Source: an uncultured Novosphingobium sp.
Lineage (GTDB): Bacteria > Pseudomonadota > Alphaproteobacteria > Sphingomonadales > Sphingomonadaceae
NCBI GenBank assembly: GCA_964413885.1
Contig: CAYPTU010000001.1
Span: 267,005-331,004 of the forward strand
Direction: 5' to 3'
Length of the DNA stretch: 64,000 nucleotides
Shown: positions 1 through 64,000 of the stretch, piece by piece
Numbering within the stretch: position 1 is the stretch's first letter
Layout: every line of letters begins with the position of its first letter
Notes under the pieces: generated by a model
The model's input: the letters and a program-made list of their open reading frames with translations, nothing else
The model's database searches: none
What the model was told of the DNA's origin: nothing
Position numbers and translations under genes: made by a program

Positions 1-1386
1 GGTGAAGCAGGCATCGCAATGCTGCGGGCAGGCGGCGTTGCGGCTCTTTTCACCCACGGCGCGATAGAGCCCGTCGATCGAAACGAAGGCCAGGCTATCG
101 GCAACGATGAACTTGGTCATTTCCGCCAGGTTCATCCGCGCAGCGAGCAGCTTGTTCCGCTCGGGCGTGTCGACGCCGTAGAAGCACGAATTGTTGGTCG
201 GCGGGCTGGCAACCCGGAAGTGCACTTCCTTGGCCCCGGCATCGCGCATCATCTGCACGATCTTCATCGAGGTGGTGCCGCGCACGATCGAATCGTCGAT
301 CAGCACGATCCGCTTGCCTTCCACCAGCGCGCGGTTGGCGTTGTGCTTGCGCTTCACATCGGCATGGCGCGCGCCGTCCGACGGCTGGATAAATGTGCGG
401 CCGACATAGTGCGAACGGATGATGCCCAGGCCAAAGGGAATGCCGCTTTCCTGCGCATAGCCGATAGCCGCCGGGACGCCGCTATCCGGCACTGGCACGA
501 CCAGGTCCGCCTCAACCGGGGCTTCGCGTGCCAGCTCGATCCCGATTTTGCGGCGTACTTCGTAAACCGACTGGCCGCCCGAAACCGAATCCGGCCGGCT
601 GAAATAGACGTGTTCGAAGATGCAAGGGCGGGGCGGGTGGTTGCCGAACGGGCGGTGCGACGACGTGCGGCCGTCCTGGCGCACTTCGACGATCTCGCCG
701 GGCTCGATCTCGCGCACGAACTGTGCACCGACCACATCAAGCGCGACCGTTTCGCTGGCGAAGACCGTAGCATCGCCGATTTTGCCCATCACCAGCGGAC
801 GGATGCCCAGCGGATCGCGGCAGGCGATCATCCGCTTCGGCGTCTGGCAGATGAGCGAATAGGCGCCTTCGACCATCCGCAGCGCATCGACAAAGCGATC
901 GAGCAGGGTGGGGTAGCGGCTGGTCGCGATCAGGTGGATGATCACTTCGGTGTCAGAGGTCGACTGGAAGATCGCCCCCTTGTCGACCAGCTCCTGCTTG
1001 AGCCGCATCGCGTTCGAGATATTGCCGTTGTGCGCGATCGAAAAGCCGCCGCGCGCCAGGTCGGCGTGGAGCGGCTGGACATTGCGCAGGCCCTGTCCGC
1101 CGGTGGTGGAATAGCGCACATGGCCCGAAGCCATATGACCCGGCAGTTCGTTGATGATCGTCTGGTCGGCAAAGACCTGGGCAACATGGCCAAGACCGCG
1201 CCGGGCGAAGAATTCCTTGCCGTCCCAGCTGACGATACCGCAGGCTTCCTGCCCGCGGTGTTGCAGGGCGTGCAGGCCCAAAGCCGTGATCGCCGCAGCC
1301 TCGGGGCTGCCGATCACGCCGAAGATGCCGCATTCCTCGCGCAGCTTGTCGCCGTCTACGTCCAGGAACGGGTGAGTAATGTTCAT
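1..1386 (-). CDS. purF: Amidophosphoribosyltransferase (3' end runs off the window)
   Basis: Manual minus-strand translation from ATG at 1386 gives MNITHPFLDVDGDKLREECGIFGVIG (propeptide plus N-terminal nucleophile CGIFG). Further in-frame motifs GHVRYST, AHNGN and PVPDSG. Not in the ORF track because it is open at the window edge. Confidence 0.95.
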   Translation of the reverse strand, partial: MNITHPFLDVDGDKLREECGIFGVIGSPEAAAITALGLHALQHRGQEACGIVSWDGKEFFARRGLGHVAQVFADQTIINELPGHMASGHVRYSTTGGQGLRNVQPLHADLARGGFSIAHNGNISNAMRLKQELVDKGAIFQSTSDTEVIIHLIATSRYPTLLDRFVDALRMVEGAYSLICQTPKRMIACRDPLGIRPLVMGKIGDATVFASETVALDVVGAQFVREIEPGEIVEVRQDGRTSSHRPFGNHPPRPCIFEHVYFSRPDSVSGGQSVYEVRRKIGIELAREAPVEADLVVPVPDSGVPAAIGYAQESGIPFGLGIIRSHYVGRTFIQPSDGARHADVKRKHNANRALVEGKRIVLIDDSIVRGTTSMKIVQMMRDAGAKEVHFRVASPPTNNSCFYGVDTPERNKLLAARMNLAEMTKFIVADSLAFVSIDGLYRAVGEKSRNAACPQHCDACFT

Positions 1387-1558
1387 GATGGAATCGCCTG
1401 CCAGGTGCGCTCGCGCTTCGCCAGCGCCTTTGGCCGCTCTCGCGCGTCAAGGCAAGCATGGGTTCGTATCCGTCCCCAGAGGCGGTCCAAAGGCGGGGTT
1501 GTTTGCCAGGCTGCCGAGGCCCAATTCGCCAGCTACGGGGTCAGGAAGGATCGCAGCG

Positions 1559-2170
1559 ATGAATTACATGACCAGCCATCTCGATCATGACGAGGGTGAC
1601 ACCAAGCTCTTCGTGCCGGACGAGGTTCAGGACGCGCTGCGCACCCTGCTTCGCTGGGTGGGTGAGGATCCGGCCCGTGAAGGCCTGCTTGATACCCCCG
1701 CCCGCGTCGCCCGCGCCTGGCGCGAATACTGCCAGGGGAACGAGGAAGACCCCGCGCTGCACCTCTCGCGCACGTTCGAGGAAGTGGGCGGCTATGATGA
1801 GGTCGTGCTGCTGAAGGACATCCCGTTCCAGTCGCACTGCGAACACCACATGGCCCCGATCACCGGCAAGGCCTCGATCGCTTACCTGCCGAACAGCCGC
1901 GTGGTGGGCATTTCCAAGCTGGCCCGTGTGCTCCACGGCTTTGCCCGCCGTCTGCAGATCCAGGAACGGCTGACCGCCGAAGTGGCCGAATGCATCTGGC
2001 ACCACCTCCAGCCGCAGGGCGTGGCCGTGGTGATCGAGGCGCAGCACGGCTGCATGACCGGGCGCGGCGTGCGCACGCCGGGCGTTGGCATGGTCACCAG
2101 CCGCATGCTCGGCTGCTTCCTGGATGACGAGCGCAGCCGCAAGGAAGTGCTCAGCCTGATGGGCTATTGA
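1559..2170 (+). CDS. folE: GTP cyclohydrolase I
   Basis: Motifs SHCEHH, GISKLAR, RRLQIQERLT and HGCMTGRG. Start at 1559 or 1568. Confidence 0.95.
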   Translation: MNYMTSHLDHDEGDTKLFVPDEVQDALRTLLRWVGEDPAREGLLDTPARVARAWREYCQGNEEDPALHLSRTFEEVGGYDEVVLLKDIPFQSHCEHHMAPITGKASIAYLPNSRVVGISKLARVLHGFARRLQIQERLTAEVAECIWHHLQPQGVAVVIEAQHGCMTGRGVRTPGVGMVTSRMLGCFLDDERSRKEVLSLMGY

Positions 2171-2877
2171 GCCAGGCGGTCATCTTCGGGGCGAGCGGCG
2201 GGATTGGCGCGGCCTTGGCCAGCGCCGTGGCCGCCAGCGGGCGCTACACGCAGGTCTGGGCCGGATCGCGCGGCGGAACGGCTGCACCGGACGGCACGAC
2301 ACCCTTCGCCTTTGACCTGACCGACGAAGCCAGCATCGCTGCCGCCGCCAGCCGGATCGGGGCGGATGTGGCGCTGGCGATTGTTGCCACTGGCGTGCTC
2401 TCTGACGGCCCCGGCTTTCAGCCTGAAAAGAGCTTCAAGGCACAGGATCCGGCGGCCTATGCCCGCGCCTTTGCGATCAATGCCACCGGCCCGGCGCTGA
2501 TCGGCAAGCACTTCCTGCCGCTGCTGCCCCGGCGCGAGCGGGCAGTCTTCGCCGCGCTCTCAGCCCGGGTCGGTTCGATCAGCGACAACCGCCTTGGCGG
2601 CTGGCACGCCTACCGCGCCAGCAAGGCCGCGCTCAACATGATCCTGCGCAACTTCGCGATCGAACTGGCGCGGACGCATCCGCAGGCCGTGGTCGCCGCG
2701 CTGCATCCGGGGACCGTCGCCACAGAGCTTTCCGCGCCGTTCACCGGCAAAGGCGAGGGGCAGCGCCTGTTCACGCCGGAGGCGGCGGCAGGGTATTTGC
2801 TCGGCGTAGTCGATGATCTGACCCCGTCCGAAAGCGGACAGGCATTTGCTTGGGATGGTCAGCCTATCCCATTCTGA
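2167..2877 (+). CDS. Short-chain dehydrogenase (C-factor/CsgA-like SDR)
   Basis: GASGGIG Rossmann motif, SARVGSISDNRLGGW, YRASKAA (YxxxK) and HPGTVAT. Confidence 0.88.
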   Translation: MSQAVIFGASGGIGAALASAVAASGRYTQVWAGSRGGTAAPDGTTPFAFDLTDEASIAAAASRIGADVALAIVATGVLSDGPGFQPEKSFKAQDPAAYARAFAINATGPALIGKHFLPLLPRRERAVFAALSARVGSISDNRLGGWHAYRASKAALNMILRNFAIELARTHPQAVVAALHPGTVATELSAPFTGKGEGQRLFTPEAAAGYLLGVVDDLTPSESGQAFAWDGQPIPF

Positions 2878-2945
2878 ACGCTTGCTCTGATCGCTGCCGC
2901 CCCCTAAGTCGGGCCTGTCCGCATTTCCTCCAGCCGAGGCGATCC

Positions 2946-4187
2946 TTGCTGCTTTCTCCGTTCGAAAAGGTGCTGGTTAAGCGCTACCTCCTGCCGGGGC
3001 GCAGCGAGGCGTTTATTGCCTTGGTGGCCGGGATCAGCCTGGTTGCCGTCGCCCTGGGCGTGGCCGCGCTGGTCATCGTGATGAGCGTGATGAACGGCTT
3101 CCGGGCCGAACTGTTTGACAAGATCGTGGGGCTGAACGGCCACGCCATCGTCCAGGCCTATGGCGGCCGGATCGAAAACTGGCAGTCCGTGTTGCAGGAC
3201 GTGAGGCAGACGCCGGGCGTCACCCGCGCCTCGCCGCTGATTGAGCAGCCGCAGATGGGCAGTTTCAATGGCCGGGTCGATCTGGTCTTTGCCCGCGGCA
3301 ATACGGCTGAGGATATCCAGCGGCTGAAGCCCAAGCTGGTGTCGGGTTCGCTCGATCCGCTGAAGCCCGGTGCGGGCGAGGTGGCGATCGGGTCGCAGCT
3401 GGCCTCCAACCTGGGCATCCGGGTGGGTGATACGTTGACGATCATCAACCCGCAGGGCCGCTCCACCCCATTCGGCACGGTCCCGCGCGAGATCGCTTAC
3501 CGCGTCGCCGCGATCTTCGAGATCGGGGTGTTCGATTTTGACGAGCGCTTTGTCGTCATGCCGATCGAGGATGCGCAGACGCTGCTGCTCGCCGGGGATT
3601 CGATCGGGATGATCGAGGTCCAGGTCACCGATCCCGATTCCGTGACCGAAATCCTCAAGCCCGTCTCCCAGCGCCTTGCCGGACAGGCGGTGGTGACCGA
3701 TTGGCGCACGATGAACGCCAGCCTGTTCGAAGCCCTCGCGGTGGAGCGCGTCGCGATGTTCGTGGTGCTTTCGATCATCGTGCTGGTGGCCGTGTTCAAT
3801 ATCCTCTCCTCGCTGATCATGCTGGTCCGCGCCAAGACGCGTGACATCGCGATCCTGCGCACCATGGGGGCAGGGCGGAAGAGCCTGCTCAAGGTCTTCG
3901 TCACGGTTGGCTTCGTGGTGGGCGCGCTGGGCACGGTCGCGGGGCTGATCCTGGGCGCCGCCTTCCTGTTCTTCCGCCAGCCGATCGTCCGTCTGATCGA
4001 GGTGCTGACTGGCCAGAACCTGTGGGATCCGAAAATCCGCTTCCTGACCGAGCTGCCCGCCCGCGCCGATCCGGTGGAGATCACCCTGATCGTGATCATG
4101 GCGCTGGTGTTCAGCTTCCTCGCCACGCTCTACCCGGCCTTCAAGGCGGCGAGCACCGATCCTGTGCAGGTGCTGCGCTATGAGTGA
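2946..4187 (+). CDS. lolE: Lipoprotein-releasing ABC transporter permease (LolC/E)
   Basis: [36 protein letters not shown] and YPAFKAA...DPVQVLRYE. Coupled to lolD. TTG start chosen by eye. Confidence 0.92.
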
Positions 4188-4854
4188 ACCTGTTGTCCAG
4201 ACCACGAGCCTGACCCGCAGCTTTGAGCAGGGCGGGGTGCGGATCGATGTGCTGCGCGGGATCGATCTGGCGATCCAGCCGGGCGAGATCGTGGCTCTGC
4301 TGGGGCCCTCCGGCTCGGGCAAGTCCACTCTGCTGCAGGCGGTTGGCTTGCTGGAGGGCGGCTTTGGCGGTTCGCTGCGGATTACCGGGGTAGAGGCAAC
4401 CGCACTGTCCGCTGATGAGCGGACTGACCTTCGGCGGGACCGGGTCGGGTTCGTCTATCAGTTCCATCATCTGCTGCCCGATTTCAATGCGCAGGAAAAC
4501 GTTGTCCTGCCGCAGCTGGTGGCCGGCACGAGTGAGGCGGAGGCAGCTGCCCGCGCGGTCGAGCTGCTGACCGCACTCGGCCTTGGCGCGCGGCTTGATC
4601 ACCGGCCCAGCCAGCTCTCCGGCGGCGAACAACAGCGCGTGGCCGTGGCCCGCGCGCTGGCCAACCGTCCGGCGTTGGTCCTGGCGGACGAGCCGACCGG
4701 CAACCTTGATGAGGCGACCTCTGACCGGGTGTTCGAGGAATTCCTCGAACTGGTCCGCGGCCAGAACAGCGCCGCCTTGGTCGCCACGCACAACGAACGG
4801 CTGGCCGCGCGGATGGACCGCGTGCTGCGGCTGCACGACGGGCGGGTCGACTAG
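4180..4854 (+). CDS. lolD: Lipoprotein-releasing ABC transporter ATP-binding protein
   Basis: [39 protein letters not shown] and VATHN. Confidence 0.93.
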
Positions 4855-4926
4855 GCCTTTCGGCTGGTTGACGGCGCGTCAGCATCGCCTAGTCTCCCGG
4901 GCAATCAGACCGGGGAGTCCAGACCT

Positions 4927-5406
4927 ATGAAAACCATTGCCGATTTTACGGCCAAGCTGCCCGGCGGCGGCGAGCTCAATCTCGCTGACAAGGCCGGCAA
5001 GGTGCTGCTGGTGGTCAACACCGCCAGCAAGTGCGGCTTCACCCCGCAGTACGAAGGGCTGGAAGCGCTCTACAAGAAATACGCCGATGACGGATTTGAG
5101 GTGATTGCCTTCCCCTGCAACCAGTTCGGCGCGCAGGAACCCGGCAATGCCGAGGAAATCGCCAACTTCTGCAGCTTGAAGTATGATGTGACCTTCCCGC
5201 TGATGGCCAAGATTGACGTCAATGGTGACAATGCCGACCCGCTTTATGACTGGCTCAAGAGCGAGGCGCCGGGCCTGATGGGCACCAAGTCGATCAAGTG
5301 GAACTTCACCAAGTTCCTGATCGACCGCGATGGCAAGGTGGTGCGCCGCTATGCGCCGACCGATAAGCCCGGTGCGCTGGAAAAGGACATCAAGGCGCTG
5401 CTTTGA
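4927..5406 (+). CDS. Glutathione peroxidase family protein
   Basis: VNTASKCGFTPQYEGL, AFPCNQFGAQEPG and WNFTKFL. Confidence 0.95.
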   Translation: MKTIADFTAKLPGGGELNLADKAGKVLLVVNTASKCGFTPQYEGLEALYKKYADDGFEVIAFPCNQFGAQEPGNAEEIANFCSLKYDVTFPLMAKIDVNGDNADPLYDWLKSEAPGLMGTKSIKWNFTKFLIDRDGKVVRRYAPTDKPGALEKDIKALL

Positions 5407-5416
5407 TCCCGCTCGC

Positions 5417-5462
5417 GGAAAAGGGTTCGCCATTCTGGGTAAAGGCTGCCGAACCCTCTTCC
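5417..5462. terminator. Inverted repeat between the gpx gene and dnaE (possible terminator/processing hairpin)
   Basis: GGAAAAGGGTTCG ... CGAACCCTCTTCC arms. No clear U-tract. Confidence 0.4.
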
Positions 5463-5493
5463 GAATCAGCCCGGCAGGCCGCATCTAGCCAAG

Positions 5494-8400
5494 ATGGCCT
5501 TTGAACGTTTCGTCCCGCTGCGCGTCTTTTCGAGCTTCACCATGCTCGACGGGACGATCGATCCCAAGGCGGCGGCCAAACTGGCCAAGGACCGGGCTTT
5601 TCCGGCCATTGCAATCACCGATCGTAACGGGCTCTACGGCGCGATGCTGTTCGCCGGGGCTTGCAAGGATGCCGGCATCCAGCCGCTGATCGGCACTTTC
5701 CTGGCCGTTGCCCGCGATGGCACGCCGGCAGGCAAGGATCCGGTGATCGATTGGCTCGGCCTGATCGCCCAGAACGAGACCGGCTGGAACAACCTGTGCC
5801 GGCTGGTCAGCCAGGCGCACCTGGGCCGGCCGATCGAATTTGAACCCCATGTCACCATGGCCGATCTGGAAGGCCACACCGATGGCCTGATCGCCCTGAC
5901 CGGTGCGGGTGAGGGCGCGCTGGTCCGCCTGCTGGCCGCGGGCAAGGGGGAGGCCGCGGTCGAGCTCTGCGCGCGGCTGGAGGGCCTGTTCCCCGGGCGG
6001 CTCTATCTGGAAGTGGCCCGCCGCAATGATCCGACCGAGGAAGCGGCCGAGGATGCGCTGATCGACCTGGCCTATGCTCGGAACCTGCCGCTGGTCGCCA
6101 CCAACCCGGCCAACTTTGCCGATCCGGGCGGCCATGCCGCGCACGATGCCATGCTCTGCATCGCCAATTCGACCCATGTCGATGCGCCAGAGCGTCCGCG
6201 CAGTCCGCGTGAGTCCTGGATCAAGTCCGGGCCGATGATGCGCGAACTGTTCGCCGACCTGCCCGAGGCGCTGGCGAACACCCTGGTCATTGCCCAGCGC
6301 TGTGCCTTCTCCCCGCCCAAGCGCAAGCCGCTGTTACCCAGCCTGGCGGGGGACAAGGAAGGCGAAGCGCGGATGCTGGTCGACCATGCCCGCGCCGGGC
6401 TGGAAAAGAGGCTCGCGCCTTACGGTGAGCTGGGCGCGGAAGAGCGGCAGACCTATTTCGACCGGCTCGACTTCGAAACCGACGTGATCAACCGGATGGG
6501 TTTTGCCGGGTACTTCCTGATCGTGGCCGACTTCATCCAGTGGGCTAAGGCCAACGATATTCCGGTCGGGCCGGGCCGCGGTTCGGGCGCGGGTTCGGTG
6601 GTCGCCTGGGCTCTAACCATTACCGATCTTGATCCGCTGCGGCTGGGGCTGCTGTTCGAACGCTTCCTCAATCCGGAACGCGTCTCGATGCCGGACTTCG
6701 ATATCGACTTCTGCGAAACCCGCCGCGGCGAGGTGATCCGCTATGTCCAAGCGAAGTATGGGGCCGATCACGTTGCCCAGATCATCACCTTTGGTAAGCT
6801 GAAGGCCCGCGCCGTGCTGCGCGACTGCGGCCGCATCCTGCAGATGAGCTATGGCCAGGTGGACCGGCTCTGCAAGATGGTGCCCAACCACCCGACCGAC
6901 CCGTGGAGCCTGCCGCGCGCGCTCAATGGCGTGGCCGAGCTGAAGCGCGAATACGATAACGATCCCGAGGTGAAGCGGCTGATCGATCTGGCGGTCCAGC
7001 TGGAAGGCCAGCCGCGCAACAGCTCTACCCACGCGGCGGGCGTGGTCATCGGCGATCGTCCGCTCGACCAGTTGGTGCCGCTTTACCGCGATCCGCGTTC
7101 GGACATGCCGGTGACCCAGTTCGACATGAAGTATGTCGAGGATACCGGCCTCATCAAGTTCGACTTCCTTGGCCTCAAGACGCTCTCGGTCCTCAAGAAG
7201 GCGGTGGAACTGCTCAAGAAGCGCGAGATCACGATCGATCTCGAAGGCCTGCCGTGGGACGATGCCGAGGTTTACGAGCTGCTCCAGCGTGGTGACACGG
7301 TCGGCGTGTTCCAGCTGGAATCCGAAGGGATGCGCCGCACGCTGGCGGCGGTGAAGCCAACCAACTTTGGCGACATCATCGCGCTCGTTTCGCTCTACCG
7401 GCCGGGTCCGATGGACAACATCCCGCTGTTCGGCCGCCGCAAGAATGGCAGCGAAAGCATCGAATATCCGCACCCCAAGCTGGAAGGCATCCTGTCCGAG
7501 ACTTACGGGATCTTCGTCTATCAGGAACAGGTCATGCAGGCCGCGCAGATCCTGGCGGGCTATTCGCTGGGCGATGCAGACTTGCTGCGCCGCGCGATGG
7601 GCAAGAAGGTCCAGGCGGAAATGGACGCCCAGCGATCCCGCTTCGTTTCGGGCTGCAAGGAGCATTCGGCGATTGAGCCGGCCAAGGCCAACGAACTGTT
7701 CGACTTGATCGACAAGTTCGCCGGCTATGGCTTCAACAAGAGCCACGCCGCGGCCTATGCCCTGCTGGCCTACCAGACCGCCTGGCTGAAGACGCATTAC
7801 CCGCACGAATTCTACGCCGCTTCGATGTGCTTCGATATGCATCAGTCGGAAAAGCTGGCGGTCTTCGTGGATGACATGCGCCGCAACGGCGTGGCGCTGG
7901 CCGGGCCCGACATCAACCATTCCGAAGCCGAGTTCACGGTGGAGCGGACCGATGAAGGCCATGCCGTGCGCTATGCCCTGGCGGGGATCCGCAATGTGGG
8001 CGAAAAGGCGATGGATGCGATCGTGGCCGAGCGCGAGGCCAATGGCCGCTTTGCCACCCTGGAAGAGCTGTTCCGCCGCGTGCCGCCGGGATCGATGAAC
8101 CGCCGCCAGCTGGAAGGCCTGGCCGGGGCCGGGGCCTTCGATGCGCTTGAGCCGAACCGCGCCAAGGTGCTGGCCAACGCCGACATGCTGCTGGCCGTGG
8201 CCGATGAGGCCGAGCGGACCCGCTCCAGCGGGCAGGCTGGGCTGTTCGGCGGCGAGGATCATGCCGCGCCGTCGCTGCGCCTGACGGAAACGCCAGCCTG
8301 GCCCCGCGCCGAGCAGATGGCGAAAGAGCGCGAGAACTTCGGCTTTTATTTTGCGGCGCACCCGGTGGAGCAATGGCGCGCTGTCGCCACGGCCAATGGT

Positions 8401-8979
8401 GCCCGCACCTACGCCGCCTTGATGGAAACCGGGGTGCCCGGCGGCGGGCGGATGCAGGCGATGATGGCGGCCATGGTCGAAAGCGTCAGCAAGGGCCGCA
8501 CCCGCCGCGGCGGGGAATTTGTGCGCGCCGATTTCTCAGACAGTTCGGGCCAGTTCAGCGCCGCCTGTTTCGAGGAATCGCTGGTCGAGCCGATGCAGGG
8601 CTGGGCCAAGGATGGCACCTGCCTGCTGCTGACGGTCGAACTCGATGCCCCCAGCCCGGATGAGCCGCCGCGCGTTACCGTGCGCGGCGCGCGGCCGCTG
8701 GAAGAGGTCAAGGGTTCGGCCCAGATGCAGCTGCAACTGGATGTGCTGGTGCCCGGGGCCATGCAGGACCTCGCCACCCTGCTCGGCCCGGATGGCGCGG
8801 GGACGGGTGAAGTGCTGGTGCGGCTGCGCACCGGCATGGGTCAGGAACCGCTGTTGCGACTGGGCCGCCAGTTCCATCTCGACAGCGAAGTCGCCGAACG
8901 CTTGGCAAGTGTCGAAGGTCTTGCCAATGTGGCTTTAACCGCGCGGCGCAGTGCGGGGCATCTTCGCCTCGTCGCGTAA
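5494..8979 (+). CDS. dnaE: DNA polymerase III alpha subunit
   Basis: PHP domain (AITDRNGLYG), GRGSGAGS, ERVSMPDFDIDF, KFAGYGFNKSH and a C-terminal OB fold; 1161 aa. Confidence 0.97.
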   Translation: MAFERFVPLRVFSSFTMLDGTIDPKAAAKLAKDRAFPAIAITDRNGLYGAMLFAGACKDAGIQPLIGTFLAVARDGTPAGKDPVIDWLGLIAQNETGWNNLCRLVSQAHLGRPIEFEPHVTMADLEGHTDGLIALTGAGEGALVRLLAAGKGEAAVELCARLEGLFPGRLYLEVARRNDPTEEAAEDALIDLAYARNLPLVATNPANFADPGGHAAHDAMLCIANSTHVDAPERPRSPRESWIKSGPMMRELFADLPEALANTLVIAQRCAFSPPKRKPLLPSLAGDKEGEARMLVDHARAGLEKRLAPYGELGAEERQTYFDRLDFETDVINRMGFAGYFLIVADFIQWAKANDIPVGPGRGSGAGSVVAWALTITDLDPLRLGLLFERFLNPERVSMPDFDIDFCETRRGEVIRYVQAKYGADHVAQIITFGKLKARAVLRDCGRILQMSYGQVDRLCKMVPNHPTDPWSLPRALNGVAELKREYDNDPEVKRLIDLAVQLEGQPRNSSTHAAGVVIGDRPLDQLVPLYRDPRSDMPVTQFDMKYVEDTGLIKFDFLGLKTLSVLKKAVELLKKREITIDLEGLPWDDAEVYELLQRGDTVGVFQLESEGMRRTLAAVKPTNFGDIIALVSLYRPGPMDNIPLFGRRKNGSESIEYPHPKLEGILSETYGIFVYQEQVMQAAQILAGYSLGDADLLRRAMGKKVQAEMDAQRSRFVSGCKEHSAIEPAKANELFDLIDKFAGYGFNKSHAAAYALLAYQTAWLKTHYPHEFYAASMCFDMHQSEKLAVFVDDMRRNGVALAGPDINHSEAEFTVERTDEGHAVRYALAGIRNVGEKAMDAIVAEREANGRFATLEELFRRVPPGSMNRRQLEGLAGAGAFDALEPNRAKVLANADMLLAVADEAERTRSSGQAGLFGGEDHAAPSLRLTETPAWPRAEQMAKERENFGFYFAAHPVEQWRAVATANGARTYAALMETGVPGGGRMQAMMAAMVESVSKGRTRRGGEFVRADFSDSSGQFSAACFEESLVEPMQGWAKDGTCLLLTVELDAPSPDEPPRVTVRGARPLEEVKGSAQMQLQLDVLVPGAMQDLATLLGPDGAGTGEVLVRLRTGMGQEPLLRLGRQFHLDSEVAERLASVEGLANVALTARRSAGHLRLVA

Positions 8980-9012
8980 AACAACAATCGGGTGGGGGAT
9001 TTGGAGAGCCTG

Positions 9013-10602
9013 ATGCTGGGAGCAATGCAAGACTTTGACCTGCGGGTCACCCACCTGATCGACCACGCCGCGCGCGAGCATGGCAATCGCGAAATCGTCA
9101 CCCGCTGGGCCGACGGCAGCGAAACCCGCACCACCTGGGGCGGGATCCGCCTCGATGCGCTGCGGATGACCCAGGCCCTGCGCAAGCTGGGCGTGCAGCA
9201 GGGGGACCGGATCGCCACCCTGGCGATGAACCACAGCCGCCACCTCGTCTCGTGGTATGGCGCGGTTGGCGTCGGCGGGGTGCTCCACACGATCAACCCG
9301 CGCCTGTTTGACGATCAGCTGGAATACATCGCCAACCACGCCGAAGACGTGGTGCTGCTCTATGATGCGGCCTTCGCCCCGATCATCGAGCGGATGAAGC
9401 CCAAGTGGACCACGATCAAGCACTTCATCTGCTTTGATAATGGTGAGTTTGAGGCCTGGATTGGCGCAGAAGATGGCCAGACCAGCTGGGCCACCGGTGA
9501 CGAGCGCGATCCCTGCATGCTCTGCTACACCAGCGGCACGACCGGCAACCCCAAGGGCGTGCTTTATGAGCACCGTTCGACCATGCTTCACGCCATCACC
9601 GGCCTACAGCCCTCGATCTTCGATTTTGACACGCGCTCGGTCATGCTGCCGGTGGTGCCGATGTTCCATGCCGCCAGCTGGGGCCTGCCCTGGGCCGGGG
9701 CGGCGGCGGGGATCAAGTTCGTCTTTTCGGCGGTCAACGATGCCGCCGTGCTGTGCGAACTGATGAACCGCGAGAAGGTGACCCATTCCGCCGGGGTGCC
9801 GACTGTCTGGCTGGCCACCTTCCAGCACATGGATGCCACCGGCACCGAACTGCCGACGCTGCGTCAGGCCATCATCGGCGGCTCGGCCGCGCCGCGCTTC
9901 ATGATCGAGCGGCTGATGAAGGCCGGGGTCAATGTCGCCCACGCCTGGGGCATGACCGAAACCAGCCCGATCGGCACGACCGGCGCCCAGACCTGGGACT
10001 GGGACACGCTTTCCTTCGAAGAACAGGTTTCGATCAAGCAAATGCAGGGCCGGGTGCCGTTCGGGGTTGAACTGCGCACCGTCGATCTGGGCGATCCCAC
10101 CAAGGTCCTGCCGCGCGATGGCCAGACCAGTGGCGCGCTGCAGGTGCGGGGCCCCTGGATCATCAAGCGCTATTTCAAGGCGGAAGCCGATGCGACCGAT
10201 GCCGAACAGTGGTTCGATACCGGCGACGTAGCGATCCTCCACCCCGATGGCACGCTCCAGCTGACTGACCGGACGAAGGACGTGATCAAGTCCGGCGGGG
10301 AGTGGATCAGCTCGGTCGAGCTGGAAAACGCCGCCGTTGGCGTCCCCGGCGTGGCCGAAGCTGCGGCGATCGGCATCTATCACCCGCGCTGGGATGAGCG
10401 TCCGATCCTGGTCGTGGTCAAGAAGGCCGGCATGGACGTGACCAAGGAAGCGATCATGGCGCACCTGGCGGAAAAGGTTGCCAAATGGTGGCTGCCTGAT
10501 GCGATCGAATTCGTCGATGCGATCCCGCACGGAGCCACCGGCAAGATCAGCAAGAAGGACCTGCGCGACCAGTTCCGCGAATATAAGCTGGCGGAGGCCT
10601 GA
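9013..10602 (+). CDS. Long-chain fatty acid-CoA ligase (AMP-binding)
   Basis: [40 protein letters not shown] and GKISK. Confidence 0.92.
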
Positions 10603-10604
10603 CC

Positions 10605-11012
10605 ATGACGGGCCATGTGGATCCGAGCCGGGAGAACTGGCAGGCCTTCAAGGATCTGCCGCGTGACCGGCCGATCCACATGCTCAACCTGATCAAGTTC
10701 CGAGACCATGCGGAATACCCGGAAGGCCATCCCAACCACGGGAAGGGCCTGACGGGCCGCGAGGCTTACGAAATCTACAAGGAAGGCTTCCAGCGCGTCG
10801 TCGCCAATGATGGCGCGGCGATGGTCTGGGAATCGCCGATCGAATGTGTGGTGACGGGCCCGGCGGACGAGTGGGACGAAGCCTTCGTGATGGGCTATCC
10901 CAACAGCGCGCTGTTCATGGCCATGGTCAAGAATGAAGAATATGTCCGCGATATCGTGCCGCACCGCACGGCCGCCGTGGCGGACAGCCGCCTGATCCGG
11001 TTCCGGGGTTAA
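10605..11012 (+). CDS. DUF1330-like small protein
   Basis: MLNLIKFR...TGREAY..Y, WD..F...YP and HRTAAVADSRLI pattern. Confidence 0.75.
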   Translation: MTGHVDPSRENWQAFKDLPRDRPIHMLNLIKFRDHAEYPEGHPNHGKGLTGREAYEIYKEGFQRVVANDGAAMVWESPIECVVTGPADEWDEAFVMGYPNSALFMAMVKNEEYVRDIVPHRTAAVADSRLIRFRG

Positions 11013-12094
11013 AGCAGCGAAAGCTGGCCGTCGGCGCGCGACGGGATAAACTGGCTGCAATCAAGCTGCGGCGGTTCGCGGTTCAGGCCCAGCCGCTGAC
11101 AGGCGATCCGGAAGCGCGTGCGAAACACGTCGGCCCAGACGCCCTTGGGCTTCATTCGTTCGAAGAAGCGGCTGTCATAATCCTTGCCGCCGCGCACAGC
11201 CTGGACGATCGACATCACCTTTCCGGCGCGGTCGGGGTAGTGAACTTCCAGCCATTCGCGCATCAGCGGGGCGACTTCGTGCGGCAAGCGCAGCATGATC
11301 CAGCTGGCGGTTTTGACGCCGCGCCCGGCTGCCTCTTCCAGAATGCGCTCGATGAATTCGTCGGTGATCGCTGGAACAACCGGCGCGACCGAGACGTGCG
11401 CGGGCACGCCCGCCGCCGCCAGTTTTTCCAAGGCATCGAGCCGCTTGACCGGGGAGGACGCGCGTGGTTCCAGCAGGCCGGAAAGCTTGGGATCAAGACT
11501 GGTGACCGAGATCGACACCGCCGTGAGGTTCAGCTTCGCCAGCTCTGCCAGCAGGTCGAGATCGCGCACCACCCGCGCACTTTTGGTGGTGATGGTCACC
11601 GGGTGGCGGCTCTCCAGGCAAACCTCCAGCACCTGCCGCGTCAGGCGGTAAGTCGCCTCGATCGGCTGGTATGGATCGGTATTGGTCCCCATCGCGATCG
11701 GTGCTGGCGTGTAGCCGCGCTTGCCCAGCTCGGCGCGGAGCAGGGCAGCCGCATCGGGCTTGGCGAAAAGCTTCGTCTCGAAATCCAGCCCGGGCGAGAG
11801 ATCGTGAAACGCGTGCGTCGGCCGGGCGTAGCAATAGATGCAGCCATGCTCGCAGCCGCGATAGGCGTTGATCGACCGGTCAAAGGGAATGTCGGGCGAC
11901 TGGTTGCGGCTGATGATCCGCTTGGCCTTTTCCTCGGTCACCGTGGTCCGCAGCTTCGGGCCGGGTCCATCGATATCCTCGCGGGCATCCAGCCAGTCGC
12001 CATCGGCCTCGCGCTCCGCCAGTCCGAAGCGCTGCGGAACCTTGGCAGACTGCGCGCCGCGGCCATGAACGGGGGAGGGACTCGGCATCCGCAT
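11009..12094 (-). CDS. PA0069-family radical SAM protein
   Basis: SINAYRGCEHGCIYCYAR (CxxxCxxC), GTNTDPYQP and ITTKS. Confidence 0.92.
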   Translation of the reverse strand: MRMPSPSPVHGRGAQSAKVPQRFGLAEREADGDWLDAREDIDGPGPKLRTTVTEEKAKRIISRNQSPDIPFDRSINAYRGCEHGCIYCYARPTHAFHDLSPGLDFETKLFAKPDAAALLRAELGKRGYTPAPIAMGTNTDPYQPIEATYRLTRQVLEVCLESRHPVTITTKSARVVRDLDLLAELAKLNLTAVSISVTSLDPKLSGLLEPRASSPVKRLDALEKLAAAGVPAHVSVAPVVPAITDEFIERILEEAAGRGVKTASWIMLRLPHEVAPLMREWLEVHYPDRAGKVMSIVQAVRGGKDYDSRFFERMKPKGVWADVFRTRFRIACQRLGLNREPPQLDCSQFIPSRADGQLSLL

Positions 12095-12098
12095 ATTA

Positions 12099-12113
12099 GA
12101 ACATATGCAGAAC
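12099..12113 (-). promoter_or_regulatory. LexA (SOS) box upstream of the PA0069-family gene
   Basis: GAAC-ATATGCA-GAAC is the alphaproteobacterial GTTC-N7-GTTC box on the minus strand, 5 nt from the start codon. Confidence 0.8.
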
Positions 12114-12128
12114 GTATGGGCAAGGAAT

Positions 12129-12656
12129 TCAGGCCTCGCGTAACCGCGGCATCAGGTCCACGAAGTTGCAGGGCCGATTGCGGCTATCCAGCTGCTCGGC
12201 CAAAATCCGGTCCCAGCCGTCCTTCACCGCACCGTTGGAGCCTGGCAGGGCGAACACATAGGTCCCGCGCGCGACCACGGCGCAGGCGCGGCTCTGGATC
12301 GTGCTCGTGCCGATAGTCTGGAAGCTGATCCAACGGAACAGTTCGCCAAAGCCGGGAATATCGCGGGTCTTGATCCGGTCCAGCGCCTCGGGCGTCACGT
12401 CACGGCCGGTCAGGCCGGTGCCGCCAGTGCAGATCACCGCGTCGATTGTGGCATCTTCCACCCATTCGACCAGCTTGGTGGCGATCAGATTGGCATCATC
12501 GCGCACAATGGCCCGGGCGGCCAGCTTGTGCCCCGCGCCTTCGATCCGGGCGGCCAGAATGTCGCCCGAGCTGTCGTTGGCGGGGGTGCGCGTATCGGAA
12601 ACGGTCAGGACCGCGATGTTGATCGGGGTAAAGGGCAGGTCCGGATCAACGGCCAC
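12129..12656 (-). CDS. moaB: Molybdenum cofactor biosynthesis protein B
   Basis: LTVSDTRT...DSSG, TGGTGLTGRDVTPEA, IPGFGELFR, TSTIQSRA and LPGS. Confidence 0.93.
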   Translation of the reverse strand: MAVDPDLPFTPINIAVLTVSDTRTPANDSSGDILAARIEGAGHKLAARAIVRDDANLIATKLVEWVEDATIDAVICTGGTGLTGRDVTPEALDRIKTRDIPGFGELFRWISFQTIGTSTIQSRACAVVARGTYVFALPGSNGAVKDGWDRILAEQLDSRNRPCNFVDLMPRLREA

Positions 12657-14469
12657 GGACTATCGTTCCGCTGGCAGTCATCCGCACGGCGCTGGACCCG
12701 CCAATGCCCGGGAAGGTCGGCCACAGGCCCTGCGCGAGAGCGATCCGGCTTTCCGAAGGGCCGCCAGCCTGCCGCTCGTACATCCAGTAATTGCGCATCA
12801 CGATGTTCACGTAACCGCGCGTCTCCCAATAGGGCACGCTTTCGATCCACAGCAGCGGATCGCCCTGATCCTTGATCTCGGTTTGCCAGCGGGCGATTGG
12901 CGTAAGGCCGGCATTATAGGCGGCCATCACCTTGGGCAGCAGGCCTTGGGTGCCCGGTGCATCGCGCAGCATCTGCAGGTGGCGCTGGCCGAAGGCGAGG
13001 TTGACTTCGGGCTTCTGGAGATCGCTGGCATCGCCCGAAACGCCCAGCGCCGCCGCATGATCGCGTGCGGCGGCGGGCATGATCTGCATCAGGCCGCGCG
13101 CCCCAGCCGGGCTGATCGCCTTGGTGCGGAACACCGATTCCTGCAGGGCGTGGGCATAGACCAGCGCCGGATCGACCTGCCAATTGTTGGCCGGGGTCCA
13201 CTTCGGCGTGGGGAAGCGCGCCGCCGGTTCGGGGCGGCCACCGACCGGCGTGTTGTAGGCCATCCACAGCTGGGTTGAAGGCAGGCCCAGATCGCGGGCG
13301 AGGCGGGTCAGCGGCTGGTATTCCCCCGCCGGGCCAAGCCGCGCCTGATAGCGCAGCACTTCATCGGCCAGGTCATCGCGGCCGATCTCAGCAAGGCCAA
13401 CGGCGGTGCGGATGTTGGCTTCGTCGCGCAGCTTCTGCCAGTCCGCCGGGGTGAAGTCTGGTGCGGCATGGGTCTGTGGCAGGGCCAGACCCAGCTGTTC
13501 GGCCGCGAGCATCCCATAGAGCGTTTCGTCCATCCGCGCCGCGGCCTTGAGCGCGGCCGAGGCCTTTTCCGGCTGGCGGCAGCGCACCGCGGCGCGGCTT
13601 TGCCAGTAAAGCGCGGCCGCGGTCAGCTCGCTGTTCTGCGAGGCACCGGCGGTCTTGGCGAAGGCGTCACCGGCGCCCATGCAATCGCCGATCCTCCAGG
13701 CGGCCAGACCCGCCGTCCACCAGCCTTCAGCCACCCATGGTCCGGCCCCGTCCTGCGCAGTCTGGGCCAGGGCATAGGCCGAAGCATCATCGTTTTCGAT
13801 GTAGAACGACCAGGCAATCTTGGCGCGCCACTCCGCGCGGGTAGCGGGCGAAAGCTGGGTGTCGATCCCGTCGAGCAGGGCTTTGGCCCCGGCGGGATTG
13901 TCGGCCTTGATGCTCGAATTGATTGCCAGGGCGACCGCTGCGGGCATGGTGCCATCGTTGGTATCGCGCGGCCGGATGCGCTTGGCGCGGCTGGGCAGGC
14001 TGACCAGGGCGCTGGCCTGCGGCAGTGGCGGCAGCATCGTCGCGCCGCGCTTTTGCGCCAGCAGGGTGATCTGCTCGGCCTGCGGCAGGGGCGTGCCCTT
14101 CGCCAGCCAGGCATTCAGCGCATCAAGTTCGATCTTGGGGGAAGTGGGGGCGAGGTAGTATTCGGCCAGCGCAACCTGATGCAGCGGGCCATCCTGCCGC
14201 TGGGCGAACATATCCTGCACCTTGGCCCAATCGGCGCGCTCGATCGCAGCGAACAGATCGCGGTAATAGCTGCGGTCATCCTGGCTCAGCAGGCTGGGCA
14301 CATTGCTGCGATCGGCGCGGTTGCGGAAATAGTCGACCGCCGCGCTGTTGGCCTGCGCAGGCGCGGCAAAGGCAGCAAGGCTACCCGCCAGGCCCAAAGC
14401 CAGCACCAGTTTTGCACTCGAACGCGTCACGCCAGATCTTATCCCGTCCAGTCCAGCCAGGCTTGCCAC
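12646..14469 (-). CDS. Soluble lytic transglycosylase (SLT domain)
   Basis: Signal peptide, helical repeats, HALQES (catalytic Glu), GARGLMQIMP, AAYNAG and ETRGYV. The true start may be GTG near 14428. Confidence 0.9.
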   Translation of the reverse strand: MASLAGLDGIRSGVTRSSAKLVLALGLAGSLAAFAAPAQANSAAVDYFRNRADRSNVPSLLSQDDRSYYRDLFAAIERADWAKVQDMFAQRQDGPLHQVALAEYYLAPTSPKIELDALNAWLAKGTPLPQAEQITLLAQKRGATMLPPLPQASALVSLPSRAKRIRPRDTNDGTMPAAVALAINSSIKADNPAGAKALLDGIDTQLSPATRAEWRAKIAWSFYIENDDASAYALAQTAQDGAGPWVAEGWWTAGLAAWRIGDCMGAGDAFAKTAGASQNSELTAAALYWQSRAAVRCRQPEKASAALKAAARMDETLYGMLAAEQLGLALPQTHAAPDFTPADWQKLRDEANIRTAVGLAEIGRDDLADEVLRYQARLGPAGEYQPLTRLARDLGLPSTQLWMAYNTPVGGRPEPAARFPTPKWTPANNWQVDPALVYAHALQESVFRTKAISPAGARGLMQIMPAAARDHAAALGVSGDASDLQKPEVNLAFGQRHLQMLRDAPGTQGLLPKVMAAYNAGLTPIARWQTEIKDQGDPLLWIESVPYWETRGYVNIVMRNYWMYERQAGGPSESRIALAQGLWPTFPGIGGSSAVRMTASGTIVRGR

Positions 14470-15206
14470 AGCCCGGCCTTGCTCCGCGGCCGGCCGGCCA
14501 GATTGGCCAGGCCCGGCGCCATCAACAGCGGAATAGTGACGCTCTCATGGTTAAATTGACGCAAAGGTTCAGCGCTTTTCGTCGGATCGTGGCCGAGCAG
14601 CGGCGAGATGTGCCGTCCGAACACCAGCAGCCGCTGCGGACGGGCCAGGGCGATGTGGTGGCGCACGATTTCGCCAAGACCGGCCGCATCCAGCGCGGTC
14701 CAGTCCGGCAGGGGCATGTGGCGCGGCAGGCAGGCGGCGATATAGGCCTGCTCCGGCCCGATCCCCATGGCGGCGAACATGGCCTGCAGTAGACGGCCTT
14801 GCGGCCCCGACAGCAGGACATCGCGGTCCTCCGCCTCCGGGTGGTCAACCAGCACCATCAGCGCCGCGCCTTCGTTGCCGCGCGGGGCAACGCGGCCGCC
14901 GGTCTGCCCGCCATCAAGGCTCGGCTCGCTCATCCACCAGTCCTGGAACGCGGCAAGGGTGCCGGGGAGTGCATCAAGCCCGGCAAAACGCTCTACCTTG
15001 GGCGCCGCCGGGGCCGGGCGGGGTGGCGCGGGGGGCGGTGTAAAGGCGCGGTCCGGCGCTGCTTCGGGCGCGGCAGGCTCTGTCAGCCAGGTGCGGGGGT
15101 CATCGGAAAAAGCATGGTCGATGCCCGCTTCGCGCCACCAGTCAAGCACGGCGGAAAGGGCGGCGGCAGGGTCGATGGCCGGATCAGTTTGTGCGGGATT
15201 GCTCAC
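14439..15206 (-). CDS. Uracil-DNA glycosylase family-4-like protein, apparently degenerate
   Basis: Fold-typical segments (LMVLVDHPEAED, LLSGPQGRLLQAMFAAMG, RPQRLLVFG) but no CxxC/Fe-S cysteine set and no GEAPG or KCRP motif. Confidence 0.65.
   Translation of the reverse strand: MSNPAQTDPAIDPAAALSAVLDWWREAGIDHAFSDDPRTWLTEPAAPEAAPDRAFTPPPAPPRPAPAAPKVERFAGLDALPGTLAAFQDWWMSEPSLDGGQTGGRVAPRGNEGAALMVLVDHPEAEDRDVLLSGPQGRLLQAMFAAMGIGPEQAYIAACLPRHMPLPDWTALDAAGLGEIVRHHIALARPQRLLVFGRHISPLLGHDPTKSAEPLRQFNHESVTIPLLMAPGLANLAGRPRSKAGLWQAWLDWTG
14547..14554 (-). promoter_or_regulatory. Possible CtrA half-site (TTAACCAT) upstream of the SLT gene
   Basis: ATGGTTAA on the plus strand is TTAACCAT on the minus strand, about 80-120 nt upstream of the SLT start. 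Confidence 0.4.
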
Positions 15207-15277
15207 AATTGCAGTCTTGACCTGCCGCAAGCCAGCTTTCAAGGCTTAACCCATCGATTAATCCGAACAGGTGGACC

Positions 15278-16924
15278 ATGAGCGAACGCGAATCCATGCC
15301 CTATGACGTCGTCATCGTTGGCGGCGGCCCGGCCGGCCTCGGGGCGGCGATCCGGCTGAAGCAGGTAAATCCTGAGCTTTCGGTCTGCATTCTGGAAAAG
15401 GGTTCGGAAGTCGGCGCGCACATCCTGTCGGGCGCGGTGGTCGATCCCAAGGCGCTGGATGAATTGCTGCCGAACTGGCGTGAAGATGGCTGCCCGATGG
15501 CCGAAACCCCGGTGACCGACAACTGGCATTGGGTGCTGAGCAAGACCGGCAAGACCGCTGTCCCGCACTGGCCGATGCCTCCGTTCATGTCGAACAATGG
15601 CAATTACACCGGCAGCCTGGGTAACCTGTGCCGCTGGCTGGCCGGCAAGGCGGAAGAGCTGGGCGTCGAAATCTTCCCCGGCTTCCCGGCTTCGGAAGTG
15701 CTTTATAACGAAGACGGCTCGGTCAAGGGCGTGGCGACGCAGGACATGGGCGTCGCCAAGGATGGCAGCCACAAGGGCGATTACCAGCCCGGCATGGAAC
15801 TGCACGCCAAGTATACCTTCTTCGCCGAAGGTGCGCGCGGCCACCTGACCAAAACCCTGAAGGCCCAATTCGATCTGGAAGCCAACTGCGAACCGCAGGT
15901 TTACGGCATCGGCATCAAGGAGCTGTGGGATATCGATCCGGCCAAGCACGTGCCGGGCCGTGTGCTCCACACCCAGGGCTGGCCGCTGAGCGAAAGCGAC
16001 AGCTGGGGCGGCGGGTTCCTCTATCACCAGGCCAACAACCAGGTCGCAATCGGCTTCGTCACCGCGCTCGATTACAAGAACCCCTACGTCTACCCGTTCG
16101 AGGAATTCCAGCGCTGGAAGCAGCACCCGGAAATCCGCGCCATTCTCGAAGGCGGTCGCCGCGTGTCCTATGGTGCCCGCGCGATCAATGAAGGCGGCTG
16201 GCAGTCTGTGCCCAAGCTCGATTTCCCCGGCGGCGCGCTGATCGGGTGCTCGGCTGGCTTCGTCAACGTGCCGCGCATCAAGGGCAGCCACACCGCGATG
16301 AAGAGCGGGATGCTGGCCGCCGAGGCTGCTGCTGCGGCAATCGCTGCGGGACGTGAGCACGATTCGATGGCCGAATACGATGCCGCCGTGCGCGACAGCT
16401 GGATCGCCAAGGAACTGAAGCTGGTCCAGAACGCCGAACCGATGGTCGCCAAGTTCGGCGGCGATATCGGCACGGTGCTGGCCGGGCTCGACATGTGGCT
16501 GCGCTATCTCAAGCTGCCGATCATCCCGGCCATGGGCCACCACCGCGATTGCGAGGCGACCGATCGGGCCGACCTTTACAAGCCGATCGACTATCCCAAG
16601 CCCGATGGCGTGATCAGCTTTGATCGCCTGTCCAGCGTGGCGCTGTCCTTCACCAACCACGAAGAAGACCAGCCCTGCCACCTGCAGCTGAAGGATCCGG
16701 CCGTGCCGGTTGAGGTCAACCTGAAGCTCTACGACGGGCCTGAGGCGCGCTATTGCCCGGCGGGCGTCTATGAGTTCCTCGGCGTTGAGGAAGGCAATCC
16801 GCGCCTCCAGATCAACGCGCAGAACTGCGTCCACTGCAAGACCTGCGACATCAAGGACAAGACCCAGAACATCAACTGGGTCACGCCGGAAGGTGGCGGC
16901 GGGCCGAACTATCCGAATATGTGA
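15278..16924 (+). CDS. Electron transfer flavoprotein-ubiquinone oxidoreductase
   Basis: GGGPAGL, EKGSEVGAHILSG, RIKGSHTAMKSG, CPAGVYE and NCVHCKTCDIKD. Confidence 0.96.
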   Translation: MSERESMPYDVVIVGGGPAGLGAAIRLKQVNPELSVCILEKGSEVGAHILSGAVVDPKALDELLPNWREDGCPMAETPVTDNWHWVLSKTGKTAVPHWPMPPFMSNNGNYTGSLGNLCRWLAGKAEELGVEIFPGFPASEVLYNEDGSVKGVATQDMGVAKDGSHKGDYQPGMELHAKYTFFAEGARGHLTKTLKAQFDLEANCEPQVYGIGIKELWDIDPAKHVPGRVLHTQGWPLSESDSWGGGFLYHQANNQVAIGFVTALDYKNPYVYPFEEFQRWKQHPEIRAILEGGRRVSYGARAINEGGWQSVPKLDFPGGALIGCSAGFVNVPRIKGSHTAMKSGMLAAEAAAAAIAAGREHDSMAEYDAAVRDSWIAKELKLVQNAEPMVAKFGGDIGTVLAGLDMWLRYLKLPIIPAMGHHRDCEATDRADLYKPIDYPKPDGVISFDRLSSVALSFTNHEEDQPCHLQLKDPAVPVEVNLKLYDGPEARYCPAGVYEFLGVEEGNPRLQINAQNCVHCKTCDIKDKTQNINWVTPEGGGGPNYPNM

Positions 16925-16936
16925 TTTGCAGAATGA

Positions 16937-17105
16937 CCTTCCCCCTCGATGGGGGAAGGATACGAAGCCTTGGGAAGCGCAGCGAACCTAGGCGAAGTTG
17001 GATGGGGGTGATCTGGCGCATGGCGCCGTTCCACTCACCCCCACCCAACCTCCGCTAGGCGGCAAGCCGCCAAGCTGCGGTGTCCCTCCCCCATCAAGGG
17101 GGAGG
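16937..17105. repeat. Composite palindromic intergenic element (REP/MITE-like)
   Basis: Terminal hairpins CCTTCCCCC-TCGAT-GGGGGAAGG and CCTCCCCC-ATCAA-GGGGGAGG are near reverse complements of each other. Inner arms GTTGGATGGGGGTG / CACCCCCACCCAAC. Confidence 0.8.
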
Positions 17106-17119
17106 AGTTCGGACAGCGA

Positions 17120-17917
17120 ATGCACGAAACCGCCTATGCCAAGATCAACCTCGCGCTGCACGTTCGGCGACGGCGCGAGGACGGCTATCATGAGCTGGAA
17201 ACCGTCTTCGCCTTCGTTGATGCGGGCGACCGGCTGAGTGTCGCCCCGGCAGAACGCGACAGCTTGCGGGTGCTGGGCGAATTCGGCGGTGCGCTGGATA
17301 ACCCGTTCGACAATATCGTGATGCAGGCGCTCTCGGCGCTGCCCCGCCAGCAAGGCTGGGCGGTGACGCTGGAAAAGAATCTGCCGGTCGCGGCAGGGCT
17401 GGGCGGGGGCTCGGCCGATGCCGGGGCGCTGTTCCGGCTGGTCGAGCGTAGCCAGGGCCTGCCCGATGACTGGCAGGCGCGTGCGGCGAAATTGGGCGCG
17501 GATGTGCCGGCCTGTGTCGTCTCACGCGCCTGCATCGGGCGCGGAACCGGGACCGACCTGACCGAAGTGCCGAACGATCTGGCCGGCATGGCCTGCCTGC
17601 TGGTCAACCCGCGCGTGCCGCTGAGCACCGGGCCGGTATTCAAGGCATGGGACGGGCAGGACCGGGGTGCGCTACCTCAGGGGAAGCTGCGCGATATCAT
17701 GCTGGCCGGTCGCAATGACCTGGAGGCACCGGCGCTTGGGCTCTGCCCGGTGATTGGTGAGGTGCTTGGGGCGCTCAAGGCGACCAATCCGATCATCGCC
17801 CGCATGTCAGGCTCCGGCGCGACCTGCTTTGCGCTTTATGATGATCCGGCGCAGCGCGATGCGGCACTGGCCGCCATGCCGGCTGCGTGGTGGACACTGG
17901 CAGGGGCGCTCCGGTGA
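17120..17917 (+). CDS. ispE: 4-diphosphocytidyl-2-C-methyl-D-erythritol kinase
   Basis: AYAKINLALHV, GYHELET, KNLPVAAGLGGGSADA, LGADVP and RMSGSGATCF. Confidence 0.95.
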   Translation: MHETAYAKINLALHVRRRREDGYHELETVFAFVDAGDRLSVAPAERDSLRVLGEFGGALDNPFDNIVMQALSALPRQQGWAVTLEKNLPVAAGLGGGSADAGALFRLVERSQGLPDDWQARAAKLGADVPACVVSRACIGRGTGTDLTEVPNDLAGMACLLVNPRVPLSTGPVFKAWDGQDRGALPQGKLRDIMLAGRNDLEAPALGLCPVIGEVLGALKATNPIIARMSGSGATCFALYDDPAQRDAALAAMPAAWWTLAGALR

Positions 17918-18642
17918 AAGAACACGAAGCCTTCCGCCTGCTCGGCGTGCCGCGGTTTGGCGGCATTCTGGTTGTTTCCGATCATGCCTCTAACCGGATG
18001 CCTGATGACATTGATCTGGGCATCGATCGGGCGTTGCTCAGCCAGCACATTGCGGTCGATCTCGGCGTGGCCGAGGTTGGCGCGTTGCTGGCAGAGCGCG
18101 CGGGGATCGCAGCCTTCCAGGGCAATATCAGCCGCCTGGTCTGCGATCTCAACCGCGAGCCCCATGCCCCGGCGGTGATCCCGATCGCCAGCGATGGGCA
18201 CGCCATTCCTGGCAATGCGCTCGACCATGCCGAGCATGATGCGCGGCTCGCGCGATTCCACGCGCCATATCATGCCGCGCTGGCCACTTTGCTGGATGAC
18301 AAGCCGCCCGCGCTGGTCTTGTCGCTGCACAGCTTCACCCCGCAATTGGCGACGAGTAACGAGCAGCGGCCTTGGCAGGTCGGCGTGCTCTACAACGAGG
18401 ATGACCGCGCCGCCCGCATCGCCATTCCGTTACTGGAGGCCGAGGGGCTCTGCGTGGGCGATCAACTGCCCTATTCGGGCAAGCTGCTGAACTACACGAT
18501 GAACCGGCACTGCGAGGCAGAGGGGCGGCCCTATCTGGGCATCGAGCTGCGGCAGGATCAGGTCGCCACCCCGCAGCAGCAGGCCGGATGGGCTGATCGC
18601 CTTGCGAAGCTTTGCAATGAAGTGGCGTTGAAGCTCGGCTGA
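17914..18642 (+). CDS. N-formylglutamate amidohydrolase family protein (paralog 1)
   Basis: SDHASN, SRLVCDLNR, FHAPYH, SLHSFTP, GDQLPYSG and IELRQD. GTG start overlaps the ispE stop. Confidence 0.85.
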   Translation: MKEHEAFRLLGVPRFGGILVVSDHASNRMPDDIDLGIDRALLSQHIAVDLGVAEVGALLAERAGIAAFQGNISRLVCDLNREPHAPAVIPIASDGHAIPGNALDHAEHDARLARFHAPYHAALATLLDDKPPALVLSLHSFTPQLATSNEQRPWQVGVLYNEDDRAARIAIPLLEAEGLCVGDQLPYSGKLLNYTMNRHCEAEGRPYLGIELRQDQVATPQQQAGWADRLAKLCNEVALKLG

Positions 18643-18702
18643 TTGCCGTGTAGGGCAGCGGCAACCGCCCGTTTCGGGCAACATTCTTGCCGGAGTAACC
18701 CC

Positions 18703-20550
18703 ATGCCTGCCCTTCGTTCACGCACGTCCACCCATGGCCGCAACATGGCCGGCGCGCGCGGCCTGTGGCGGGCCACCGGCATGAAGGACAGCGATTTCGG
18801 CAAGCCGATCGTTGCCGTGGTCAATTCTTTCACCCAGTTCGTGCCGGGCCACGTCCACCTCAAAGACCTGGGCCAGATGGTCGCGCGCGAGATTGAGGCC
18901 GCTGGCGGTGTTGCCAAGGAATTCAACACCATCGCGGTCGATGATGGCATCGCCATGGGCCACGATGGCATGCTCTATTCGCTGCCCAGCCGTGACCTGA
19001 TTGCCGACAGCGTTGAATACATGGTCAACGCCCACTGCGCCGATGCGATGGTCTGTATCTCCAACTGCGACAAGATCACGCCCGGCATGCTGATGGCGGC
19101 AATGCGGATCAACATCCCCACGGTCTTCGTTTCGGGCGGGCCGATGGAAGCCGGCAAGGTGGTGCTCAAGGGCAAGCAAGTCGCGCTCGATCTGGTCGAC
19201 GCGATGGTTGCCGCTGCTGATGAAAGCTATACCGACGAAGAGGTGCAGACGATCGAACGCTCGGCCTGCCCAACCTGCGGTTCGTGCTCGGGCATGTTCA
19301 CCGCCAATTCGATGAACTGCCTGACCGAGGCGCTGGGTCTGTCGCTGCCGGGCAATGGTTCGGTCCTGGCGACCCATGCAGACCGGCAGGCGCTGTTCCT
19401 GCGCGCTGGCCGCCTCGCGGTCGATCTGTGCCGCCGCTATTACGAGCAGGATGATGCCTCGGTCCTGCCGCGCGCGATTGGCAGCTTCCGCGCCTTCGAA
19501 AATGCGGTGGCGCTGGACATCGCGATGGGCGGATCGACCAACACCGTGCTGCACCTGCTGGCCGCCGCACACGAGGCGGGCGTCGATTTCACCATGGCCG
19601 ATATTGACCGGCTGAGCCGCAAGGTGCCGTGCTTGTCCAAGGTCGCGCCCGCGAAGGCCGACGTTCACATGGAAGACGTCCACCGCGCCGGCGGGATCAT
19701 GGCGATCCTGGGCGAACTGGACCGCGCGGGCCTGCTCCATACTGACCTGCCGACGGTGCACAGTGCCACCCTTGGGCTGGCGCTGGATACCTGGGACATC
19801 AAGCGCACCGATGATGCTGCGGTGCACGAATTCTACCGCGCCGCGCCGGGCGGGGTGCCGACGCAGGTGGCCTTCAGCCAGTCACGCCGCTGGGATGATC
19901 TGGATGCCGACCGCGAAAAGGGCGTAATCCGTTCGAAGGACCACGCTTTCTCGCAGGATGGCGGGCTGGCCGTGCTGTTCGGCAATATCGCCCGCGATGG
20001 CTGCATCGTGAAGACCGCCGGGGTGGATGACAGCATCCTGAAATTCTCTGGCCCGGCCAAGGTCTTTGAAAGCCAGGACGCCGCCGTGACGGGAATCCTC
20101 ACCGGGCAGGTTGAGGCCGGTGACGTGGTGGTGATCCGCTATGAAGGCCCCAAGGGCGGACCGGGCATGCAGGAAATGCTCTATCCCACCAGCTACCTCA
20201 AATCGAAGGGGCTGGGCGCGGCCTGCGCCTTGCTGACAGATGGACGCTTTTCGGGCGGGACCTCGGGCCTGTCGATCGGCCACGTTTCGCCTGAAGCGGC
20301 AGAGGGCGGCGAAATCGGGCTGGTCGAACCGGGTGACCGGATCGAAATCGACATCCCGAACCGCACGATCAACCTGGCCGTATCGGACGAGGAACTGGCC
20401 CAGCGCCGCGCGGCGCAGCAGGCCAAGGGCTGGAAACCGGCGCAGGAACGGCCGCGCAAGGTTTCCGTAGCACTTCAGGCCTATGCTGCGATGACCACCA
20501 GCGCTGCCCGCGGGGCAGTGCGGGACTTGTCGCAATTGGAGCCCAAATGA
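18703..20550 (+). CDS. ilvD: Dihydroxy-acid dehydratase
   Basis: [51 protein letters not shown] and TDGRFSGGT. Confidence 0.97.
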
Positions 20551-20906
20551 TCCGAGCCGCTTTGACCATCCTGCCGCTGGTACTGCTGAGTGCCTGCAAA
20601 GACCCTGCACCCGGCGAAGGCGGCGTCGCGAAAAGCGATAAGATCTGGTGCGCCCCGGCCGGGTCGCGCGAGTTCAAGCAGGACTGCGCGCTGGAGCGCG
20701 GGACCGAGGAAGGTCGGGAAACTTTCGTGGTCCGCCACCCGGATGGCAAGTTCCGCCGCCTGATCGCCAGCGAAGATGGGCAGAACCTCCTCGCCGCCGA
20801 TGGCGCCGAGCAGAGCCAGTCGGCGCGCAAGGGGGATCGCTGGGAAGTTATCCTTGGCGATGATCGCTATGTCGTGCCGGTCGGGGCCGATGCCCCACGA
20901 CCCTGA
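20547..20906 (+). CDS. Hypothetical lipoprotein
   Basis: Lipobox LLSAC after a hydrophobic stretch. Overlaps the ilvD stop and the next start; host-like codon usage. Confidence 0.7.
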
Positions 20907-22287
20907 TCAGGTCCTGACCGCTGCGCAGATGCGCGATGCGGAGCAGGCGCTGATTGCAGGCGGGGTTTCCGTTGACGAGCTGATGCAGCGCGCCGGTCGC
21001 GGCGCGGCCGAATGGGTCTGGCGGCTGAGTGGCGGCCGCTCCGTCACCGTGCTCTGTGGTCCGGGCAACAACGGCGGCGATGGCTATGTCATTGCCGAGG
21101 CGATCCGCCAGCGCGGCGGCGCGGTGCAGGTAATTGCGACCATTGACCCGAAGACTGCCGCCGCACGAACCGCGCGCGGGCTTTTCCAGGGCACGGTGCT
21201 TGAGCGTAATGCCGCGGTGCAGGGCGAAGTTCTGGTCGATTGCCTGTTCGGCACCGGCCTGACCCGCCCGCTGAATATTGACGACCTCGCCTTGCTCAAT
21301 CGCCTCGCCGCCAGTCATCCGCGCCGGGTGGCGATTGACCTGCCCAGCGGGGTTCATGCCGATAATGGCCTGATGCTCAATGCGGGCCTGCCGGATTGGC
21401 ACCTGACCCTGGCCTTGGGTGCCTGGAAGCCGGCGCACTTCCTCTTGCCTGCCGCCGCGATGATGGGCGATTTGCGGCTTGTCCCGATCGGGGTCGAGCC
21501 AGTGCCGGAAGCGGCGGTGCGGATAGCGCGGCCCCATCTGTCAGCGCCGGCGGCGGATGCTCACAAGTACAAGCGCGGCCTGCTGGGCGTGATCACCGGC
21601 GCCATGCCCGGCGCGGCACTGCTGGCAGCACGAGCGGCGCAGGGGGCGGGGGCGGGCTACGTCAAGCTGCTGGGCGCAGCAGAGGGCACTCCGCCCGATC
21701 TGGTGGTCGATCTCCAGCCACTGGCTGAAGCGCTGGCCGACAGCCGCTATGCCGCGCTGCTGGTCGGGCCGGGGCTGGGCCGCAATGCTGCCGCACGAGA
21801 GGCGCTGGCGCTCGCCCTGGCCGAACCGATCCCGGCTGTGGTCGATGCCGATGCCCTGATCCTGCTCAGCCCGCACAACCTGGCCGAGCGCGAAGCCCCG
21901 GTGATCGCCACGCCCCACGATGGGGAACTCTTCGCCCTCGAACGCGCCTTCGGCCTCGATGGCTCGGGCAGCAAGGTAGCGCGGGCAGAGGCCCTGGCCC
22001 GGGCCAGCGGCATGGTCGTGGTCGCCAAGGGAGGCGATACTCTGGTCGCCGCACCCGATGGCCGGGTGGCATTTGCACCGCGCGCTTCAACCTGGCTTTC
22101 GACGGCTGGGACCGGTGACGTGCTGGCGGGAACGATCGCCAGCCGACTGGCCAACGGCGCCGCCCCCTTTGCGGCGGCCTGTGAGGGTGCTTGGATCCAT
22201 TGTGCGGCCTCGTGGCACACCTCGGTGCCGTTCAGCGCCGCGCAGCTTGCAGAGCAGATAGCAAGGGCCTACGCGGCCTGTCTGTGA
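20890..22287 (+). CDS. nnr: Bifunctional NAD(P)HX epimerase/dehydratase (YjeF/Nnr)
   Basis: LMQRAG, GPGNNGGDG, VDCLFGTG, IDLPSG, HKYKRG, GPGLG, DADAL, TPHDGE and AGTGDVLAG. Confidence 0.93.
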   Translation: MPHDPDQVLTAAQMRDAEQALIAGGVSVDELMQRAGRGAAEWVWRLSGGRSVTVLCGPGNNGGDGYVIAEAIRQRGGAVQVIATIDPKTAAARTARGLFQGTVLERNAAVQGEVLVDCLFGTGLTRPLNIDDLALLNRLAASHPRRVAIDLPSGVHADNGLMLNAGLPDWHLTLALGAWKPAHFLLPAAAMMGDLRLVPIGVEPVPEAAVRIARPHLSAPAADAHKYKRGLLGVITGAMPGAALLAARAAQGAGAGYVKLLGAAEGTPPDLVVDLQPLAEALADSRYAALLVGPGLGRNAAAREALALALAEPIPAVVDADALILLSPHNLAEREAPVIATPHDGELFALERAFGLDGSGSKVARAEALARASGMVVVAKGGDTLVAAPDGRVAFAPRASTWLSTAGTGDVLAGTIASRLANGAAPFAAACEGAWIHCAASWHTSVPFSAAQLAEQIARAYAACL

Positions 22288-23546
22288 CCGATAGCGACGA
22301 AACCATCATCCGCATTGCCGCCAAGGGCGACGGCATTACCCCTTCCGGACGCTTCGCCTGGGGCGCCGCACCGGGCGATGTCTTGCGCGCCGACGGCGCG
22401 CTGGAATGGGGCCCGCACCACGTAACCCCGCCCTGCCGCCACTTCGCGCAGTGCGGCGGTTGCCAGCTTCAGCAGCTCGATGAAGAAAGCCTGGCAGACT
22501 TCGTCGCCGCGCGGGTCAGCAATGCGTCTTCCTCGCAAGAACTCGGCGCGGAACTGATCACCCCGCCGCATCTCTCGCCGCCAGCCAGCCGCCGCCGCGC
22601 TTCGCTGCGCGCGGAAAGCAGCCAGGGCCGGGTGGTGATCGGCTTCCGCGAAGCGCGCTCGCACCGGCTGGTCGAACTGGGCGAGTGCCCGGTGCTGCGG
22701 CCCGAAATCGTCGCAATTCTGCCGGACCTGCGCAAGCTGCTGATCAAGCTGGGGCAGGGGCAAGCGCCGAAAAAGGGCAAGGGCAAGCCGGGCAAACACG
22801 CCCATGTCAAGCTGGCCGCCGATATTGAGGTGACCGTTGCCGATCAGGGGCTCGACCTTGGCATCAAGGGTCTCAGCGCCGAGGGGTTGGCTCTTACCGA
22901 GCTGTTGCTCGATTTCGCGCGGGACCATGGCCTGGCGCGGCTTACGCTGGATGCGGGGTATGGTCCGGACACGGTCTGGGAGCCGGAACCTGTAACGGTT
23001 ACGCTGTCCGGCATTGCCGTACCACTTCCGCCCGGCGCTTTCCTGCAGGCGACGGCAGACGGCGAAGCGGCGCTGGTCGGGGCAGCAAAGGAATGGCTGG
23101 CTGGCAGCGCGACCGTGGTCGACCTGTTTTCTGGCCTAGGCACCTTTGCCTTCGCGCTGGCCGGGCCGGATACCAAGGTGCTGGCGGCCGAAGCAGACCG
23201 GGCGGCGCACCTGGCCTGCAAGGCGGCGGCCGGACGCACCGGACAGCCGGTTCACAGCCTCCACCGCGATCTGTTCCGCAATCCGCTGCAAGCCGATGAA
23301 CTCAATCGCTTTGCCGCCGTCGTGCTTGATCCGCCCCGCGCAGGTGCGCGCGAACAGGTCGAGCGGATCGCCGACAGCACCGTCAGCAAGGTGGTCTACA
23401 TCAGCTGCAATCCCGCCAGCTGGGCCAAGGATGCCCGAACGCTGGTCGAAGCGGGGTATGTGCTCAAGGAACTGCGCCCGGTCGGCCAGTTCCGCTGGTC
23501 AACGCACGTCGAACTGGCGAGCCTGTTCGTGCGAGAAGACGCGTGA
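22284..23546 (+). CDS. RNA m5U methyltransferase (RlmD/TrmA family)
   Basis: PPCRHFAQCGGCQLQ (Fe-S), FLQAT, VDLFSGLGTF, LDPPRAG and YISCNP. Confidence 0.9.
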   Translation: MTDSDETIIRIAAKGDGITPSGRFAWGAAPGDVLRADGALEWGPHHVTPPCRHFAQCGGCQLQQLDEESLADFVAARVSNASSSQELGAELITPPHLSPPASRRRASLRAESSQGRVVIGFREARSHRLVELGECPVLRPEIVAILPDLRKLLIKLGQGQAPKKGKGKPGKHAHVKLAADIEVTVADQGLDLGIKGLSAEGLALTELLLDFARDHGLARLTLDAGYGPDTVWEPEPVTVTLSGIAVPLPPGAFLQATADGEAALVGAAKEWLAGSATVVDLFSGLGTFAFALAGPDTKVLAAEADRAAHLACKAAAGRTGQPVHSLHRDLFRNPLQADELNRFAAVVLDPPRAGAREQVERIADSTVSKVVYISCNPASWAKDARTLVEAGYVLKELRPVGQFRWSTHVELASLFVREDA

Positions 23547-23860
23547 TGAAGTTCTTCGTGGTGACCATGACCCACCCGGACGGCCCTGGCTGGGGCGAGC
23601 ATGTGATGCCGCACGTTGAATATCTCAACGGGCTGATTGCCCAGGGCAAGCTGCGCGCCTCTGGCCCGGTGGTGGGCAGTTCGCTGCGCGCGGGCCTGTT
23701 GATTTTCACGGTGCAGGACAGGGCCGAACTGGATGCGCTGATTGCGGCGGATCCGTTCGCGATTGAAGGCCTGATCGAGGAACTGATCGTGACCGAATGG
23801 AACCCGCTGTTTGGTGCCTTCGCTGCCGAAGCCGCGCCTTACGCACCACCGGCCAACTAG
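23543..23860 (+). CDS. YciI family protein
   Basis: HVEYL...G.LRASGP and LIAADPF pattern. Confidence 0.75.
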   Translation: MMKFFVVTMTHPDGPGWGEHVMPHVEYLNGLIAQGKLRASGPVVGSSLRAGLLIFTVQDRAELDALIAADPFAIEGLIEELIVTEWNPLFGAFAAEAAPYAPPAN

Positions 23861-23870
23861 CGCGGCCTGC

Positions 23871-23906
23871 CAAAAGCAAATGGGGCCGGTGTCGCCACCA
23901 GCCCCA
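23871..23906 (-). terminator. Intrinsic terminator of a leftward (minus-strand) transcript
   Basis: Minus strand: TGGGGCTGGTG-GCGA-CACCGGCCCCA followed by TTTGCTTTT. No U-tract on the plus side. Confidence 0.8.
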
Positions 23907-24495
23907 CGCTACGCCTTCTGCGGTTCCAGGCGAGTTGGGCGATCGCCGTTCCGGGGTTTTCGTGAACAGTTGAGCCGCGGTGATGCGTTTCGGTCACCTC
24001 GCGTGCCATCGCACCGTGAGTGCGATTGCCTTTAGGGACTTGGCATCGTGATGCTCGTCGCATCGGGCCTGTTCCGCCGGGCCGAAGCCTGGCTTCACAC
24101 ACTGTCTCGCACATTCCGGCTGGCTCCAAAGAGCCGGCGCTCATCGCCCGGTATCGCTCCCGGCGTCCGGTCCCGTCAGGCGGTTGGTTCCGGCCCGAAA
24201 GCCTTTCCCATTCCGCCTGGCGGTTCCGAAGCTGCTTCCCGCCCGCCGTTCCGACTTTCCGTCTGCCTGACCGAAGCCACGCTTTCCATCTGCCTTCCCG
24301 ACTGCTGCGAAACAGCCTTCCTGACTGCGCGCCGCTCGCTGCATCTGCGGTTCGCGTGAGTGGCTCCGAAGAGCTTTTCCCGCGTGTTTTCCGACACTGC
24401 TGCGGGCATCGCTGCCAGCATCTGAAGGTTATGTTTTCCCCATTCCTTTCAGCGGTTTCCCACCGGAAGTTCAGGTTCGGTTTAACCTCCCGACA
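23871..24495 (-). ncRNA. Candidate large (~620 nt) structured noncoding RNA, family unrecognised
   Basis: No protein-like ORF. Multiple UUCG/UUUG tetraloop hairpins in minus orientation, about 19 GGAA motifs, an intrinsic terminator, and an upstream sigma70-like promoter. The 5' end is inferred from the promoter. Confidence 0.7.
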
Positions 24496-24500
24496 CCTGA

Positions 24501-24529
24501 AAGCTGCGCCCCAATCCTGAGTCGCACAA
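24501..24529 (-). promoter_or_regulatory. Putative sigma70 promoter with a GANTC (CcrM) site in the spacer
   Basis: Minus strand: TTGTGC (24529-24524), 17-nt spacer, CAGCTT (24506-24501). GAGTC at 24519-24523 lies within TGAGTCG. Confidence 0.55.
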
Positions 24530-24545
24530 GCTGGAAAATGCGGAG

Positions 24546-24578
24546 TTATCCACAGACGCCATGTTTGGCGGTGGATAA
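24546..24578. promoter_or_regulatory. Pair of inverted DnaA boxes
   Basis: Perfect TTATCCACA at 24546-24554. GGTGGATAA at 24570-24578 is TTATCCACC on the minus strand (1 mismatch). Confidence 0.7.
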
Positions 24579-24629
24579 CCCGGCCCTTGCAGTGGACAGA
24601 TTTGAGCCGCGCCTCGCCAGCGCGGATTT

Positions 24630-25844
<1,215 letters not shown>

Positions 25845-25908
25845 TGACTGAGACTCCCGCTGGAATTGCGGGGGCGCGGCTAGCAGGTGGGGGGGCTGGG
25901 TGCAACCG

Positions 25909-27183
25909 CTACTCGGCCGCGGCGCGCTCCAGGTGCCAGACCGGGGTGGCTTCGGCAGCCGCAAGCCGTGCCGCTTCGGCCGTGATGTAATCGCGTGTCA
26001 GCGGCAGCACGCCTGCGCGCTTCGTGGCCTGGACGTGGAAGTTGACCATCGAGCCATTGCGAAAGCCCTGTTCGGCGCCGACCAGATAGAACTGCCACAT
26101 GCGGTAGAAACGCGCGTCGAACATCGCCTCGATCTCGGTGCGGTGCAGGCCCGCCCGCCGATACCATTCGGCCAGTGTCCAAGCATAATGCATCCGCAAT
26201 TCTTCAATGTCCGCGATCTTCCACCCGGTCTGCTCATGCGCGATGGCGAGGTCGCTGACGCAGGGCAGATAGTGGCCGGGAAAGATGTATTTGCGCACCC
26301 AGGCATCGGTCGCGCCGGACATACCCGGTTTGCCGATGGCGTGGGTCAGCATCACGCCGCCATCGGCCAGCAGGCCAAAGGTTTTGCCGAAATATTCCTC
26401 GTAATGCGGCTTCCCGAGGTGTTCGATCATCCCGATCGAGCTGATCCGGTCAAACGTGCCGGTCACATCGCGATAGTCGATCAGTTCAAACTTCACCTTG
26501 TCGGCTACGCCTGCCGCTTCGGCACGCTCATTGGCGAACTTGACCTGGTCTGGCGCCAGGCTGACGCCGAGCACTTCGCAGCCGTAATGCTTGTTCAGGA
26601 ATAGCCCGAACCCGCCCCAGCCGCAGCCGATATCGAGTACGCGGAGATGACTGGCATCGCGCGGCAGGTTGAGTTTCGCCGAGATCAGGGCCTTTTTGTC
26701 CACCTGCGCCTGCTCCAGCGAGTTTGCCGGATCGGTGAAATAGGCCATCGAGTACATCCGGTCCTCATCGAGGAACAGTTCATAGAACTCGCGCGTCAGG
26801 CCATAGTGGTGGACCACGTTCTTACTGGCGCGGCTGCGGTAATTGATCTGATCCAGCCGCGATCCCAGCCGGTCAAACAGCTTGCGGGCCGGGCTGGGCG
26901 GCTTGAGCGAGCCGCCCGATCTAGCGGCATTGGCCATGACCAGCAGCACCATGTCGCGGATATCATGCGGTGGCTCCACGACCAGCCGGCCATCGGTATA
27001 GGCTTCACCCGCACCCAGCCGCGGATTGCGGGCGATAGTGATCGCGGCGCGCCGGTCAGTCAGCCGGATGGTAACCGGATCGCAAGCCAGATCGCCATAG
27101 CGATGCTCGCTGCCGTCATGATCGATAATCCGCAGCTGACCTTGCCGGATCAGCGCCCGCAGCATTTTGTCCAGCAGCCACAT
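25909..27183 (-). CDS. Cyclopropane-fatty-acyl-phospholipid synthase family methyltransferase
   Basis: [43 protein letters not shown] and FYRMWQFYL. Confidence 0.9.
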
Positions 27184-27222
27184 GGGGGAAAGACTATGCT
27201 TTTTTCCCAGTGGTGCAATCCC

Positions 27223-27804
27223 CTATTTGCCGAGTAGTCCCGCAACTTCGGCCAGCTGCCACAGGCCCAGGATCAGGAACAGCAGCGCAGCGATGGTGCG
27301 GGTCAGCTTCAGCGAGACCTTCTCGACCAGCTTTTCGCCCAGGAACACGGCCGGGCCATTGGCCAGCATCATGCCCAGCGTGGTTCCAGCGGCCACAACG
27401 AGCACCGAATGATACTGGGCGCCCAGCGCAATCGTCGCCACTTGGGTCTTGTCACCCATTTCCACCAGGAAGAATGCCACCAGCGTTGTCAGGAAGGCAC
27501 CGCCGCGCTGGGTGACGCTGTCTTCGTCATCGTCGAGCTTGTCTGGTACAAGCGTCCAGGCCGCCATAGCGATGAAGCCCAACGCCACCGCGGTCCGGAA
27601 CCAGGGAGCGTCAAGCAGCCCGGCAACCTGACTGCCCACCAAAGCCGCCAGGGCATGGTTGGCCATGGTCGCCACAAGGATGCCCAGTAGGATCGGCACG
27701 GGAGCACGCAAGCGGGCCGCCAGCACGATCGCCAGCAGCATGGTCTTGTCGCCAATTTCGGCAAGCGCGACGACGGCGGTCGACGCAAAGAAAGCTTCGA
27801 GCAT
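27223..27804 (-). CDS. TMEM165/GDT1 (UPF0016) family cation exporter
   Basis: Two E-x-G-D-K-T motifs (EIGDKT and EMGDKTQ); hydrophobic. Confidence 0.92.
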   Translation of the reverse strand: MLEAFFASTAVVALAEIGDKTMLLAIVLAARLRAPVPILLGILVATMANHALAALVGSQVAGLLDAPWFRTAVALGFIAMAAWTLVPDKLDDDEDSVTQRGGAFLTTLVAFFLVEMGDKTQVATIALGAQYHSVLVVAAGTTLGMMLANGPAVFLGEKLVEKVSLKLTRTIAALLFLILGLWQLAEVAGLLGK

Positions 27805-28574
27805 TACAATCCTCTGGCCATGAAGAGCACGTCGCGCGGCTGCGCGAGCAGGTGCTGTCCGGAATCGATGTATAGCGTTTCGCCGCTGGTGGTCCAGCCT
27901 TGGGCCAGGAACAGCGCGGCGTCGGCCAGTTCCTGCGGGTCAGTGAGGCGCTGCAGCAGGTTCATTCGTCCGCTGGCTTCGTGCTCCTCTTCGTGCTGAT
28001 CAAAGCTGGGCATCATGGCGCCGGGTGCCAAGCCATAGACCCGCGTGGCCGGATCGTCCTGCGCCATGGCGAGCATCGCCACGCTGGAGGCGAAGGCCTG
28101 CTTGGCCATGGTATAGCTGAAGAAATCCGGGTTCGGATTGAGCAGCTTCTGATCAAGAAACTGGATAACCCGCTTGCCGCCCTTGGCGCGGGCTTGGGCC
28201 AGGAATGCCTGGGCCATCCGGGTGGGGGTTTCCGCATTGACTGTGATGGCTTCGGCAAAGACACTAGGATCGATCGCGGTGCCATCATCGTAACGGAACA
28301 CGGCGGCGCAATTGATCAGCATGCGCCAATCGTCGAGCCGACCCGCGACATCCGCGATCATGTGCAGGGCGGCATCGCCATCGAGGAGGTCGCACTGGAC
28401 CACTTCGGCAGAGGGTAGGTCTTCCGCTAGCGCATAGGCTGCGTCGGGCGAATGGTGGACGTGGATTACCACGTGCCAGCCAGCCGCGCCAAAGGCCCGG
28501 GCCAGCACGGCACCAATGCGCTTGCCAGCGCCAGTTATGAGGACGGCCGGGGGCATGTGGCATTCCCTATGCAC
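27804..28574 (-). CDS. SDR family oxidoreductase (pteridine reductase-like)
   Basis: ITGAGKRIG, LINCA, QFLDQK and SYTMAK (YxxxK). Start probably at 28556. Confidence 0.85.
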   Translation of the reverse strand: MHRECHMPPAVLITGAGKRIGAVLARAFGAAGWHVVIHVHHSPDAAYALAEDLPSAEVVQCDLLDGDAALHMIADVAGRLDDWRMLINCAAVFRYDDGTAIDPSVFAEAITVNAETPTRMAQAFLAQARAKGGKRVIQFLDQKLLNPNPDFFSYTMAKQAFASSVAMLAMAQDDPATRVYGLAPGAMMPSFDQHEEEHEASGRMNLLQRLTDPQELADAALFLAQGWTTSGETLYIDSGQHLLAQPRDVLFMARGL

Positions 28575-28607
28575 ACCCGGCCGCTGTGGGCAAAGGGTAA
28601 GTTCACC

Positions 28608-28961
28608 TTAGCGGCATCGCGTCGGGCCGCGCGCGAACTCGTTGCCGATAAAGGCGCCAGCGGCGGCGCCCAGGATTGTGCCGGTTGCGCGTTCGCCGCG
28701 GGTGTCGATTGCCCTGCCCAGCAAGGCTCCCAGAACGGCACCGGCCAGCAGGCCAACGGTGCCGTCACCGCGTCGACAGTAATAGCGGCCGTCATTACCG
28801 CGCCAATAGCGGACGCCGTTCTGGGTCTCGCGATAGGCGATATGGCCATGCTTGGCGCGGTAGCCATGGGCCGGGGCCCAGCGCGGCGGATCGGCAAAGG
28901 CAGAGGCGGCGGGCAGAGTGGTGGCGACCAGCGTGGCTGCGATCAGCGTTTTGCGAAACAT
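28608..28961 (-). CDS. Secreted glycine-zipper 2TM domain protein
   Basis: Signal peptide, PPRWAPAHGYR, WRGNDGRYYCRR.DGTVGLLAGAVLGALLG and GTILGAAAGAFIG. RBS AGGAG. Confidence 0.8.
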   Translation of the reverse strand: MFRKTLIAATLVATTLPAASAFADPPRWAPAHGYRAKHGHIAYRETQNGVRYWRGNDGRYYCRRGDGTVGLLAGAVLGALLGRAIDTRGERATGTILGAAAGAFIGNEFARGPTRCR

Positions 28962-29072
28962 CGGCATTCTCCTGTTCTTGCGAAACTGCTGGAGAAAGCC
29001 TCTAACTTTTAACCTGAACTGCAGATTTCACACCCTGTTGAGCCGTGGCAGCCGCAAGGCCAACTGCCAAAA

Positions 29073-30317
29073 TCAGCCAAGCGCTGCCTGTTTTTCTTCG
29101 GCCAGGCGGTCTAGCTCGGCGCGGCTCAGCTTCTGCGCGGTGGTCTTCAGCTGACCACAGGCCGCATCGATATCGCGCCCGCGCGGGGTGCGCACCGGCG
29201 CGCTGATCCCAGCTTCGAAGACGATCTCGGAGAAGCGCTTGATCCGCTCGGGCGTAGAGCATTCATAGATCGCGCCCGGCCAGGGGTTGAACGGGATCAG
29301 GTTGACCTTGGCCGGCAGCTTATACTGTTTGATCAGGCGGACCAGCTCGCGCGCGTGCTCGTCGGTGTCATTCTTGTCCTTCAGCATCACATATTCAAAG
29401 GTGATGCGACGGGCATTGCTGGCACCCGGGTAGTCGGCGCAGGCCTGCAGCAATTCCTCAAGACCGTACTTGCGGTTGATCGGTACGATTTCGTCACGGA
29501 TGTCCTTGGTCACCGCGTGGAGCGAGACTGCCAGGTTCACCCCGATTTCCTCACCACATTTGGCCATCATCGGCACGACGCCGCTGGTGGAAAGGGTGAT
29601 CCGGCGCTTCGACAGGGCCAGGCCATCGCCGTCCATCACCAGCTTCAGCGCATCGCGGACATTGTCGAAGTTGTAGAGCGGCTCGCCCATGCCCATCATC
29701 ACGATGTTGGTCAGCAGGCGCCCGTCGGAGGAATAGCCGCCGTCATCATCGACCATATCATCGCCCAGCGCGGCAAGATCAGCCTGACCGGCCTTGGGCC
29801 ATTCGCCCAGCGTATCGCGTGCCAGCATGACCTGACCCACGATCTCGCCCGGGGTCAGGTTGCGGACCAGCCGCATCGTGCCGGTGTGGCAGAACCGGCA
29901 GTTGAGCGTGCAGCCCACCTGGCTGGAAACGCACAGGGTGCCGCGATCGGCATCGGGAATGAAGACCATTTCGAATTCATGGTCATCAGCCGTCTTGAGC
30001 AGCCACTTGCGGGTACCGTCGCTGGAATGCTGGCTCAGCACGATTTCCGGGCGGCCGATAACAAAGCGTTCGGCCAGCCACGGGCGCATGGTCTTGGCGA
30101 TGTCGGTCATCGCCTCGAAATCGGTCACGCCGCGGTGATAGAGCCAGTGGAACACCTGCTTGGCGCGCAGCTTGGCAGCCTTGGCATCAAGACCGGCACT
30201 TTCGAACAGTTCGGCAATCCGCTGCTTCGGCAGACCGATCAGGTCAACGCGGCCGTCCTCGCGCGGGGTGATGTCGCGAGCGACGGGAACGGGATCGATG
30301 AGGCCGGGAATCTGCAT
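29073..30317 (-). CDS. rlmN: 23S rRNA/tRNA m2A methyltransferase RlmN
   Basis: [49 protein letters not shown] and DAACGQL. Start uncertain (30317-30353). Confidence 0.95.
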
Positions 30318-30481
30318 GGCGCGCGATATAGGGAACATGGCCCGAAAGCGCAAAGGCGCTGGCCTGGGGTGCCCTGCCGTGCCGGGGGCTCTGCCCGTCC
30401 CGTCCGGCGAAACCTTAGCCGTTTAGCGATCTTCCACTCTTTGCCCCGCAAACGAAGGGCGCAACAGGTTGGAGATTGCAC

Positions 30482-31144
30482 ATGAAAAAGATCCTCGCAG
30501 CACTCGCGGTCGGCGCCATCGTGCCGGCCTGCCCGGCACTGGCGCAGGATGCCCGGGCGACGTTCACCGGTCCGCGTGTCGAAGCCACGGTCGGCTGGGA
30601 CAAGAGCCGATCCGGCAGCTCGGTCGATGACGACACCACGCGCGACCTTGATCAGTCGATCAACGGCATCGTTTATGGCGGCGGGGTCGGGTTCGACGTA
30701 GCCTTGGGCGACGCCCTGGTGGTTGGCGCCGAGGCCGAACTGACTGATAGCACCGCCGATGCCGATAACGATGGTGTCCCCAACACCTTCAACCTGGGCC
30801 GGGTGGAAGCGGGCCGCGATATCTATGTTGGCGCCCGGGCTGGCTTCATCCTTGGCAATAACATGCTGGTCTATGCCAAGGGCGGCTACACCAACGCCCG
30901 CTTCAATCTGGTGGGGACAGATGGCACCGTCGATCTCAATCAGCGGCTCGACACCGATGGCTGGCGCCTTGGCGCGGGGGTTGAAACGGCGATTGGCGAA
31001 AATGCCTTTGCCAAGATCGAATATCGCTATTCGAACTATAATGAGGCTGAAACCGACTTTAACGGCACCACGCCGGATTCAAGCCGGTTCCGGATTGATA
31101 CCGATCGCCATCAGGTTGTCGCCAGCGTGGGCTTGCGGTTCTGA
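30482..31144 (+). CDS. Outer-membrane beta-barrel protein (Omp25/OmpW-like porin family)
   Basis: Signal peptide, alternating beta-strand pattern and a C-terminal Phe (VGLRF). Confidence 0.85.
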   Translation: MKKILAALAVGAIVPACPALAQDARATFTGPRVEATVGWDKSRSGSSVDDDTTRDLDQSINGIVYGGGVGFDVALGDALVVGAEAELTDSTADADNDGVPNTFNLGRVEAGRDIYVGARAGFILGNNMLVYAKGGYTNARFNLVGTDGTVDLNQRLDTDGWRLGAGVETAIGENAFAKIEYRYSNYNEAETDFNGTTPDSSRFRIDTDRHQVVASVGLRF

Positions 31145-31151
31145 TTGCCCG

Positions 31152-31646
31152 TTAGCGCAGACGGGCGCAGCCGACTGCGGCGGCATCCATCGCAGTCGCT
31201 GCTCCGTCAAGCGGCCAGGTGTTGGTAAAGCCGCGCCCGTCCGCACCGCGGGCGCTGATCGTCATCTCGCCCGCTGAGCGGATCGCGGAGACAATGGCTG
31301 CATCCATGCGCTGGTCGGCGGCCCAGGCATCACCGCCGCCGCCGACCAGCTTGTATCGCTGGCCGCCCAGGAACAGCGTGATCGGTGCATTGGGCATCAA
31401 CTTTCGCGATAGCCGGAAGTGGACTTGCCCGCGGACCTGTTGACGCGGCCAGGTGCCAATGGTGGCAAAGGGCTGGTAATCGCGTTTCAGCGAGGAAGGT
31501 GAGGCCATGGCGATGGCGTAGCAGCGCGGCCCGCCCGGCGCCTGCGGATCGCTGAAGGCGCCCCATTGCCCGAACATTCCCAGGCTGTCGCGGGCCAGGG
31601 CGGGAGCGGCCACCACGGCCAAGAGCAGAATCGCGCGCCGGAGCAT
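31152..31646 (-). CDS. Conserved secreted protein (invasion-associated locus B-like)
   Basis: Signal peptide, FGQWGAF, CYAI, MTISARGADG..FTNTWPLDGAATAMDAAAVGC. Confidence 0.6.
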   Translation of the reverse strand: MLRRAILLLAVVAAPALARDSLGMFGQWGAFSDPQAPGGPRCYAIAMASPSSLKRDYQPFATIGTWPRQQVRGQVHFRLSRKLMPNAPITLFLGGQRYKLVGGGGDAWAADQRMDAAIVSAIRSAGEMTISARGADGRGFTNTWPLDGAATAMDAAAVGCARLR

Positions 31647-31647
31647 T

Positions 31648-31854
31648 TCAGTCTTCGCCAATCAGATCGAGGTAGGCGACCACATCATTGTCCGTAGCGA
31701 TGAACAGGCCATCCTGCACCTCTGCCGGTTGCTGGGCAGCCACGTGCAAAGCCTCGGCCAGCGGGCCGTAAAGCAGCGTTTTGGCTGCGCCACCTTCGCA
31801 GGTACCATCAAGGTGATAAAGCCTGACCGTGGCGGTATCGTAAGTGGTGCGCAT
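31648..31854 (-). CDS. Small hypothetical protein (68 aa)
   Basis: MRTTYDTATVRLYHLDG... The ATG overlaps the upstream stop (TGATG); host-like codon usage. Confidence 0.65.
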   Translation of the reverse strand: MRTTYDTATVRLYHLDGTCEGGAAKTLLYGPLAEALHVAAQQPAEVQDGLFIATDNDVVAYLDLIGED

Positions 31855-32033
31855 CAGTCCTTGTCCCGCAAATGGGCATCGATCTGTCGGTTCTGGCGGG
31901 CTTCTTCGAGCTTGTGCAACTGGCGATCCGCCCGGCCTTGTCCGTGAACGGCGCGGTTCTGGGCTGCCTGACGCGCGGCATCGTTGCGGGCGCGGGCCTT
32001 GCGGGCCAGACGCAGGTTGATCACTTCGGCCAT
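31854..32033 (-). CDS. DUF4169-like small protein
   Basis: MAEVINLRLARKARAR...NRAVHG...LDAH-type pattern. Confidence 0.8.
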   Translation of the reverse strand: MAEVINLRLARKARARNDAARQAAQNRAVHGQGRADRQLHKLEEARQNRQIDAHLRDKD

Positions 32034-32071
32034 GGCTGTTCCATTGCAGAAACTGTGGGCGGGGAAAAGCG

Positions 32072-32557
32072 TCAGGCGTCGGGATAGGAAATCGCGATGA
32101 CCTCCCATTCCTTTTCGCCGCCGGGCAGGCGGACCCGGCGCAAGTCCCCCACGGCCGCACCACGCAAGGCGCGGGCGAGGGGCGCAGACCAGCCAATCAG
32201 GTGTTTCCCGGCATCCTGTTCATCATCGCCGATCAGGGTGACGGTGCGCTGGTTATCATCCTCGTCAACGATGATCACTGTCGCGCCGAACCAGATCCGG
32301 GTGCGCTCTTCCTGGCGGGCCGGATCGACCACCCGGCAGAACTTCATCCGCCGCGCCAGATGGGCCAGTTCGCGGTCAATTTCGCGCATCCGCTTGCGGC
32401 CATAGAGGTAATCGCCGTTTTCACTGCGGTCGCCATTGCCGGCTGCCCAGCTGACAATTTCCACAATTTGCGGGCGCTCGGTGCCCAGCAGATGATCATA
32501 GCGCGCCCGCAAGGCGGCCATCCCGGCCGGCGTAATCGGGGGGCCATCTGGTTTCAT
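32072..32557 (-). CDS. greB: Transcription elongation factor GreA/GreB family
   Basis: ITPAG, WAAGNGDRSENGDY.YG.KRMREIDR and WSAPLARAL. Confidence 0.9.
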   Translation of the reverse strand: MKPDGPPITPAGMAALRARYDHLLGTERPQIVEIVSWAAGNGDRSENGDYLYGRKRMREIDRELAHLARRMKFCRVVDPARQEERTRIWFGATVIIVDEDDNQRTVTLIGDDEQDAGKHLIGWSAPLARALRGAAVGDLRRVRLPGGEKEWEVIAISYPDA

Positions 32558-32562
32558 ACTGT

Positions 32563-34536
32563 TTAGCCCGGCGTGCGCTTGCCAAGGAAGCGGCTGAGCG
32601 GGTTGGATCCGGGCATTCGCGCCCGGTCCGGGTTCATGGTCTCATAAACAACGGCATTTTCCAGAACGTGCTGCACATAGTTGCGCGTTTCACTGAACGG
32701 GATGCGTTCGATCCAGTCGACCCAATCGATCGCGCCATTGCGCGGATCGCCATTGGCCTTGAGGATCTTGTTCACGTTGCCCGGGCCCGCGTTATACGCG
32801 GCCACGGCCAGCGGGTAGCTGCCGTTGTAGTATTCCAGCATCCGCCGGAAATAGGCATCGCCCAGCGTGATGTTGTAGGCGGCATCGCTGATAAGCGCAT
32901 CGGCACTGTATTCCAGCCCCACTTTGCTGGCCTGTTCACGCGCGGTACCGGGCATCAGCTGCATCAGCCCTCTTGCCCCGACATAGCTCATCGCATTCAT
33001 CGCGAATTGGCTTTCCTGCCGGGTGATGGCGTGGACCATGGTCCAGTTTGATCCGGCCACAACCGGGATCAGCGGATAGCCGGTCTTGTGAAATTCGCCG
33101 AAGCCGTCGGTATGCGCCGCCTGGGCCAGGATCACGGCCAGATCTCGGCGGCCCAGTTCGCGCGCCAGATCGGCCACGAGCACGTGGTCGGCCTCGGTGA
33201 TGGCCTGTTCGCTGATTTCGCGGAAAAAGCGGACACCGGTTGGCCAGTCTGTTTCGCGGGCCACTTCGCGCACAGCCATGGTCAGGGGTCGGGCGTTGAA
33301 CGCGGCGCGTTCGGCCGGGGTCGGAACCGCGCTCGGTTGCTGGTTAAAGGCTGGCAGCGAACGGCCGAGCCGCTCAAGCGAGAGCATGCCGTAAAACTGT
33401 TCGGGATAGGCTGCGGCCAATTCGAAATAGCGCTTTGCCTCGGCCGGGTTGCCGGCCTGGGCCATGGCGCGACCAGCCCAGTAATAGCCCTTCGAGCGCG
33501 TCTGCGGACTGCGGGCAGCCGCGCCATAACGGTAGAACAGCGGCGCGGCGCGGGCCGGTGCGCGCAATTCGTTCAGCGCCCGGGTGCCGCCGAGCCACAT
33601 CAGCGAGGTATAATCGTCGCGCACCTGGAATGATTCGGCGCTGACGTCGGTACCCGGGGCAAAGGTCTCATCGATGCTGGCGGCGATCCGCACGGCATTG
33701 GCCGCTTCGCTGCGGCGCGCCACGGCTAGCAGTTCTCCGATCCAGCGGCGCGGATCGCGGGGCGGGGCAACCAAAGGCGGGCGGGTGGCCAGCACCGATG
33801 CGGCCAGCGCGATCTGGCCGGTCGTGCGAAGCATCCGGACGCGATTGTAGACATAGCCAGCGTCGCGCAGCACACCGGCGCCCGGATCAAGCCCCTGAGC
33901 CCCCGGATCCTGGCCGTTGACCAAGCCCAGCCGGGCTAGGAACACTGGCCGGGCTGCCGCCGACACATAGAGCATCTGCCGCGCTGCCTGAGCCGAACTG
34001 TTGTTCCATAGCAGCGCGTCCATTCGCGCATCATGATCGGCCGGGGTCAGCACTTTGGCCAGGCGGGCTGAAAGCGCGGCCTCGCTCAGGTCGCTCATGG
34101 GCCCGCCGCGCCAGACCGCGCGGCCCAGTTCCTGCGCCTCGGGGCGGCCGAGTTCGAACAGGGCCAGCGCTTGCCGGGCCCGAGCACTGTTCGAGATGGC
34201 CGGATAGCGATCGAAAAATGCAGCGATCCGGGCGGCCGGCAGGCTTTCGCGCTCAAGCGCCCGCTCGGCATAGCTGCGCAGTTTGAGCTCATCCGGGAAG
34301 CCGGGATAGCTCAGCAGGAAACTCGCATAGTCGTTGAACGGGAACCGGTCGGAGCCGGAAAGCTGCTTCCAGCGGGCGACGGCCTGGGCCAGCGGACTGG
34401 CCGGTTGGGCCGCCTGCGCCGCACGGGCGCGGTCCCAATCTGCCCCATCCTGCGCCTGAGCAGCCGAAGGTGTCATTGCCACGCTTGCCAGCAGCAAAGC
34501 AAAAGTCGTGCGGACCATGCTGGACATTCTTGGCAA
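32563..34536 (-). CDS. Soluble lytic murein transglycosylase (Slt70-like)
   Basis: Signal peptide, AITRQESQF, GARGLMQLMPGTA, AAYNAGPG and ETRNYVQHVLEN. Divergent from dapA. Confidence 0.92.
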   Translation of the reverse strand: MPRMSSMVRTTFALLLASVAMTPSAAQAQDGADWDRARAAQAAQPASPLAQAVARWKQLSGSDRFPFNDYASFLLSYPGFPDELKLRSYAERALERESLPAARIAAFFDRYPAISNSARARQALALFELGRPEAQELGRAVWRGGPMSDLSEAALSARLAKVLTPADHDARMDALLWNNSSAQAARQMLYVSAAARPVFLARLGLVNGQDPGAQGLDPGAGVLRDAGYVYNRVRMLRTTGQIALAASVLATRPPLVAPPRDPRRWIGELLAVARRSEAANAVRIAASIDETFAPGTDVSAESFQVRDDYTSLMWLGGTRALNELRAPARAAPLFYRYGAAARSPQTRSKGYYWAGRAMAQAGNPAEAKRYFELAAAYPEQFYGMLSLERLGRSLPAFNQQPSAVPTPAERAAFNARPLTMAVREVARETDWPTGVRFFREISEQAITEADHVLVADLARELGRRDLAVILAQAAHTDGFGEFHKTGYPLIPVVAGSNWTMVHAITRQESQFAMNAMSYVGARGLMQLMPGTAREQASKVGLEYSADALISDAAYNITLGDAYFRRMLEYYNGSYPLAVAAYNAGPGNVNKILKANGDPRNGAIDWVDWIERIPFSETRNYVQHVLENAVVYETMNPDRARMPGSNPLSRFLGKRTPG

Positions 34537-34623
34537 AGGCTCCTTATCAGGCGCTGAACAACGCGGGCGTGCCAGGGTCCCGGCAGCCCTTGGCCCTATG
34601 GGCCAAGAAAAAGGATAAAGTCC

Positions 34624-35505
34624 ATGTTCTCCGGCTCGATTCCGGCTCTGATTACCCCGTTCACCACAGGTTCGGTGGATGAAGCCGCATTTCGCCGGCT
34701 GGTGGACTGGCAGATTACCGAAGGTTCATCCGCGCTGGTGCCCTGTGGAACGACCGGCGAAGCCCCGACCCTGACGAATGACGAACAGCATCGCCTTTTT
34801 GCCGTGACCGTCGAGGCGGCGGCCGGACGGGTGCCTGTGATCGCCGGTTGCGGCAGCAACGATACCCAGACCGCGCTTTGGCATATGCAGGAGGCCAAGG
34901 CTCTGGGCGCCAATGCTGCCCTTATGGTCGCACCCTATTACAACCGCCCGAGCCAGGCCGGTCTGCTGGCCCATTTCAGCTACCTTGCCGAACGGGTTGA
35001 CCTGCCAATCGTGCTTTACAACGTGCCGGGTCGCACGGTTACCGACATCAAGCCCGAAACCGCGATTGAACTGGCCCGCCGCTTCCCTGACCGCATCATC
35101 GGTATCAAGGATGCCAGCGGCGATATGACCCGGCTGACCGCGCACCGGATCGCGCTGGGAACCGGGTTCGTCCAGCTGTGCGGCAATGATGACATGGCGC
35201 TGCAATACAACGCCGGGGGCGGCCGCGGCTGCATTTCGGTGACGGCCAACGTTGCGCCGCGGCTCTGCGCCGAATTTCAGGCGGCCAGCCTTAACGGCGA
35301 TCTGGCCAGGGCGCACGAACTGAACGAACGGCTGTTCCCGCTGCACCAGGCGCTGTTTACCGATGCTTCGCCGGGGCCGGTCAAGTATGCGCTCAGCCGG
35401 ATTTGCGATTGGCTGGGTGAAGACGTGCGCCTGCCGCTGGTCGCGTGCAGCGCCGCCGCCCGTGACGCCGTTGATGCTGCCTTGGCGCACGCTGGGCTGG
35501 TTTGA
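34624..35505 (+). CDS. dapA: 4-hydroxy-tetrahydrodipicolinate synthase
   Basis: GTTGE, PYYNRP, LYNVPGRT, GIKDA and PGPVKYA. Confidence 0.95.
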   Translation: MFSGSIPALITPFTTGSVDEAAFRRLVDWQITEGSSALVPCGTTGEAPTLTNDEQHRLFAVTVEAAAGRVPVIAGCGSNDTQTALWHMQEAKALGANAALMVAPYYNRPSQAGLLAHFSYLAERVDLPIVLYNVPGRTVTDIKPETAIELARRFPDRIIGIKDASGDMTRLTAHRIALGTGFVQLCGNDDMALQYNAGGGRGCISVTANVAPRLCAEFQAASLNGDLARAHELNERLFPLHQALFTDASPGPVKYALSRICDWLGEDVRLPLVACSAAARDAVDAALAHAGLV

Positions 35506-35587
35506 CGATCCGTTCGGCGAATTCCGCAGGAATTTAGTGGGTCCCCCGGTTTCCTTTTGAGCGAACCGGGCCTACATGGCCGGGATA

Positions 35588-36070
35588 ATGGCCCGTCCTA
35601 CCCACGCTGCATTCGACAAGAAAAAAGTGGTCGCCGAAAACCGGCGGGCACGGTTCGATTATCATATCGAGGATACGACCGAGGCCGGGATCGCCCTGAC
35701 CGGGACCGAGGTGAAGAGCCTGCGGTTTGGCGAAGGTTCGATTGCGGAAGCCTACGCCGAGGTCAAGGATGGCGAGGTCTGGCTGATCAATTCCAACGTG
35801 CCGGAATTCAGCCACGGCAACCGCTTCAACCACGTGCCCAAGCGGCCGCGCAAGCTGCTGCTGCACGAGCGCGAGATTGCGCGGTTCACCGGTGCGGTGG
35901 AGCGCAAGGGCATGACGTTGGTCCCGCTGTCGATCTATTTCAACGGTCGCGGGCGCGCCAAGGTCGAACTGGCTCTGGCGAAGGGCAAGAACTCCGCAGA
36001 CAAGCGCGCGACGATCAAGGAGCGGGACTGGAAGCGCGATCAGGCCCGGATCATGCGGGAACATAAATGA
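35588..36070 (+). CDS. smpB: SsrA-binding protein
   Basis: [32 protein letters not shown] and [11 protein letters not shown]. Confidence 0.97.
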
Positions 36071-36648
36071 CCGACCTGTCATCCCGCATCACCCGCTGGG
36101 CCCGCGCCAATATGCCCCGGCGCGAAGAGCTGGAACACAATCGCTGGATTGGCCCCTTCGCCCGTCGGCCAGAACTGTGGCGATTCACCCGCCGGTCGGT
36201 GCCGCGCGGGGTGGCAGTGGGCTTGCTGGTTGGCATTTTCGCGCTGATCCCGGGCATCCAGATCGTTGGGGCCGCGCTGATGTGCGTTCCTTCACGCGGC
36301 AACATTCCGCTTGCGGCGCTGATGACCTTTCTTTCCAATCCGGCCACGACGCCGTTCATCATCGCCGGTTCGATCTGGCTGGGTAACAAGTTGGGCTTTC
36401 ACGCCGATCCGGAGACTTTTCATGCGCTCTATGCACGCGGCGCCGGGATCGGTGAATGGGCCAGCTGGCTATTGTCCGATGCTGCACCGGCCATGCTGCT
36501 GGGCCTGTTCATCGTTTCGACGGTGACGGCCGCGGTTGGTTATCTCGTCTCTGCATTCACCTGGAACAGCTGGGTGCGGCGCAAGCGCCGCGCCGCCCAA
36601 GAGCGGTTGATCGCCCAGCGCCAGGTGCAGGAGCCGGTCCGGCCGTGA
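36067..36648 (+). CDS. DUF2062-like membrane protein
   Basis: [23 protein letters not shown] and FLSNPAT. Confidence 0.8.
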
Positions 36649-39074
36649 GCGGGTCAGGCTCCCGCATGAAGTCGAGTGGGGGTGAGCGGCTGGTACTGGG
36701 CGCTGCCTTTGCCATAAGCCTCGGTCTGGTCTGGCTCGCCAGTGGCCAGGCCATAGTGCTTGCCGCCTTCGCTGCCGGCCTGGTCAGTCTTGGCGGTCTG
36801 GTCTGGGTACTGGCGCGGCCCAAGCCGGTTTCGCAAGAGGTCGAATATGCCTTGCCGGACTGGTCGGTAACGATCGCGGCAATTGATCGGCCAGACTGCG
36901 CCGTGGCCATCACCGATCGTGCGGGGCGGCTGGTCTGCGCCAACCGCGCCTTCGAAAGCTGGTTCACGACCAATCATGCCCCGCCGCGGTTGCCGGTGGA
37001 CAATGCCTCGCTCGACCGGTTGGCCAAGGTGGCCCGATCGGGTTGGCGCGATGGCGAGGGCAAGGCCGATCTGATTGAAAACGAGAGCGGCCGCTGGAGC
37101 GTGCAGGTGCAGCGCGCGGGCCGGGGCGATGATTTCCTGGTCTGGACAATCGCGCCGCTATCCAACCCCGATCCGGTGGCAGCGCTGGTGCCGCACCTTG
37201 ATGGCAAGCTGGGGCGCGCGCTGGCGGCGGCAGGCATGGCCGCCGCAATTGTCGATCCCGATGGCAAGATTCGCGCGGCCAGTGCGGGCTTTGCGGCGCG
37301 CGCGACGGGGGACCCCGCAGCCTTGCTGACCGGGCAGGAGTTTACCGCCTTCTTGCGCCAGGACGACCGCGATCAGGTTACCTGGGCGCGCGAGGGGCGG
37401 CGCGGCAATCCGCTGACGATGTACTACCTGCCGGTGCGCGATCCCGATGCCCCCGGTGCGGTTGACTATGCTGCGACCCCCTCGCTGATGCTGCTGGTTG
37501 AGGCGGGCGTTGGCATCAGTGGTGGTGCGGTTGAAGGAGCGGCGGCGGTGCCGCATCTTGAAGCGCTGTTGGGCAACCTGCCGCTCGGTCTGGCCATGGC
37601 CGATCGCGATGGGCGGTTGCTGTTTGCCAACCCCGCCTTCATGCGTGCCGCTGGCCGTGAAGGGGAGGCCCCGCCAACCTACCCAACTGACCTTGTGGTG
37701 CAGGAAGACAAGGGCGCGATCTCTGATGCGATCCGCCGCTTTGCCCAGGGTCCCTCGGCCGCGGGCGATCTTGCCGTTCGCCTTCGTACCCAGCCAGAGG
37801 ATCCGGTTACGCTCAGCCTCGCCGGAGTGCGGGGGCTGGGTGAGGCGGCCGTGCTGCTGAGCATCTCTGACAGCACCGAGGAAGCCCGGCTCAAGCGCCA
37901 GGTCGCCCAGGCCACCAAGATGCAGGCCGTTGGCCAGCTGGCGGGTGGTGTAGCCCACGATTTCAACAATGTGCTGACCGCGATCCTTGGGACCTGTGAC
38001 CTGATGTTGCTGCGCCATACGCCGGGTGACAGCGACTATGACGATATCCAGCAGATCCGCGCCAATTCAAACCGCGCCGCCAGCCTGACCCGGCAGTTGC
38101 TCGCCTTCAGCCGGCAGCAGACCCTGCGGCCCGAAGTGCTGCAATTGCCTGATGTGGTGCAGGATGTTTCCGCCCTGCTGAAGCGCCTGATCGGTGAGAA
38201 GGTGAAGCTCAGCGTGACCCACGACCGGGATTTGGGGGCCGTGCGTGCCGATCCCAGCCAGTTGGAGCAGGTCATCGTCAATTTGGTGGTGAACGCCCGC
38301 GATGCGATCCTTTCAAAGGGTGAGATTGGCGGCGGACGGATCACCTTGGCCACGCGCGGCGTTACGGCGGCAGATGTGCGGGCGATGCGCAGCGTGATCA
38401 TGCCGCAGGTCGATTATACTGCGCTGGTGGTGGAAGACACCGGCACCGGCATTGCCCCTGATTACCTAGGCAAGATCTTCGAGCCGTTCTTTACCACCAA
38501 GGAACAGGGCAAGGGCACGGGCCTTGGCCTTTCGACCGTTTACGGGATCGTGAAGCAATCGGGCGGTTTCATCTTTGCCGATAGCGAAGTGGGCAAGGGT
38601 ACCCGCTTTACGGTCTATCTGCCGGTCCACCACGCCTCGCCAGAGGAACTCGCCGCCAAGACCACCCGCGCCGAACCCGTGGCGCAATGGGCCGGGGGCG
38701 GGCGGGTGCTGCTGGTCGAGGATGAGGACATGGTTCGTGCCGTGGCCGAACGCGCGCTGACCCGCGCCGGCTATACCGTGACCTCCGCCGCCGATGGCGA
38801 CGAGGGGCTGGCCTATGTCGAGCAAGGCGCCGAGTTCGATCTCGTGCTGTCGGACGTGGTCATGCCGGGCATGGATGGTCCGGCCATGGTGCGTGAAATC
38901 CGCGCCCGCCACCCGGCGCTGCCGGTGCTGTTCATGTCTGGCTATGCCGAAGAACAGCTGCGCAAGGAAATCAACATTGCCGACGTTCATTTCCTGCCCA
39001 AACCGTTCACGGTGCAGCAGGTGACTGACAAGGTGGGCGGCGTTCTCGCGGCCACACGGATTGACGGCAGCTGA
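36645..39074 (+). CDS. cckA: Hybrid sensor histidine kinase CckA (TM-PAS-HisKA-HATPase-REC)
   Basis: ATKMQAVGQLAGGVAHDFNNVLT, LTRQLLAFSRQQTLRP, FEPFFTTKE.GKGTGLGLSTVYGIVKQSGG and a C-terminal receiver domain. Lies upstream of recA. Confidence 0.93.
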   Translation: MSGSGSRMKSSGGERLVLGAAFAISLGLVWLASGQAIVLAAFAAGLVSLGGLVWVLARPKPVSQEVEYALPDWSVTIAAIDRPDCAVAITDRAGRLVCANRAFESWFTTNHAPPRLPVDNASLDRLAKVARSGWRDGEGKADLIENESGRWSVQVQRAGRGDDFLVWTIAPLSNPDPVAALVPHLDGKLGRALAAAGMAAAIVDPDGKIRAASAGFAARATGDPAALLTGQEFTAFLRQDDRDQVTWAREGRRGNPLTMYYLPVRDPDAPGAVDYAATPSLMLLVEAGVGISGGAVEGAAAVPHLEALLGNLPLGLAMADRDGRLLFANPAFMRAAGREGEAPPTYPTDLVVQEDKGAISDAIRRFAQGPSAAGDLAVRLRTQPEDPVTLSLAGVRGLGEAAVLLSISDSTEEARLKRQVAQATKMQAVGQLAGGVAHDFNNVLTAILGTCDLMLLRHTPGDSDYDDIQQIRANSNRAASLTRQLLAFSRQQTLRPEVLQLPDVVQDVSALLKRLIGEKVKLSVTHDRDLGAVRADPSQLEQVIVNLVVNARDAILSKGEIGGGRITLATRGVTAADVRAMRSVIMPQVDYTALVVEDTGTGIAPDYLGKIFEPFFTTKEQGKGTGLGLSTVYGIVKQSGGFIFADSEVGKGTRFTVYLPVHHASPEELAAKTTRAEPVAQWAGGGRVLLVEDEDMVRAVAERALTRAGYTVTSAADGDEGLAYVEQGAEFDLVLSDVVMPGMDGPAMVREIRARHPALPVLFMSGYAEEQLRKEINIADVHFLPKPFTVQQVTDKVGGVLAATRIDGS

Positions 39075-39110
39075 TTGATGGATAGCGTAGTAATCGTAGC
39101 AATTTAACGC

Positions 39111-39142
39111 GTTCTAAATTTGTTCTAGTTCCCCTCTTGTTC
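39111..39142 (+). promoter_or_regulatory. Two tandem LexA (SOS) boxes upstream of recA
   Basis: GTTC-TAAATTT-GTTC (39111-39125) and GTTC-CCCTCTT-GTTC (39128-39142). Confidence 0.9.
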
Positions 39143-39214
39143 TCACGGAACAGATCGGGTACACCGAGTCGCAGTTGACCTGCTTGGTCGGCTGGTTAGG
39201 CAAGGGGACGAACG

Positions 39215-40282
39215 ATGGGTGCACAACTCAAGCTGATACAGGAAGGCAAGGACACCATGGACCGTCAAAAGGCGCTGGAAGCGGCGCTGGCCCAGATTGA
39301 TCGCGCGTTTGGCAAGGGCAGCGCGATGAAGCTCGGCTCGAAGGAGACGATGGAGGTTGAAGCAATCTCCACCGGGTCGCTCGGCCTCGATATCGCGCTT
39401 GGCATCGGCGGTCTGCCGCGCGGCCGCGTGATTGAGGTTTACGGGCCGGAAAGCTCGGGCAAGACCACACTGGCGCTGCACGTTATCGCCGAAGCGCAGA
39501 AGAGCGGCGGCACGGCAGCCTTCATCGACGCAGAACACGCGCTCGATCCGGTCTATGCGAAGAAGCTGGGCGTCAACATCGATGAACTGATCGTCTCGCA
39601 GCCCGATACGGGTGAGCAGGCGCTGGAAATCACCGATACGCTCGTCCGCTCGAACGCGATCGACGTGCTGGTGGTCGACTCGGTCGCCGCACTGGTGCCG
39701 CGGGCTGAAATCGAAGGCGAAATGGGCGATAGCCACGTCGGCCTCCAGGCCCGCCTGATGAGCCAGAGCCTGCGCAAGCTGACCGGTTCGATCAGCCGTT
39801 CGCGCTGCATGGTGATCTTCATCAACCAGCTGCGCATGAAGATCGGCGTGATGTACGGCAACCCGGAAACCACCACCGGCGGCAATGCGCTGAAGTTCTA
39901 TGCTTCGGTCCGGCTCGACATTCGCCGGACCGGCCAGATCAAGGATCGCGACGATATCGTCGGCAACTCGACCCGCGTGAAGGTGGTCAAGAACAAGGTG
40001 GCCCCGCCGTTCAAGCAGGTCGAATTCGACATCATGTATGGCGAAGGCATTTCGAAGATCGGCGAAATTCTCGATCTCGGTGTCAAGGCCGGCATCGTCG
40101 AGAAGTCGGGCGCGTGGTTCTCCTACGATTCGATCCGGATCGGCCAGGGCCGCGAGAACGCCAAGCAATACCTCAAGGACAACCCAGAGCTCTGCGACCG
40201 GCTGGAGGCTGCGATCCGCGGCCAGACCGAAGGTCTTGCCGGGGAGATGATGACGGGTCCGGGTGCGGACGACGACATGTAA
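39215..40282 (+). CDS. recA: Recombinase A
   Basis: [33 protein letters not shown] and [10 protein letters not shown]. Confidence 0.98.
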
Positions 40283-40340
40283 TCTCCCCCGGGGAGGGTG
40301 CCCTCGTCCCCCAAAACCCGGGTTGCCCTCCACGAAACAG

Positions 40341-40384
40341 GACCGGCGCGGCGTGCCTTATCAGGCTCCGCGCCGGTCTTTTCG
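40341..40384 (+). terminator. Intrinsic terminator after recA
   Basis: GACCGGCGCGG ... CCGCGCCGGTC followed by TTTTCGTTT. Confidence 0.7.
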
Positions 40385-40481
40385 TTTCGGGTCAGGACCC
40401 GAGTTGCTTTTCAACCCGTGATGGGGCCAAGATCGCCGCAAAGGGGTTTCGTGCCTCCACACCCAACCCTACGCAGGCATC

Positions 40482-41291
40482 ATGATCACACCAAGCTTTC
40501 ACCTCATCGGCTTGCCGACTGACTGCAATTCCTCCTTCGCGCGCGGACCGGCGGAGGCTCCTGCCGCGATCCGCGAAGCCCTGTGGAGTGATCGCGGCAA
40601 TCTTGCTGCCGAAGATGGCCAGGAAATTGGTCATGATTTCCTGCTCGAAGATCACGGCGACTTGCCTCTGATTGAAGCCGCTGCGGATGATGCGACCATC
40701 ACCACCGCCGTAACCGCCAGTCTGGCTTCGGGCAGCATTCCGATCCTGCTCGGCGGCGATCACGCCGTGTCCTTCCCGATCGTTCAGGCCATTGCCGCCA
40801 AACATGGGCCGGTCAACATTCTCCATTTTGATGCCCACCCGGACATCTACGATGATTTTGAGGGCAACCCGCGTAGCCACGCTTCACCATTTGCCCGCAT
40901 CCTCGAAGGCGGGCTGTGCCGCCGGCTCGTCCAGGTTGGCATTCGTACGCTCAACCGCCATTGCCGGGAACAGGCGGCTCGGTTCGGAGTGGAGATCGTG
41001 CCGATGGCTGATTTCTCGCCGGGCAAGGTCCCTGTTCTGGATGGACCGCTATACATTTCGCTGGATCTGGACGGTTTCGATCCATCCGAGGCACCTGGTG
41101 TGTCGCACCCAGAGCCGGGTGGCCTGCGCGTTCGAGAAGTGCTTTCGATACTCCACGCCCAGACCGGTCAGATCGTGGGTGCTGACATTGTCGAGCTTAA
41201 TCCGCGCTTCGACGCCCATGATCGCACCGCCATCCTGGCGGCGAAATTGGTGCGCGAAGTCGCTGCCACCGCATCGCGAAACCTGCGATAG
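40482..41291 (+). CDS. Agmatinase/arginase-family ureohydrolase
   Basis: GGDHAVS, HFDAHPD, SHASPF, SLDLDGFDP..APG and DIVELNP. Confidence 0.9.
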   Translation: MITPSFHLIGLPTDCNSSFARGPAEAPAAIREALWSDRGNLAAEDGQEIGHDFLLEDHGDLPLIEAAADDATITTAVTASLASGSIPILLGGDHAVSFPIVQAIAAKHGPVNILHFDAHPDIYDDFEGNPRSHASPFARILEGGLCRRLVQVGIRTLNRHCREQAARFGVEIVPMADFSPGKVPVLDGPLYISLDLDGFDPSEAPGVSHPEPGGLRVREVLSILHAQTGQIVGADIVELNPRFDAHDRTAILAAKLVREVAATASRNLR

Positions 41292-41329
41292 CGGTTGTGC
41301 AAAGCGTGCGATCGACCTAGCCTTAAGGT

Positions 41330-42148
41330 ATGACGACAGAGATGGATTGGCGCGCGCAGGTCGGGCGCAGCTGGGCGCAGAATTATGCGCTGACTGACCG
41401 CTCTTTCGCCGGGCTAACGCAAATGCTGCTCGATCGGGCTGCGCCGCTGGTGGGCAGGGCGGTGCTCGATATTGGCTGCGGTGCGGGCGAGCTGGCTCTG
41501 GCTCTGGCGCGGCAGAACCCCGGCGCGGCGGTGTTGGGGGTAGATATCTCCCAAGACCTGATCGCGGTGGCGCAGGGCCGCGCCGCAGACCTTCCGAACC
41601 TCGATTTCATCGAAGCCGACGCGGCGACCTGGCGCGATCCCGCATTTGCTGCTGACCTCGTTGTGTCGCGGCACGGCGTCATGTTCTTTGGTGATCCTCC
41701 CGCGGCCTTCGCCAATATCCGGGCAGGAACTGCCGCCGGGGCGCGGCTGCTCTTTTCATGCTTTCGCACCCCGGGTGAAAACGCTTGGGCCGCGGGTCTG
41801 GCCGAAATCCTTGGCCTGCCGCCGGCTGCGAATCCCCGCGGACCCGGGCCTTTCGCCTTTGCTGAAATGGCCCACGTCGAAGCGATTCTTTCGGCAGCCG
41901 GGTGGCGCGACATTGCCTTCGAAGCAGCCGATTTCGCCTATGTCTGCGGCACGGGCGAGGATCCGGTTGAAGATGCGCTGGACTTCTTCCGCCGCATCGG
42001 CCCGGCCGCGCCGCATCTGCGGAGCCTGGAAGGGGATAGCCGGGCCAGTGCGGAAGCGCGGATTCGTGAATGGCTGGAACGGCATCGCAGCGGCAACCTG
42101 ATTGCCATGGCCGCCGCGGCGTGGATCGTGACGGCGCGGCGCGATTAG
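41330..42148 (+). CDS. Class I SAM-dependent methyltransferase
   Basis: VLDIGCGAG, GVDIS and SRHGVMFF.DP..AF.NI. Confidence 0.88.
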   Translation: MTTEMDWRAQVGRSWAQNYALTDRSFAGLTQMLLDRAAPLVGRAVLDIGCGAGELALALARQNPGAAVLGVDISQDLIAVAQGRAADLPNLDFIEADAATWRDPAFAADLVVSRHGVMFFGDPPAAFANIRAGTAAGARLLFSCFRTPGENAWAAGLAEILGLPPAANPRGPGPFAFAEMAHVEAILSAAGWRDIAFEAADFAYVCGTGEDPVEDALDFFRRIGPAAPHLRSLEGDSRASAEARIREWLERHRSGNLIAMAAAAWIVTARRD

Positions 42149-42218
42149 CCATTTCGATCAGCCCGATCGTTCCTTCCTGCTTGCCGCAAAACCTCGGCTG
42201 CCTTAGGGGCAGGGCGCT

Positions 42219-44864
42219 ATGACTTCGACGAACGACATCCGCCGCTCCTTCCTCGATTACTTCGGCTCGCACGGGCACGAGGTAGTGCAGTCGGCTCCGC
42301 TGGTTCCGTATAACGATCCGACCCTGATGTTCACCAACGCAGGGATGGTGCCGTTCAAGAACGTCTTCACCGGGCTGGAAACCCGCGCGACCCCGCGCGC
42401 CACCTCCAGCCAGAAGTGCGTGCGCGCCGGGGGCAAGCATAACGACCTGGATAACGTCGGCTATACCGCGCGCCACCACACCTTCTTCGAAATGCTGGGG
42501 AACTTCAGCTTCGGGGACTATTTCAAGGAACAGGCGATTACTCACGCCTGGACCCTGCTGACCAAGGAATGGGGCCTCAACAAGGACCGCCTGACCGCCA
42601 CCGTTTATCACACCGATGACGAGGCGTTCGAGCTGTGGAAGAAGATCGCCGGCCTGCCGGAAGAGCGGATCATCCGCATCCCGACCAAGGATAACTTCTG
42701 GGCGATGGGCTCTGACGGCCCCTGCGGTCCTTGCAGCGAAATCTTTTACGACCACGGCGATCACATCTTCGGCGACCCTCCGGGCAGCCCGGACGAGGAC
42801 GGTGACCGGTTCGTCGAAGTCTGGAACCTGGTGTTCATGCAATATGAGCAGGCCGCAGACGAGATCGTCAGCGAATTGCCCAAGCCGAGCATCGACACCG
42901 GCATGGGCCTGGAACGCATCGCCGCCGTGATGCAGGGCGTGACCGACAACTATGACACCGATACCTTCAAAGCGCTGATCGCGGCCTCGGAAGGCCTGAC
43001 CGGCGTCAAGGCCGAGGGCGCAAGCAAGGCCAGCCACCGCGTGATCGCCGATCACCTGCGCTCGACCAGCTTCCTGCTGGCCGATGGCGTGTTGCCCAGC
43101 AACGAAGGCCGCGGTTATGTGCTGCGCCGGATCATGCGCCGCGCCATGCGCCACGCGCACCTGCTGGGCGCCAAGGAGCCCCTGATGCACCGCCTGGTGT
43201 CGTCGCTGGTGCAGGAAATGGGCGCGGCCTATCCGGAACTCGGCCGGGCCCAGCCGCTGATCGAGGAAACCCTCCAGCGCGAGGAGGTGCAGTTCCGCCG
43301 CACCCTGGCCAACGGGCTCAAACTGCTCGACGAAGCCACCGCCTCGATGGGTGAGGGCGGAGAACTTCCGGGTGAAACCGCCTTCCGCCTCTATGACACC
43401 TACGGCTTCCCCTATGACCTCACCGAGGACGCGCTGCGCGCCCGCGGGATCGGGGTGGACCGCGCCGGTTTCGATGCCGCCATGGCCCAGCAGAAAGCCG
43501 CCGCCCGCGCCGCCTGGAAGGGCAGCGGGCAAGCTGCCGACGCCGAAGTATGGTTCGACATTGCCGAACGCGTCGGCGCAACCGAATTCACCGGCTATAC
43601 CGCCACCACGGGTGAGGCGCAGGTTGTCGCCCTGGTCAAGGATGGCAAGGAAGTGGACCGCGCCAAGGCTGGCGATGCCGTGACCGTGATCGTCAACCAG
43701 ACCCCGTTCTATGGCGAAAGCGGCGGCCAGACCGGCGATAGCGGCACGATTGCCGGGGCTGACGGCCTGACCATCGCGATCAGCGACACCGCCAAGCCGC
43801 TCGGACGGCTCCATGCCCACAACGGCTCGGTCCAGGCCGGGACGGTCAAGGTGGGCGATGTGGTCAAGCTTGATATCGACGTTGCCCGCCGCGATGCAAT
43901 CCGGGCCAACCACTCGGCCACGCACCTTGCCCACGCCGCGCTGCGCAACCGCCTGGGTGCGCACGTGACGCAGAAGGGCTCGCTGGTTGCGGCTGATCGC
44001 CTGCGGTTTGACTTCTCGCACCCGACCGCGCTGACGGCCGAAGACATCGCCGCGATCGAGGCGGAAGTGAACGCCGAAATTCGCGCCAACGAAGCGGTCG
44101 TGACCCGCCTGATGAGCCCGGACGATGCCATTGCCGCCGGCGCCATGGCGCTGTTCGGTGAAAAGTACGGTGAAGAGGTCCGCGTGCTCTCGATGGGCCG
44201 CACCACTGACAAGACCTATTCGGTCGAGCTGTGCGGCGGCACCCACGTGCGAGCTACTGGCGATATCGGCCTGTTCCGCATCGTCAGCGAAAGCGCGGTC
44301 AGCTCGGGCGTGCGCCGGATCGAAGCGATGACGGGCGAGGGCGCCTTCCGCTACCTTGCGGCCCGTGAAGACGCTCTCAAGGGCGCCGCAGCCGTGCTGC
44401 GCACCACGCCGGACGATGTCGAGGCCCGCGTTACCGCGCTGATGGATGAACGCCGCAAGCTGGAACGTGAGCTGGCGGAAGCTAAGAAGGCGCTCGCGCT
44501 GGGTGGCGGTTCAGCCGCAGCTGCCAGTGCTGATGAGGAAGTGGGCGGCGTCAAGTTCTCCGGCCAGGTGCTCGACGGGCTCGATCCCAAGGAACTGCGC
44601 GGCCTGCTCGACCAGGCCAAGGGGCGCCTTGGCTCGGGTGTTGCGGTGATCGTTGCCGTCAACGAAGGCAAGGCCAGCATCGCTGCGGCCGTGACCGAAG
44701 ACCTGATCGGCAAGGTCAGCGCCGTCGACCTCGTGCGCGCCGGCGTGGAAGCGCTGGGCGGCAAGGGCGGCGGTGGCCGACCCGACATGGCGCAGGGTGG
44801 TGGCCCGGATGGTGACAAGGCCGCCGATGCCATTGCTGCAGTCAAGGGCGTGCTGGCCGGCTAA
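42219..44864 (+). CDS. alaS: Alanine--tRNA ligase
   Basis: [56 protein letters not shown] and GKGGG. Confidence 0.98.
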
Positions 44865-45038
44865 TTATTGCCGCCGGCCGCTGGCGCCGCGGGTTTCCGG
44901 TTCAATGCCACGCGGCAGGTCCTTTTCGGGCATGGTCGCATCGGTCTGCTGCGGGCGCCTGATCTTGCTCGCGCTCTCCTTGGCCTGCTGGGCTAGTGGG
45001 TGACGCGTATCAGGCTCGGATGGGGGGACATCGTGCAT
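44865..45038 (-). CDS. Small hydrophilic protein (57 aa), below the ORF-track cutoff
   Basis: AGGAGAGCCACC-ATG start. MHDVPPSEPDTRHPLAQQAKESASKIRRPQQTDATMPEKDLPRGIEPETRGASGRRQ*. Fills the gap between alaS and the antiporter gene. Confidence 0.7.
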   Translation of the reverse strand: MHDVPPSEPDTRHPLAQQAKESASKIRRPQQTDATMPEKDLPRGIEPETRGASGRRQ

Positions 45039-45061
45039 GGTGGCTCTCCTCTCCGGGAGAG

Positions 45062-45086
45062 AACCGGTCAGACCGAGGGGCGTTCC
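45062..45086 (-). promoter_or_regulatory. EcfG (general stress response sigma)-type promoter
   Basis: Minus strand: GGAAC-N17-GTT (GGAAC GCCCCTCGGTCTGACCG GTT), directly upstream of the small ORF. Confidence 0.65.
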
Positions 45087-46846
45087 CGCAGCCCGGCGCT
45101 CTTGAGGCGCGGTTTCTCGTCGAGTTCACCCTCTTCCATGATCTGCGCGCGGAATTCGTCGCGCTTTTCGTGGATCGAGGCGATCACCGGGCCCATCGGC
45201 ACGCCAAGATCCACCAGCACCGCCTCTGAGAGCTGGAGAGAGCTTTCCAGCGTTTCGGGGACGGCATGGGTGGCCCCGGCGCGGTATAGCAGCGCGGCGT
45301 GGCCCACGTCGCGGGCGCGGGCGATAATCGGCAGATCGGGATGGGAGCCCCGCAGCTTGCGCACCAGCCGCTGCACCGCCACCGGTTCATCCATGGTCAG
45401 GATGATCGCGCTGGCGCGCTCCACGCCCAGGCGGTGCAGGGTGCTCTCCCAGGCGGCATCGCCAAAGACGGCCGCGTAACCGTCAATCTGTGCGCGAGTG
45501 ACCGTATCGGCATCGCCATCGATCCCGACATAGGGTTTGTCGTGCACCTTCAGCATATCGGCAACCAGCCGGCCAACCCGGCCCATGCCCACCACAATGG
45601 CGCGCGGTGCATCGTCTTCCGGCAAGTCAACGACCGGGCGCTGGCCTTCAACCCGCCGCCCCAGCCGCTTGCCCAGCCAGGCGAGACCGGGCGTGATTGT
45701 CAGGCCGATGGCGGTCACAGTCTGCCAGAACTGCGCTGCCTCGGCATTGATCAGCTGGACGGCGCTGGCTGTGCCGAGCACGATCAGGGTGGTTTCGGAC
45801 GGGCTCGACATCAGGATGCCGGTTTCGGTCGCCGTGCCGGACCGTGCGCCCATCGCCCGCAGCAATACGGCCGTGACTAGCGCCTTGATGATCAGCACGG
45901 CCACCACCCCGATCAGGATCGCGCTCCATTGCTGCAGCACCATGGCCAGGTCCAGGCTCATCCCCACGGTGATCAGGAAGACACCCAGCGCCAGCCCCTT
46001 GAAGGGCTCGGTAATCCGCTCAACCTCGGTATGGTATTCGGTCTCGGCAATCAGCAGGCCGGCGACCAGCGCGCCGAAGATCGGTGAGAGGCCCACTGCC
46101 GCCGTCGCCAGCGCTGCGCCGATGACCACCAGCAGGCTGGCGGCGAGGAACAGCTCCGGGCTCTTGGTCCGGGCAGCTTGGGCAAACAGATGGGGCAGGG
46201 CGACCCGGCCGATCGCCAGCAGGGCCAAGATCACCAGCGTCCCCTGCCAGAGCGTATCGAGCATCTGAGCGCCGTCTTGCGCCTCTCCGCCCCGGCCCAT
46301 CGCGCCGAGCAGGAAGATGATGGGGATCAGGGCGATATCTTCGAACAACAGCATCGCCAGCGCCGCGCGGCCCACGGGCGTGCGGGGGTCGGTTATGCGC
46401 AGCACCAGCGCGGTTGATGAGAGGGCGAGGGCAAGGCCCAGCGCCAGCGCTGTAGGCAGCGAATTGCCCAGCACCATCAGCAACGCCGCTACCAGCAGCG
46501 CGCTGATCACCAGTTCCAGCGCACCCAGCCCGAACACATGTCGTCGCATCGACCAAAGCCGCGCGAACGACAGTTCCAGCCCGATCGAGAACAGCAGCAG
46601 GATGATCCCCATCTCCGCGACCGGGGCCAGCGTCTTGGGATCGGCAATGGTGATGTGTTCCAGCCATGGCAGGCTTGGAACCAGCCGTCCCAGCCCGAAT
46701 GGCCCGATCAGCAGGCCAACCAGGATGAAGCCGATGATCGGCGTGATGCGGAAGCGCGCGAAGATCGGGATCACCGCCCCGGCTGCCCCCAAGATCACCA
46801 GGGCATCGCCTACTGCGGGGGAGGTGAGTTCAGTCGGTCCGGCCAT
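45068..46846 (-). CDS. KefC-type cation:proton antiporter with TrkA-N (KTN) domain
   Basis: AEMGIILLLFSIGLELS, ALSSTA, LLFEDIA, FKGLALGVFLITVGM, GMGRVG and FGDA. Confidence 0.92.
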   Translation of the reverse strand: MAGPTELTSPAVGDALVILGAAGAVIPIFARFRITPIIGFILVGLLIGPFGLGRLVPSLPWLEHITIADPKTLAPVAEMGIILLLFSIGLELSFARLWSMRRHVFGLGALELVISALLVAALLMVLGNSLPTALALGLALALSSTALVLRITDPRTPVGRAALAMLLFEDIALIPIIFLLGAMGRGGEAQDGAQMLDTLWQGTLVILALLAIGRVALPHLFAQAARTKSPELFLAASLLVVIGAALATAAVGLSPIFGALVAGLLIAETEYHTEVERITEPFKGLALGVFLITVGMSLDLAMVLQQWSAILIGVVAVLIIKALVTAVLLRAMGARSGTATETGILMSSPSETTLIVLGTASAVQLINAEAAQFWQTVTAIGLTITPGLAWLGKRLGRRVEGQRPVVDLPEDDAPRAIVVGMGRVGRLVADMLKVHDKPYVGIDGDADTVTRAQIDGYAAVFGDAAWESTLHRLGVERASAIILTMDEPVAVQRLVRKLRGSHPDLPIIARARDVGHAALLYRAGATHAVPETLESSLQLSEAVLVDLGVPMGPVIASIHEKRDEFRAQIMEEGELDEKPRLKSAGLRERPSV

Positions 46847-46877
46847 TAGCCGACCTTAGCGGCAGGAGCCGCGCAAA

Positions 46878-46911
46878 AGAAAGCCCCCTGACCTTGCGGG
46901 CAGGGGGCTTC
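46878..46911 (-). terminator. Intrinsic terminator after icd
   Basis: AAGCCCCCTG ... CAGGGGGCTT hairpin; the A-run on the left reads as a U-tract on the minus strand. Confidence 0.7.
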
Positions 46912-46935
46912 GTCTTGTTTCAAAAGGCGCTTGGC

Positions 46936-48159
46936 TTAGCCCCAGGACTTCATTTCCGTTTCGAGGTTCTCGACGATCGCCTCGAAGAAGCCTTCGGTGG
47001 TCAGCCAGGGCTGTTCCGGACCGATCAGGATCGCAAGGTCCTTGGTCATCTTGCCGCTTTCAACGGTGTCGATGCAGACGCGTTCCAGCGTCTCGGCGAA
47101 CTTCACCACCTCGGGCGTGCCATCGAACTTGCCGCGATAGATCAGGCCGCGGGTCCAGGCGAAGATGCTGGCGATCGGGTTGGTGCTGGTCGCCTTGCCC
47201 TGCTGGTGCTGGCGATAGTGGCGGGTCACGGTGCCGTGGGCAGCTTCGGCTTCGATGGTCTTGCCATCGGGGGTCATCAGCACCGAGGTCATCAGGCCGA
47301 GCGAGCCGAAGCCCTGGGCCACGGTGTCCGACTGCACGTCACCATCATAGTTCTTGCAGGCCCAAACGAACTTGCCCGACCACTTCAGCGCCGAAGCGAC
47401 CATGTCGTCGATCAGGCGGTGTTCGTAGACGATCCCGGCAGCCGCAAACTTTTCCTTGAAGCCTTCGGTGTCGAAGACTTCCTGGAACAGATCCTTGAAG
47501 CGGCCATCATAGGCCTTGAGGATCGTGTTCTTGGTCGAAAGGTAAACCGGCCAACCCAGGTTCAGGCCATAGTTGAAGCTGGCGCGGGCGAAGTCGCGGA
47601 TCGAATCGTCGAGGTTGTACATCGCCATGGCGACGCCCGAGCTGGGGAACTTGAACACTTCGAGGTCGATCGTCTTGCCATCGTCACCGTCGAAGACCAG
47701 GCGCAGGGTGCCCGGCCCCGGGATCAGGGTGTCGGTTGCCTTGTACTGGTCACCAAAGGCGTGACGGCCCACCACAATCGGATCGGTCCAGCCCGGAACC
47801 AGGCGCGGGACGTTCTGCATCACGATCGGCTCGCGGAACACCACGCCGCCCAGGATGTTGCGGATCGTGCCGTTGGGGCTCTTCCACATCTTCTTGAGCT
47901 TGAATTCCTCAACGCGGGCTTCGTCCGGCGTGATCGTGGCGCACTTCACGGCAACGCCATACTGCTTGGTGGCATTGGCGGCATCGACCGTGATCTGGTC
48001 GTTGGTTTCGTCACGCTTTTCGACCGAGAGGTCATAATACTTCAGGTCGATATCGAGGTAGGGCAGGATCAGCCGTTCACGGATCCACTGCCAGATGATG
48101 CGGGTCATCTCATCGCCGTCCATTTCGACGACGGGGTTGGTTACCTTGATCTTGGCCAT
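46936..48159 (-). CDS. icd: NADP-dependent isocitrate dehydrogenase
   Basis: [44 protein letters not shown] and [10 protein letters not shown]. Confidence 0.98.
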
Positions 48160-48300
48160 CGCGCGTAATCTTTCACTGGGGAGTTAGCGGAATTTCACGC
48201 GCTCCCTTAGCAGAGGCGTCGCGCTGCGCAAGTAAGGGCTGGACCTTGCGGCTTGGTGCCTTTAATCGTCCGGTTAAACACCTGTGAGAGGATAAGACTC

Positions 48301-49068
48301 ATGAGCGAAGCCCCAGAAGTCCTTACCGAAGTCCGCGATGGCGTGCTGATCGTTACGATGAACCGGCCCGAAGCCAAGAACGCGATGAACAAGGCCCAGG
48401 CCGAAGGCATCAGCGCGGCGATGGATCGGCTCGAAGCAGAGAGCGATCTGCGCTGCGCCGTACTGACCGGTGCCGGCGGCACGTTCTGCTCGGGCATGGA
48501 TCTCAAAGGCTTTCTGCGGGGCGAGCGTCCGAGCATCGAAGGTCGCGGTTTTGGCGGACTGACCGAGTGGACTCCGTCGAAGCCGGTCATCGCCGCGATT
48601 GACGGCTTCGCCCTGGCCGGCGGGATGGAACTGGCGCTCTCGTGCGATCTGATCGTGGCCAGCGCGGGTTCGAAGTTCGGCATCCCCGAAGCCAAGCGCG
48701 GCCTTGCGGCTGCTGCTGGCGGCCTGATTAAGCTGCCCCGCCAGATCCCGCCGCGGATCGCGATGGAACTGGCCCTGACCGGCGATTTCATTGACGCAGC
48801 GCGCGCCTATGAACTGGGCTTTGTGAACCGCGTGGTCGAAGGCCCGTCGCTGCCCGCCGCGCTTGAGCTTGCCTCGCGCGTGGCCGAAAACGGTCCGCTG
48901 GCCCTGATCGCTTCCAAGGCGATCATCCGCGATTCGCACACCTGGAGCGATGCCGAAATGTGGCAGAAGCAGGCGAGCTACATTGCGCCGGTATTCACCA
49001 GTGCCGATGCGCGCGAAGGTGCCGCCGCCTTTGCCGAAAAGCGCAAGCCGAACTGGCAGGGCAAGTAA
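48301..49068 (+). CDS. Enoyl-CoA hydratase/crotonase family protein
   Basis: MNRPEAKNA, FCSGMDLK, ALAGGMELAL.CD, FGIPE and EGAAAFAEKR.P.W.GK. Confidence 0.93.
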   Translation: MSEAPEVLTEVRDGVLIVTMNRPEAKNAMNKAQAEGISAAMDRLEAESDLRCAVLTGAGGTFCSGMDLKGFLRGERPSIEGRGFGGLTEWTPSKPVIAAIDGFALAGGMELALSCDLIVASAGSKFGIPEAKRGLAAAAGGLIKLPRQIPPRIAMELALTGDFIDAARAYELGFVNRVVEGPSLPAALELASRVAENGPLALIASKAIIRDSHTWSDAEMWQKQASYIAPVFTSADAREGAAAFAEKRKPNWQGK

Positions 49069-49092
49069 GCCGTATCAAATGATTTGAATGAT

Positions 49093-49118
49093 AAAGGCCC
49101 CGGGGAACCGGGGCCTTT
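49093..49118. terminator. Bidirectional terminator-like hairpin (copy 1)
   Basis: AAAGGCCCCGG-GGAA-CCGGGGCCTTT followed by TT. Confidence 0.8.
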
Positions 49119-49311
49119 TTCTTGCTCAAAGGCGAGCCATGCCTTTATCTGGCAAGCAATAAGCGCCTCTTGATATTAACAGGCAAAAATACCTATCAAA
49201 ATTCAGTGAAGATAATTTCAGGCATTACGCTATTTTTATTCTCTGTTGTTTCAGGGTTTTGGAATTTTGCTGCTCAGCGGTTGTTCCCTGAAATTAACGA
49301 AGGAGATTAAA

Positions 49312-49644
49312 ATGCGTAAAGAAGTGATGATCGTAGCCCTTTCGGCGGCCCTGCTTGGCGGCTGCGCCTCGATCGAAGATGTGAAGCGCGCCCAGTCGAC
49401 GGCCGATCAGGCTGTCGCTCTCGCTCGCGAAGGCAAGGCCGCCGCCCAGCAGGCTCAGGGCACCGCTGATCAGGGCATTGCAGCCGCCCAGCGTGCGCAG
49501 GCCACTGCCGACCAGGGCGTTGCCGCCGCCAAGGCCGCCGATGACAAGGCCCAGGCTGCTGGCGACGCTGCTGCCAAGAACGAAAAGATCTTCTGGCAGC
49601 ACCACGAGACGCACCACCGTCATCAGCACCGCAAGGCCAAGTAA
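49312..49644 (+). CDS. Alanine-zipper outer-membrane lipoprotein (Lpp/OprI-like) with His-rich C-terminus
   Basis: AAGGAG RBS, lipobox LLGG-C, repeats AQ(S/G/A)TADQ(A/G), and tail WQHHETHHRHQHRKAK*. Confidence 0.8.
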   Translation: MRKEVMIVALSAALLGGCASIEDVKRAQSTADQAVALAREGKAAAQQAQGTADQGIAAAQRAQATADQGVAAAKAADDKAQAAGDAAAKNEKIFWQHHETHHRHQHRKAK

Positions 49645-49693
49645 GACTGCCGGGGCGGCCTTGTCTGCCGCCCGGTCATGACCTTGAAAACGC

Positions 49694-49719
49694 AAAGGCC
49701 CCGGGAATCCGGGGCCTTT
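49694..49719. terminator. Bidirectional terminator-like hairpin (copy 2)
   Basis: AAAGGCCCCGG-GAAT-CCGGGGCCTTT; the stem is identical to copy 1. Confidence 0.8.
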
Positions 49720-49750
49720 GTTGTTTATGCTGCGGCTGACGCCAAATCGG

Positions 49751-49960
49751 TCAGCGGCTGAACCAGGTTCGCACCACACCCTCGGCGGGCTTGTTGCGGA
49801 TGCTGTAAGCGATGTTGGGGAATGCGGTCTGCGGTGTGAGCGGATCCGTGACGAGATAGTCGTTGGCGAAGACCACCAGATTGTTGCGATTGAGGCTCTT
49901 GATATATTCGAGCTGCGCCTGAATGACGATCGCCTGAAGCGAAAAGTCGGTCTCGGTTCC
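49751..49960 (-). pseudogene. Orphan C-terminal gene fragment, family unknown
   Basis: ...ETDFSLQAIVIQAQLEYIKSLNRNNLVVFANDYLVTDPLTPQTAFPNIAYSIRNKPAEGVVRTWFSR* has strong GC3 bias. The upstream part of the frame loses this bias and has no credible start. Left boundary approximate. Confidence 0.5.
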
Positions 49961-50041
49961 CTGCCTCGCAAAGCAGCTTTCTGGCGACAACAGTTCCGAT
50001 AGCTTGACCCACCTTTGTCGATCATTCAGCAGAGTTACTGT

Positions 50042-50305
50042 ATGAAACGACACCTTCAACGCGCAGCTGCACTGGCTGCACTGTTTTCTTCTACGGCTTT
50101 GATCGCCGATCCGTCTCCAGAAGAAATCTTGGCAACGGCATCTCGATACACCGTTAAGGTTCAGACCCTCAATCATCTAGGGTTCAATCAGGATGAAGGC
50201 GGCTCGCTGGACGGTACGGGGTTTCTGATTGATCGCAAGCGTGGCTGGATATTGACCAACGCGCATGTGGCAACCCGATCTCCAAGCGAGATTACTGTTT
50301 CGTTT
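50042..50305 (+). pseudogene. N-terminal fragment of a secreted trypsin-like (S1C/HtrA-type) serine protease
   Basis: Signal peptide MKRHLQRAAALAALFSSTALIA, then GTGFLIDRKRGWILTNAHVA (catalytic His). Protease-like sequence stops at EITVSF; no Asp or GNSGG motif follows. Confidence 0.75.
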
Positions 50306-50416
50306 ATCCCTGTCATCCATTGCGAAAAAACCACGCGCAAAAATATGATCGCCAGTTTGAGACGCTCCCACGGCACCGCAATAAACGCAGTCCTTGTCCT
50401 TATATTTCTTACTCAT
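50305..50416 (-). pseudogene. N-terminal fragment of an HNH endonuclease-like gene
   Basis: MSKKYKDKDCVYCGAVGASQTGDHIFARGFF (CxxC...T.DH). No second CxxC-N follows; the frame runs into the antisense of the protease fragment. Confidence 0.65.
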
Positions 50417-50428
50417 ACGATGCCATGG

Positions 50429-50617
50429 CTATGCGTTCGGAGTGTCCCGACCGTCAGGCTCCTTGGCTACGCCTTTGAAAGGCTTGTCGCCGCTCTTTAC
50501 CTCCATCAAATGGCCAGTATGCTCGTCGCGCTTCTGCCAATGCCCGTCAGGACGCTGAAACTGCGTCCGACCCGATACCGCGCCGCGACGGAAGCCATCG
50601 CCTGTATTCTTCGCCAT
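50429..50617 (-). CDS. Small basic hypothetical protein (62 aa)
   Basis: MAKNTGDGFRRGAVSGRTQF...HWQKRD..TG..MEVKSGDKPFKGV. Lies 12 nt upstream of the HNH fragment on the same strand. Confidence 0.75.
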   Translation of the reverse strand: MAKNTGDGFRRGAVSGRTQFQRPDGHWQKRDEHTGHLMEVKSGDKPFKGVAKEPDGRDTPNA

Positions 50618-50755
50618 GCTGTGCCTATCCTTTCAAGAACAAGGTTAGAGAGACATGGTATCAGCATTTTGTTTTACAAGGATATGTTTGCGACGAGCGG
50701 TTGAGTATTCCACACCTGTGAAGATCCGACCCAAAGTGTCTGGTCCAAGACACTT

Positions 50756-51748
50756 TCACATCACCGCCAGCTTCTGAGCCAGCTTGTAAGGTACCAAGTG
50801 CGTGTAACGCATCAGCATGCGTGGATCACGATGACCGCTGATCAGTGCAACCTCTGGCATACTCAAACCCATCTCAAAAAAGCGTGAAATGGCTTCGTGC
50901 CTCAGGTCATGGAAGTGCAGGTCTTTGATCCCTGTTTTGGCAATGATCCTGCGCCAACACATTTTCAATGCGTCTGAAGACACTTCAAAAACCAGACTGT
51001 TTCTGTGTGACTGCTTTTCCAACACGGCGATAGCGCCATTGGTAAGTGGAATAGTTCTGGCGTAACCATTCTTGGTTCGGGGTAAGTGGGCAGTGCGACG
51101 GTGCAAATCCACAAACCGCCATTCCAGTGAGAGAATTTCACCCCTACGCATTCCTGTTTCTAGAGCGAACAAAATCACGCTGATGACATCCACACGCCCC
51201 AACTCAGCCAATTCATCAATCAGCCTATCAAGCTCATGTTGAGAAACACGACGGTTGCGAGCATTGTTTAGTTTTGGCTTTCGGACTTTCGCTGCTGGAT
51301 TTTCCTCCAGCGCAAAGCCCCATTCATCAGCAGCGACATTTAGGGCGTGTTGAACCAGACCTAATTCACGACAGACCGTGCCAGCTTTAACGACCTTCAG
51401 TCGCTCATCTCGGTATCGGGCAAGATCGGTGACCGAAAGTTCTTCCAACGACAGGTCAGCCAAAGGCGCTCTCATCAGAGCTGCCAGCTGATAATGCTCA
51501 TTCAGCCAGCCGATCTTTTGAGAGCTTACCTCTTTTAGATAGCGGCTCAAAATCTCCCGTAATGTGACATTCCGTAAGTTCTGCGTTTGTCGCTTACGCT
51601 GACCAGTCTGTGTCGTGCGTTTCGCTTCCTCCTGATTAGCCCATGCGACCGCCTCAGCGTGTGAGGGGAAGGTTCGGCTGATTGCGGCGAAGCCTTTTCG
51701 GCGAATCTGAACGCAGTAACCGTGCTTTCTCTTGGCGATGGTTGCCAA
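50756..51748 (-). CDS. Tyrosine recombinase / phage integrase (Rci-like)
   Basis: Catalytic set intact: ETGMRRGE (R), TKNG (K), FHDLRH (HxxR), GH (H), RYTH (Y). Low GC; begins 186 nt downstream of tRNA-Val. Confidence 0.95.
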   Translation of the reverse strand: MATIAKRKHGYCVQIRRKGFAAISRTFPSHAEAVAWANQEEAKRTTQTGQRKRQTQNLRNVTLREILSRYLKEVSSQKIGWLNEHYQLAALMRAPLADLSLEELSVTDLARYRDERLKVVKAGTVCRELGLVQHALNVAADEWGFALEENPAAKVRKPKLNNARNRRVSQHELDRLIDELAELGRVDVISVILFALETGMRRGEILSLEWRFVDLHRRTAHLPRTKNGYARTIPLTNGAIAVLEKQSHRNSLVFEVSSDALKMCWRRIIAKTGIKDLHFHDLRHEAISRFFEMGLSMPEVALISGHRDPRMLMRYTHLVPYKLAQKLAVM

Positions 51749-51773
51749 CGCAAATGCCCGTGTTTTCGGTCAT

Positions 51774-51792
51774 TGTGATTTCGGTGTGATTT
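51774..51792. repeat. Short direct repeat upstream of the integrase (possible arm-type site)
   Basis: TGTGATTT at 51774-51781 and 51785-51792. Confidence 0.4.
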
Positions 51793-51899
51793 TGAGCATT
51801 TTTCACGGTGCGGAAACGCTGGGGAAGGGCGTGTCAGCAACCGTCTCGTCTGCTTATGGTCAAAGCAGAGTAACCGCTGATTTTCAGTGTGCTAGAAAC

Positions 51900-51925
51900 A
51901 AAAAACCCGCCGTTTCCGGCGGGTT
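51900..51925 (-). terminator. Intrinsic terminator after tRNA-Val
   Basis: Minus strand: AACCCGCCG-GAAA-CGGCGGGTT followed by a T-run. Confidence 0.85.
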
Positions 51926-51934
51926 CTTGGTGAA

Positions 51935-52009
51935 TGGTGGGCGTAGCAAGGATTGAACTTGCGACCCCTACGATGTCAACATAGTGCTCTACCACTGAGC
52001 TATACGCCC
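51935..52009 (-). tRNA. tRNA-Val(GAC)
   Basis: GGGCGTATAGCTCAGTGGTAGAGCACTATGTT-GAC-ATCGTAGGGGTCGCAAGTTCAATCCTTGCTACGCCCACCA; cloverleaf with encoded CCA. Confidence 0.97.
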
Positions 52010-52111
52010 GGCACCATTCAGGTTCCACCCGGGGCCGTCGCCCCGGGCAGGGATGCGCCATTAGCGAGGCTGCACGCGGGATGCAAGCCGCTTGATGTGC
52101 GAAATGTCAGA

Positions 52112-52486
52112 TCAGATCAGCGCCTGCGATGAATCGCCGAAAATCCGCTCTACTTCGAGCACAAGGTCGCGCAGGTGGAACGGCTTGGACAGGACCTTGG
52201 CCTGCGGCGCCTCGCGATTGGCTTTCAGGGTTACCGCAGCGAAGCCGGTAATGAACATCACCTTGGTCGCCGGGCTGATGTCGGCACAGCGCTGGGCCAG
52301 TTCGATCCCGTCCATTTCCGGCATGACAATGTCTGACAGCAGCAGATCGAAGTGCTGTGTTTCCAGCAGCGGCAGGGCTTCCGTCCCGCGATCGACGGAC
52401 ACAACTTCATAGCCTGCATTCTGCAAGGCCCGCGCCAGATAGGTGCGCATGGCTTCTTCGTCTTCGGCAAGGAGGATGCGGATCAT
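52112..52486 (-). CDS. cpdR: Single-domain response regulator CpdR
   Basis: MIRILLAEDEEAMRTYL, FDLLLSDIVMPEMDGIELA, VMFITGFAAV and LSKPFHLRDLV. Adjacent to tRNA-Val. Confidence 0.92.
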   Translation of the reverse strand: MIRILLAEDEEAMRTYLARALQNAGYEVVSVDRGTEALPLLETQHFDLLLSDIVMPEMDGIELAQRCADISPATKVMFITGFAAVTLKANREAPQAKVLSKPFHLRDLVLEVERIFGDSSQALI

Positions 52487-52612
52487 GCTGGGTCCCGGAA
52501 CTGCTGCAACGATTACGACCCCGCGCTCGTTACCGGCAAATCAGTTAAGATTCTGCCAGCACCGCCTTTCGCAGGTTTTGACACCGGGGCCCGAGCCCGC
52601 CAGCCTAGGGCC

Positions 52613-53563
52613 ATGCCGTCGCTACCCCCCGCCATGTTCGATTCGCCCGTCACTACCGGCGGAGAGATCCCCGGTAGCGGCGGGCAGCCGGCCTATGTCC
52701 TGCGGCAGAGTGCGGCATCGCGGGTGCCTGTGCTGGTGGCGGTCCCACATGCGGGCCGGGCCTATCCGGGCAGTCTGATTGAGCGGATGCGTCACCCGGC
52801 TTCAGCAGCCCTGCGGCTGGAAGATCGCTATGTCGATCTGCTGGGAGAGGCCGTTGCTGCGGCCACCGGTGCCGCCCTGCTGGTGGCGCAGGCGCCGCGC
52901 GCGATGATCGATCTCAATCGGGCGCCGCATGATGTTGATTGGGAGATGTTCGCCCAGGGCAAGCCCGACGCAATCGGCAGCTATACGCCCGGTCTGCGCG
53001 TGCGCAGCGGACTGGGCCTGATCCCGCGCCGCCTGCCGGGATTGGGTGAACTGTGGAAGCGGCGGCATGATCAAGGCGATCTGACCGCACGGATCGAGCA
53101 AATCCACGCGCCCTACCACCAATGTCTGGCCGATTCGCTGGCGCAAGTGCGGGAACGATGGGGAACCGCCCTGCTGATTGACCTGCATTCAATGCCACCG
53201 CTGGGGCAGCGTGATGGTCCGCCACCGGAATTCGTGCTGGGTGATCGCTTTGGCACCACCTGCCATGGCAGCCTGGTGGCCAGCAGTTTTAGCTATTTCG
53301 CCGCGCAGCGCCGGGTTGCCGTTCATAACCGCCCTTACGCCGGGGGCTATGTGCTGGAGCGTCACGCCGCACCTGCCGAAGGTATTCACGCCTTGCAGCT
53401 GGAGATCGACCGCTCGCGCTATCTGGATGCCCGGCTGGCTGAACCTGGCGCGGGATTTGACGCCATGGTTAGCGTCTTGACCGGCCTGGTAGAGCGGCTT
53501 GCCGTGGAGGTGGCCGGACTGGCTCAGGGCGAACGCAGCCACTGGGCGCAGGCCGCGGAATAG
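52613..53563 (+). CDS. N-formylglutamate amidohydrolase family protein (paralog 2)
   Basis: VPHAGRAYP, EDRYVD, RAMIDLNR, DLHSMP, VLGDRFG, NRPYAGGY and HALQLEIDR..YLD. Confidence 0.85.
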   Translation: MPSLPPAMFDSPVTTGGEIPGSGGQPAYVLRQSAASRVPVLVAVPHAGRAYPGSLIERMRHPASAALRLEDRYVDLLGEAVAAATGAALLVAQAPRAMIDLNRAPHDVDWEMFAQGKPDAIGSYTPGLRVRSGLGLIPRRLPGLGELWKRRHDQGDLTARIEQIHAPYHQCLADSLAQVRERWGTALLIDLHSMPPLGQRDGPPPEFVLGDRFGTTCHGSLVASSFSYFAAQRRVAVHNRPYAGGYVLERHAAPAEGIHALQLEIDRSRYLDARLAEPGAGFDAMVSVLTGLVERLAVEVAGLAQGERSHWAQAAE

Positions 53564-53569
53564 CGCCAA

Positions 53570-53680
53570 GAAAAAAGCCACCTCGCGGCAAGCACGAGGT
53601 GGCCTAGGTTCAGGGAGGAGGTGCACAGAGTGCACCACGCCCCGCCGGACCATGAGGGCAGCCCGGCAAGACGGTTATGA
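53570..53680 (-). ncRNA. Small RNA with CCUCCUCCC (anti-Shine-Dalgarno-like) motif, SuhB/alpha-r8- or cuckoo-like
   Basis: Minus strand: hairpin GGTGCAC-TCT-GTGCACC, CCTCCTCCC (53613-53621), terminator GCCACCTCG...CGAGGTGGC followed by TTTTTT. 5' end uncertain. Confidence 0.65.
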
Positions 53681-53727
53681 AGATATGCCTAGGCCGGGGC
53701 TTATGCAAGCCCCGGCATGATGCTTGA

Positions 53728-54519
53728 TCAGCTCTGGGCCTTCTGGATGTCTTCCAGCGAAACCGGACCCTTGCCTTCTTGCACCTGACGCGCAAACAGG
53801 CCGGTGATCAGGTCCAGCGAGAACAGGTGGGCGAAGATCAGCGCCAGCATCCCGTTCTGGTTCATCGTGCGCAGTACATCGCCGCGCAGATCGCGCAGCT
53901 TTTCCTGATCAACCATGCGGAAACCGCGGTAGATGAAGGGCTGGTCGAAGCCGGGCTGCTGGATCGAAACTTCCCCGTCCATCAGCAGGTCATGCTTGTT
54001 CAGTTCGTCAACGAACTGCTGCGTGCGCATGCCGGCTTCTTCAAAGTTCTTGCAGAAATCCAGCATGCCCTTGGTGGCTTCGCTGGGCTCTTCGCCGTCA
54101 AACAGCGGATTGCCTTCGTCGAACTCACCAACCAGATCGCTGGTCGGATCGAAGCAAAGCGAGAGCTCTTCCGAATCGGGCTGCAGCTTGGCCAGCATGA
54201 AGGGATAACGGCGGGCATAGGCCGGGATGTAAACGTTCTGGTCAGTCAGCTTGCCTTCGTCGTCGACGAACAGGTTGACGCCCTCGTTCAGACCCATCAG
54301 CGCCAGCGGCACCGGCTGGTCAGCCGAAGCGAACACGATCGGGAAATGGCGGCCGGCGTGGATGAATTCCTCGGCGGTCAGCGGCACGGCGTGCGCGCCA
54401 ACAAGCCAGATCGCCTGGTCGGTGCTGCGGCTCTTGTATTTGGTGTGATCCCGGCTGTTGAGCGGCATCAGGTCCTTGTAGAACAGCGGCAGGTTGGTGG
54501 CGTTCGGCGCGCTGGCCAT
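53728..54519 (-). CDS. SapC family protein
   Basis: AVPLTAEEF, FPIVF, PLALMGLNEGVNLF, YIPAYARRYPFML, YRGFRMVDQEKLRDL and IFAHLFSL. Confidence 0.88.
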   Translation of the reverse strand: MASAPNATNLPLFYKDLMPLNSRDHTKYKSRSTDQAIWLVGAHAVPLTAEEFIHAGRHFPIVFASADQPVPLALMGLNEGVNLFVDDEGKLTDQNVYIPAYARRYPFMLAKLQPDSEELSLCFDPTSDLVGEFDEGNPLFDGEEPSEATKGMLDFCKNFEEAGMRTQQFVDELNKHDLLMDGEVSIQQPGFDQPFIYRGFRMVDQEKLRDLRGDVLRTMNQNGMLALIFAHLFSLDLITGLFARQVQEGKGPVSLEDIQKAQS

Positions 54520-54577
54520 GCATTCTCTCCGAATTGGAAACCCGGGACGGAATGTTGCCGGGCCGAAAGTCGCGCCT

Positions 54578-56023
54578 TTAAGCGGTGTAGGGGGGCAGCG
54601 CAAGCAGCTTGCCCGGGTTCATCAACCCCTTTGGATCAAGCGCTGCCTTGACCTGCCGCAGCAGGGCCAGGGCTACAGGGTCACCCAGCCGGGCCAGCTC
54701 GTCGCGCTTCATCTGGCCGATCCCGTGTTCGGCACTGATGGACCCATGGGCGGCTGTGACCAGATCATGCACCCGTGCGCTGATCGCCTTGCCCTGGCCG
54801 TCTTCCCATTCCCCGCGCACCACGCCCGGCGGCGCCAGAACGTGAAAGTGGATATTGCCATCGCCAAGGTGGCCAAAGCCAAGCGCCTGCGTGCCGGGGA
54901 ACTCCGCCTCGATCGCCGGCGCTGCCGTGGCGACAAAATCGGCCATGGCTGCCACCGGAACCGAAATATCATGCTGCATCGCCGGCCCCTTGGCGCGTTC
55001 GGCCGGTGAGACCGAATCGCGCAGCGTCCAGAACGCTTCCGCCTGGGCTTCATTGGCCGAGAGCACGGCATCCTCAGCCAGGCCGCGGTCAAAGGCGCTG
55101 GCCAGCAGCGCTTCGGCCCGTTCGTCCAGGGTGGCCGCATTTTCGGCATCGGCCGCCAGTTCGATGAGCGCGTGCCAGGCGTGCGGCTGGCCCAGTGGAT
55201 TGCGCGCATCGGGCAGGTAATCGAGCACGGCTTCAAGGCAGGCCCGCGGCATGACTTCGAATCCTTCGAGCAGGCTGCCGGCAGAGGCTTCACAATGCAG
55301 CAACAGTTCGCGTGCGGCGTGGATCGAAGGTAGGCCGACCCAGGCCACGACCCGGTCAGCCAGAGCGGGTACCAGCTTAAGCGTGGCGCCGGTAACAATC
55401 CCCAGGGTGCCTTCTGCGCCGATGAACAGCTGCTTCAGGTCAAAGCCGCGATTGTCTTTCTTCAGCGGAGTAAGCGCCGAATAGACCGAACCATCGGGCA
55501 GCACCGCTTCCAGGCCCAGCACCAGCGCCCGCATCACGCCATGCCGCAGCACCTGCGTGCCGCCGGCATTGGTGGAGATCAGGCCGCCAATTGTCGCCGA
55601 ACCCTTGCCGCCCAGCGTCAGGGGAAAGCGCAGGCCTTCGGCTTCGGCTGCGGCGTGCAGGCTTTGCAGCACCACGCCCGCTTGGCAGGTGACCTGCCGC
55701 GCGTCTGTGTCGACCGGCGCGATCCGGTTCATCCGGCGCAGTGAAAGCAGGATCGCACGACCACTCGCGTCAGGCGTGGCCCCGCCCGACATGCTGGAAT
55801 TGCCGCCCTGCGGGACGATCGGCACATCATGATCCGCGCAGAGCTTGACCAGTCCGGCCACCTCTGCCGTCGTGGCGGGAGAGGCCAGGGCCAAGGCAGC
55901 ACCGGTATAGCGCCCGCGCCAGTCGGTCAGCCACGGTGTGACCAGATCGGTGTCGCGGGTTAGCCCGCGCGGGCCCAGCAGGGCGGCGGCTTCGGCCAGG
56001 AACGGATCGTGTGCGGGTGCCAT
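54578..56023 (-). CDS. FAD-binding oxidoreductase (D-2-hydroxyacid dehydrogenase, FAD_binding_4)
   Basis: PQGGNSS, ATIGGLISTNAGG, GAEGTLGIVT, HDISVP, GHLGDGNIH, SAEHGIG and DPKGLMNPGK. Confidence 0.92.
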   Translation of the reverse strand: MAPAHDPFLAEAAALLGPRGLTRDTDLVTPWLTDWRGRYTGAALALASPATTAEVAGLVKLCADHDVPIVPQGGNSSMSGGATPDASGRAILLSLRRMNRIAPVDTDARQVTCQAGVVLQSLHAAAEAEGLRFPLTLGGKGSATIGGLISTNAGGTQVLRHGVMRALVLGLEAVLPDGSVYSALTPLKKDNRGFDLKQLFIGAEGTLGIVTGATLKLVPALADRVVAWVGLPSIHAARELLLHCEASAGSLLEGFEVMPRACLEAVLDYLPDARNPLGQPHAWHALIELAADAENAATLDERAEALLASAFDRGLAEDAVLSANEAQAEAFWTLRDSVSPAERAKGPAMQHDISVPVAAMADFVATAAPAIEAEFPGTQALGFGHLGDGNIHFHVLAPPGVVRGEWEDGQGKAISARVHDLVTAAHGSISAEHGIGQMKRDELARLGDPVALALLRQVKAALDPKGLMNPGKLLALPPYTA

Positions 56024-56086
56024 GGCGCGGCTATCGCACGCGGGCAGGGTGCTTTCCAGCCCCTTGCAGCAAGCAGCACAAGCAGG

Positions 56087-56101
56087 TTAAGCGCGCGTTC
56101 A
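56087..56101. promoter_or_regulatory. Putative CtrA box (TTAA-N7-TTAA, 1 mismatch)
   Basis: TTAA-GCGCGCG-TTCA in the divergent intergenic region, 25 nt before ATG 56127. Confidence 0.55.
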
Positions 56102-56126
56102 AGCACGAGGGCTATTCACCAGGGCA

Positions 56127-56747
56127 ATGCAGCGATCCACCCTTTTCCTTGCGCATCTGGCGCTGGCGTTGACTGCGGGCGCGGTGGGCATGGCTGCAGC
56201 CGTGGCGGCGGAGGACAAGCCGGTCCTGCCGCATGAAACTCTGCCAGACCAGGGCAAGGCGCCGCTGGTTTCGATTCCGGCGCAGCCGTTGTCGAGGTTG
56301 AGCGAAGGCGGGGAGGCAATCCTGCCGGTGTTTCTGGACCAGTTCCGGTTGCCCAATGCCCAGCAGGTCCGGATCGAGCAGCGTGTCACCATCCGGATCA
56401 GTCCACGCCCGGCGCCCCTGCCGCTGGCAGCATCGGTAACAAACGAATCTCGCGATCTGGCGGCTCCGCGCGTGATCGAGCGCAAGATGGGCAAATGCGT
56501 GCCGCTCAATGCGCTGCTTGGCGTGCAATCGGGCGGCGGCAACAAGCTGGTGCTATTCCTGCGCGGTCAGCGGCTGGTCAGCGCTACGCTGGAAAAGGCC
56601 TGCCAGGGCCGCGATTATTACTCCGGGTTCCTGGTTGCGCAGCACAGCGATGGCCAACTTTGCGCCGATCGCGATGAATTGCTCGCCCGAAGCGGGGCCA
56701 AGTGCAAGGTTCAGGGCTATCGCGAATTGATGCTGGTTGAGGACTGA
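56127..56747 (+). CDS. Secreted hypothetical protein with a Cys-containing C-terminal domain
   Basis: Signal peptide, QVRIEQRVTIRISP, and KCVP...SATLEKACQGRDYYSGFLV...DGQLCADRD.L.ARSGAKC. Confidence 0.75.
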   Translation: MQRSTLFLAHLALALTAGAVGMAAAVAAEDKPVLPHETLPDQGKAPLVSIPAQPLSRLSEGGEAILPVFLDQFRLPNAQQVRIEQRVTIRISPRPAPLPLAASVTNESRDLAAPRVIERKMGKCVPLNALLGVQSGGGNKLVLFLRGQRLVSATLEKACQGRDYYSGFLVAQHSDGQLCADRDELLARSGAKCKVQGYRELMLVED

Positions 56748-56860
56748 CCGGGCCGATTTCTTGACTTTCTGACCGGTTTGCGCCTAGGGCCCGCTGAGCA
56801 GTGGCATTGTCACCATCAGGGTGGTCGAGCCACTCACTCTCTTCCGGAAATTCCCAGTCT

Positions 56861-58231
56861 ATGTCCTTTGCCGATCTCGGCCTCTCTCCCGAACTTGTCC
56901 AGGCAGTAACCGCCAAGGGCTATGACACGCCAACGCCGATCCAGGCCCAGGCGATCCCCTCTGTACTGATGATGCGCGACCTGATCGCGATCGCCCAGAC
57001 CGGCACCGGCAAGACCGCTAGTTTCGTGCTGCCGATGATCGACATCCTGGCCCACGGTCGCCGCCGGGCGATGATGCCGCGCAGCCTCATTCTTGAGCCG
57101 ACCCGCGAACTCGCGGCGCAGGTGGCCGAAAATTTCGAGGCCTATGGCAAGAACCATGACCTCAAAATGGCGCTACTGATTGGTGGCGTGCAGATGGGCG
57201 ATCAGGTCAAGGCGCTGAACGAGGGCGTGGACGTGCTGATCGCGACGCCGGGCCGCCTGATGGACCTGTTTGAGCGCGGCAAGATCCTGCTGACCGGCTG
57301 CGACTTGCTGGTGATCGACGAAGCGGACCGGATGCTCGACATGGGCTTTATCCCGGATATCGAGACGATCTGCTCAAAGCTGCCGACCGCGCGCCAGACC
57401 CTGCTGTTCAGCGCCACCATGCCGCCGCCGATCAAGAAGCTGGCGGACAAGTTCCTGACCAACCCCAAGTCGATCGAAGTGGCGCGTCCGGCTTCGGCGA
57501 ATGTCAACATCGCCCAGCACAAGGTGCCTGTCGCCTCGTCGCGCAACAAGCGCGAGGTGCTGCGCCAGCTGCTGCGGACTGACGATGTCGGCACGGCGAT
57601 GATATTTGCCAACCGCAAGACCACCGTGCGCGAACTCAACAAGAGCCTGCAAAGCCATGGCTTCTCGTCGGGGGAAATTCACGGCGACATGGACCAGTCG
57701 GCCCGCATTGCCGAACTGGACCGGTTCAAGGACGGCTCGATCAATATTCTCTGCTGCTCGGACGTCGCTGCTCGCGGGCTTGACGTGAAGGGCGTGAGCC
57801 ACGTCTTCAACTTTGACACGCCGTGGCACCCGGATGATTACGTCCACCGCATTGGCCGCACCGGCCGCGCGGGCGCGACGGGCCGCGCCTTCACGCTGGT
57901 TGCGCCTGAGGATCAGGAAGCGATCGAGAACGTCGAGAAGCTGACCGGCATGAAGATCCCGGTCTTCACCGTCGAGACCGGCAAAAGCGCCGACAAGGCC
58001 GAGCGTGCCCCGCGGGAACGCAAGGCGCGCGAAGAACGTCCGGCGCGCGAAGACACGCCGCGCCGGGAAGAACGCGCTCCCCGTGAGGAAGAGCCCCGCC
58101 GCGAGCGCGCCGCGCGCAGCGAAAAGCCGCGCCGTGAAGAACGCCCGCGCCGCGAGGAACGTGATCCGCCGAGCGAGCCGGGCGAATGGAACGGCCCGAT
58201 CCCCGGCTTCCTGGGAATTTCGGCGCTTTAG
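56861..58231 (+). CDS. DEAD-box RNA helicase with an R/E/P-rich C-terminal tail
   Basis: Q motif PTPIQ, AQTGTGKT, PTRELA, DEAD, SAT, ARGLD and HRIGRTGRAG. Confidence 0.96.
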   Translation: MSFADLGLSPELVQAVTAKGYDTPTPIQAQAIPSVLMMRDLIAIAQTGTGKTASFVLPMIDILAHGRRRAMMPRSLILEPTRELAAQVAENFEAYGKNHDLKMALLIGGVQMGDQVKALNEGVDVLIATPGRLMDLFERGKILLTGCDLLVIDEADRMLDMGFIPDIETICSKLPTARQTLLFSATMPPPIKKLADKFLTNPKSIEVARPASANVNIAQHKVPVASSRNKREVLRQLLRTDDVGTAMIFANRKTTVRELNKSLQSHGFSSGEIHGDMDQSARIAELDRFKDGSINILCCSDVAARGLDVKGVSHVFNFDTPWHPDDYVHRIGRTGRAGATGRAFTLVAPEDQEAIENVEKLTGMKIPVFTVETGKSADKAERAPRERKAREERPAREDTPRREERAPREEEPRRERAARSEKPRREERPRREERDPPSEPGEWNGPIPGFLGISAL

Positions 58232-60516
58232 TCGGACGGTTTGACGAAGCTGTCGATCACGCGCTTCGGGCCAGCGGCTTCGAAGTCGATCTCCAGTTTA
58301 TTGCCTTCCTGGGCGATGACCGTGCCGTAACCGAACTTGTCGTGGAACACCCGCGCGCCCAGCGCGATGTCGCTGCGCGGCTTGGCGGCAAAGCTGGCCG
58401 CGCTACGGGTCGCCTCGGGCAGGCGGCGCGGAGTGGGATCATAGGTCTGCGATGCAGCCCGCTGCCAGCCGGGCCCGCGCGACTGGCCGCTTGATGCGTT
58501 ATCCCGCGCGACATGGGCAAAGGGATCGTCCCGCTCGCGCCACTGCGCCCGCCATAGCGAAGCCCCGCCGGACAGGGTCGATTCCTGCTCGATATGGGCT
58601 TCGGGCAATTCGGAAATGAAGCGGCTGGGGATCGAGCTGGTCCACTGGCCATAGATCCGGCGGTTGGCGGCGTGCAGGATCGTGCAGCGCCGCCGGGCGC
58701 GGGTGATCGCCACATAGGCAAGGCGGCGTTCCTCTTCGAGGCTGGCAAGGCCGCCCTCATCAAGCGAGCGCTGGCTGGGGAAGACGCCTTCCTCCCAGCC
58801 AGGCAGGAACACGTTATCAAATTCCAGCCCCTTGGCGCCGTGCATGGTCATGATGGTGACCTTCTCGGCGTCGTCAGCCGCCTCGTTGTCCATCACCAGG
58901 CTGACATGCTCGAGGAAGTCGCCAAGCGTCTCGTACTCTTCCATCGCCCGCGCCAGTTCGACCAGGTTTTCCAGGCGGCCCGCGCTTTCAGCGGTCTTTT
59001 CGGCCTGCAGGGCGGCGGTGTAGCCGCTTTCATCCAGCAGCGTACGGACCAGCTCGGCGGGCGAGGTGGTCTTGGCGAGGTCGCGCCAGCGGGCAATATC
59101 CCGCATGAAGCTGACCAACGTGTTGCGGGCCCGGGCGGGCAATTCGTCGGTATCGGCGATCTCGACTGCGGCCAGGCTCAGCGGCACGCCGCGCGCGCGG
59201 GCATGGCGGTGGAGCTTCTCCAGCGTCTTGTCGCCCAGGCCGCGCTTGGGGGTATTGTAGATGCGCTCGAACGCAAGGTCATCGCTCGGCTGCGAGATGA
59301 GGCGCAGGTAGGCGAGGGCGTCGCGGATTTCCGCGCGCTCGTAGAATCGGAAGCCGCCGATGATCTTGTAGCCCATGCCGATGGCGATGAAGCGGTCTTC
59401 GAACTCGCGGGTCTGGAACTGGGCGCGCACCAGGATCGCGGCCTGATTGAGGCTGGCCCCTTCGCGCTCCAGCCGCTCGATCTCTTCGCCCACGCGGCGG
59501 GCTTCCTCGGGCGCGTCCCACACGCCGATCACGCGCACCTTGTCGCCGCCGTTACGCTCGGTCCACAGCGTCTTGCCCAGACGCTGGCTGTTGGCATCGA
59601 TCAGGCCCGATGCAGCGGCAAGAATGTCGGGTGTGGAGCGATAGTTCTGCTCCAGCTTGATAATCCGCGCGCCCGGAAAATCCTTTTCAAACGTGAGGAT
59701 ATTGGCGACTTCTGCGCCGCGCCATGAATAGATCGATTGGTCATCATCGCCCACCACGCAGATGTTGTGGCGCGGCTGGGCCAGCAGGCGCAGCCACAGG
59801 TACTGGATCTGGTTGGTATCCTGGTATTCGTCGACCATGATGTATTTGAAGCGCTGGCGGTACTGTTCCAGCACATCGGGGTGGCTGCGTAGCACAGTGA
59901 CCACGTGCAGCAGCAGATCGCCGAAATCGCAGGCGTTCAGTGTCTTCAGGCGGTCCTGATAGAGCCGATAGAACTTCTGCCCCTGGCCGTTGGCATAACT
60001 TTCATTTTCAAGTGCATCCAGATCTTCCGGACGCAAACCCTTGTTCTTCCAGCGATCGATGCATTGTGCCAGCTGGCGCGCGGGCCAGCGCTTGTCGTCC
60101 AGTCCCTCGGCCTGGATCAGCTGCTTCAGGACACGCAGCTGATCGTCGGTATCGATGATCGTATAGTTCGATTGCAAGCCAGCCAGTTCGGCATGGCGGC
60201 GCAGCATCTTGGCGGCGATGGCGTGGAAAGTCCCAAGCCAGGGCATCCCTTCAACCGCTGGACCGACCAGGTGTCCGACCCGCTCCTTCATCTCGCGCGC
60301 GGCCTTGTTGGTGAAGGTGACGCAGAGGATCTCGCTGGGCCAGGCCAGCCGGCCGCGGATGATATGCGCCAGCCGGGCGGTCAGGGCTGCGGTCTTGCCG
60401 GTGCCGGCACCGGCCAGCATCAGCACGGGGCCTTCGGTGGTGATCACAGCCTCGCGCTGCGGCGCGTTGAGGCCATCAAGGAGGGGATCGGAAGCTGAGT
60501 CGGTGGGGAAGGTCAC
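58228..60516 (-). CDS. uvrD: ATP-dependent DNA helicase UvrD/PcrA
   Basis: AGAGTGKT, TFTNKAA, VDEYQD, VGDDDQSIY.WRGA, LEQNYRS, HGAKGLEF and EERRLAYVAITRAR. Confidence 0.93.
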   Translation of the reverse strand: MTFPTDSASDPLLDGLNAPQREAVITTEGPVLMLAGAGTGKTAALTARLAHIIRGRLAWPSEILCVTFTNKAAREMKERVGHLVGPAVEGMPWLGTFHAIAAKMLRRHAELAGLQSNYTIIDTDDQLRVLKQLIQAEGLDDKRWPARQLAQCIDRWKNKGLRPEDLDALENESYANGQGQKFYRLYQDRLKTLNACDFGDLLLHVVTVLRSHPDVLEQYRQRFKYIMVDEYQDTNQIQYLWLRLLAQPRHNICVVGDDDQSIYSWRGAEVANILTFEKDFPGARIIKLEQNYRSTPDILAAASGLIDANSQRLGKTLWTERNGGDKVRVIGVWDAPEEARRVGEEIERLEREGASLNQAAILVRAQFQTREFEDRFIAIGMGYKIIGGFRFYERAEIRDALAYLRLISQPSDDLAFERIYNTPKRGLGDKTLEKLHRHARARGVPLSLAAVEIADTDELPARARNTLVSFMRDIARWRDLAKTTSPAELVRTLLDESGYTAALQAEKTAESAGRLENLVELARAMEEYETLGDFLEHVSLVMDNEAADDAEKVTIMTMHGAKGLEFDNVFLPGWEEGVFPSQRSLDEGGLASLEEERRLAYVAITRARRRCTILHAANRRIYGQWTSSIPSRFISELPEAHIEQESTLSGGASLWRAQWRERDDPFAHVARDNASSGQSRGPGWQRAASQTYDPTPRRLPEATRSAASFAAKPRSDIALGARVFHDKFGYGTVIAQEGNKLEIDFEAAGPKRVIDSFVKPSD

Positions 60517-60519
60517 GCG

Positions 60520-60534
60520 GAACGGCTAGGGAAC
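60520..60534 (-). promoter_or_regulatory. LexA (SOS) box upstream of uvrD
   Basis: GAAC-GGCTAGG-GAAC is GTTC-N7-GTTC on the minus strand, 3 nt before the GTG start. Confidence 0.8.
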
Positions 60535-60602
60535 ATCGCCGCCGGGTGCAAGCGCTTCGCAGCGGTTGACACCGGCCGGTTTGACCCGCAGCACCCCTTT
60601 CC

Positions 60603-61856
60603 ATGCAGCCACTTCGCCAGCACGCCCGCATCCTCACCGCCAGCCTCGTCGGCACTGCGGTGGAGTTCTACGATTTCTACATCTATGCGACTGCCGCGGC
60701 GCTGGTCTTCGGGCCGCTGTTCTTCCCTTCCAGCGATCCGACCACGCAGGTCATGCTCAGCTTCATGAGCTTTGGCATCGCCTTCTTCGCGCGGCCAGTC
60801 GGGGCAATCGCCTTCGGCCATTTCGGTGACCGGATCGGGCGCAAGTCGACGCTGGTCGCCTCGCTGATGCTGATGGGCGGATCGACGCTGCTGATCGCTT
60901 TCCTGCCCACCTATGCGATGGTCGGCTGGGTCGCCCCGGCGCTGCTCTGCCTGCTGCGCTTTGGCCAGGGCTTTGGCCTGGGCGGTGAATGGGGCGGGGC
61001 GGCACTGCTGGCGGTGGAGAATGCCCCTCCCGGTTGGACGGCCCGGTTTGGTGCCGCGCCGCAGCTGGGCGCACCAGTCGGCTTTCTGGCCGCCAACGGC
61101 CTGTTCCTGCTGCTCGGGCTGTGGCTGACAGACGCGGATTTCAATGCCTGGGGCTGGCGTCTGCCGTTTCTGTTCAGCGCGGTGCTGGTAATTATCGGTC
61201 TGTGGGTGCGCCTGAAGATCGGGGAGACGCCGGCCTTCAAGGAAGCGCTGGCCAAGGCGCCGCCGCACAATATGCCGCTTTGGGAACTGCGCCGTCACCT
61301 TGCCCCGCTGCTGGCAGGCAGCGCCGGGGTGATCGCCTGCTTCGCGATCTTCTACCTCGCTACGGCCTATGCGCTGGCGCAAGGAACCACGACCTTCGGC
61401 TATAGCCGCGAGACCTTCCTGGCGGTGCAGCTGGGCGCCAACACCTTCCTCGCGCTGGGGATCGTGCTCGCTGCGGTTTACGCCGATCGTGCCTCGCCGG
61501 CGCGCACCTTGCTGCTGGGTGCCGTGGCGACTGTGGTGCTGGGCTTTGCCTTTGGACCGGGGCTGTCGTCGGGTTCGCTGCCTACCATCTTCGCCACCCT
61601 AGCAGCGGCACTGATGGTGATGGGCTTCGTCTATGGCCCGCTGGGCTCATGGCTCCCCACGCTGTTCCCGGTGGGCGTGCGTTACAGCGGGATCTCGGTG
61701 GCGTTCAATGCTGGCGGGATCGTAGGCGGCGCACTCACGCCGCTGGCGGCGCAGTGGCTGGCCGGGCACGGCATGGGCGCGCAGGCGGGCCTGCTGCTCA
61801 GCCTGGCAGGCATCGTGACCCTTGTGGGCGTCCTCGCGGCTAGGCCGCAAGCCTGA
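60603..61856 (+). CDS. MFS transporter, metabolite:H+ symporter (MHS) family
   Basis: GTAVEFYDF..Y, FFARPVG...FGHFGDRIGRK and LRFGQGFGLGGEWGGA. Confidence 0.92.
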   Translation: MQPLRQHARILTASLVGTAVEFYDFYIYATAAALVFGPLFFPSSDPTTQVMLSFMSFGIAFFARPVGAIAFGHFGDRIGRKSTLVASLMLMGGSTLLIAFLPTYAMVGWVAPALLCLLRFGQGFGLGGEWGGAALLAVENAPPGWTARFGAAPQLGAPVGFLAANGLFLLLGLWLTDADFNAWGWRLPFLFSAVLVIIGLWVRLKIGETPAFKEALAKAPPHNMPLWELRRHLAPLLAGSAGVIACFAIFYLATAYALAQGTTTFGYSRETFLAVQLGANTFLALGIVLAAVYADRASPARTLLLGAVATVVLGFAFGPGLSSGSLPTIFATLAAALMVMGFVYGPLGSWLPTLFPVGVRYSGISVAFNAGGIVGGALTPLAAQWLAGHGMGAQAGLLLSLAGIVTLVGVLAARPQA

Positions 61857-62391
61857 ACAGCGTCAGCCGCGCCTTGCCGACCTTGCGATCGGCAACGGCT
61901 TCCAGTCCCTTGACCTGCGGCACCTCGTCATGCGCGGTTTCCAGGCTGATCCAGGTGGCCGGGCCAATCCAGCCGAGCCGGTTCAGCTTGTCGAGCGCGA
62001 CCTGGCCAGCGCCGGTGCCATAGGGCGGGTCGAGCAGCACGATATCGAGCGGAGCCTTGGCCGGGCCAAGCGCCAACACTGAGCTAGCGCGGACATCGGT
62101 TTGCGGCTGGGCATGAAGATTGGCGATATTGGAGCGCAGCGCCCGCAGCGCAGCGGCGTCCTGCTCCACGAACAGGCATGATGCCGCCCCGCGTGAGAGG
62201 GCTTCGAGGCCCAATGCGCCGGACCCGGCAAACAGGTCGGCCACGGTCAGGCCTTCAAAGTCCCCGATCCGGCTGACCAGCATCGAAAACAGCGTTTCGC
62301 GGGTGCGGTCGGCCGTCGGCCGGGTGGCATCGCCCGTCGGGGCGGCCAGTTTGCGCCCGCGCCATTGCCCGGCAATGATCCGCAGGCTCAT
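61840..62391 (-). CDS. rsmD: 16S rRNA (guanine966-N2) methyltransferase
   Basis: RIIAGQWRGRKL, RPTADRTRETLF, DLFAGSGALGLEALSRGA and DPPY. Confidence 0.95.
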   Translation of the reverse strand: MSLRIIAGQWRGRKLAAPTGDATRPTADRTRETLFSMLVSRIGDFEGLTVADLFAGSGALGLEALSRGAASCLFVEQDAAALRALRSNIANLHAQPQTDVRASSVLALGPAKAPLDIVLLDPPYGTGAGQVALDKLNRLGWIGPATWISLETAHDEVPQVKGLEAVADRKVGKARLTLFRLAA

Positions 62392-63284
62392 TTGCGGCCC
62401 GGTCCCGGCTTGCGCGGTGCAGGCGTGCGGCCCGCCGGCTTTGCGCCGCCAGCAGGCTTGCGCGGTCCATCGCGGCGGATGCGCAGGCGGGCCTGTTCAT
62501 GCGCGGGGCGCGGGGCAGTGGGCTCACCTGGTACCTTCAGGCCCTTCATGAAGCGCTCGACTTCGACCTGGCGGATTTCCACGGCCTGCCCGCGCGGCAG
62601 GTCAAGCAATTCGAACGGACCGTAGGAAATGCGGATCAGGCGGCTGACTTCGAGCCCCAAATGCTCCAGCACGCGGCGGACTTCGCGGTTCTTGCCTTCG
62701 GTGATCGTCACCTCGATCCACTGATTGCGCCCGGTGCTGCGCTCCATATTGGCGTTGATCGGGCCATAGCGAACGCCGTCGATCTCGATCCCCTCGATCA
62801 GCTCTTCCAGCTGTTCCTGTGCAATGTCGCCAAAGGTGCGGGCGCGGTAGGTGCGGGGCAGGCCCGTGGCGGGCAGCTCCATCGTCCGCTTCAGTCCGCC
62901 ATCGTTGGTCAGCAGCAGCAGTCCCTCGGTGTTGAAGTCGAGCCGCCCGATCGGCATCACGCGCCCGGCATTCGCCGGCAGGGCGTTGCGCAGGGCGGTG
63001 TAGATCGTCGGGCGGCCGGCCGGATCACGCTCTGCCGTCAGCAGCCCGGCGGGCTTGTGGAACAGGAACAGGCGGGCCGGATCGGGGGCTTTCACGGCCT
63101 TGCCGTCAACGCTCACACCCTTCAGGCTGGTCAGCACGGTATTGGGGGTGGTGACCACTTCGTCACCGATCTTCACCCGGCCTTCTTCGATCATCCGCTC
63201 CACTTCGCGGCGGCTGGCAATGCCGGCGCGGGCCAGGAGCTTGGCGATGCGATCACCGCTGCGGGGGTTTTCAGATGCAGTCAT
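62388..63284 (-). CDS. rluB: rRNA pseudouridine synthase (RluB/RsuA family)
   Basis: S4 domain RIAKLLARAGIASRRE, HKPAG, IGRLDFNTEGLLLLTNDG and EGKNREVRR. Confidence 0.9.
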   Translation of the reverse strand: MTASENPRSGDRIAKLLARAGIASRREVERMIEEGRVKIGDEVVTTPNTVLTSLKGVSVDGKAVKAPDPARLFLFHKPAGLLTAERDPAGRPTIYTALRNALPANAGRVMPIGRLDFNTEGLLLLTNDGGLKRTMELPATGLPRTYRARTFGDIAQEQLEELIEGIEIDGVRYGPINANMERSTGRNQWIEVTITEGKNREVRRVLEHLGLEVSRLIRISYGPFELLDLPRGQAVEIRQVEVERFMKGLKVPGEPTAPRPAHEQARLRIRRDGPRKPAGGAKPAGRTPAPRKPGPGRK

Positions 63285-63315
63285 GGCGCGGCCTTAGCGG
63301 CAGAACGCGCGCGCG

Positions 63316-64000
63316 TCACCCTTCGGCAAGCGCCATCTGTTCTGCGCAGATCTCGTGCAGCCGACGGATGCCGCCTTCCAGCGTGCCGAGCGTCAGCTGC
63401 GGCACCGCGCCGGTGGAAAGACCCTGCTGCCCCAGCGCGGCCGCGCGGAAGTCCTCGCCGCCGAAAACGCCGCCGTCGAGCAGCTTCCAGCTCCGTTCCC
63501 AATGGTCGCGCGCCTTGTCGGTCTGCGGTGCTTCGGGGATCAGCATGAAGTCCTCGACCAGCGTGCGATCATGCCCCTGCGGCCAAAGCGCCATGACGTT
63601 GATGTAATCCGGGCTGATCACCAGCACCGTGGCCGGGAACAGCTGGTAGGCAAAGGTGCCAATCCGGCGCAGCGCGGCCATGTCGGTCAGGTTGATCCCG
63701 TCGAGCTCAGCCGCGCGGGCCACCAGGCTGCGTTGGTGTGGGCCGATCTGGTCCCCGCTGGTCACGCCATCCTTGAAGAACGGGCCAATCGTGGCGGCGT
63801 GGAGCCGGGCGACGTGGTAGCTTTCGAGGAAGGCATCCATGATGAGCTTCCAGTTCGAAGCGACATCATGGGTCTTGTGGGCGAACAGGTGCAAATCGCG
63901 CATGGCGAAGGCATCGAAATCCGCGCCGAGGGTGATTGGGTCCGAAAAGTCGGCTTCGCCCAGCGGTGCATACCAGATCAGTCCGCCGGCCTCGCAGCTG
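63316..64000 (-). CDS. Rieske aromatic ring-hydroxylating oxygenase alpha subunit (5' part outside the window)
   Basis: EAGGLIW (end of the Rieske domain), [19 protein letters not shown] (Fe ligands), YQLFP and EDF. Confidence 0.88.

Follow-up and report, generated by a model that had tools for sequence, protein, structure and literature searches.

The window, by which we mean the whole 64,000-nucleotide stretch of Novosphingobium DNA that was analysed, contains between argG and a YCII-domain gene an independent minus-strand gene, running from 24494 to ~23874, for a highly structured non-coding RNA of ~620 nt. The first-pass annotation had singled out this segment as the only large gap in a densely packed gene array, although a count of gaps is unreliable in this window because spurious ORFs arise in high-GC DNA. 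The features of the locus, in the direction in which the RNA would be transcribed, are as follows.

24630 to 25838, minus strand: argG, on the upstream side of the RNA gene.
24607 to 24625, minus strand: boundary element, a GC hairpin directly 3′ of the argG stop codon; argG terminator.
24592 to 24598, minus strand: distal weak DnaA-like box TGTCCAC, whose CCAC core is invariant in alignment A1 (11 argG-linked loci).
24570 to 24578, minus strand: DnaA box TTATCCACC, an 8/9 match to TTATCCACA, beginning 49 nt upstream of the −35 start.
24546 to 24554, plus strand: perfect DnaA box TTATCCACA, in the opposite orientation to the RNA; on the minus strand the 9-mer begins 25 nt upstream of the −35 start.
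24524 to 24529, minus strand: −35 hexamer TTGTGC, with TTG invariant in A1 and 17 nt to the −10 hexamer.
24519 to 24523, no strand assigned: GANTC (GACTC) directly after the −35 hexamer; candidate CcrM methylation and GcrA site.
24501 to 24506, minus strand: −10 hexamer CAGCTT (CAnnnT), with C127, A128 and T132 invariant in A1.
23874 to 24494, minus strand: RNA gene, ~620 nt, with an inferred start at 24494 ± 2 and the 3′ end in the U tract.
24421 to 24493, minus strand: 5′ domain, a closing helix (24493-24485/24429-24421) around a GAAA-capped hairpin (24465-24450).
24321 to 24418, minus strand: long irregular hairpin; its internal loop GGAAAACA / AACCGCA is conserved, its apical C(UUCG)G hairpin (24374-24363) variable.
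24363 to 24374, minus strand: the apical GCUC-UUCG-GAGC of the long irregular hairpin.
24269 to 24316, minus strand: two local hairpins, GCUG-UUUCG-CAGC (24316-24304) and GGC-UUCG-GUC (24278-24269).
24168 to 24228, minus strand: helix CGGAACCGCCAGGCGG / CCGCCUGACGGGACCG, carrying the hairpin GGCU-UUCG-GGCC (24203-24192) at its apex.
24122 to 24167, minus strand: GGACGCC with a hairpin, then a second hairpin, GGCUC-UUUG-GAGCC (24135-24122).
24008 to 24089, minus strand: three hairpins, GGC-UUCG-GCC (24089-24080), the conserved GAUGC-GACGA-GCAUC (24064-24050) and AUCGCAC-UCACG-GUGCGAU (24026-24008).
23912 to 23941, minus strand: pre-terminator helix CGCC / GGCG, enclosing GCCCAACUC.
23872 to 23907, minus strand: intrinsic terminator, a 12-bp stem (23907-23880) with a GCGA (GNRA) loop and a U tract.
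23543 to 23860, plus strand: YCII-domain gene, convergent with the RNA gene.

The hairpin at 24607-24625, whose stem is preserved by compensatory changes in two related loci (L001 and L151), sets argG apart from the RNA gene. The start near 24494 was placed by promoter geometry, together with metatranscriptome contigs that cover 23909-24486, and it coincides with the end coordinate of 24495 that had been given earlier to the candidate RNA.

Analysis of the upstream region revealed a conserved promoter. The −35 TTG, the 17-nt spacer and the −10 CAnnnT were unchanged across the 11 argG-linked loci, and the composite σ70-type pattern occurred once in the window, compared to 0.05 occurrences expected. 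The DnaA boxes at 24570-24578 and 24546-24554 were the only matches with at most one mismatch in the 64-kb window; the position of the former relative to the −35 hexamer is fixed in relatives, which at the latter site keep GTGGATAA or GTGGAAAA, and the Erythrobacteraceae counterpart of the distal TGTCCAC box reads TTGTCCAC or TTATCCAC. Family members carry one to three helically phased boxes upstream, at offsets from the −35 start (−25/−49/−59 or −21/−31) that are fixed and differ by 10 nt within each subfamily. All 74 relatives have a DnaA box, but its presence was a selection criterion. GANTC lay between −35 and −10 in at least 53 of the 74, mostly directly after the −35 hexamer and with C, A or T as the middle base; window-wide, this site was depleted 4.5-fold (54 observed, 244.5 expected). 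With a conserved GANTC in the −35/−10 region and a conserved DnaA box nearby, the promoter has, at the level of motifs, the make-up of a cell-cycle promoter. This architecture, absent from the first-pass annotation, is the strongest functional lead. The putative control by DnaA and CcrM/GcrA is read from DNA motifs, which fit either activation or repression by DnaA.

The RNA body comprises the 5′ domain, the long irregular hairpin, whose internal loops are conserved, and a 3′ domain. These parts bear additional fast-evolving hairpins with UUCG or GNRA caps, and the U content of the RNA is low (13%). Eight hairpins with stable loops had been listed from the sequence, and all of them lie on the minus strand where they had been placed and read exactly as claimed. 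Canonical C(UUCG)G loops occurred only on the minus strand (none on the plus strand), in agreement with the earlier observation that UUCG-type loops read on the strand of the terminator; the three canonical hairpins are ~27 times commoner than in 500 dinucleotide shuffles (mean 0.11, maximum 2). The RNA also has the terminator of its own that had been proposed, the 12-bp stem being followed by UUUGCUUUUG. The terminator 3′ arm, CCGGCCCC-AUUU, is nearly invariant across the family, and two loop-adjacent base pairs covary. By-eye inspection of the RNA found no convincing match to K-turn or tetraloop-receptor motifs. The MFE z-score was −3.15 for the minus strand, a modest value, and −2.65 for the plus strand; because both strands give z of about −3, single-sequence folding cannot settle the strand. 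The single-sequence MFE structure forms long-range pairs that are contradicted by comparative data, the conserved element being instead the local hairpin at 24316-24304, in whose place L001, L151 and a third relative (L130) have different self-complementary sequences.

Comparison with relatives supported the fold, bearing out the proposal of a structured RNA. For the long irregular hairpin (alignment A3), 94% of the cells were paired compared to 22-43% in slid controls, compensatory changes were found in 14 of the 34 pairs, and covariation was 0.42 against at most 0.08 in slid controls; none of 500 shuffles reached the observed pairing and covariation values. For A4, 96% were paired compared to 35-48% in controls, with covariation of 0.26 against at most 0.06. 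The 5′ domain was recovered by RNAalifold with compensatory changes and contains a GNRA loop. Pairing in the helix at 24168-24228 was 96%, and L155 has replaced a G-C pair there by A-U, a compensatory change; the hairpin at 24026-24008 was preserved by a compensatory change in L151 (AUUGCAC / GUGCAAU). The comparative structure contains many conserved G-U pairs, which the other strand would break, indicating that the minus strand is the RNA strand. Two segments may have counterparts in the Erythrobacteraceae type: the GGACGCC region appears homologous to GGAUGCC plus CCGGYG-CGAG-CGCCGG, a block similarity read by eye, and the pre-terminator helix would correspond to the covarying helix CAUCGGRYG / CRYCGGUG, where pairs 95-157 and 96-156 of A4 carry 6-7 double changes. 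The ORFs in the gap, described earlier as non-protein-like, were not conserved and had frameshifts and stops in relatives 88% identical.

Public metatranscriptomes revealed the RNA as a sharp block of coverage in 16 data sets, a few-fold to thousands-fold deeper than neighbouring genes. Summed contig depth, a poor measure of expression, was 100-900 for the window RNA in four runs, with a river sample reaching as much as 98,000, compared to at most ~70 in argG bins and at most 0.6 on the yciI side. In eight runs no depth was recorded over 24493-24643, and the stretch that separates argG from the RNA was thus empty of coverage. The soil subfamily reached 1e5-6.8e5, with no flank bin above 92, and the Citromicrobium type reached 9-170 against at most 11. 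Adapter junctions were found at 24479 and 24484-24486, and read 1 was always on the plus strand at the window RNA; library X88, in the Citromicrobium-type data, had the opposite orientation or was unstranded. Logan contigs carry no strand, and the strand call draws on promoter and terminator logic, the G-U pairs and a handful of adapter junctions. Contig joints inside the RNA were rejected as signs of splicing or deletion, as one side was only 20-30 nt; they were treated as cross-matches of related strains or of repeated hairpin motifs. The sharply bounded, abundant coverage and the conserved promoter and terminator upheld the view that this is a stand-alone minus-strand gene.

The RNA belongs to a family, with ~74 relatives among the matches listed from Sphingomonadales genomes and metagenomes. 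Their common layout consists of phased DnaA boxes, a promoter (TTGNNN-N16-18-CAnnnT) that usually includes GANTC, an RNA of 330-830 nt in which conserved blocks alternate with changeable UUCG hairpins, and the same terminator (GGGGYYGGYR-GNRA-YRCCGGCCCC-AUUU). The 74 loci have box, promoter and terminator spaced 380-900 nt apart, and the window locus carries all four elements: DnaA boxes, a promoter including GANTC, a hairpin-rich RNA and the terminator. Carriers include Novosphingobium, Erythrobacteraceae, Blastomonas and soil and rhizosphere lineages that are probably Sphingomonas, and the genomic contexts vary (argG, a helicase-like gene, serC, an OmpA-like gene). Cultured examples are Novosphingobium sp. 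APW14, Citromicrobium bathyomarinum and Blastomonas marina. The closest relatives of the window RNA were L001 (86-88% identical), L151, L130, L155, L181 and L184. The 22 sequences of the soil subfamily have eight conserved blocks between variable hairpins, and the number of CUUCGG loop motifs per RNA ranged from 6 in one relative (L129) to 9-12 in three others (L093, L119 and L170).

Comparison of the window RNA with 80 argG loci by blastn gave a full-length match to L001 only; further relatives were recognised by architecture and terminator pattern. Three loci (L002, L006 and L019) have argG without the RNA gene, and nothing similar was found downstream of argG at the loci outside Sphingomonadales (L029-L080). 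A plasmid collection yielded no matches to the family, and the 86 pattern matches in viral contigs were nearly all an unrelated phage hairpin, with the family terminator only in L241 and L247. A covariance model of the Erythrobacteraceae 3′ domain (R1) matched the window at 30 bits, mainly via the terminator, and therefore adds little to the case for homology. Between subfamilies the middle is unalignable, and homology would be read from promoter, terminator and a few short blocks. GC terminators with a GNRA cap are also present in alphaproteobacterial sRNAs unrelated to the family (BjrC68) and in phage contigs, so some of the 120 metagenome matches are unrelated.

Comparison with known RNA families gave no assignment. 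Rfam 15 (4227 models, including tmRNA, RNase P, SRP, 6S, OLE, ROOL, GOLLD, HEARO, raiA and IMES), the check that had been proposed from the sequence, gave no family for the RNA at the gathering threshold, the only match in the whole window being a tRNA at 51938-52009. At E <= 10 across 23400-25000, only a noise match to IRES_Bip (8.8 bits, E 5.3) fell inside the RNA. Among 20 relatives Rfam found only a serC leader, outside the RNA element. A two-piece alphaproteobacterial tmRNA, which has a tRNA-like domain with a T-arm and CCA end as well as a tag reading frame and is recognised by ARAGORN or RF01849, was rejected, as ARAGORN found no tmRNA or tRNA in 23000-25500 and Rfam gave no match. Membership in BjrC68 (RF02353, a Bradyrhizobiaceae sRNA) was also rejected: this was the best match at E <= 10 for two relatives (L135 and L013), at 21.6 bits against a gathering score of 39, and although BjrC68 shares a GC-rich terminator, a GCAA loop and a U tail with the family, the alignment covers only the terminator and has the model's first hairpin as a deletion. 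The literature search found no paper that describes the RNA family, which is apparently undescribed. These results agree with the first-pass annotation in finding no known family, including tmRNA, RNase P, SRP and 6S, and, with relatives across Sphingomonadales, favor its suggestion of a class specific to that order.

The RNA closely resembles the large ornate RNAs OLE, ROOL, GOLLD and the raiA motif, being a multi-domain RNA in the 400-800 nt class in which variable hairpins are interspersed with conserved blocks and internal loops. It shares with them high abundance, an independent gene and a function not deducible from sequence. Some of these orphan ncRNAs form RNPs or homo-oligomers (PMC12286853, PMC9723947). 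In contrast to them, the RNA described here does not match their Rfam models, is found in another phylum and order, shows much faster turnover of peripheral hairpins, has a unique DnaA-box/GANTC promoter and is not phage-associated (terminator in 2 of the 86 viral-contig matches).

We consider it likely that the locus belongs to a family of independent structured-RNA genes across Sphingomonadales, with synthesis tied to DnaA and CcrM and with a stable, trans-acting, protein-binding RNA as product. Transcription would be governed by DnaA, the initiator of replication, together with the CcrM-dependent methylation state, with GcrA as the reader, so that synthesis would follow replication, cell cycle or growth state. 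The low U content (13%) and stable tetraloop hairpins would make the RNA long-lived, and it may work in trans, either as a scaffold for protein binding or as a regulatory RNP, rather than by coding or cis control.

Three other trans-acting roles appear about equally improbable. The first is a multi-site sponge of the CsrB/RsmZ type, in which purine motifs (GGA, CGGRA) sequester CsrA or another small RNA-binding protein. CGGRA occurred 15 times compared to 3.9 ± 1.8 in shuffles (z = 6.2), a strand-specific density of 24 per kb compared to 2.35 per kb window-wide, and GGAA occurred 19 times compared to 6.2; like CsrB and RsmX/Y/Z, the RNA is very abundant, enriched in GGA motifs and variable between genera in its number of hairpin modules. 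However, the hairpin loops are UUCG, UUUG or GNRA, and the GGA and CGGRA motifs are located elsewhere, in linkers and at the ends of helices; the CGGRA enrichment might result incidentally from A-rich linkers that follow GC-rich helix ends. The upstream region contains DnaA boxes in place of the GacA/UvrY box (TGTAAG-N6-CTTACA). Long conserved blocks and conserved internal loops occur in each subfamily, unlike in simple sponges, and a simple repeat-type sponge fits poorly because of this conserved core; the first-pass annotation had suggested a sponge, a scaffold or an oligomer as possible roles.

An RNA that binds RNA polymerase and accumulates in slow-growing or stationary cells, like 6S or mycobacterial Ms1, is similarly unlikely. 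6S and Ms1 act in trans, and their binding of RNA polymerase is a plausible model for the action of an abundant RNA; such a build-up would account for the dominance of the RNA in soil and water metatranscriptomes, where its abundance relative to mRNAs is extreme. The RNA is likewise a stable, structured product of its own gene, and its long irregular hairpin contains an internal loop that is conserved. Nevertheless, it does not match Rfam 6S (RF00013) at E <= 10, has a length three times that of 6S, and folds into several domains in the comparative structure, as opposed to the single ~180-nt rod with a central bubble of 6S. DnaA boxes upstream of the −35 hexamer suggest expression tied to replication rather than to stationary phase, an argument that is weak because the motifs leave the sign of any DnaA effect undefined.

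The third role, for which we see equally little likelihood, is that of a long base-pairing regulator of cell-cycle mRNAs (dnaA, gcrA, ctrA), like CcnA or EcpR1. These are short base-pairing sRNAs of roughly 100-180 nt under CtrA or stress control, with CcnA located at the origin. CcnA of Caulobacter and EcpR1 of Sinorhizobium are a precedent for alphaproteobacterial ncRNAs wired into the DnaA/GcrA/CcrM/CtrA circuit (PMC8959179, PMC4414408), whose promoter motifs the RNA gene shares in its cell-cycle-type combination of DnaA boxes and GANTC, and conserved single-stranded blocks are present. Yet the RNA, at 620 nt, is far larger, more structured and orders of magnitude more abundant than such sRNAs, has DnaA rather than CtrA boxes, and showed no detectable homology to CcnA or EcpR1. 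No shared seed is evident, because the conserved blocks differ between subfamilies.

It is very unlikely that the DNA is the functional unit, as an origin or a datA/DARS-like locus that titrates or reactivates DnaA, with the transcript as a by-product. The two to three boxes are in mixed orientation, are the only good ones in 64 kb and are conserved across genera. However, the cumulative GC skew climbs monotonically across 24 kb with no switch, and the locus adjoins argG, has only two to three boxes and lacks an AT-rich tract, whereas the sphingomonad oriC is at hemE (PMC5144681, PMC4741004). The ~600 nt past the boxes are conserved in RNA pairing, including G-U and compensatory changes, and in the terminator, and the transcript accumulates massively. 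These observations largely refute this reading for the RNA body, although the DnaA boxes may have a second role. Least probable, and refuted here, is a long argG 3′UTR, a fragment processed from it or a small-protein gene: in Novosphingobium and Erythrobacteraceae, argG is immediately followed by the RNA gene in the same orientation, and minus-strand ORFs of 67-95 aa exist, but argG has its own 3′ terminator hairpin with zero coverage from there to the RNA, the RNA has its own conserved promoter, adjoins unrelated genes in other lineages and is missing beside argG in L002, L006 and L019, and the ORFs are broken in close relatives.

The preferred reading, a DnaA- and CcrM-tied family of structured RNAs, can be extended, tentatively and with rather less confidence, to an order-wide new class of large RNA that, in soil, rhizosphere, freshwater and marine settings, few other Sphingomonadales transcripts would match in abundance. 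Its synthesis would be hard-wired to DnaA and CcrM/GcrA methylation, and it might constitute a new RNA or RNP part of the machinery that governs the cell cycle or growth state in Alphaproteobacteria; its 3D core would be conserved and possibly oligomeric, and it would have no known RNA relative. New large bacterial RNA classes are rare, and RNase P, tmRNA, 6S, OLE and ROOL/GOLLD each revealed new biochemistry. The family spans a whole order of environmentally dominant bacteria, with summed contig depths in public metatranscriptomes as high as 10^3-10^5 compared to at most ~90 in any neighbouring gene bin, and it goes unseen by current annotation, as Rfam has no family that fits. Reads from the RNA are probably discarded or left unassigned in soil and water metatranscriptomics, which a covariance model would correct. 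The promoter design offers a definite regulatory input to probe, DnaA together with GANTC methylation, and since Novosphingobium aromaticivorans, Sphingomonas melonis and Zymomonas are genetically tractable sphingomonads, deletion, depletion, pull-down and cryo-EM are feasible.

The gap between argG and a convergent gene for a YCII-domain protein contains an independent RNA gene, read from the minus strand and equipped with a conserved promoter that carries DnaA boxes and a GANTC site. Its features, with those of the flanking genes, are as follows:

24630-25838, minus strand: argG (Pfam arginosuccinate synthase), one flank of the element
24598-24592: TGTCCAC, a weaker DnaA-like box
24578-24570: DnaA-type box TTATCCACC, upstream of the -35
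24546-24554: perfect DnaA box TTATCCACA, inverted, upstream of the -35
24529-24524, minus strand: -35, TTGTGC
24523-24519: GACTC, the GANTC site
24506-24501, minus strand: -10, CAGCTT
~24494, minus strand: predicted start
23907-23872: terminator, with a 12-bp GC stem, GCGA loop and U tract
23543-23860, plus strand: YCII-domain gene, the other flank

The hairpins listed by the first-pass annotation were all found on the minus-strand reading at the coordinates it gave, as was its proposed terminator of a GC stem and U-tract. Its observation that the UUCG loops read on the terminator strand also held: the element has three canonical C(UUCG)G hairpins on the minus strand (mean 0.11, maximum 2, in 500 dinucleotide shuffles), and a search of its plus strand found none. 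Because single-sequence folding separated the strands only weakly (z of -3.15 versus -2.65 on the other strand), we relied on comparative evidence. A separate GC hairpin (24607-24625) immediately follows the argG stop codon and is maintained through compensatory changes in Novosphingobium sp. APW14 and a second related locus (L151). We regard it as the probable argG terminator, possibly acting in both directions; its T-run appears on the plus-strand reading only, and on the minus strand an A-run precedes the hairpin.

Comparison of related loci revealed RNA-level structure under selection. Among eight Novosphingobium/Blastomonas sequences, the irregular long hairpin at 24418-24321, whose internal loop (GGAAAACA / AACCGCA) is conserved, had 94% of its cells paired versus 22-43% in slid controls, compensatory changes in 14 of 34 pairs and a covariation of 0.42 versus at most 0.08, values reached by none of 500 shuffles. 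In 16 Erythrobacteraceae sequences, the 3' domain helix CAUCGGRYG / CRYCGGUG showed six to seven double changes at two positions, with 96% of cells paired versus 35-48% and a covariation of 0.26 versus at most 0.06. The RNA strand is fixed by many conserved G-U pairs, since these become A-C mismatches on the opposite strand. This Erythrobacteraceae-type domain has two GCGCCGGUGA copies (5665-5690 and 5770-5782 in family locus L013, with equivalent positions in the alignment); covariation supports a helix between CAUCGGRYG and the downstream copy alone, the other copy, upstream, lies within an invariant hairpin, CCGGYG-CGAG-CGCCGG, and an alternative fold is conceivable. A soil subfamily (22 sequences) has eight near-invariant blocks between variable UUCG-capped hairpins, the layout of an ornate core with a changeable periphery rather than of a plain repeat array. 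The window RNA is 13% U and is enriched for CGGRA (15 copies, z = 6.2), which may be a protein site or may just result where A-rich linkers follow GC-rich helix ends.

Analysis of public metatranscriptomes showed that the RNA is present at a high steady-state level. Contigs spanned 23909-24486 in eight of them (sea, river, lake, estuary, salt marsh and a 'viral' fraction) and 24493-24643 had zero depth in all eight, which supports the prediction of a discrete transcript. Summed word depth, which like all contig depths is a rough expression measure only, was 100-900 in four of the eight runs and rose as high as 98,000 in a river sample, with argG bins at or below ~70 and the yciI side at or below 0.6. 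Contigs continue into Illumina adapter sequence at 24479 and 24484-24486, and these junctions put one end of a defined molecule 8-15 nt inside the start that the promoter predicts. Read 1 lay on the plus strand in five of five junctions, as expected for a minus-strand RNA in dUTP-stranded libraries; strandedness was inferred from the adapters, and one library had opposite or unstranded orientation. Contigs from three runs end 2-4 nt short of the terminator stem (23909-23911), a pattern explained either by 3' processing or by an artefact of priming or assembly where the 3' hairpin is stable. Rhizosphere runs contained the soil subfamily at summed depths of 1e5-6.8e5, with 670-1200 variant contigs per run and no flank bin above 92. 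The Citromicrobium version formed a sharp block (5339/5350-5772/5785) adjacent to its predicted start (~5332) in lake, marine and seawater runs and in a single-organism transcriptome (X88).

Among loci encoding ArgG relatives, blastn gave one full-length match, Novosphingobium sp. APW14 (86%). By architecture, the element also follows argG in Croceicoccus, Pontixanthobacter, Altererythrobacter, Erythrobacter, Citromicrobium, Blastomonas and a second Novosphingobium; three Novosphingobium/Sphingobium argG loci (L002, L006, L019) lacked it, and about 50 Rhodobacterales/Rhizobiales argG loci held nothing comparable. A degenerate terminator pattern retrieved at least 120 metagenome stretches, and 74 metagenome and genome sequences combined a DnaA-type box, promoter and terminator at a spacing of 380-900 nt. 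Many of these lie away from argG, and since their neighbours vary (a helicase-like gene, serC, an OmpA-like gene), the RNA gene is autonomous. Internal blocks differ between subfamilies; common to them are the 5' end AUCGGRAMGG, GGRACCGGAYGCC followed by a hairpin, GCC(C)AAGUC and the terminator. We are highly confident that this is an independent RNA gene of a Sphingomonadales family. In a hairpin-rich subfamily member, a serC leader (RF00517, 47 bits; L093:148-200, minus strand) lies upstream, so the gene adjoins serC instead of argG in that lineage. Tandem CCATGGTGGCT-like repeats in units of ~35-40 nt lie directly 3' of the RNA terminator in an alphaproteobacterial MAG (L014:5930-6210). 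About 70 IMG/VR viral contigs (L201-L286) share a near-identical hairpin, CCGGGGCTGGCAGGGATGCCGGCCCCGG, which is unrelated to the RNA family and seems to be an element conserved within a single group of phages; in the L201-L286 set a Sphingomonas-type RNA terminator is carried by L241 and L247 only, and these may be host DNA within provirus calls.

A known RNA, a coding gene and a replication origin were considered as alternatives. At gathering thresholds, a distant tRNA was the only window match to Rfam 15 (4227 models); at E <= 10 Rfam gave one noise match inside the element, and none of 20 relatives matched over the element. A soil relative resembled BjrC68 below threshold, in the terminator only, and ARAGORN found neither tRNA nor tmRNA, in line with the reported lack of known-RNA signatures. 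Every gap ORF, on both strands, gains frameshifts or stops in relatives just 12% diverged, which rejects a coding gene and upholds the initial view of these ORFs as non-protein-like. An origin was rejected: no GC-skew switch was found at the locus, and two papers place the sphingomonad oriC at hemE (PMC5144681, PMC4741004). Separately, GC content falls to 0.51 at 50001-52000 (0.60-0.68 elsewhere) beside a tRNA gene (51938-52009, minus strand), and may mark where a genomic island integrated.

The RNA is similar to the orphan 'ornate' RNAs (OLE, ROOL, GOLLD and raiA) in how large, complex and abundant it is, and its regulatory wiring recalls that of CcnA and EcpR1, two small cell-cycle RNAs; by membership test it belongs to none of them. 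No prior description was found in the full-text literature searched, in which subscription journals are thinly covered, and an earlier report is possible. On the evidence available, the family is a new RNA class. Its low U content and tetraloop-capped hairpins would resist decay, and we propose that this is why the RNA accumulates. The conserved blocks and internal loops could bind protein or form a compact fold acting in trans, although we advance such a scaffold or RNP mechanism only tentatively.

Across 11 argG-linked loci the invariant promoter columns read TTG-N3-(GANTC)-N12-CAnnnT, a composite pattern observed once in 64 kb versus 0.05 expected, and TTATCCACC and TTATCCACA are the only window matches to a DnaA box with at most one mismatch. 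Family boxes occupy constant offsets from the -35 start (-25/-49/-59 or -21/-31), differing by 10 nt within each subfamily. At least 53 of the 74 members have GANTC between -35 and -10, mostly immediately after the -35, with C, A or T as the middle base. This conserved site is meaningful because GANTC occurs in the window 4.5-fold less often than expected (54 sites versus 244.5 +/- 16). Such depletion is expected where a CcrM-type methyltransferase is active, and the scarcity fits an active enzyme in this organism. In Caulobacter, DnaA boxes and a promoter GANTC mark genes under DnaA and CcrM/GcrA control, from which we infer a similar link for the RNA promoter, a regulatory reading to which we give even chances. 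DnaA bound upstream, centred ~60 nt from the start, would occupy an activator-like position; DnaA and the GANTC methylation state, read by GcrA, would then set transcription, and the RNA would thus be coupled to replication, cell cycle or growth state.

Follow-up and report, generated by a model that had tools for sequence, protein, structure and literature searches.

We report that the tetranucleotide GGAA is strongly and specifically enriched in a very abundant RNA encoded downstream of argG, on the minus strand of the window (the whole 64-kb stretch of DNA analysed here), that most copies of the motif fall in internal loops flanked by covarying helices, and that the array is expanded in one clade of the RNA's relatives. 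In our view the motifs are structural units that this independently transcribed RNA of about 620 nt uses repeatedly in its folded 5' domain. Our preferred reading, held tentatively and with somewhat less than even confidence, is that the GGAA loops constitute a multivalent structured docking platform for a putative partner, most likely a protein.

The host RNA and its relatives

The array lies in a gap of 770 nt that is bounded on one side by the stop codon of argG (24630-25964, minus strand), whose product matches the Pfam argininosuccinate synthase family, and on the other by a convergent gene of the YCII family ending at 23860. Contigs from four metatranscriptomes cover 23911-24486 only, with a word depth of 60-960 in the RNA against 0-70 in argG and 0 in the downstream gene, which makes the RNA 10-100 times as abundant as its neighbours. 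DNA depth is flat across 2 kb in four DNA metagenomes holding the same sequence, and the region is single-copy in DNA. Because the contigs are limited to this interval at high depth and DNA depth is flat, the source is a discrete, very abundant transcript of about 620 nt (23872-24496, minus strand), with a predicted start near 24496-24490 and a 3' end in the T-run after the terminator; the initial annotation had placed the motifs inside a large RNA, and this is borne out. The terminator is an intrinsic hairpin of 12 bp followed by the U-run UUUGCUUUU (23880-23907, minus strand), and its motif is conserved enough to retrieve at least 119 loci. The consensus structure described below has 95.4% of its cells paired when read on the minus strand, compared with 81.1% if read on the plus strand, and includes 142 G.U pairs; since the terminator and these G.U pairs fit the minus strand only, we assign the RNA to it.

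A coding region was rejected, as ORFs on the RNA strand are not conserved and differ in start, length and frame between close relatives; long ORFs arise by chance because the RNA is U-poor (13% U and 59% purine over 23872-24496). This U-poverty and the depletion of Shine-Dalgarno-like tetramers give the impression that ribosome binding and U-rich nuclease sites are being avoided. Our data suggest that freshwater, estuarine and marine samples express many related forms of the RNA. In metatranscriptomes (24043-24420, runs X25-X28), contigs of close variants carry many substitutions and 1-nt indels in the region of the variable arm, as well as several 'skip' joints, which were set aside, their anchors being only 20-30 nt long and lying in repeated words. 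The neighbouring genes at 22191-23546 (plus strand) and 25909-27183 (minus strand) include tRNA/rRNA (uracil-5)-methyltransferase-like and cyclopropane-fatty-acid-synthase-like methyltransferase proteins, with no apparent link to the RNA.

The loci retrieved by the terminator-motif scan belong nearly all to Erythrobacteraceae or Novosphingobium, and comprise 108 distinct homologues among the matches listed; argG is the immediate upstream neighbour, in the same orientation, at 100 of the 102 evaluable loci of these two groups, again among the matches listed. The ArgG of the window is 98% identical to that of Novosphingobium strain APW14. The element is also found 3' of argG in Croceicoccus, Pontixanthobacter, Erythrobacter, Citromicrobium, Blastomonas and others, and is absent from this position in some Novosphingobium and in Sphingopyxis, Sphingobium and Sphingomonas. 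Family members, about 460-730 nt long, occur in more than 100 species of Erythrobacteraceae/Novosphingobium and include two subtypes: type N, Novosphingobium-like, with 15-17 members including the window, and type E, with about 75 members that carry the block CCGGYGCGAGCGCC. In one homologue (L013), a run of repeated units of about 40 nt (...CCATGGTGGCT...) lies downstream of the terminator, at 4930-5150.

This RNA family is new, being described in neither Rfam 15 nor the searchable literature. Rfam 15 gave nothing relevant for the window at gathering score, for 23500-24900 at E ≤ 10 or for 15 homologous loci at gathering score, ARAGORN found neither a tRNA nor a tmRNA in the region, and literature on ncRNAs of Novosphingobium, Erythrobacter and Sphingomonadales, on GGAA-binding bacterial proteins and on alphaproteobacterial CsrA held no description of the RNA that we could find. 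Two apparent likenesses, one to domain IV of the E. coli 4.5S RNA (AAGGCAGAUG, GGAAGCAGC) and one to RNase P CR-I in the homologue L133 (GAAAGUCCGGGC), were put down to chance, as neither was matched by the Rfam models.

The RNA is a large structured orphan ncRNA in that it is longer than 400 nt, non-coding, conserved and endowed with a covariation-supported fold. It resembles OLE, ROOL, GOLLD and raiA RNAs in its size class (about 500-650 nt), elaborate covarying fold, conserved blocks, abundance in transcriptomes and restriction to a clade. It differs from them in its occurrence in Sphingomonadales, theirs being a different phylum-level distribution, in its U-poverty and GGAA/GAAA loop theme, and in having no conserved partner genes nearby except for the synteny with argG; covariance models of OLE, ROOL, GOLLD, raiA, HEARO and IMES in Rfam 15 gave no match. 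A highly expressed, clade-wide structured RNA of about 620 nt would join the short list of large bacterial orphan RNAs.

Enrichment and specificity of GGAA

Counted as TTCC on the plus strand, 19 GGAA motifs lie between 23924 and 24460, 15 of them within a core of 286 nt (24180-24465, minus strand), in agreement with the counts first given, while the plus strand of 23924-24460 itself carries no GGAA. The core is the GGAA maximum of the entire window (15 compared with a mean of 1.1 per 286 nt). The initial annotation had put the chance expectation at 2-3 per 600 nt, which is too low because composition (59% purine, 13% U) was ignored: the whole RNA is expected to hold 4.3 motifs on mononucleotide frequencies and 6.3 in dinucleotide-preserving shuffles, and the core 3.5 in shuffles of the latter kind. 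Measured against shuffled sequence the excess is extreme, the observed counts of 19 and 15 being reached by none of 5000 shuffles (z = 5.6-5.9 for the whole transcript, 7.0-7.3 within the core), and GGAA ranks top of all 3-5-mers in both the RNA and the core.

The enrichment is also specific. Among the 16 purine tetramers, GGAA and GAAA stand at 3.4 and 3.05 times expectation in type-N RNAs, the remaining G2A2 permutations at 0.4-1.4 times, and GGAG, GAGG, AGGG and GGGG at only 0.2-0.35 times; type E has a GGAA bias of the same kind at lower amplitude (2.5 times). The favoured context is C-GGAA-(A/C), with CGGAAC the commonest word and a C before the motif in 55% of cases, and the spacing between motifs has its mode at 12-14 nt. 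In E. coli 16S, 23S and RNase P RNA we found no GGAA excess (ratio 0.8-1.5, z -0.6 to 1.3). Because these controls are flat and other G/A tetramers are depleted, the excess is neither a generic trait of folded RNAs nor mere purine richness, and both explanations were rejected. An array of binding sites at the DNA level is likewise unlikely, given the strand asymmetry (19 versus 0), the high transcription and the single-copy DNA.

A subtler compositional origin is rather improbable in our view. In a U-poor, stable, non-translated RNA, surplus A's would be left in loops beside the ends of G-C helices while Shine-Dalgarno-like words (GGAG, GAGG, AGGA) are avoided, so that GGAA and GAAA would be a functionless default. 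The base composition of the RNA (U 13%, purines 59%) fits this account, as do the level of Shine-Dalgarno-like tetramers (0.2-0.8 times expectation), the weaker bias of the same kind in type E (2.5 times) and the conservation of motif bases, which does not exceed that of other loop bases. Yet GAGA, AGAG, AGAA and AAGA, which are not Shine-Dalgarno-like, are also depleted (0.4-0.5 times), GGAA stands 2.4-fold above AAGG, the excess survives dinucleotide-preserving shuffles, and two extended GGAA-bearing words, CGGAACGGCG and GCCAGSCGGAAUG, each occur twice.

Two pairs of near-identical modules had been noted in the core and both are real: 24255-24274 and 24282-24301 are 85% identical over 20 nt, and 24292-24305 and 24315-24328 are 93% identical over 14 nt. 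The accompanying statement that they are spaced by UUCG hairpins is right for the first pair, separated by the hairpin GUGGCUUCGGUCA, and applies only loosely to the second, separated by GCUGUUUCGCAGC. UUCG occurs five times in the core against 1.3 expected, a count matched in 12 of 5000 shuffles. TRF found no tandem array and the direct repeats are short and dispersed, and we therefore rejected a tandem repeat or duplication array; in the predicted fold, these repeated modules are the 5' and 3' strands of a variable arm, flanking its hairpins.

Fold of the 5' half and position of the motifs

The fold was derived from an alignment (A1) of the 5' halves of 15 type-N sequences. Its consensus contains 66 pairs, with 95.4% of cells paired and compensatory double changes at 21 of the pairs; in 500 shuffles no measure was equalled, and slid partners are only 28-46% paired. 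Helix P3 (24321-24418, minus strand; A1 columns 82-108 with 169-194) encloses an invariant loop and the hairpin GCUCUUCGGAGC, with helix 5 being 96.8% paired over 21 pairs and compensatory changes found in helices 6-7. The invariant UCGGAAAACACG (24383-24394, minus strand) is identical in 15 of 15 sequences of A1 and unpaired in the consensus, GGAAAACA forming the 5' side of an internal loop. The two sides of this loop, UCGGAAAACACG (24383-24394) and CACGCGAACCGCAGAUGC (24341-24358), are almost invariant in the 15 type-N sequences, and no other unpaired bases of the 5' half are as well conserved.

Next to P3 lies the variable arm (24230-24317, minus strand), in which short helices alternate with purine-only internal loops that bear GGAA on one or both strands, up to the apical hairpin GUGGCUUCGGUCA. 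Minimum free energy folds of 24317-24230, computed for each of 15 homologues singly, give the same rod-like arm with a UUCG-type cap; in L081, for example, GGGU/ACCU and GAUCG/CGAUC stand in place of the arm helices GGC/GUC and GC/GC of the window. On the sequence alignment, 76.7% of the arm model is paired, against 24-43% for slid partners.

The P6 module (24169-24233, minus strand) comprises CGGAACC, the helix CAGGCGG/CCGCCUG, GG/CC, a 4x4 loop GAAA/GGAA, the hairpin GGCU-UUCG-GGCC and ACGGGACC. Its helices 10-12 are 96-100% paired, with compensatory changes in four pairs, and helix P6 itself (24223-24173) places the 4x4 GAAA/GGAA loop beneath the UUCG hairpin, between the flanks CGGAACC and ACGGRACC. 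With the covariance model R1 the module is recovered in type N and in intermediates and, with weaker matches, in type E, and the flanking words occur in 46-47 of the 108 homologues among the matches listed, compared with 4-5 in shuffles.

At the base of the arm, two mutually exclusive pairings of GGCUGUU (24317-24311) are both supported. One forms a hairpin locally (A1 columns 198-204 with 210-216) and has four compensatory pairs; in the other, a more distant strand pairs with GGCUGUU to close the long arm. Covariation with GGCUGUU is seen for either partner, even in the divergent homologue L118, which hints at alternative folds at 24300-24317 versus 24230-24238. The competing pairings alter the status of a single GGAA, at 24236.

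The initial annotation had proposed testing whether the motifs are unpaired, and in the predicted structures they mostly are. In the thermodynamic ensembles of 17 type-N RNAs, P(unpaired) is 0.66 for GGAA bases against 0.35 elsewhere and reaches 0.89 for the A's of the motif; in the consensus structure of the window, the GAA of almost every motif is left unpaired, and the motif's first G is often the closing base of a helix. By loop type, 58% of motif AA dinucleotides fall in internal loops, 17% in hairpin loops, 8.5% in multiloops and 6% in helices. The 121 GGAA-bearing internal loops, whose counts are not independent because they come from thermodynamic predictions on 15-17 related sequences, are mostly symmetric (2x2, n = 23; 4x4, n = 21; 3x3, n = 13) and 70% of them are all-purine, the commonest being GAAA/GGAA (13), AA/GA (11), AA/AA (10) and GGAA/GGAA (4).

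Conservation in homologues, also put forward for testing at the outset, is seen only in part: most sites recur in close relatives, but single sites barely exceed other loop bases in conservation and many type-E members are at chance. Two motifs are invariant within type N, namely UCGGAAAACACG at 24394-24383 and CGGAACC at 24228-24222, 5' of P6. Of the remaining 13 core motifs, ten occur at the same column in 4-12 of the 15 type-N sequences (most in 6-12), while those at 24377, 24318 and 24295 do so in only 1-4 of 15, the last of these with a motif no more than 3 columns away in nine of the 15; the number of GGAA in the 5' half varies from 6 to 16 across type N. Conservation of motif bases shows no excess over that of other unpaired bases (0.73 versus 0.69, p 0.36), with a slight excess in the variable arm (0.71 versus 0.60, p ~0.03, uncorrected for phylogeny). 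Across the 108 homologues among the matches listed, an average of 8.0 GGAA per 480 nt compares with an expectation of 4.5, and the median z is 1.4; z exceeds 3.5 only in the Novosphingobium-type clade and a few others, and many Erythrobacter and Qipengyuania RNAs have GGAA at chance. It therefore seems that the array is not needed for the general role of the family.

These observations bear directly on a purely architectural role, which we consider unlikely. The purine loops would then serve the RNA's own folding, through tandem G.A/A.A stacks, A-minor contacts and possibly self-assembly, and the high motif count would simply mirror the number of loops, with no repeated external ligand. Such a role is consistent with symmetric, all-purine loops, covarying flanking helices, two invariant motifs within conserved blocks and the large, highly structured nature of the RNA. 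It sits less well with the turnover of most sites between close relatives and the range of 6 to 16 in the 5' half, with the many type-E members that fold with chance-level GGAA, and with the lack of such an excess in generic structured RNAs. Even if the loops are purely architectural, they document an unusual U-poor, purine-loop style of building.

Candidate partners and possible upstream control

We favour a repeated recognition or packing surface over incidental loops because of the specificity of the motif, its CsrB-like density, and the site turnover and lineage expansion in an abundant RNA. In the predicted fold, the first G typically closes a short G-C-rich helix and the GAA lies in a symmetric purine-only internal loop or at a junction, so that the domain consists of rod-like arms in which helices of 2-6 bp alternate with purine-purine loops. 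Under our preferred reading, the loops may form non-canonical G.A/A.A stacks, and together they could offer several copies of a single partner a repeated, structured docking surface, so that the RNA would work as a scaffold or titrator. As partner we consider a protein that reads purine-rich internal loops most likely, and other parts or further copies of the RNA itself less likely; in the Novosphingobium lineage, the array would have gained sites.

Short helices broken by G/A-only loops, as predicted here, also characterise kink turns and stem IIB of the HIV-1 RRE with its protein Rev, although this is a resemblance only. Known G/A-only loops form G.A/A.A pairs recognised by proteins; on the RRE, several protein copies do so cooperatively. 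A kink turn is built from a C-stem, a 3-nt bulge, tandem sheared G.A/A.G pairs and an NC-stem, whereas the loops predicted here are mainly symmetric, from 2x2 to 4x4. With its GGAA loops the array varies two themes already known, the multivalent RNA platform and the purine-rich internal loop that serves as a recognition site; in OLE, a purine-rich internal motif (a kink turn) is used for protein recognition (PMC9723947). If bound by a protein, the array would have a new geometry within a new large RNA, and its loops offer a concrete, mutable handle for finding the partner.

Multivalent platforms are known from the Csr/Rsm sponges, and the initial annotation had proposed a Csr-like architecture with a different partner. 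In a Csr/Rsm-like sponge, GGAA motifs in single strands or exposed loops would sequester a small RNA-binding protein in many copies and thereby free the mRNAs that it targets. Like CsrB, CsrC and RsmX/Y/Z, the RNA is an abundant ncRNA with an intrinsic terminator and a number of sites that varies among relatives, and like CsrB it carries many short words containing G-G-A: the core has 16 GGA in 286 nt, 15 of them as GGAA (z 3.4 and 7.0), which corresponds to 5.6 GGA and 5.2 GGAA per 100 nt, while E. coli CsrB has 22 GGA in 369 nt (z 2.8), or 6.0 per 100 nt. The very high abundance of the RNA, the turnover of sites in number and position, and the spacing mode of 12-14 nt are likewise in keeping with a sponge. 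We nonetheless regard it as decidedly improbable. The motif is a C-preceded GGAA and not A(N)GGA, and the CsrA context is at or below chance in the RNA, with A(N)GGA found 3 times against 4.3 expected, AGGA twice against 4.3, and CANGGANG absent in the same scan. The sites are predicted mostly in symmetric internal loops (58%) and not in apical loops (17%) or single-stranded linkers, and the RNA is about twice as long as CsrB/Rsm RNAs, with long covarying helices. It has no Csr/Rsm match in Rfam, and the 200 nt upstream lack a GacA/UvrY box (TGTAAG-N6-CTTACA) and carry DnaA-like sites instead. The internal-loop location and the non-Csr context thus speak against a CsrB-type string of exposed sites.

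A tblastn search found no gene for CsrA, Hfq or ProQ within the 64-kb window, and 299 plasmid csrA matches included no sphingomonad among the organism names listed. To our knowledge, most Alphaproteobacteria are reported to lack CsrA, and Sphingomonadales, like most members of that class, have few characterised global RNA regulators. If the partner of the GGAA loops binds in many copies, the array would represent a second, independently evolved multivalent platform beside Csr/Rsm, made of internal and not hairpin loops.

Binding of Hfq through ARN repeats on its distal face had been raised as well, but the RNA has no run of three or more ARN triplets, compared with 1.4 in shuffles. An RNA sponge, in which the GGAA sites base-pair with UUCC-containing sRNAs or mRNAs, appears highly improbable. 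The RNA has almost no UUCC of its own (no plus-strand GGAA in 23924-24460), and its GGAA motifs therefore cannot be masked by canonical pairing in cis, which speaks for such a sponge; however, 4-nt sites within 2x2 to 4x4 internal loops make poor seeds, a longer shared complementary word was not seen among them, and the (ARN)n site for Hfq, the usual aid to pairing, is absent.

A more elaborate form of the preferred reading, which we hold to be unlikely, would make this locus a new protein-titration or scaffold system, in a clade presumed to lack CsrA, in which a promoter with DnaA boxes drives an RNA with up to about 20 structured GGAA loops that gathers many copies of a putative RNA-binding protein, the number of sites being tuned by lineage.

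Upstream of the RNA, the element CTTGTGCGACTC (24519-24530, minus strand), with a -35-like TTGTGC, is conserved in nearly all type-N and many type-E homologues; a sigma-70 consensus scan returned no promoter, and its putative promoter role is suggested by position and conservation. Because this promoter region carries conserved DnaA boxes, the RNA may be tied to replication or growth status, and the boxes would link an abundant RNA to the replication initiator. Just upstream of CTTGTGCGACTC lie three DnaA-box-like sites (24546-24598, minus strand), namely TGTCCAC at 24598-24592, TTATCCAC at 24578-24571 and the inverted GTGGATAA at 24553-24546. They suggest that the RNA is under DnaA control, and 86 of 105 homologues among the matches listed retain at least one perfect TTATCCAC in the corresponding zone upstream.

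Follow-up and report, generated by a model that had tools for sequence, protein, structure and literature searches.

A conserved promoter with phased DnaA boxes and a lineage-limited GANTC site in front of an abundant, undescribed non-coding RNA downstream of argG in Sphingomonadales

The intergenic gap downstream of argG in a 64-kb stretch of Novosphingobium DNA (hereafter the window, meaning the whole stretch analysed) contains a genuine and strongly conserved promoter module, and the large RNA that this module precedes is real. The RNA is non-coding and abundant, and it constitutes a new family with a fixed place after argG in Sphingomonadales. Judged from the arrangement of its sites, control of the promoter by DnaA appears well supported and a further input from CcrM and GcrA, limited to the lineage of the window, is plausible. 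We consider it fairly probable that positions 24501-24599 constitute the regulatory region of a stand-alone RNA gene, controlled by DnaA and, in the subfamily to which the window belongs, also by CcrM/GcrA. The promoter would thereby join a known class of DnaA/GcrA promoters, while the RNA family that it drives is new.

The window originates from Novosphingobium and its argG is 98% identical to the argG of Novosphingobium sp. APW14. All the motifs discussed here lie within a 770-bp gap bordered on one side by the stop codon of argG (24630, minus strand) and on the other by a convergent YCII-family gene. On the minus strand, argG is followed in turn by a hairpin (24625-24607), the DnaA boxes, the promoter, some 620 nt of non-coding sequence and a strong intrinsic terminator (Table 1). 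The hairpin next to argG may be the argG terminator or an insulator: RNA depth is zero beyond it, which is why it may end argG transcription. Its T-run is found on the opposite strand only. argG is directly upstream of the RNA in 61 of the 62 metagenome loci with enough flanking sequence. The downstream neighbourhood is not conserved in this way, because the closest genome (L001) has no YCII-family gene at this point and the RNA there directly borders the methyltransferase gene. Between genera the gap is unalignable, the promoter module and a few blocks of the RNA excepted: BLAST of the gap against related loci gave an alignment over its length with the closest relative only, and a profile search (nhmmer) combined with motif anchoring was needed to align more distant relatives. 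An origin of replication was considered and ruled out: apart from a slight dip at 24-28 kb, the cumulative GC skew climbs throughout the window without a lasting change of sign, and the locus has three DnaA boxes only. By eye, no A+T-rich stretch was seen at the module.

Table 1. Features of the argG-linked locus (positions in the window).
Feature	Position	Strand	Basis
Structured non-coding RNA, ~620 nt, undescribed family	23875..24494	-	metatranscriptome contigs, nhmmer homologues, covariation, folding
Intrinsic terminator: hairpin 23907-23880, then UUGCUUUUGG	23870..23907	-	sequence scan; hairpin conserved in all homologues
DnaA box C, perfect TTATCCACA, inverted relative to box B, centre ~-56	24546..24554	+	read in sequence
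DnaA box B, TTATCCACC, one mismatch, centre ~-80, in the RNA's own direction	24570..24578	-	read in sequence
Distal weak DnaA-type box, CTGTCCACT, direct, centre ~-101	24591..24599	-	read in sequence; additional to the two boxes of the preliminary description
-35 hexamer TTGTGC	24524..24529	-	read in sequence; TTGnnn at the same register in 81/88 promoters
-10 hexamer CAGCTT	24501..24506	-	read in sequence; CAnnnT at the same register in 88/88 promoters
Predicted transcription start, G, 7 nt past the -10 hexamer	24494	-	inferred from hexamer spacing
TGAGTCG (fits YGAKTCG) with GANTC, the predicted CcrM target, at 24519-24523	24518..24524	+	read in sequence; template strand
argG (argininosuccinate synthase)	24630..25844	-	ORF; directly upstream of the promoter module, same strand
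YCII-family gene	23543-23860	+	convergent; between the RNA terminator and an rRNA/tRNA methyltransferase gene
G+C-rich hairpin just 3' of the argG stop codon	24607..24625		terminator-like site in sequence scan

A preliminary description of this DNA, made from the sequence, had proposed that the promoter fronts a large RNA, and metatranscriptomes bear this out: a minus-strand RNA running from about 24494 to 23875 exists. Expression was read from assembled metatranscriptome contigs and from contig depth. The RNA sequence was found in twenty metatranscriptome runs, and the samples that contain it come from rivers, lakes and the sea. In eight metatranscriptomes, contigs cover 23911-24486 at depths from hundreds to ~1.2x10^5 (overall 10^2 to 10^5), and in these same eight the depth is zero over 24490-24654 and at most ~70 over argG. 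Such steady-state abundance in field samples could be that of a stable housekeeping RNA or equally that of an RNA gated by the cell cycle, and is neutral as to whether expression is restricted to part of the cell cycle.

The RNA is structured and does not read as a messenger. It is poor in U (9-18%), rich in CUUCGG loops and in GGAA, and its folding z-score is -4.2 against shuffled controls. Several hairpins carry compensatory changes (one pair, for example, is UA 13 times, CG 8 times and GC 7 times); in the consensus structure, derived from sequence-based alignments, only some hairpins are supported and no global structure was obtained for the whole RNA. A protein-coding reading of the gap was rejected, as homologues differ in the length of their longest sense ORF (32 to 165 aa), substitutions fall 9/9/8 over the codon positions with no third-position bias, and 1-nt indels occur. 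The minus strand within 23875-24494 has no match in Rfam 15, be it at the gathering score or at E up to 10, and literature searches found no paper describing the argG-linked RNA. In being several hundred nt long, in having covarying conserved hairpins and in being very abundant, it resembles the OLE, GOLLD, ROOL and raiA RNAs. It differs from them in matching none of the Rfam 15 families, in its occurrence in Sphingomonadales at a fixed place after argG, and in its DnaA-box promoter. Its length varies from 430 to 766 nt across 87 distinct variants. Contigs were seen to join across 73-255 nt inside the RNA (e.g. 24066 to 24319 and 24071 to 24160), and internal direct repeats are present at 24066-24322 of the window; the RNA seems to be built of repeated modules whose number varies between relatives.

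The promoters compared below were gathered without any use of promoter motifs, from argG synteny and from the pattern of the terminator hairpin. Synteny in reference genomes yielded 10 loci with the RNA (Novosphingobium, Croceicoccus, Pontixanthobacter, Altererythrobacter, Erythrobacter, Citromicrobium, Blastomonas and one MAG), and a metagenome scan with the terminator hairpin alone yielded 120 loci, with ~100 full-length homologues by nhmmer. Cultivable carriers include Novosphingobium sp. APW14, Citromicrobium bathyomarinum, Croceicoccus mobilis and Blastomonas marina. Promoter counts are given over 88 distinct promoter regions, corresponding to 98 loci before dereplication.

The pair of minus-strand hexamers TTGTGC-N17-CAGCTT, already pointed out in the preliminary description, is indeed found where it had been placed (24529-24524 and 24506-24501), with a spacer of 17 nt. 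The hexamers alone carry no weight, since the bare pattern TTG-N20-CAnnnT occurs 22 times in the window for 21.2 expected, that is, at chance frequency. A simple sigma-70 consensus scan gave no promoter match at this site, and CAGCTT agrees with TATAAT at A-11 and T-7 only. The promoter call rests on conservation (Table 1) and not on a consensus match. The composite TTGnnC-GANTC-N12-CAnnnT is unique in the window, being found once for 0.01 expected. The kept positions (TTG, A-11 and T-7 only) suggest a core promoter of the sigma-70 type that is intrinsically weak. Readings of the conserved cTTG...GGCGCA as a promoter of another type were compared by eye and rejected: sigma-54 (GG-N10-GC), EcfG (GGAAC...CGTT) and sigma-32 (CTTGAAA-N13/14-CCCCATnT) all match poorly and their key positions are not conserved.

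The DnaA boxes are the most constant part of the module. The two of the preliminary description, a perfect box (24546-24554, plus strand) and an inverted one with a single mismatch (24578-24570, minus strand), are both there, and a weaker third one lies beyond them. Boxes with at most one mismatch show no overall enrichment in the 64-kb window (2 found for 3.8 expected), and the only two of them lie ~16 bp apart in this non-coding gap; given one box, we estimate the chance of a second that close at ~1e-3. Box C, in the form TT(A/T)TCCAC(T/A), is present in all 88 distinct promoters and in 98/98 loci before dereplication. It is separated from the -35 hexamer by 16 bp in 85 promoters and by 5 bp in the other 3 (L003, L011 and L158), in which exactly 11 bp have been lost between two CTTG direct repeats. 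As 11 bp is about one helical turn, the DnaA box would still face the same side of the helix after this loss. The gap between boxes B and C is 15 bp in 84/88 promoters; a further direct box precedes box B, by 10 bp in 72/88 and by 21 bp in the 9 promoters of the window's clade. In every one of the three classes of box, 84-88 boxes were scored and no fewer than 79 retain the TCCAC core. Over the 100 nt that precede the promoter, the density of DnaA boxes is 240 times that of the remainder of the loci. The boxes belong to the RNA and not to argG, for they co-occur with the former and not with the latter alone: DnaA boxes follow argG in 9/10 loci with the RNA versus 4/67 without it, and two or more boxes in 6/10 versus 0/67, which rules them out as an argG feature. 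The module thus combines near-consensus boxes beside a core promoter with a fixed register that is conserved together with the promoter. Both RNA subfamilies also share a conserved block of sequence, TGCGAyGAAnnGTTGA, on the upstream side of the distal DnaA box (box A), at a distance of ~5-25 nt in L010, L014, L182 and most homologues; it is absent from the window's clade and was matched to no known site.

The GANTC site has a different distribution. The preliminary description had set it inside the spacer, at 24519-24523, where it is found, within TGAGTCG. The five bases of the GANTC follow the -35 hexamer immediately and make up the start of the spacer (-29 to -25). A GANTC is present in the spacer of 71/88 promoters, a very large excess given a background of ~1 site per 750 nt. 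In 58 of the 88 it is centred at -27/-28, the position seen in the window, and in all 58 it fits YGAKTCG on the template strand, so that the GcrA-type context proposed earlier holds wherever the site has this position. These 58 are the promoters of RNAs starting RUCGGRAGG, which is the window's type. In the sister subfamily, whose RNA starts GUCUUCGGGACAC, the GANTC is centred exactly at -20 (-22 to -18) in 13 promoters, mostly in a non-YGAKTCG context, and 15 of the 17 promoters without any upstream GANTC are of the sister type. The site is therefore not essential to the family; the expectation that all the motifs would be conserved in homologues was borne out for the DnaA boxes, kept in 88/88, and not for the GANTC, which the sister subfamily has at -20 or lacks. 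The last base of the -35 hexamer varies with the site: it is an A (TTGCCA, TTGTCA) in most promoters without the -27 site and a C in the carriers, where it forms the G of YGAKTCG. It looks as if -35 quality had been traded against the putative GcrA site. GANTC is 4.5-fold depleted in the window (54 found for 244 expected), and in related loci its observed/expected ratio is 0.40 and 0.31 for the genomes of the two subfamilies (2.5-3-fold depletion). Since both groups of genomes are depleted, the difference between the subfamilies does not come from a lack of CcrM-type selection. Ratios of 0.31-0.40 are among the lowest of the eight 5-mers of the same composition that were tested; CTNAG is similar.

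We know of no DnaA or GcrA regulon mapped so far in Sphingomonadales, and Caulobacter is the reference for what follows. There, the GcrA motif is YGAKTCK/G, and the sites upstream of the start are centred at -20+/-1 (the main class) or -30+/-2, others being found at +2 to +30 (PMC4647560, PMC9976885). TGAGTCG ranks third for GcrA binding in Caulobacter (PMC4647560) and is the +12 site of mipZ. Taking 24494 as +1, the centre of the window's site is at -27, only at the edge of the -30 class and 7 bp from -20, which falls short of a full helical turn; this is a genuine reservation about a GcrA input. As in the upstream type of GcrA promoters (e.g. PcsM, with GANTC at -22 to -18), the GANTC lies within the -35/-10 spacer, and that of the sister subfamily has exactly the PcsM position; unlike in PcsM, the window's putative GcrA site is 7 bp further upstream. 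Across Alphaproteobacteria the core regulators gcrA and ccrM are well conserved while GcrA regulons are quickly rewired between relatives (PMC7987155), and a lineage-limited GANTC pattern fits that report.

A tentative alternative, less probable than our main reading, accepts the promoter and its DnaA control and supposes that something other than GcrA accounts for the conservation of the cGACTCr beside the -35, such as an extended -35 or spacer contact, the site of another regulator, or a direct effect of methylation on sigma region 4. A centre at -27 is off both the -20 and the -30 helical faces used by GcrA, the site is missing or moved in the sister subfamily, and the rapid rewiring just mentioned suits its being something else here. 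However, the 58 sites all fit YGAKTCG in one fixed orientation in genomes depleted of GANTC, and the position to which the sister group has shifted falls exactly on the main GcrA class. Both observations rather argue for GcrA as the reader of the site.

We thus favour the following mechanism. A sigma-70-type core (TTGTGC, 17 nt, CAGCTT) drives the ~620-nt RNA from a predicted start at about G24494, and the RNA ends at the conserved intrinsic terminator. DnaA would bind the three phased boxes centred near -56 (inverted), -80 and -101 and would control RNA polymerase from a fixed face of the helix. This control is most likely positive, given a weak core and boxes that are all situated beyond the -35 on its upstream side, an arrangement known from class I activation. 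A second input linked to replication would exist in the subfamily of the window alone: CcrM would methylate the GANTC that adjoins the -35, and GcrA, carried by sigma-70, would recognise the methylated site. Synthesis of the RNA would then follow both DnaA activity and the methylation state of the locus. Co-control by DnaA and GcrA has a precedent in Caulobacter, where DnaA activates the promoters of hdaA, gcrA, ftsZ and mipZ (PMC3193534), and where those of mipZ and ftsZ are also GcrA targets (PMC4647560). The window's promoter resembles the Caulobacter crescentus mipZ and ftsZ promoters in its sigma-70 type, where theirs have one or two DnaA boxes, and in a methylatable GANTC in a YGAKTCG-like context near the core. 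It differs from them in three respects: (i) its product is a large non-coding RNA and theirs a cell-division protein; (ii) it has three boxes, in a fixed array of inverted and direct boxes locked to the -35; and (iii) its GANTC abuts the -35 (-27), theirs being at -20 or downstream of the start.

The sign of the control could be the opposite. DnaA acts as a repressor as well as an activator, and on the three boxes it might repress the promoter, for instance if it covered the alpha-CTD/UP-element region or if its oligomers spread toward the -35; synthesis of the RNA would then coincide with low levels of active DnaA. Conserved phasing suits either sign, and an RNA that is very abundant in field samples, where many cells are slow-growing, would be in line with repression by DnaA. 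We nevertheless consider this unlikely: the boxes are placed entirely upstream of the -35 (-52 and beyond), the core (CAnnnT, TTGnnC) looks too weak to be strong unaided, and the documented DnaA-regulated promoters of Caulobacter are activated.

The triad might also be mainly a site at which DnaA is handled, by a reactivation of the DARS kind or a titration of the datA kind, the very active neighbouring promoter supplying merely negative supercoiling or an open region. This reading draws on topology. E. coli DARS1 reads TTATCCACT-N5-TGTGGATAA-N3-TGTGTATTA, and like DARS1 and DARS2 the argG-linked locus has three boxes, box C facing boxes B and A in a convergent arrangement, in an intergenic region beside a promoter; moreover, the triad is conserved in every member of the family. 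A 2025 paper reports that negative supercoiling enhances IHF binding at DARS2 (PMC11724364). In the spacers, however, the likeness ends: they are 15 and 1 bp in the argG-linked triad and 5 and 3 bp in DARS1, and membership of the DARS class fails on the 15-bp spacer, found in 84/88 promoters where DARS1 has 5 bp. The promoter register is also strict, box C being locked to the -35 at single-base resolution with the 11-bp variant as the only departure, which points to contact with RNA polymerase; and boxes are nearly absent after argG in loci that lack the RNA. A main role in DnaA handling is therefore improbable in our opinion, even if an action related to that of DARS is conceivable. We know of no DARS described in Alphaproteobacteria. 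It is tempting to go further and to speculate that the argG-linked module is a replication-control locus of Sphingomonadales, in which the triad would remodel or titrate DnaA, the hyper-active promoter would supply negative supercoiling and the RNA would feed back on DnaA or on initiation; we regard this as a long shot.

The mapped cDNA ends are in line with a start at this promoter. The preliminary description had expected a start near 24495, and cDNA ends were found 8 nt inside the predicted start 24494: several contigs run into Illumina adapter at 24484-24486, and it is this direct passage into adapter that identifies the positions as cDNA ends. Most homologues have a pyrimidine at -1 followed by a purine at +1, as read from the listing without a tally. 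Libraries of this kind can lose the extreme 5' end of an RNA during second-strand synthesis, and we explain the 8-nt gap in this way, 5' processing at +9 being a possible alternative. In L014 (Citromicrobium) the adapter junction is at 5339, which is +9 of the predicted start 5331, and the nucleotide is homologous to that of the window. Junctions at +9 on a homologous nucleotide, seen in two genera and in different library types, may reflect a library artefact or a processed 5' end. A -10 element suited to a start at 24486 was sought and rejected, the candidates (AGGTGT, and AGACAT in L014) lacking the conserved A-11. That the motifs are chance matches and the RNA 5' end is processed from a transcript starting elsewhere would accommodate the chance frequency of the bare hexamers and the 8-nt offset but is very improbable, given a depth of zero across 24490-24654 even where the RNA reaches ~10^5, the single-base conservation of the whole module between genera whose intergenic sequences are otherwise unalignable, and a composite motif found nowhere else in the window.

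To our knowledge, promoters that combine DnaA with GcrA/CcrM are known almost solely from protein genes of Caulobacter. If our reading is correct, the same logic appears in another order, Sphingomonadales, in front of an RNA that ranks, ribosomal transcripts apart, with the most abundant ones seen in river, lake and sea metatranscriptomes. The three-box array, conserved to the base pair and tolerating a change of 11 bp only, should be a clean model of the contact between DnaA and RNA polymerase. As for the GANTC, which one lineage retains and another has either shifted to -20 or lost, it amounts to a natural experiment on GcrA rewiring. Should the RNA respond to DnaA, it would offer a handle on the replication and growth status of environmental Sphingomonadales as well as a first clue to the function of this large RNA; and were the speculative replication-control reading true, the locus would give the DnaA cycle an arm that contains an RNA, for which no counterpart has been described.

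Elsewhere in the window, a phage-type integrase gene (50756-51748, minus strand) adjoins a tRNA-Val gene (51935-52009). The region 50756-52009 is the only low-G+C stretch of the window (0.51 versus ~0.65) and is probably an integrated element.
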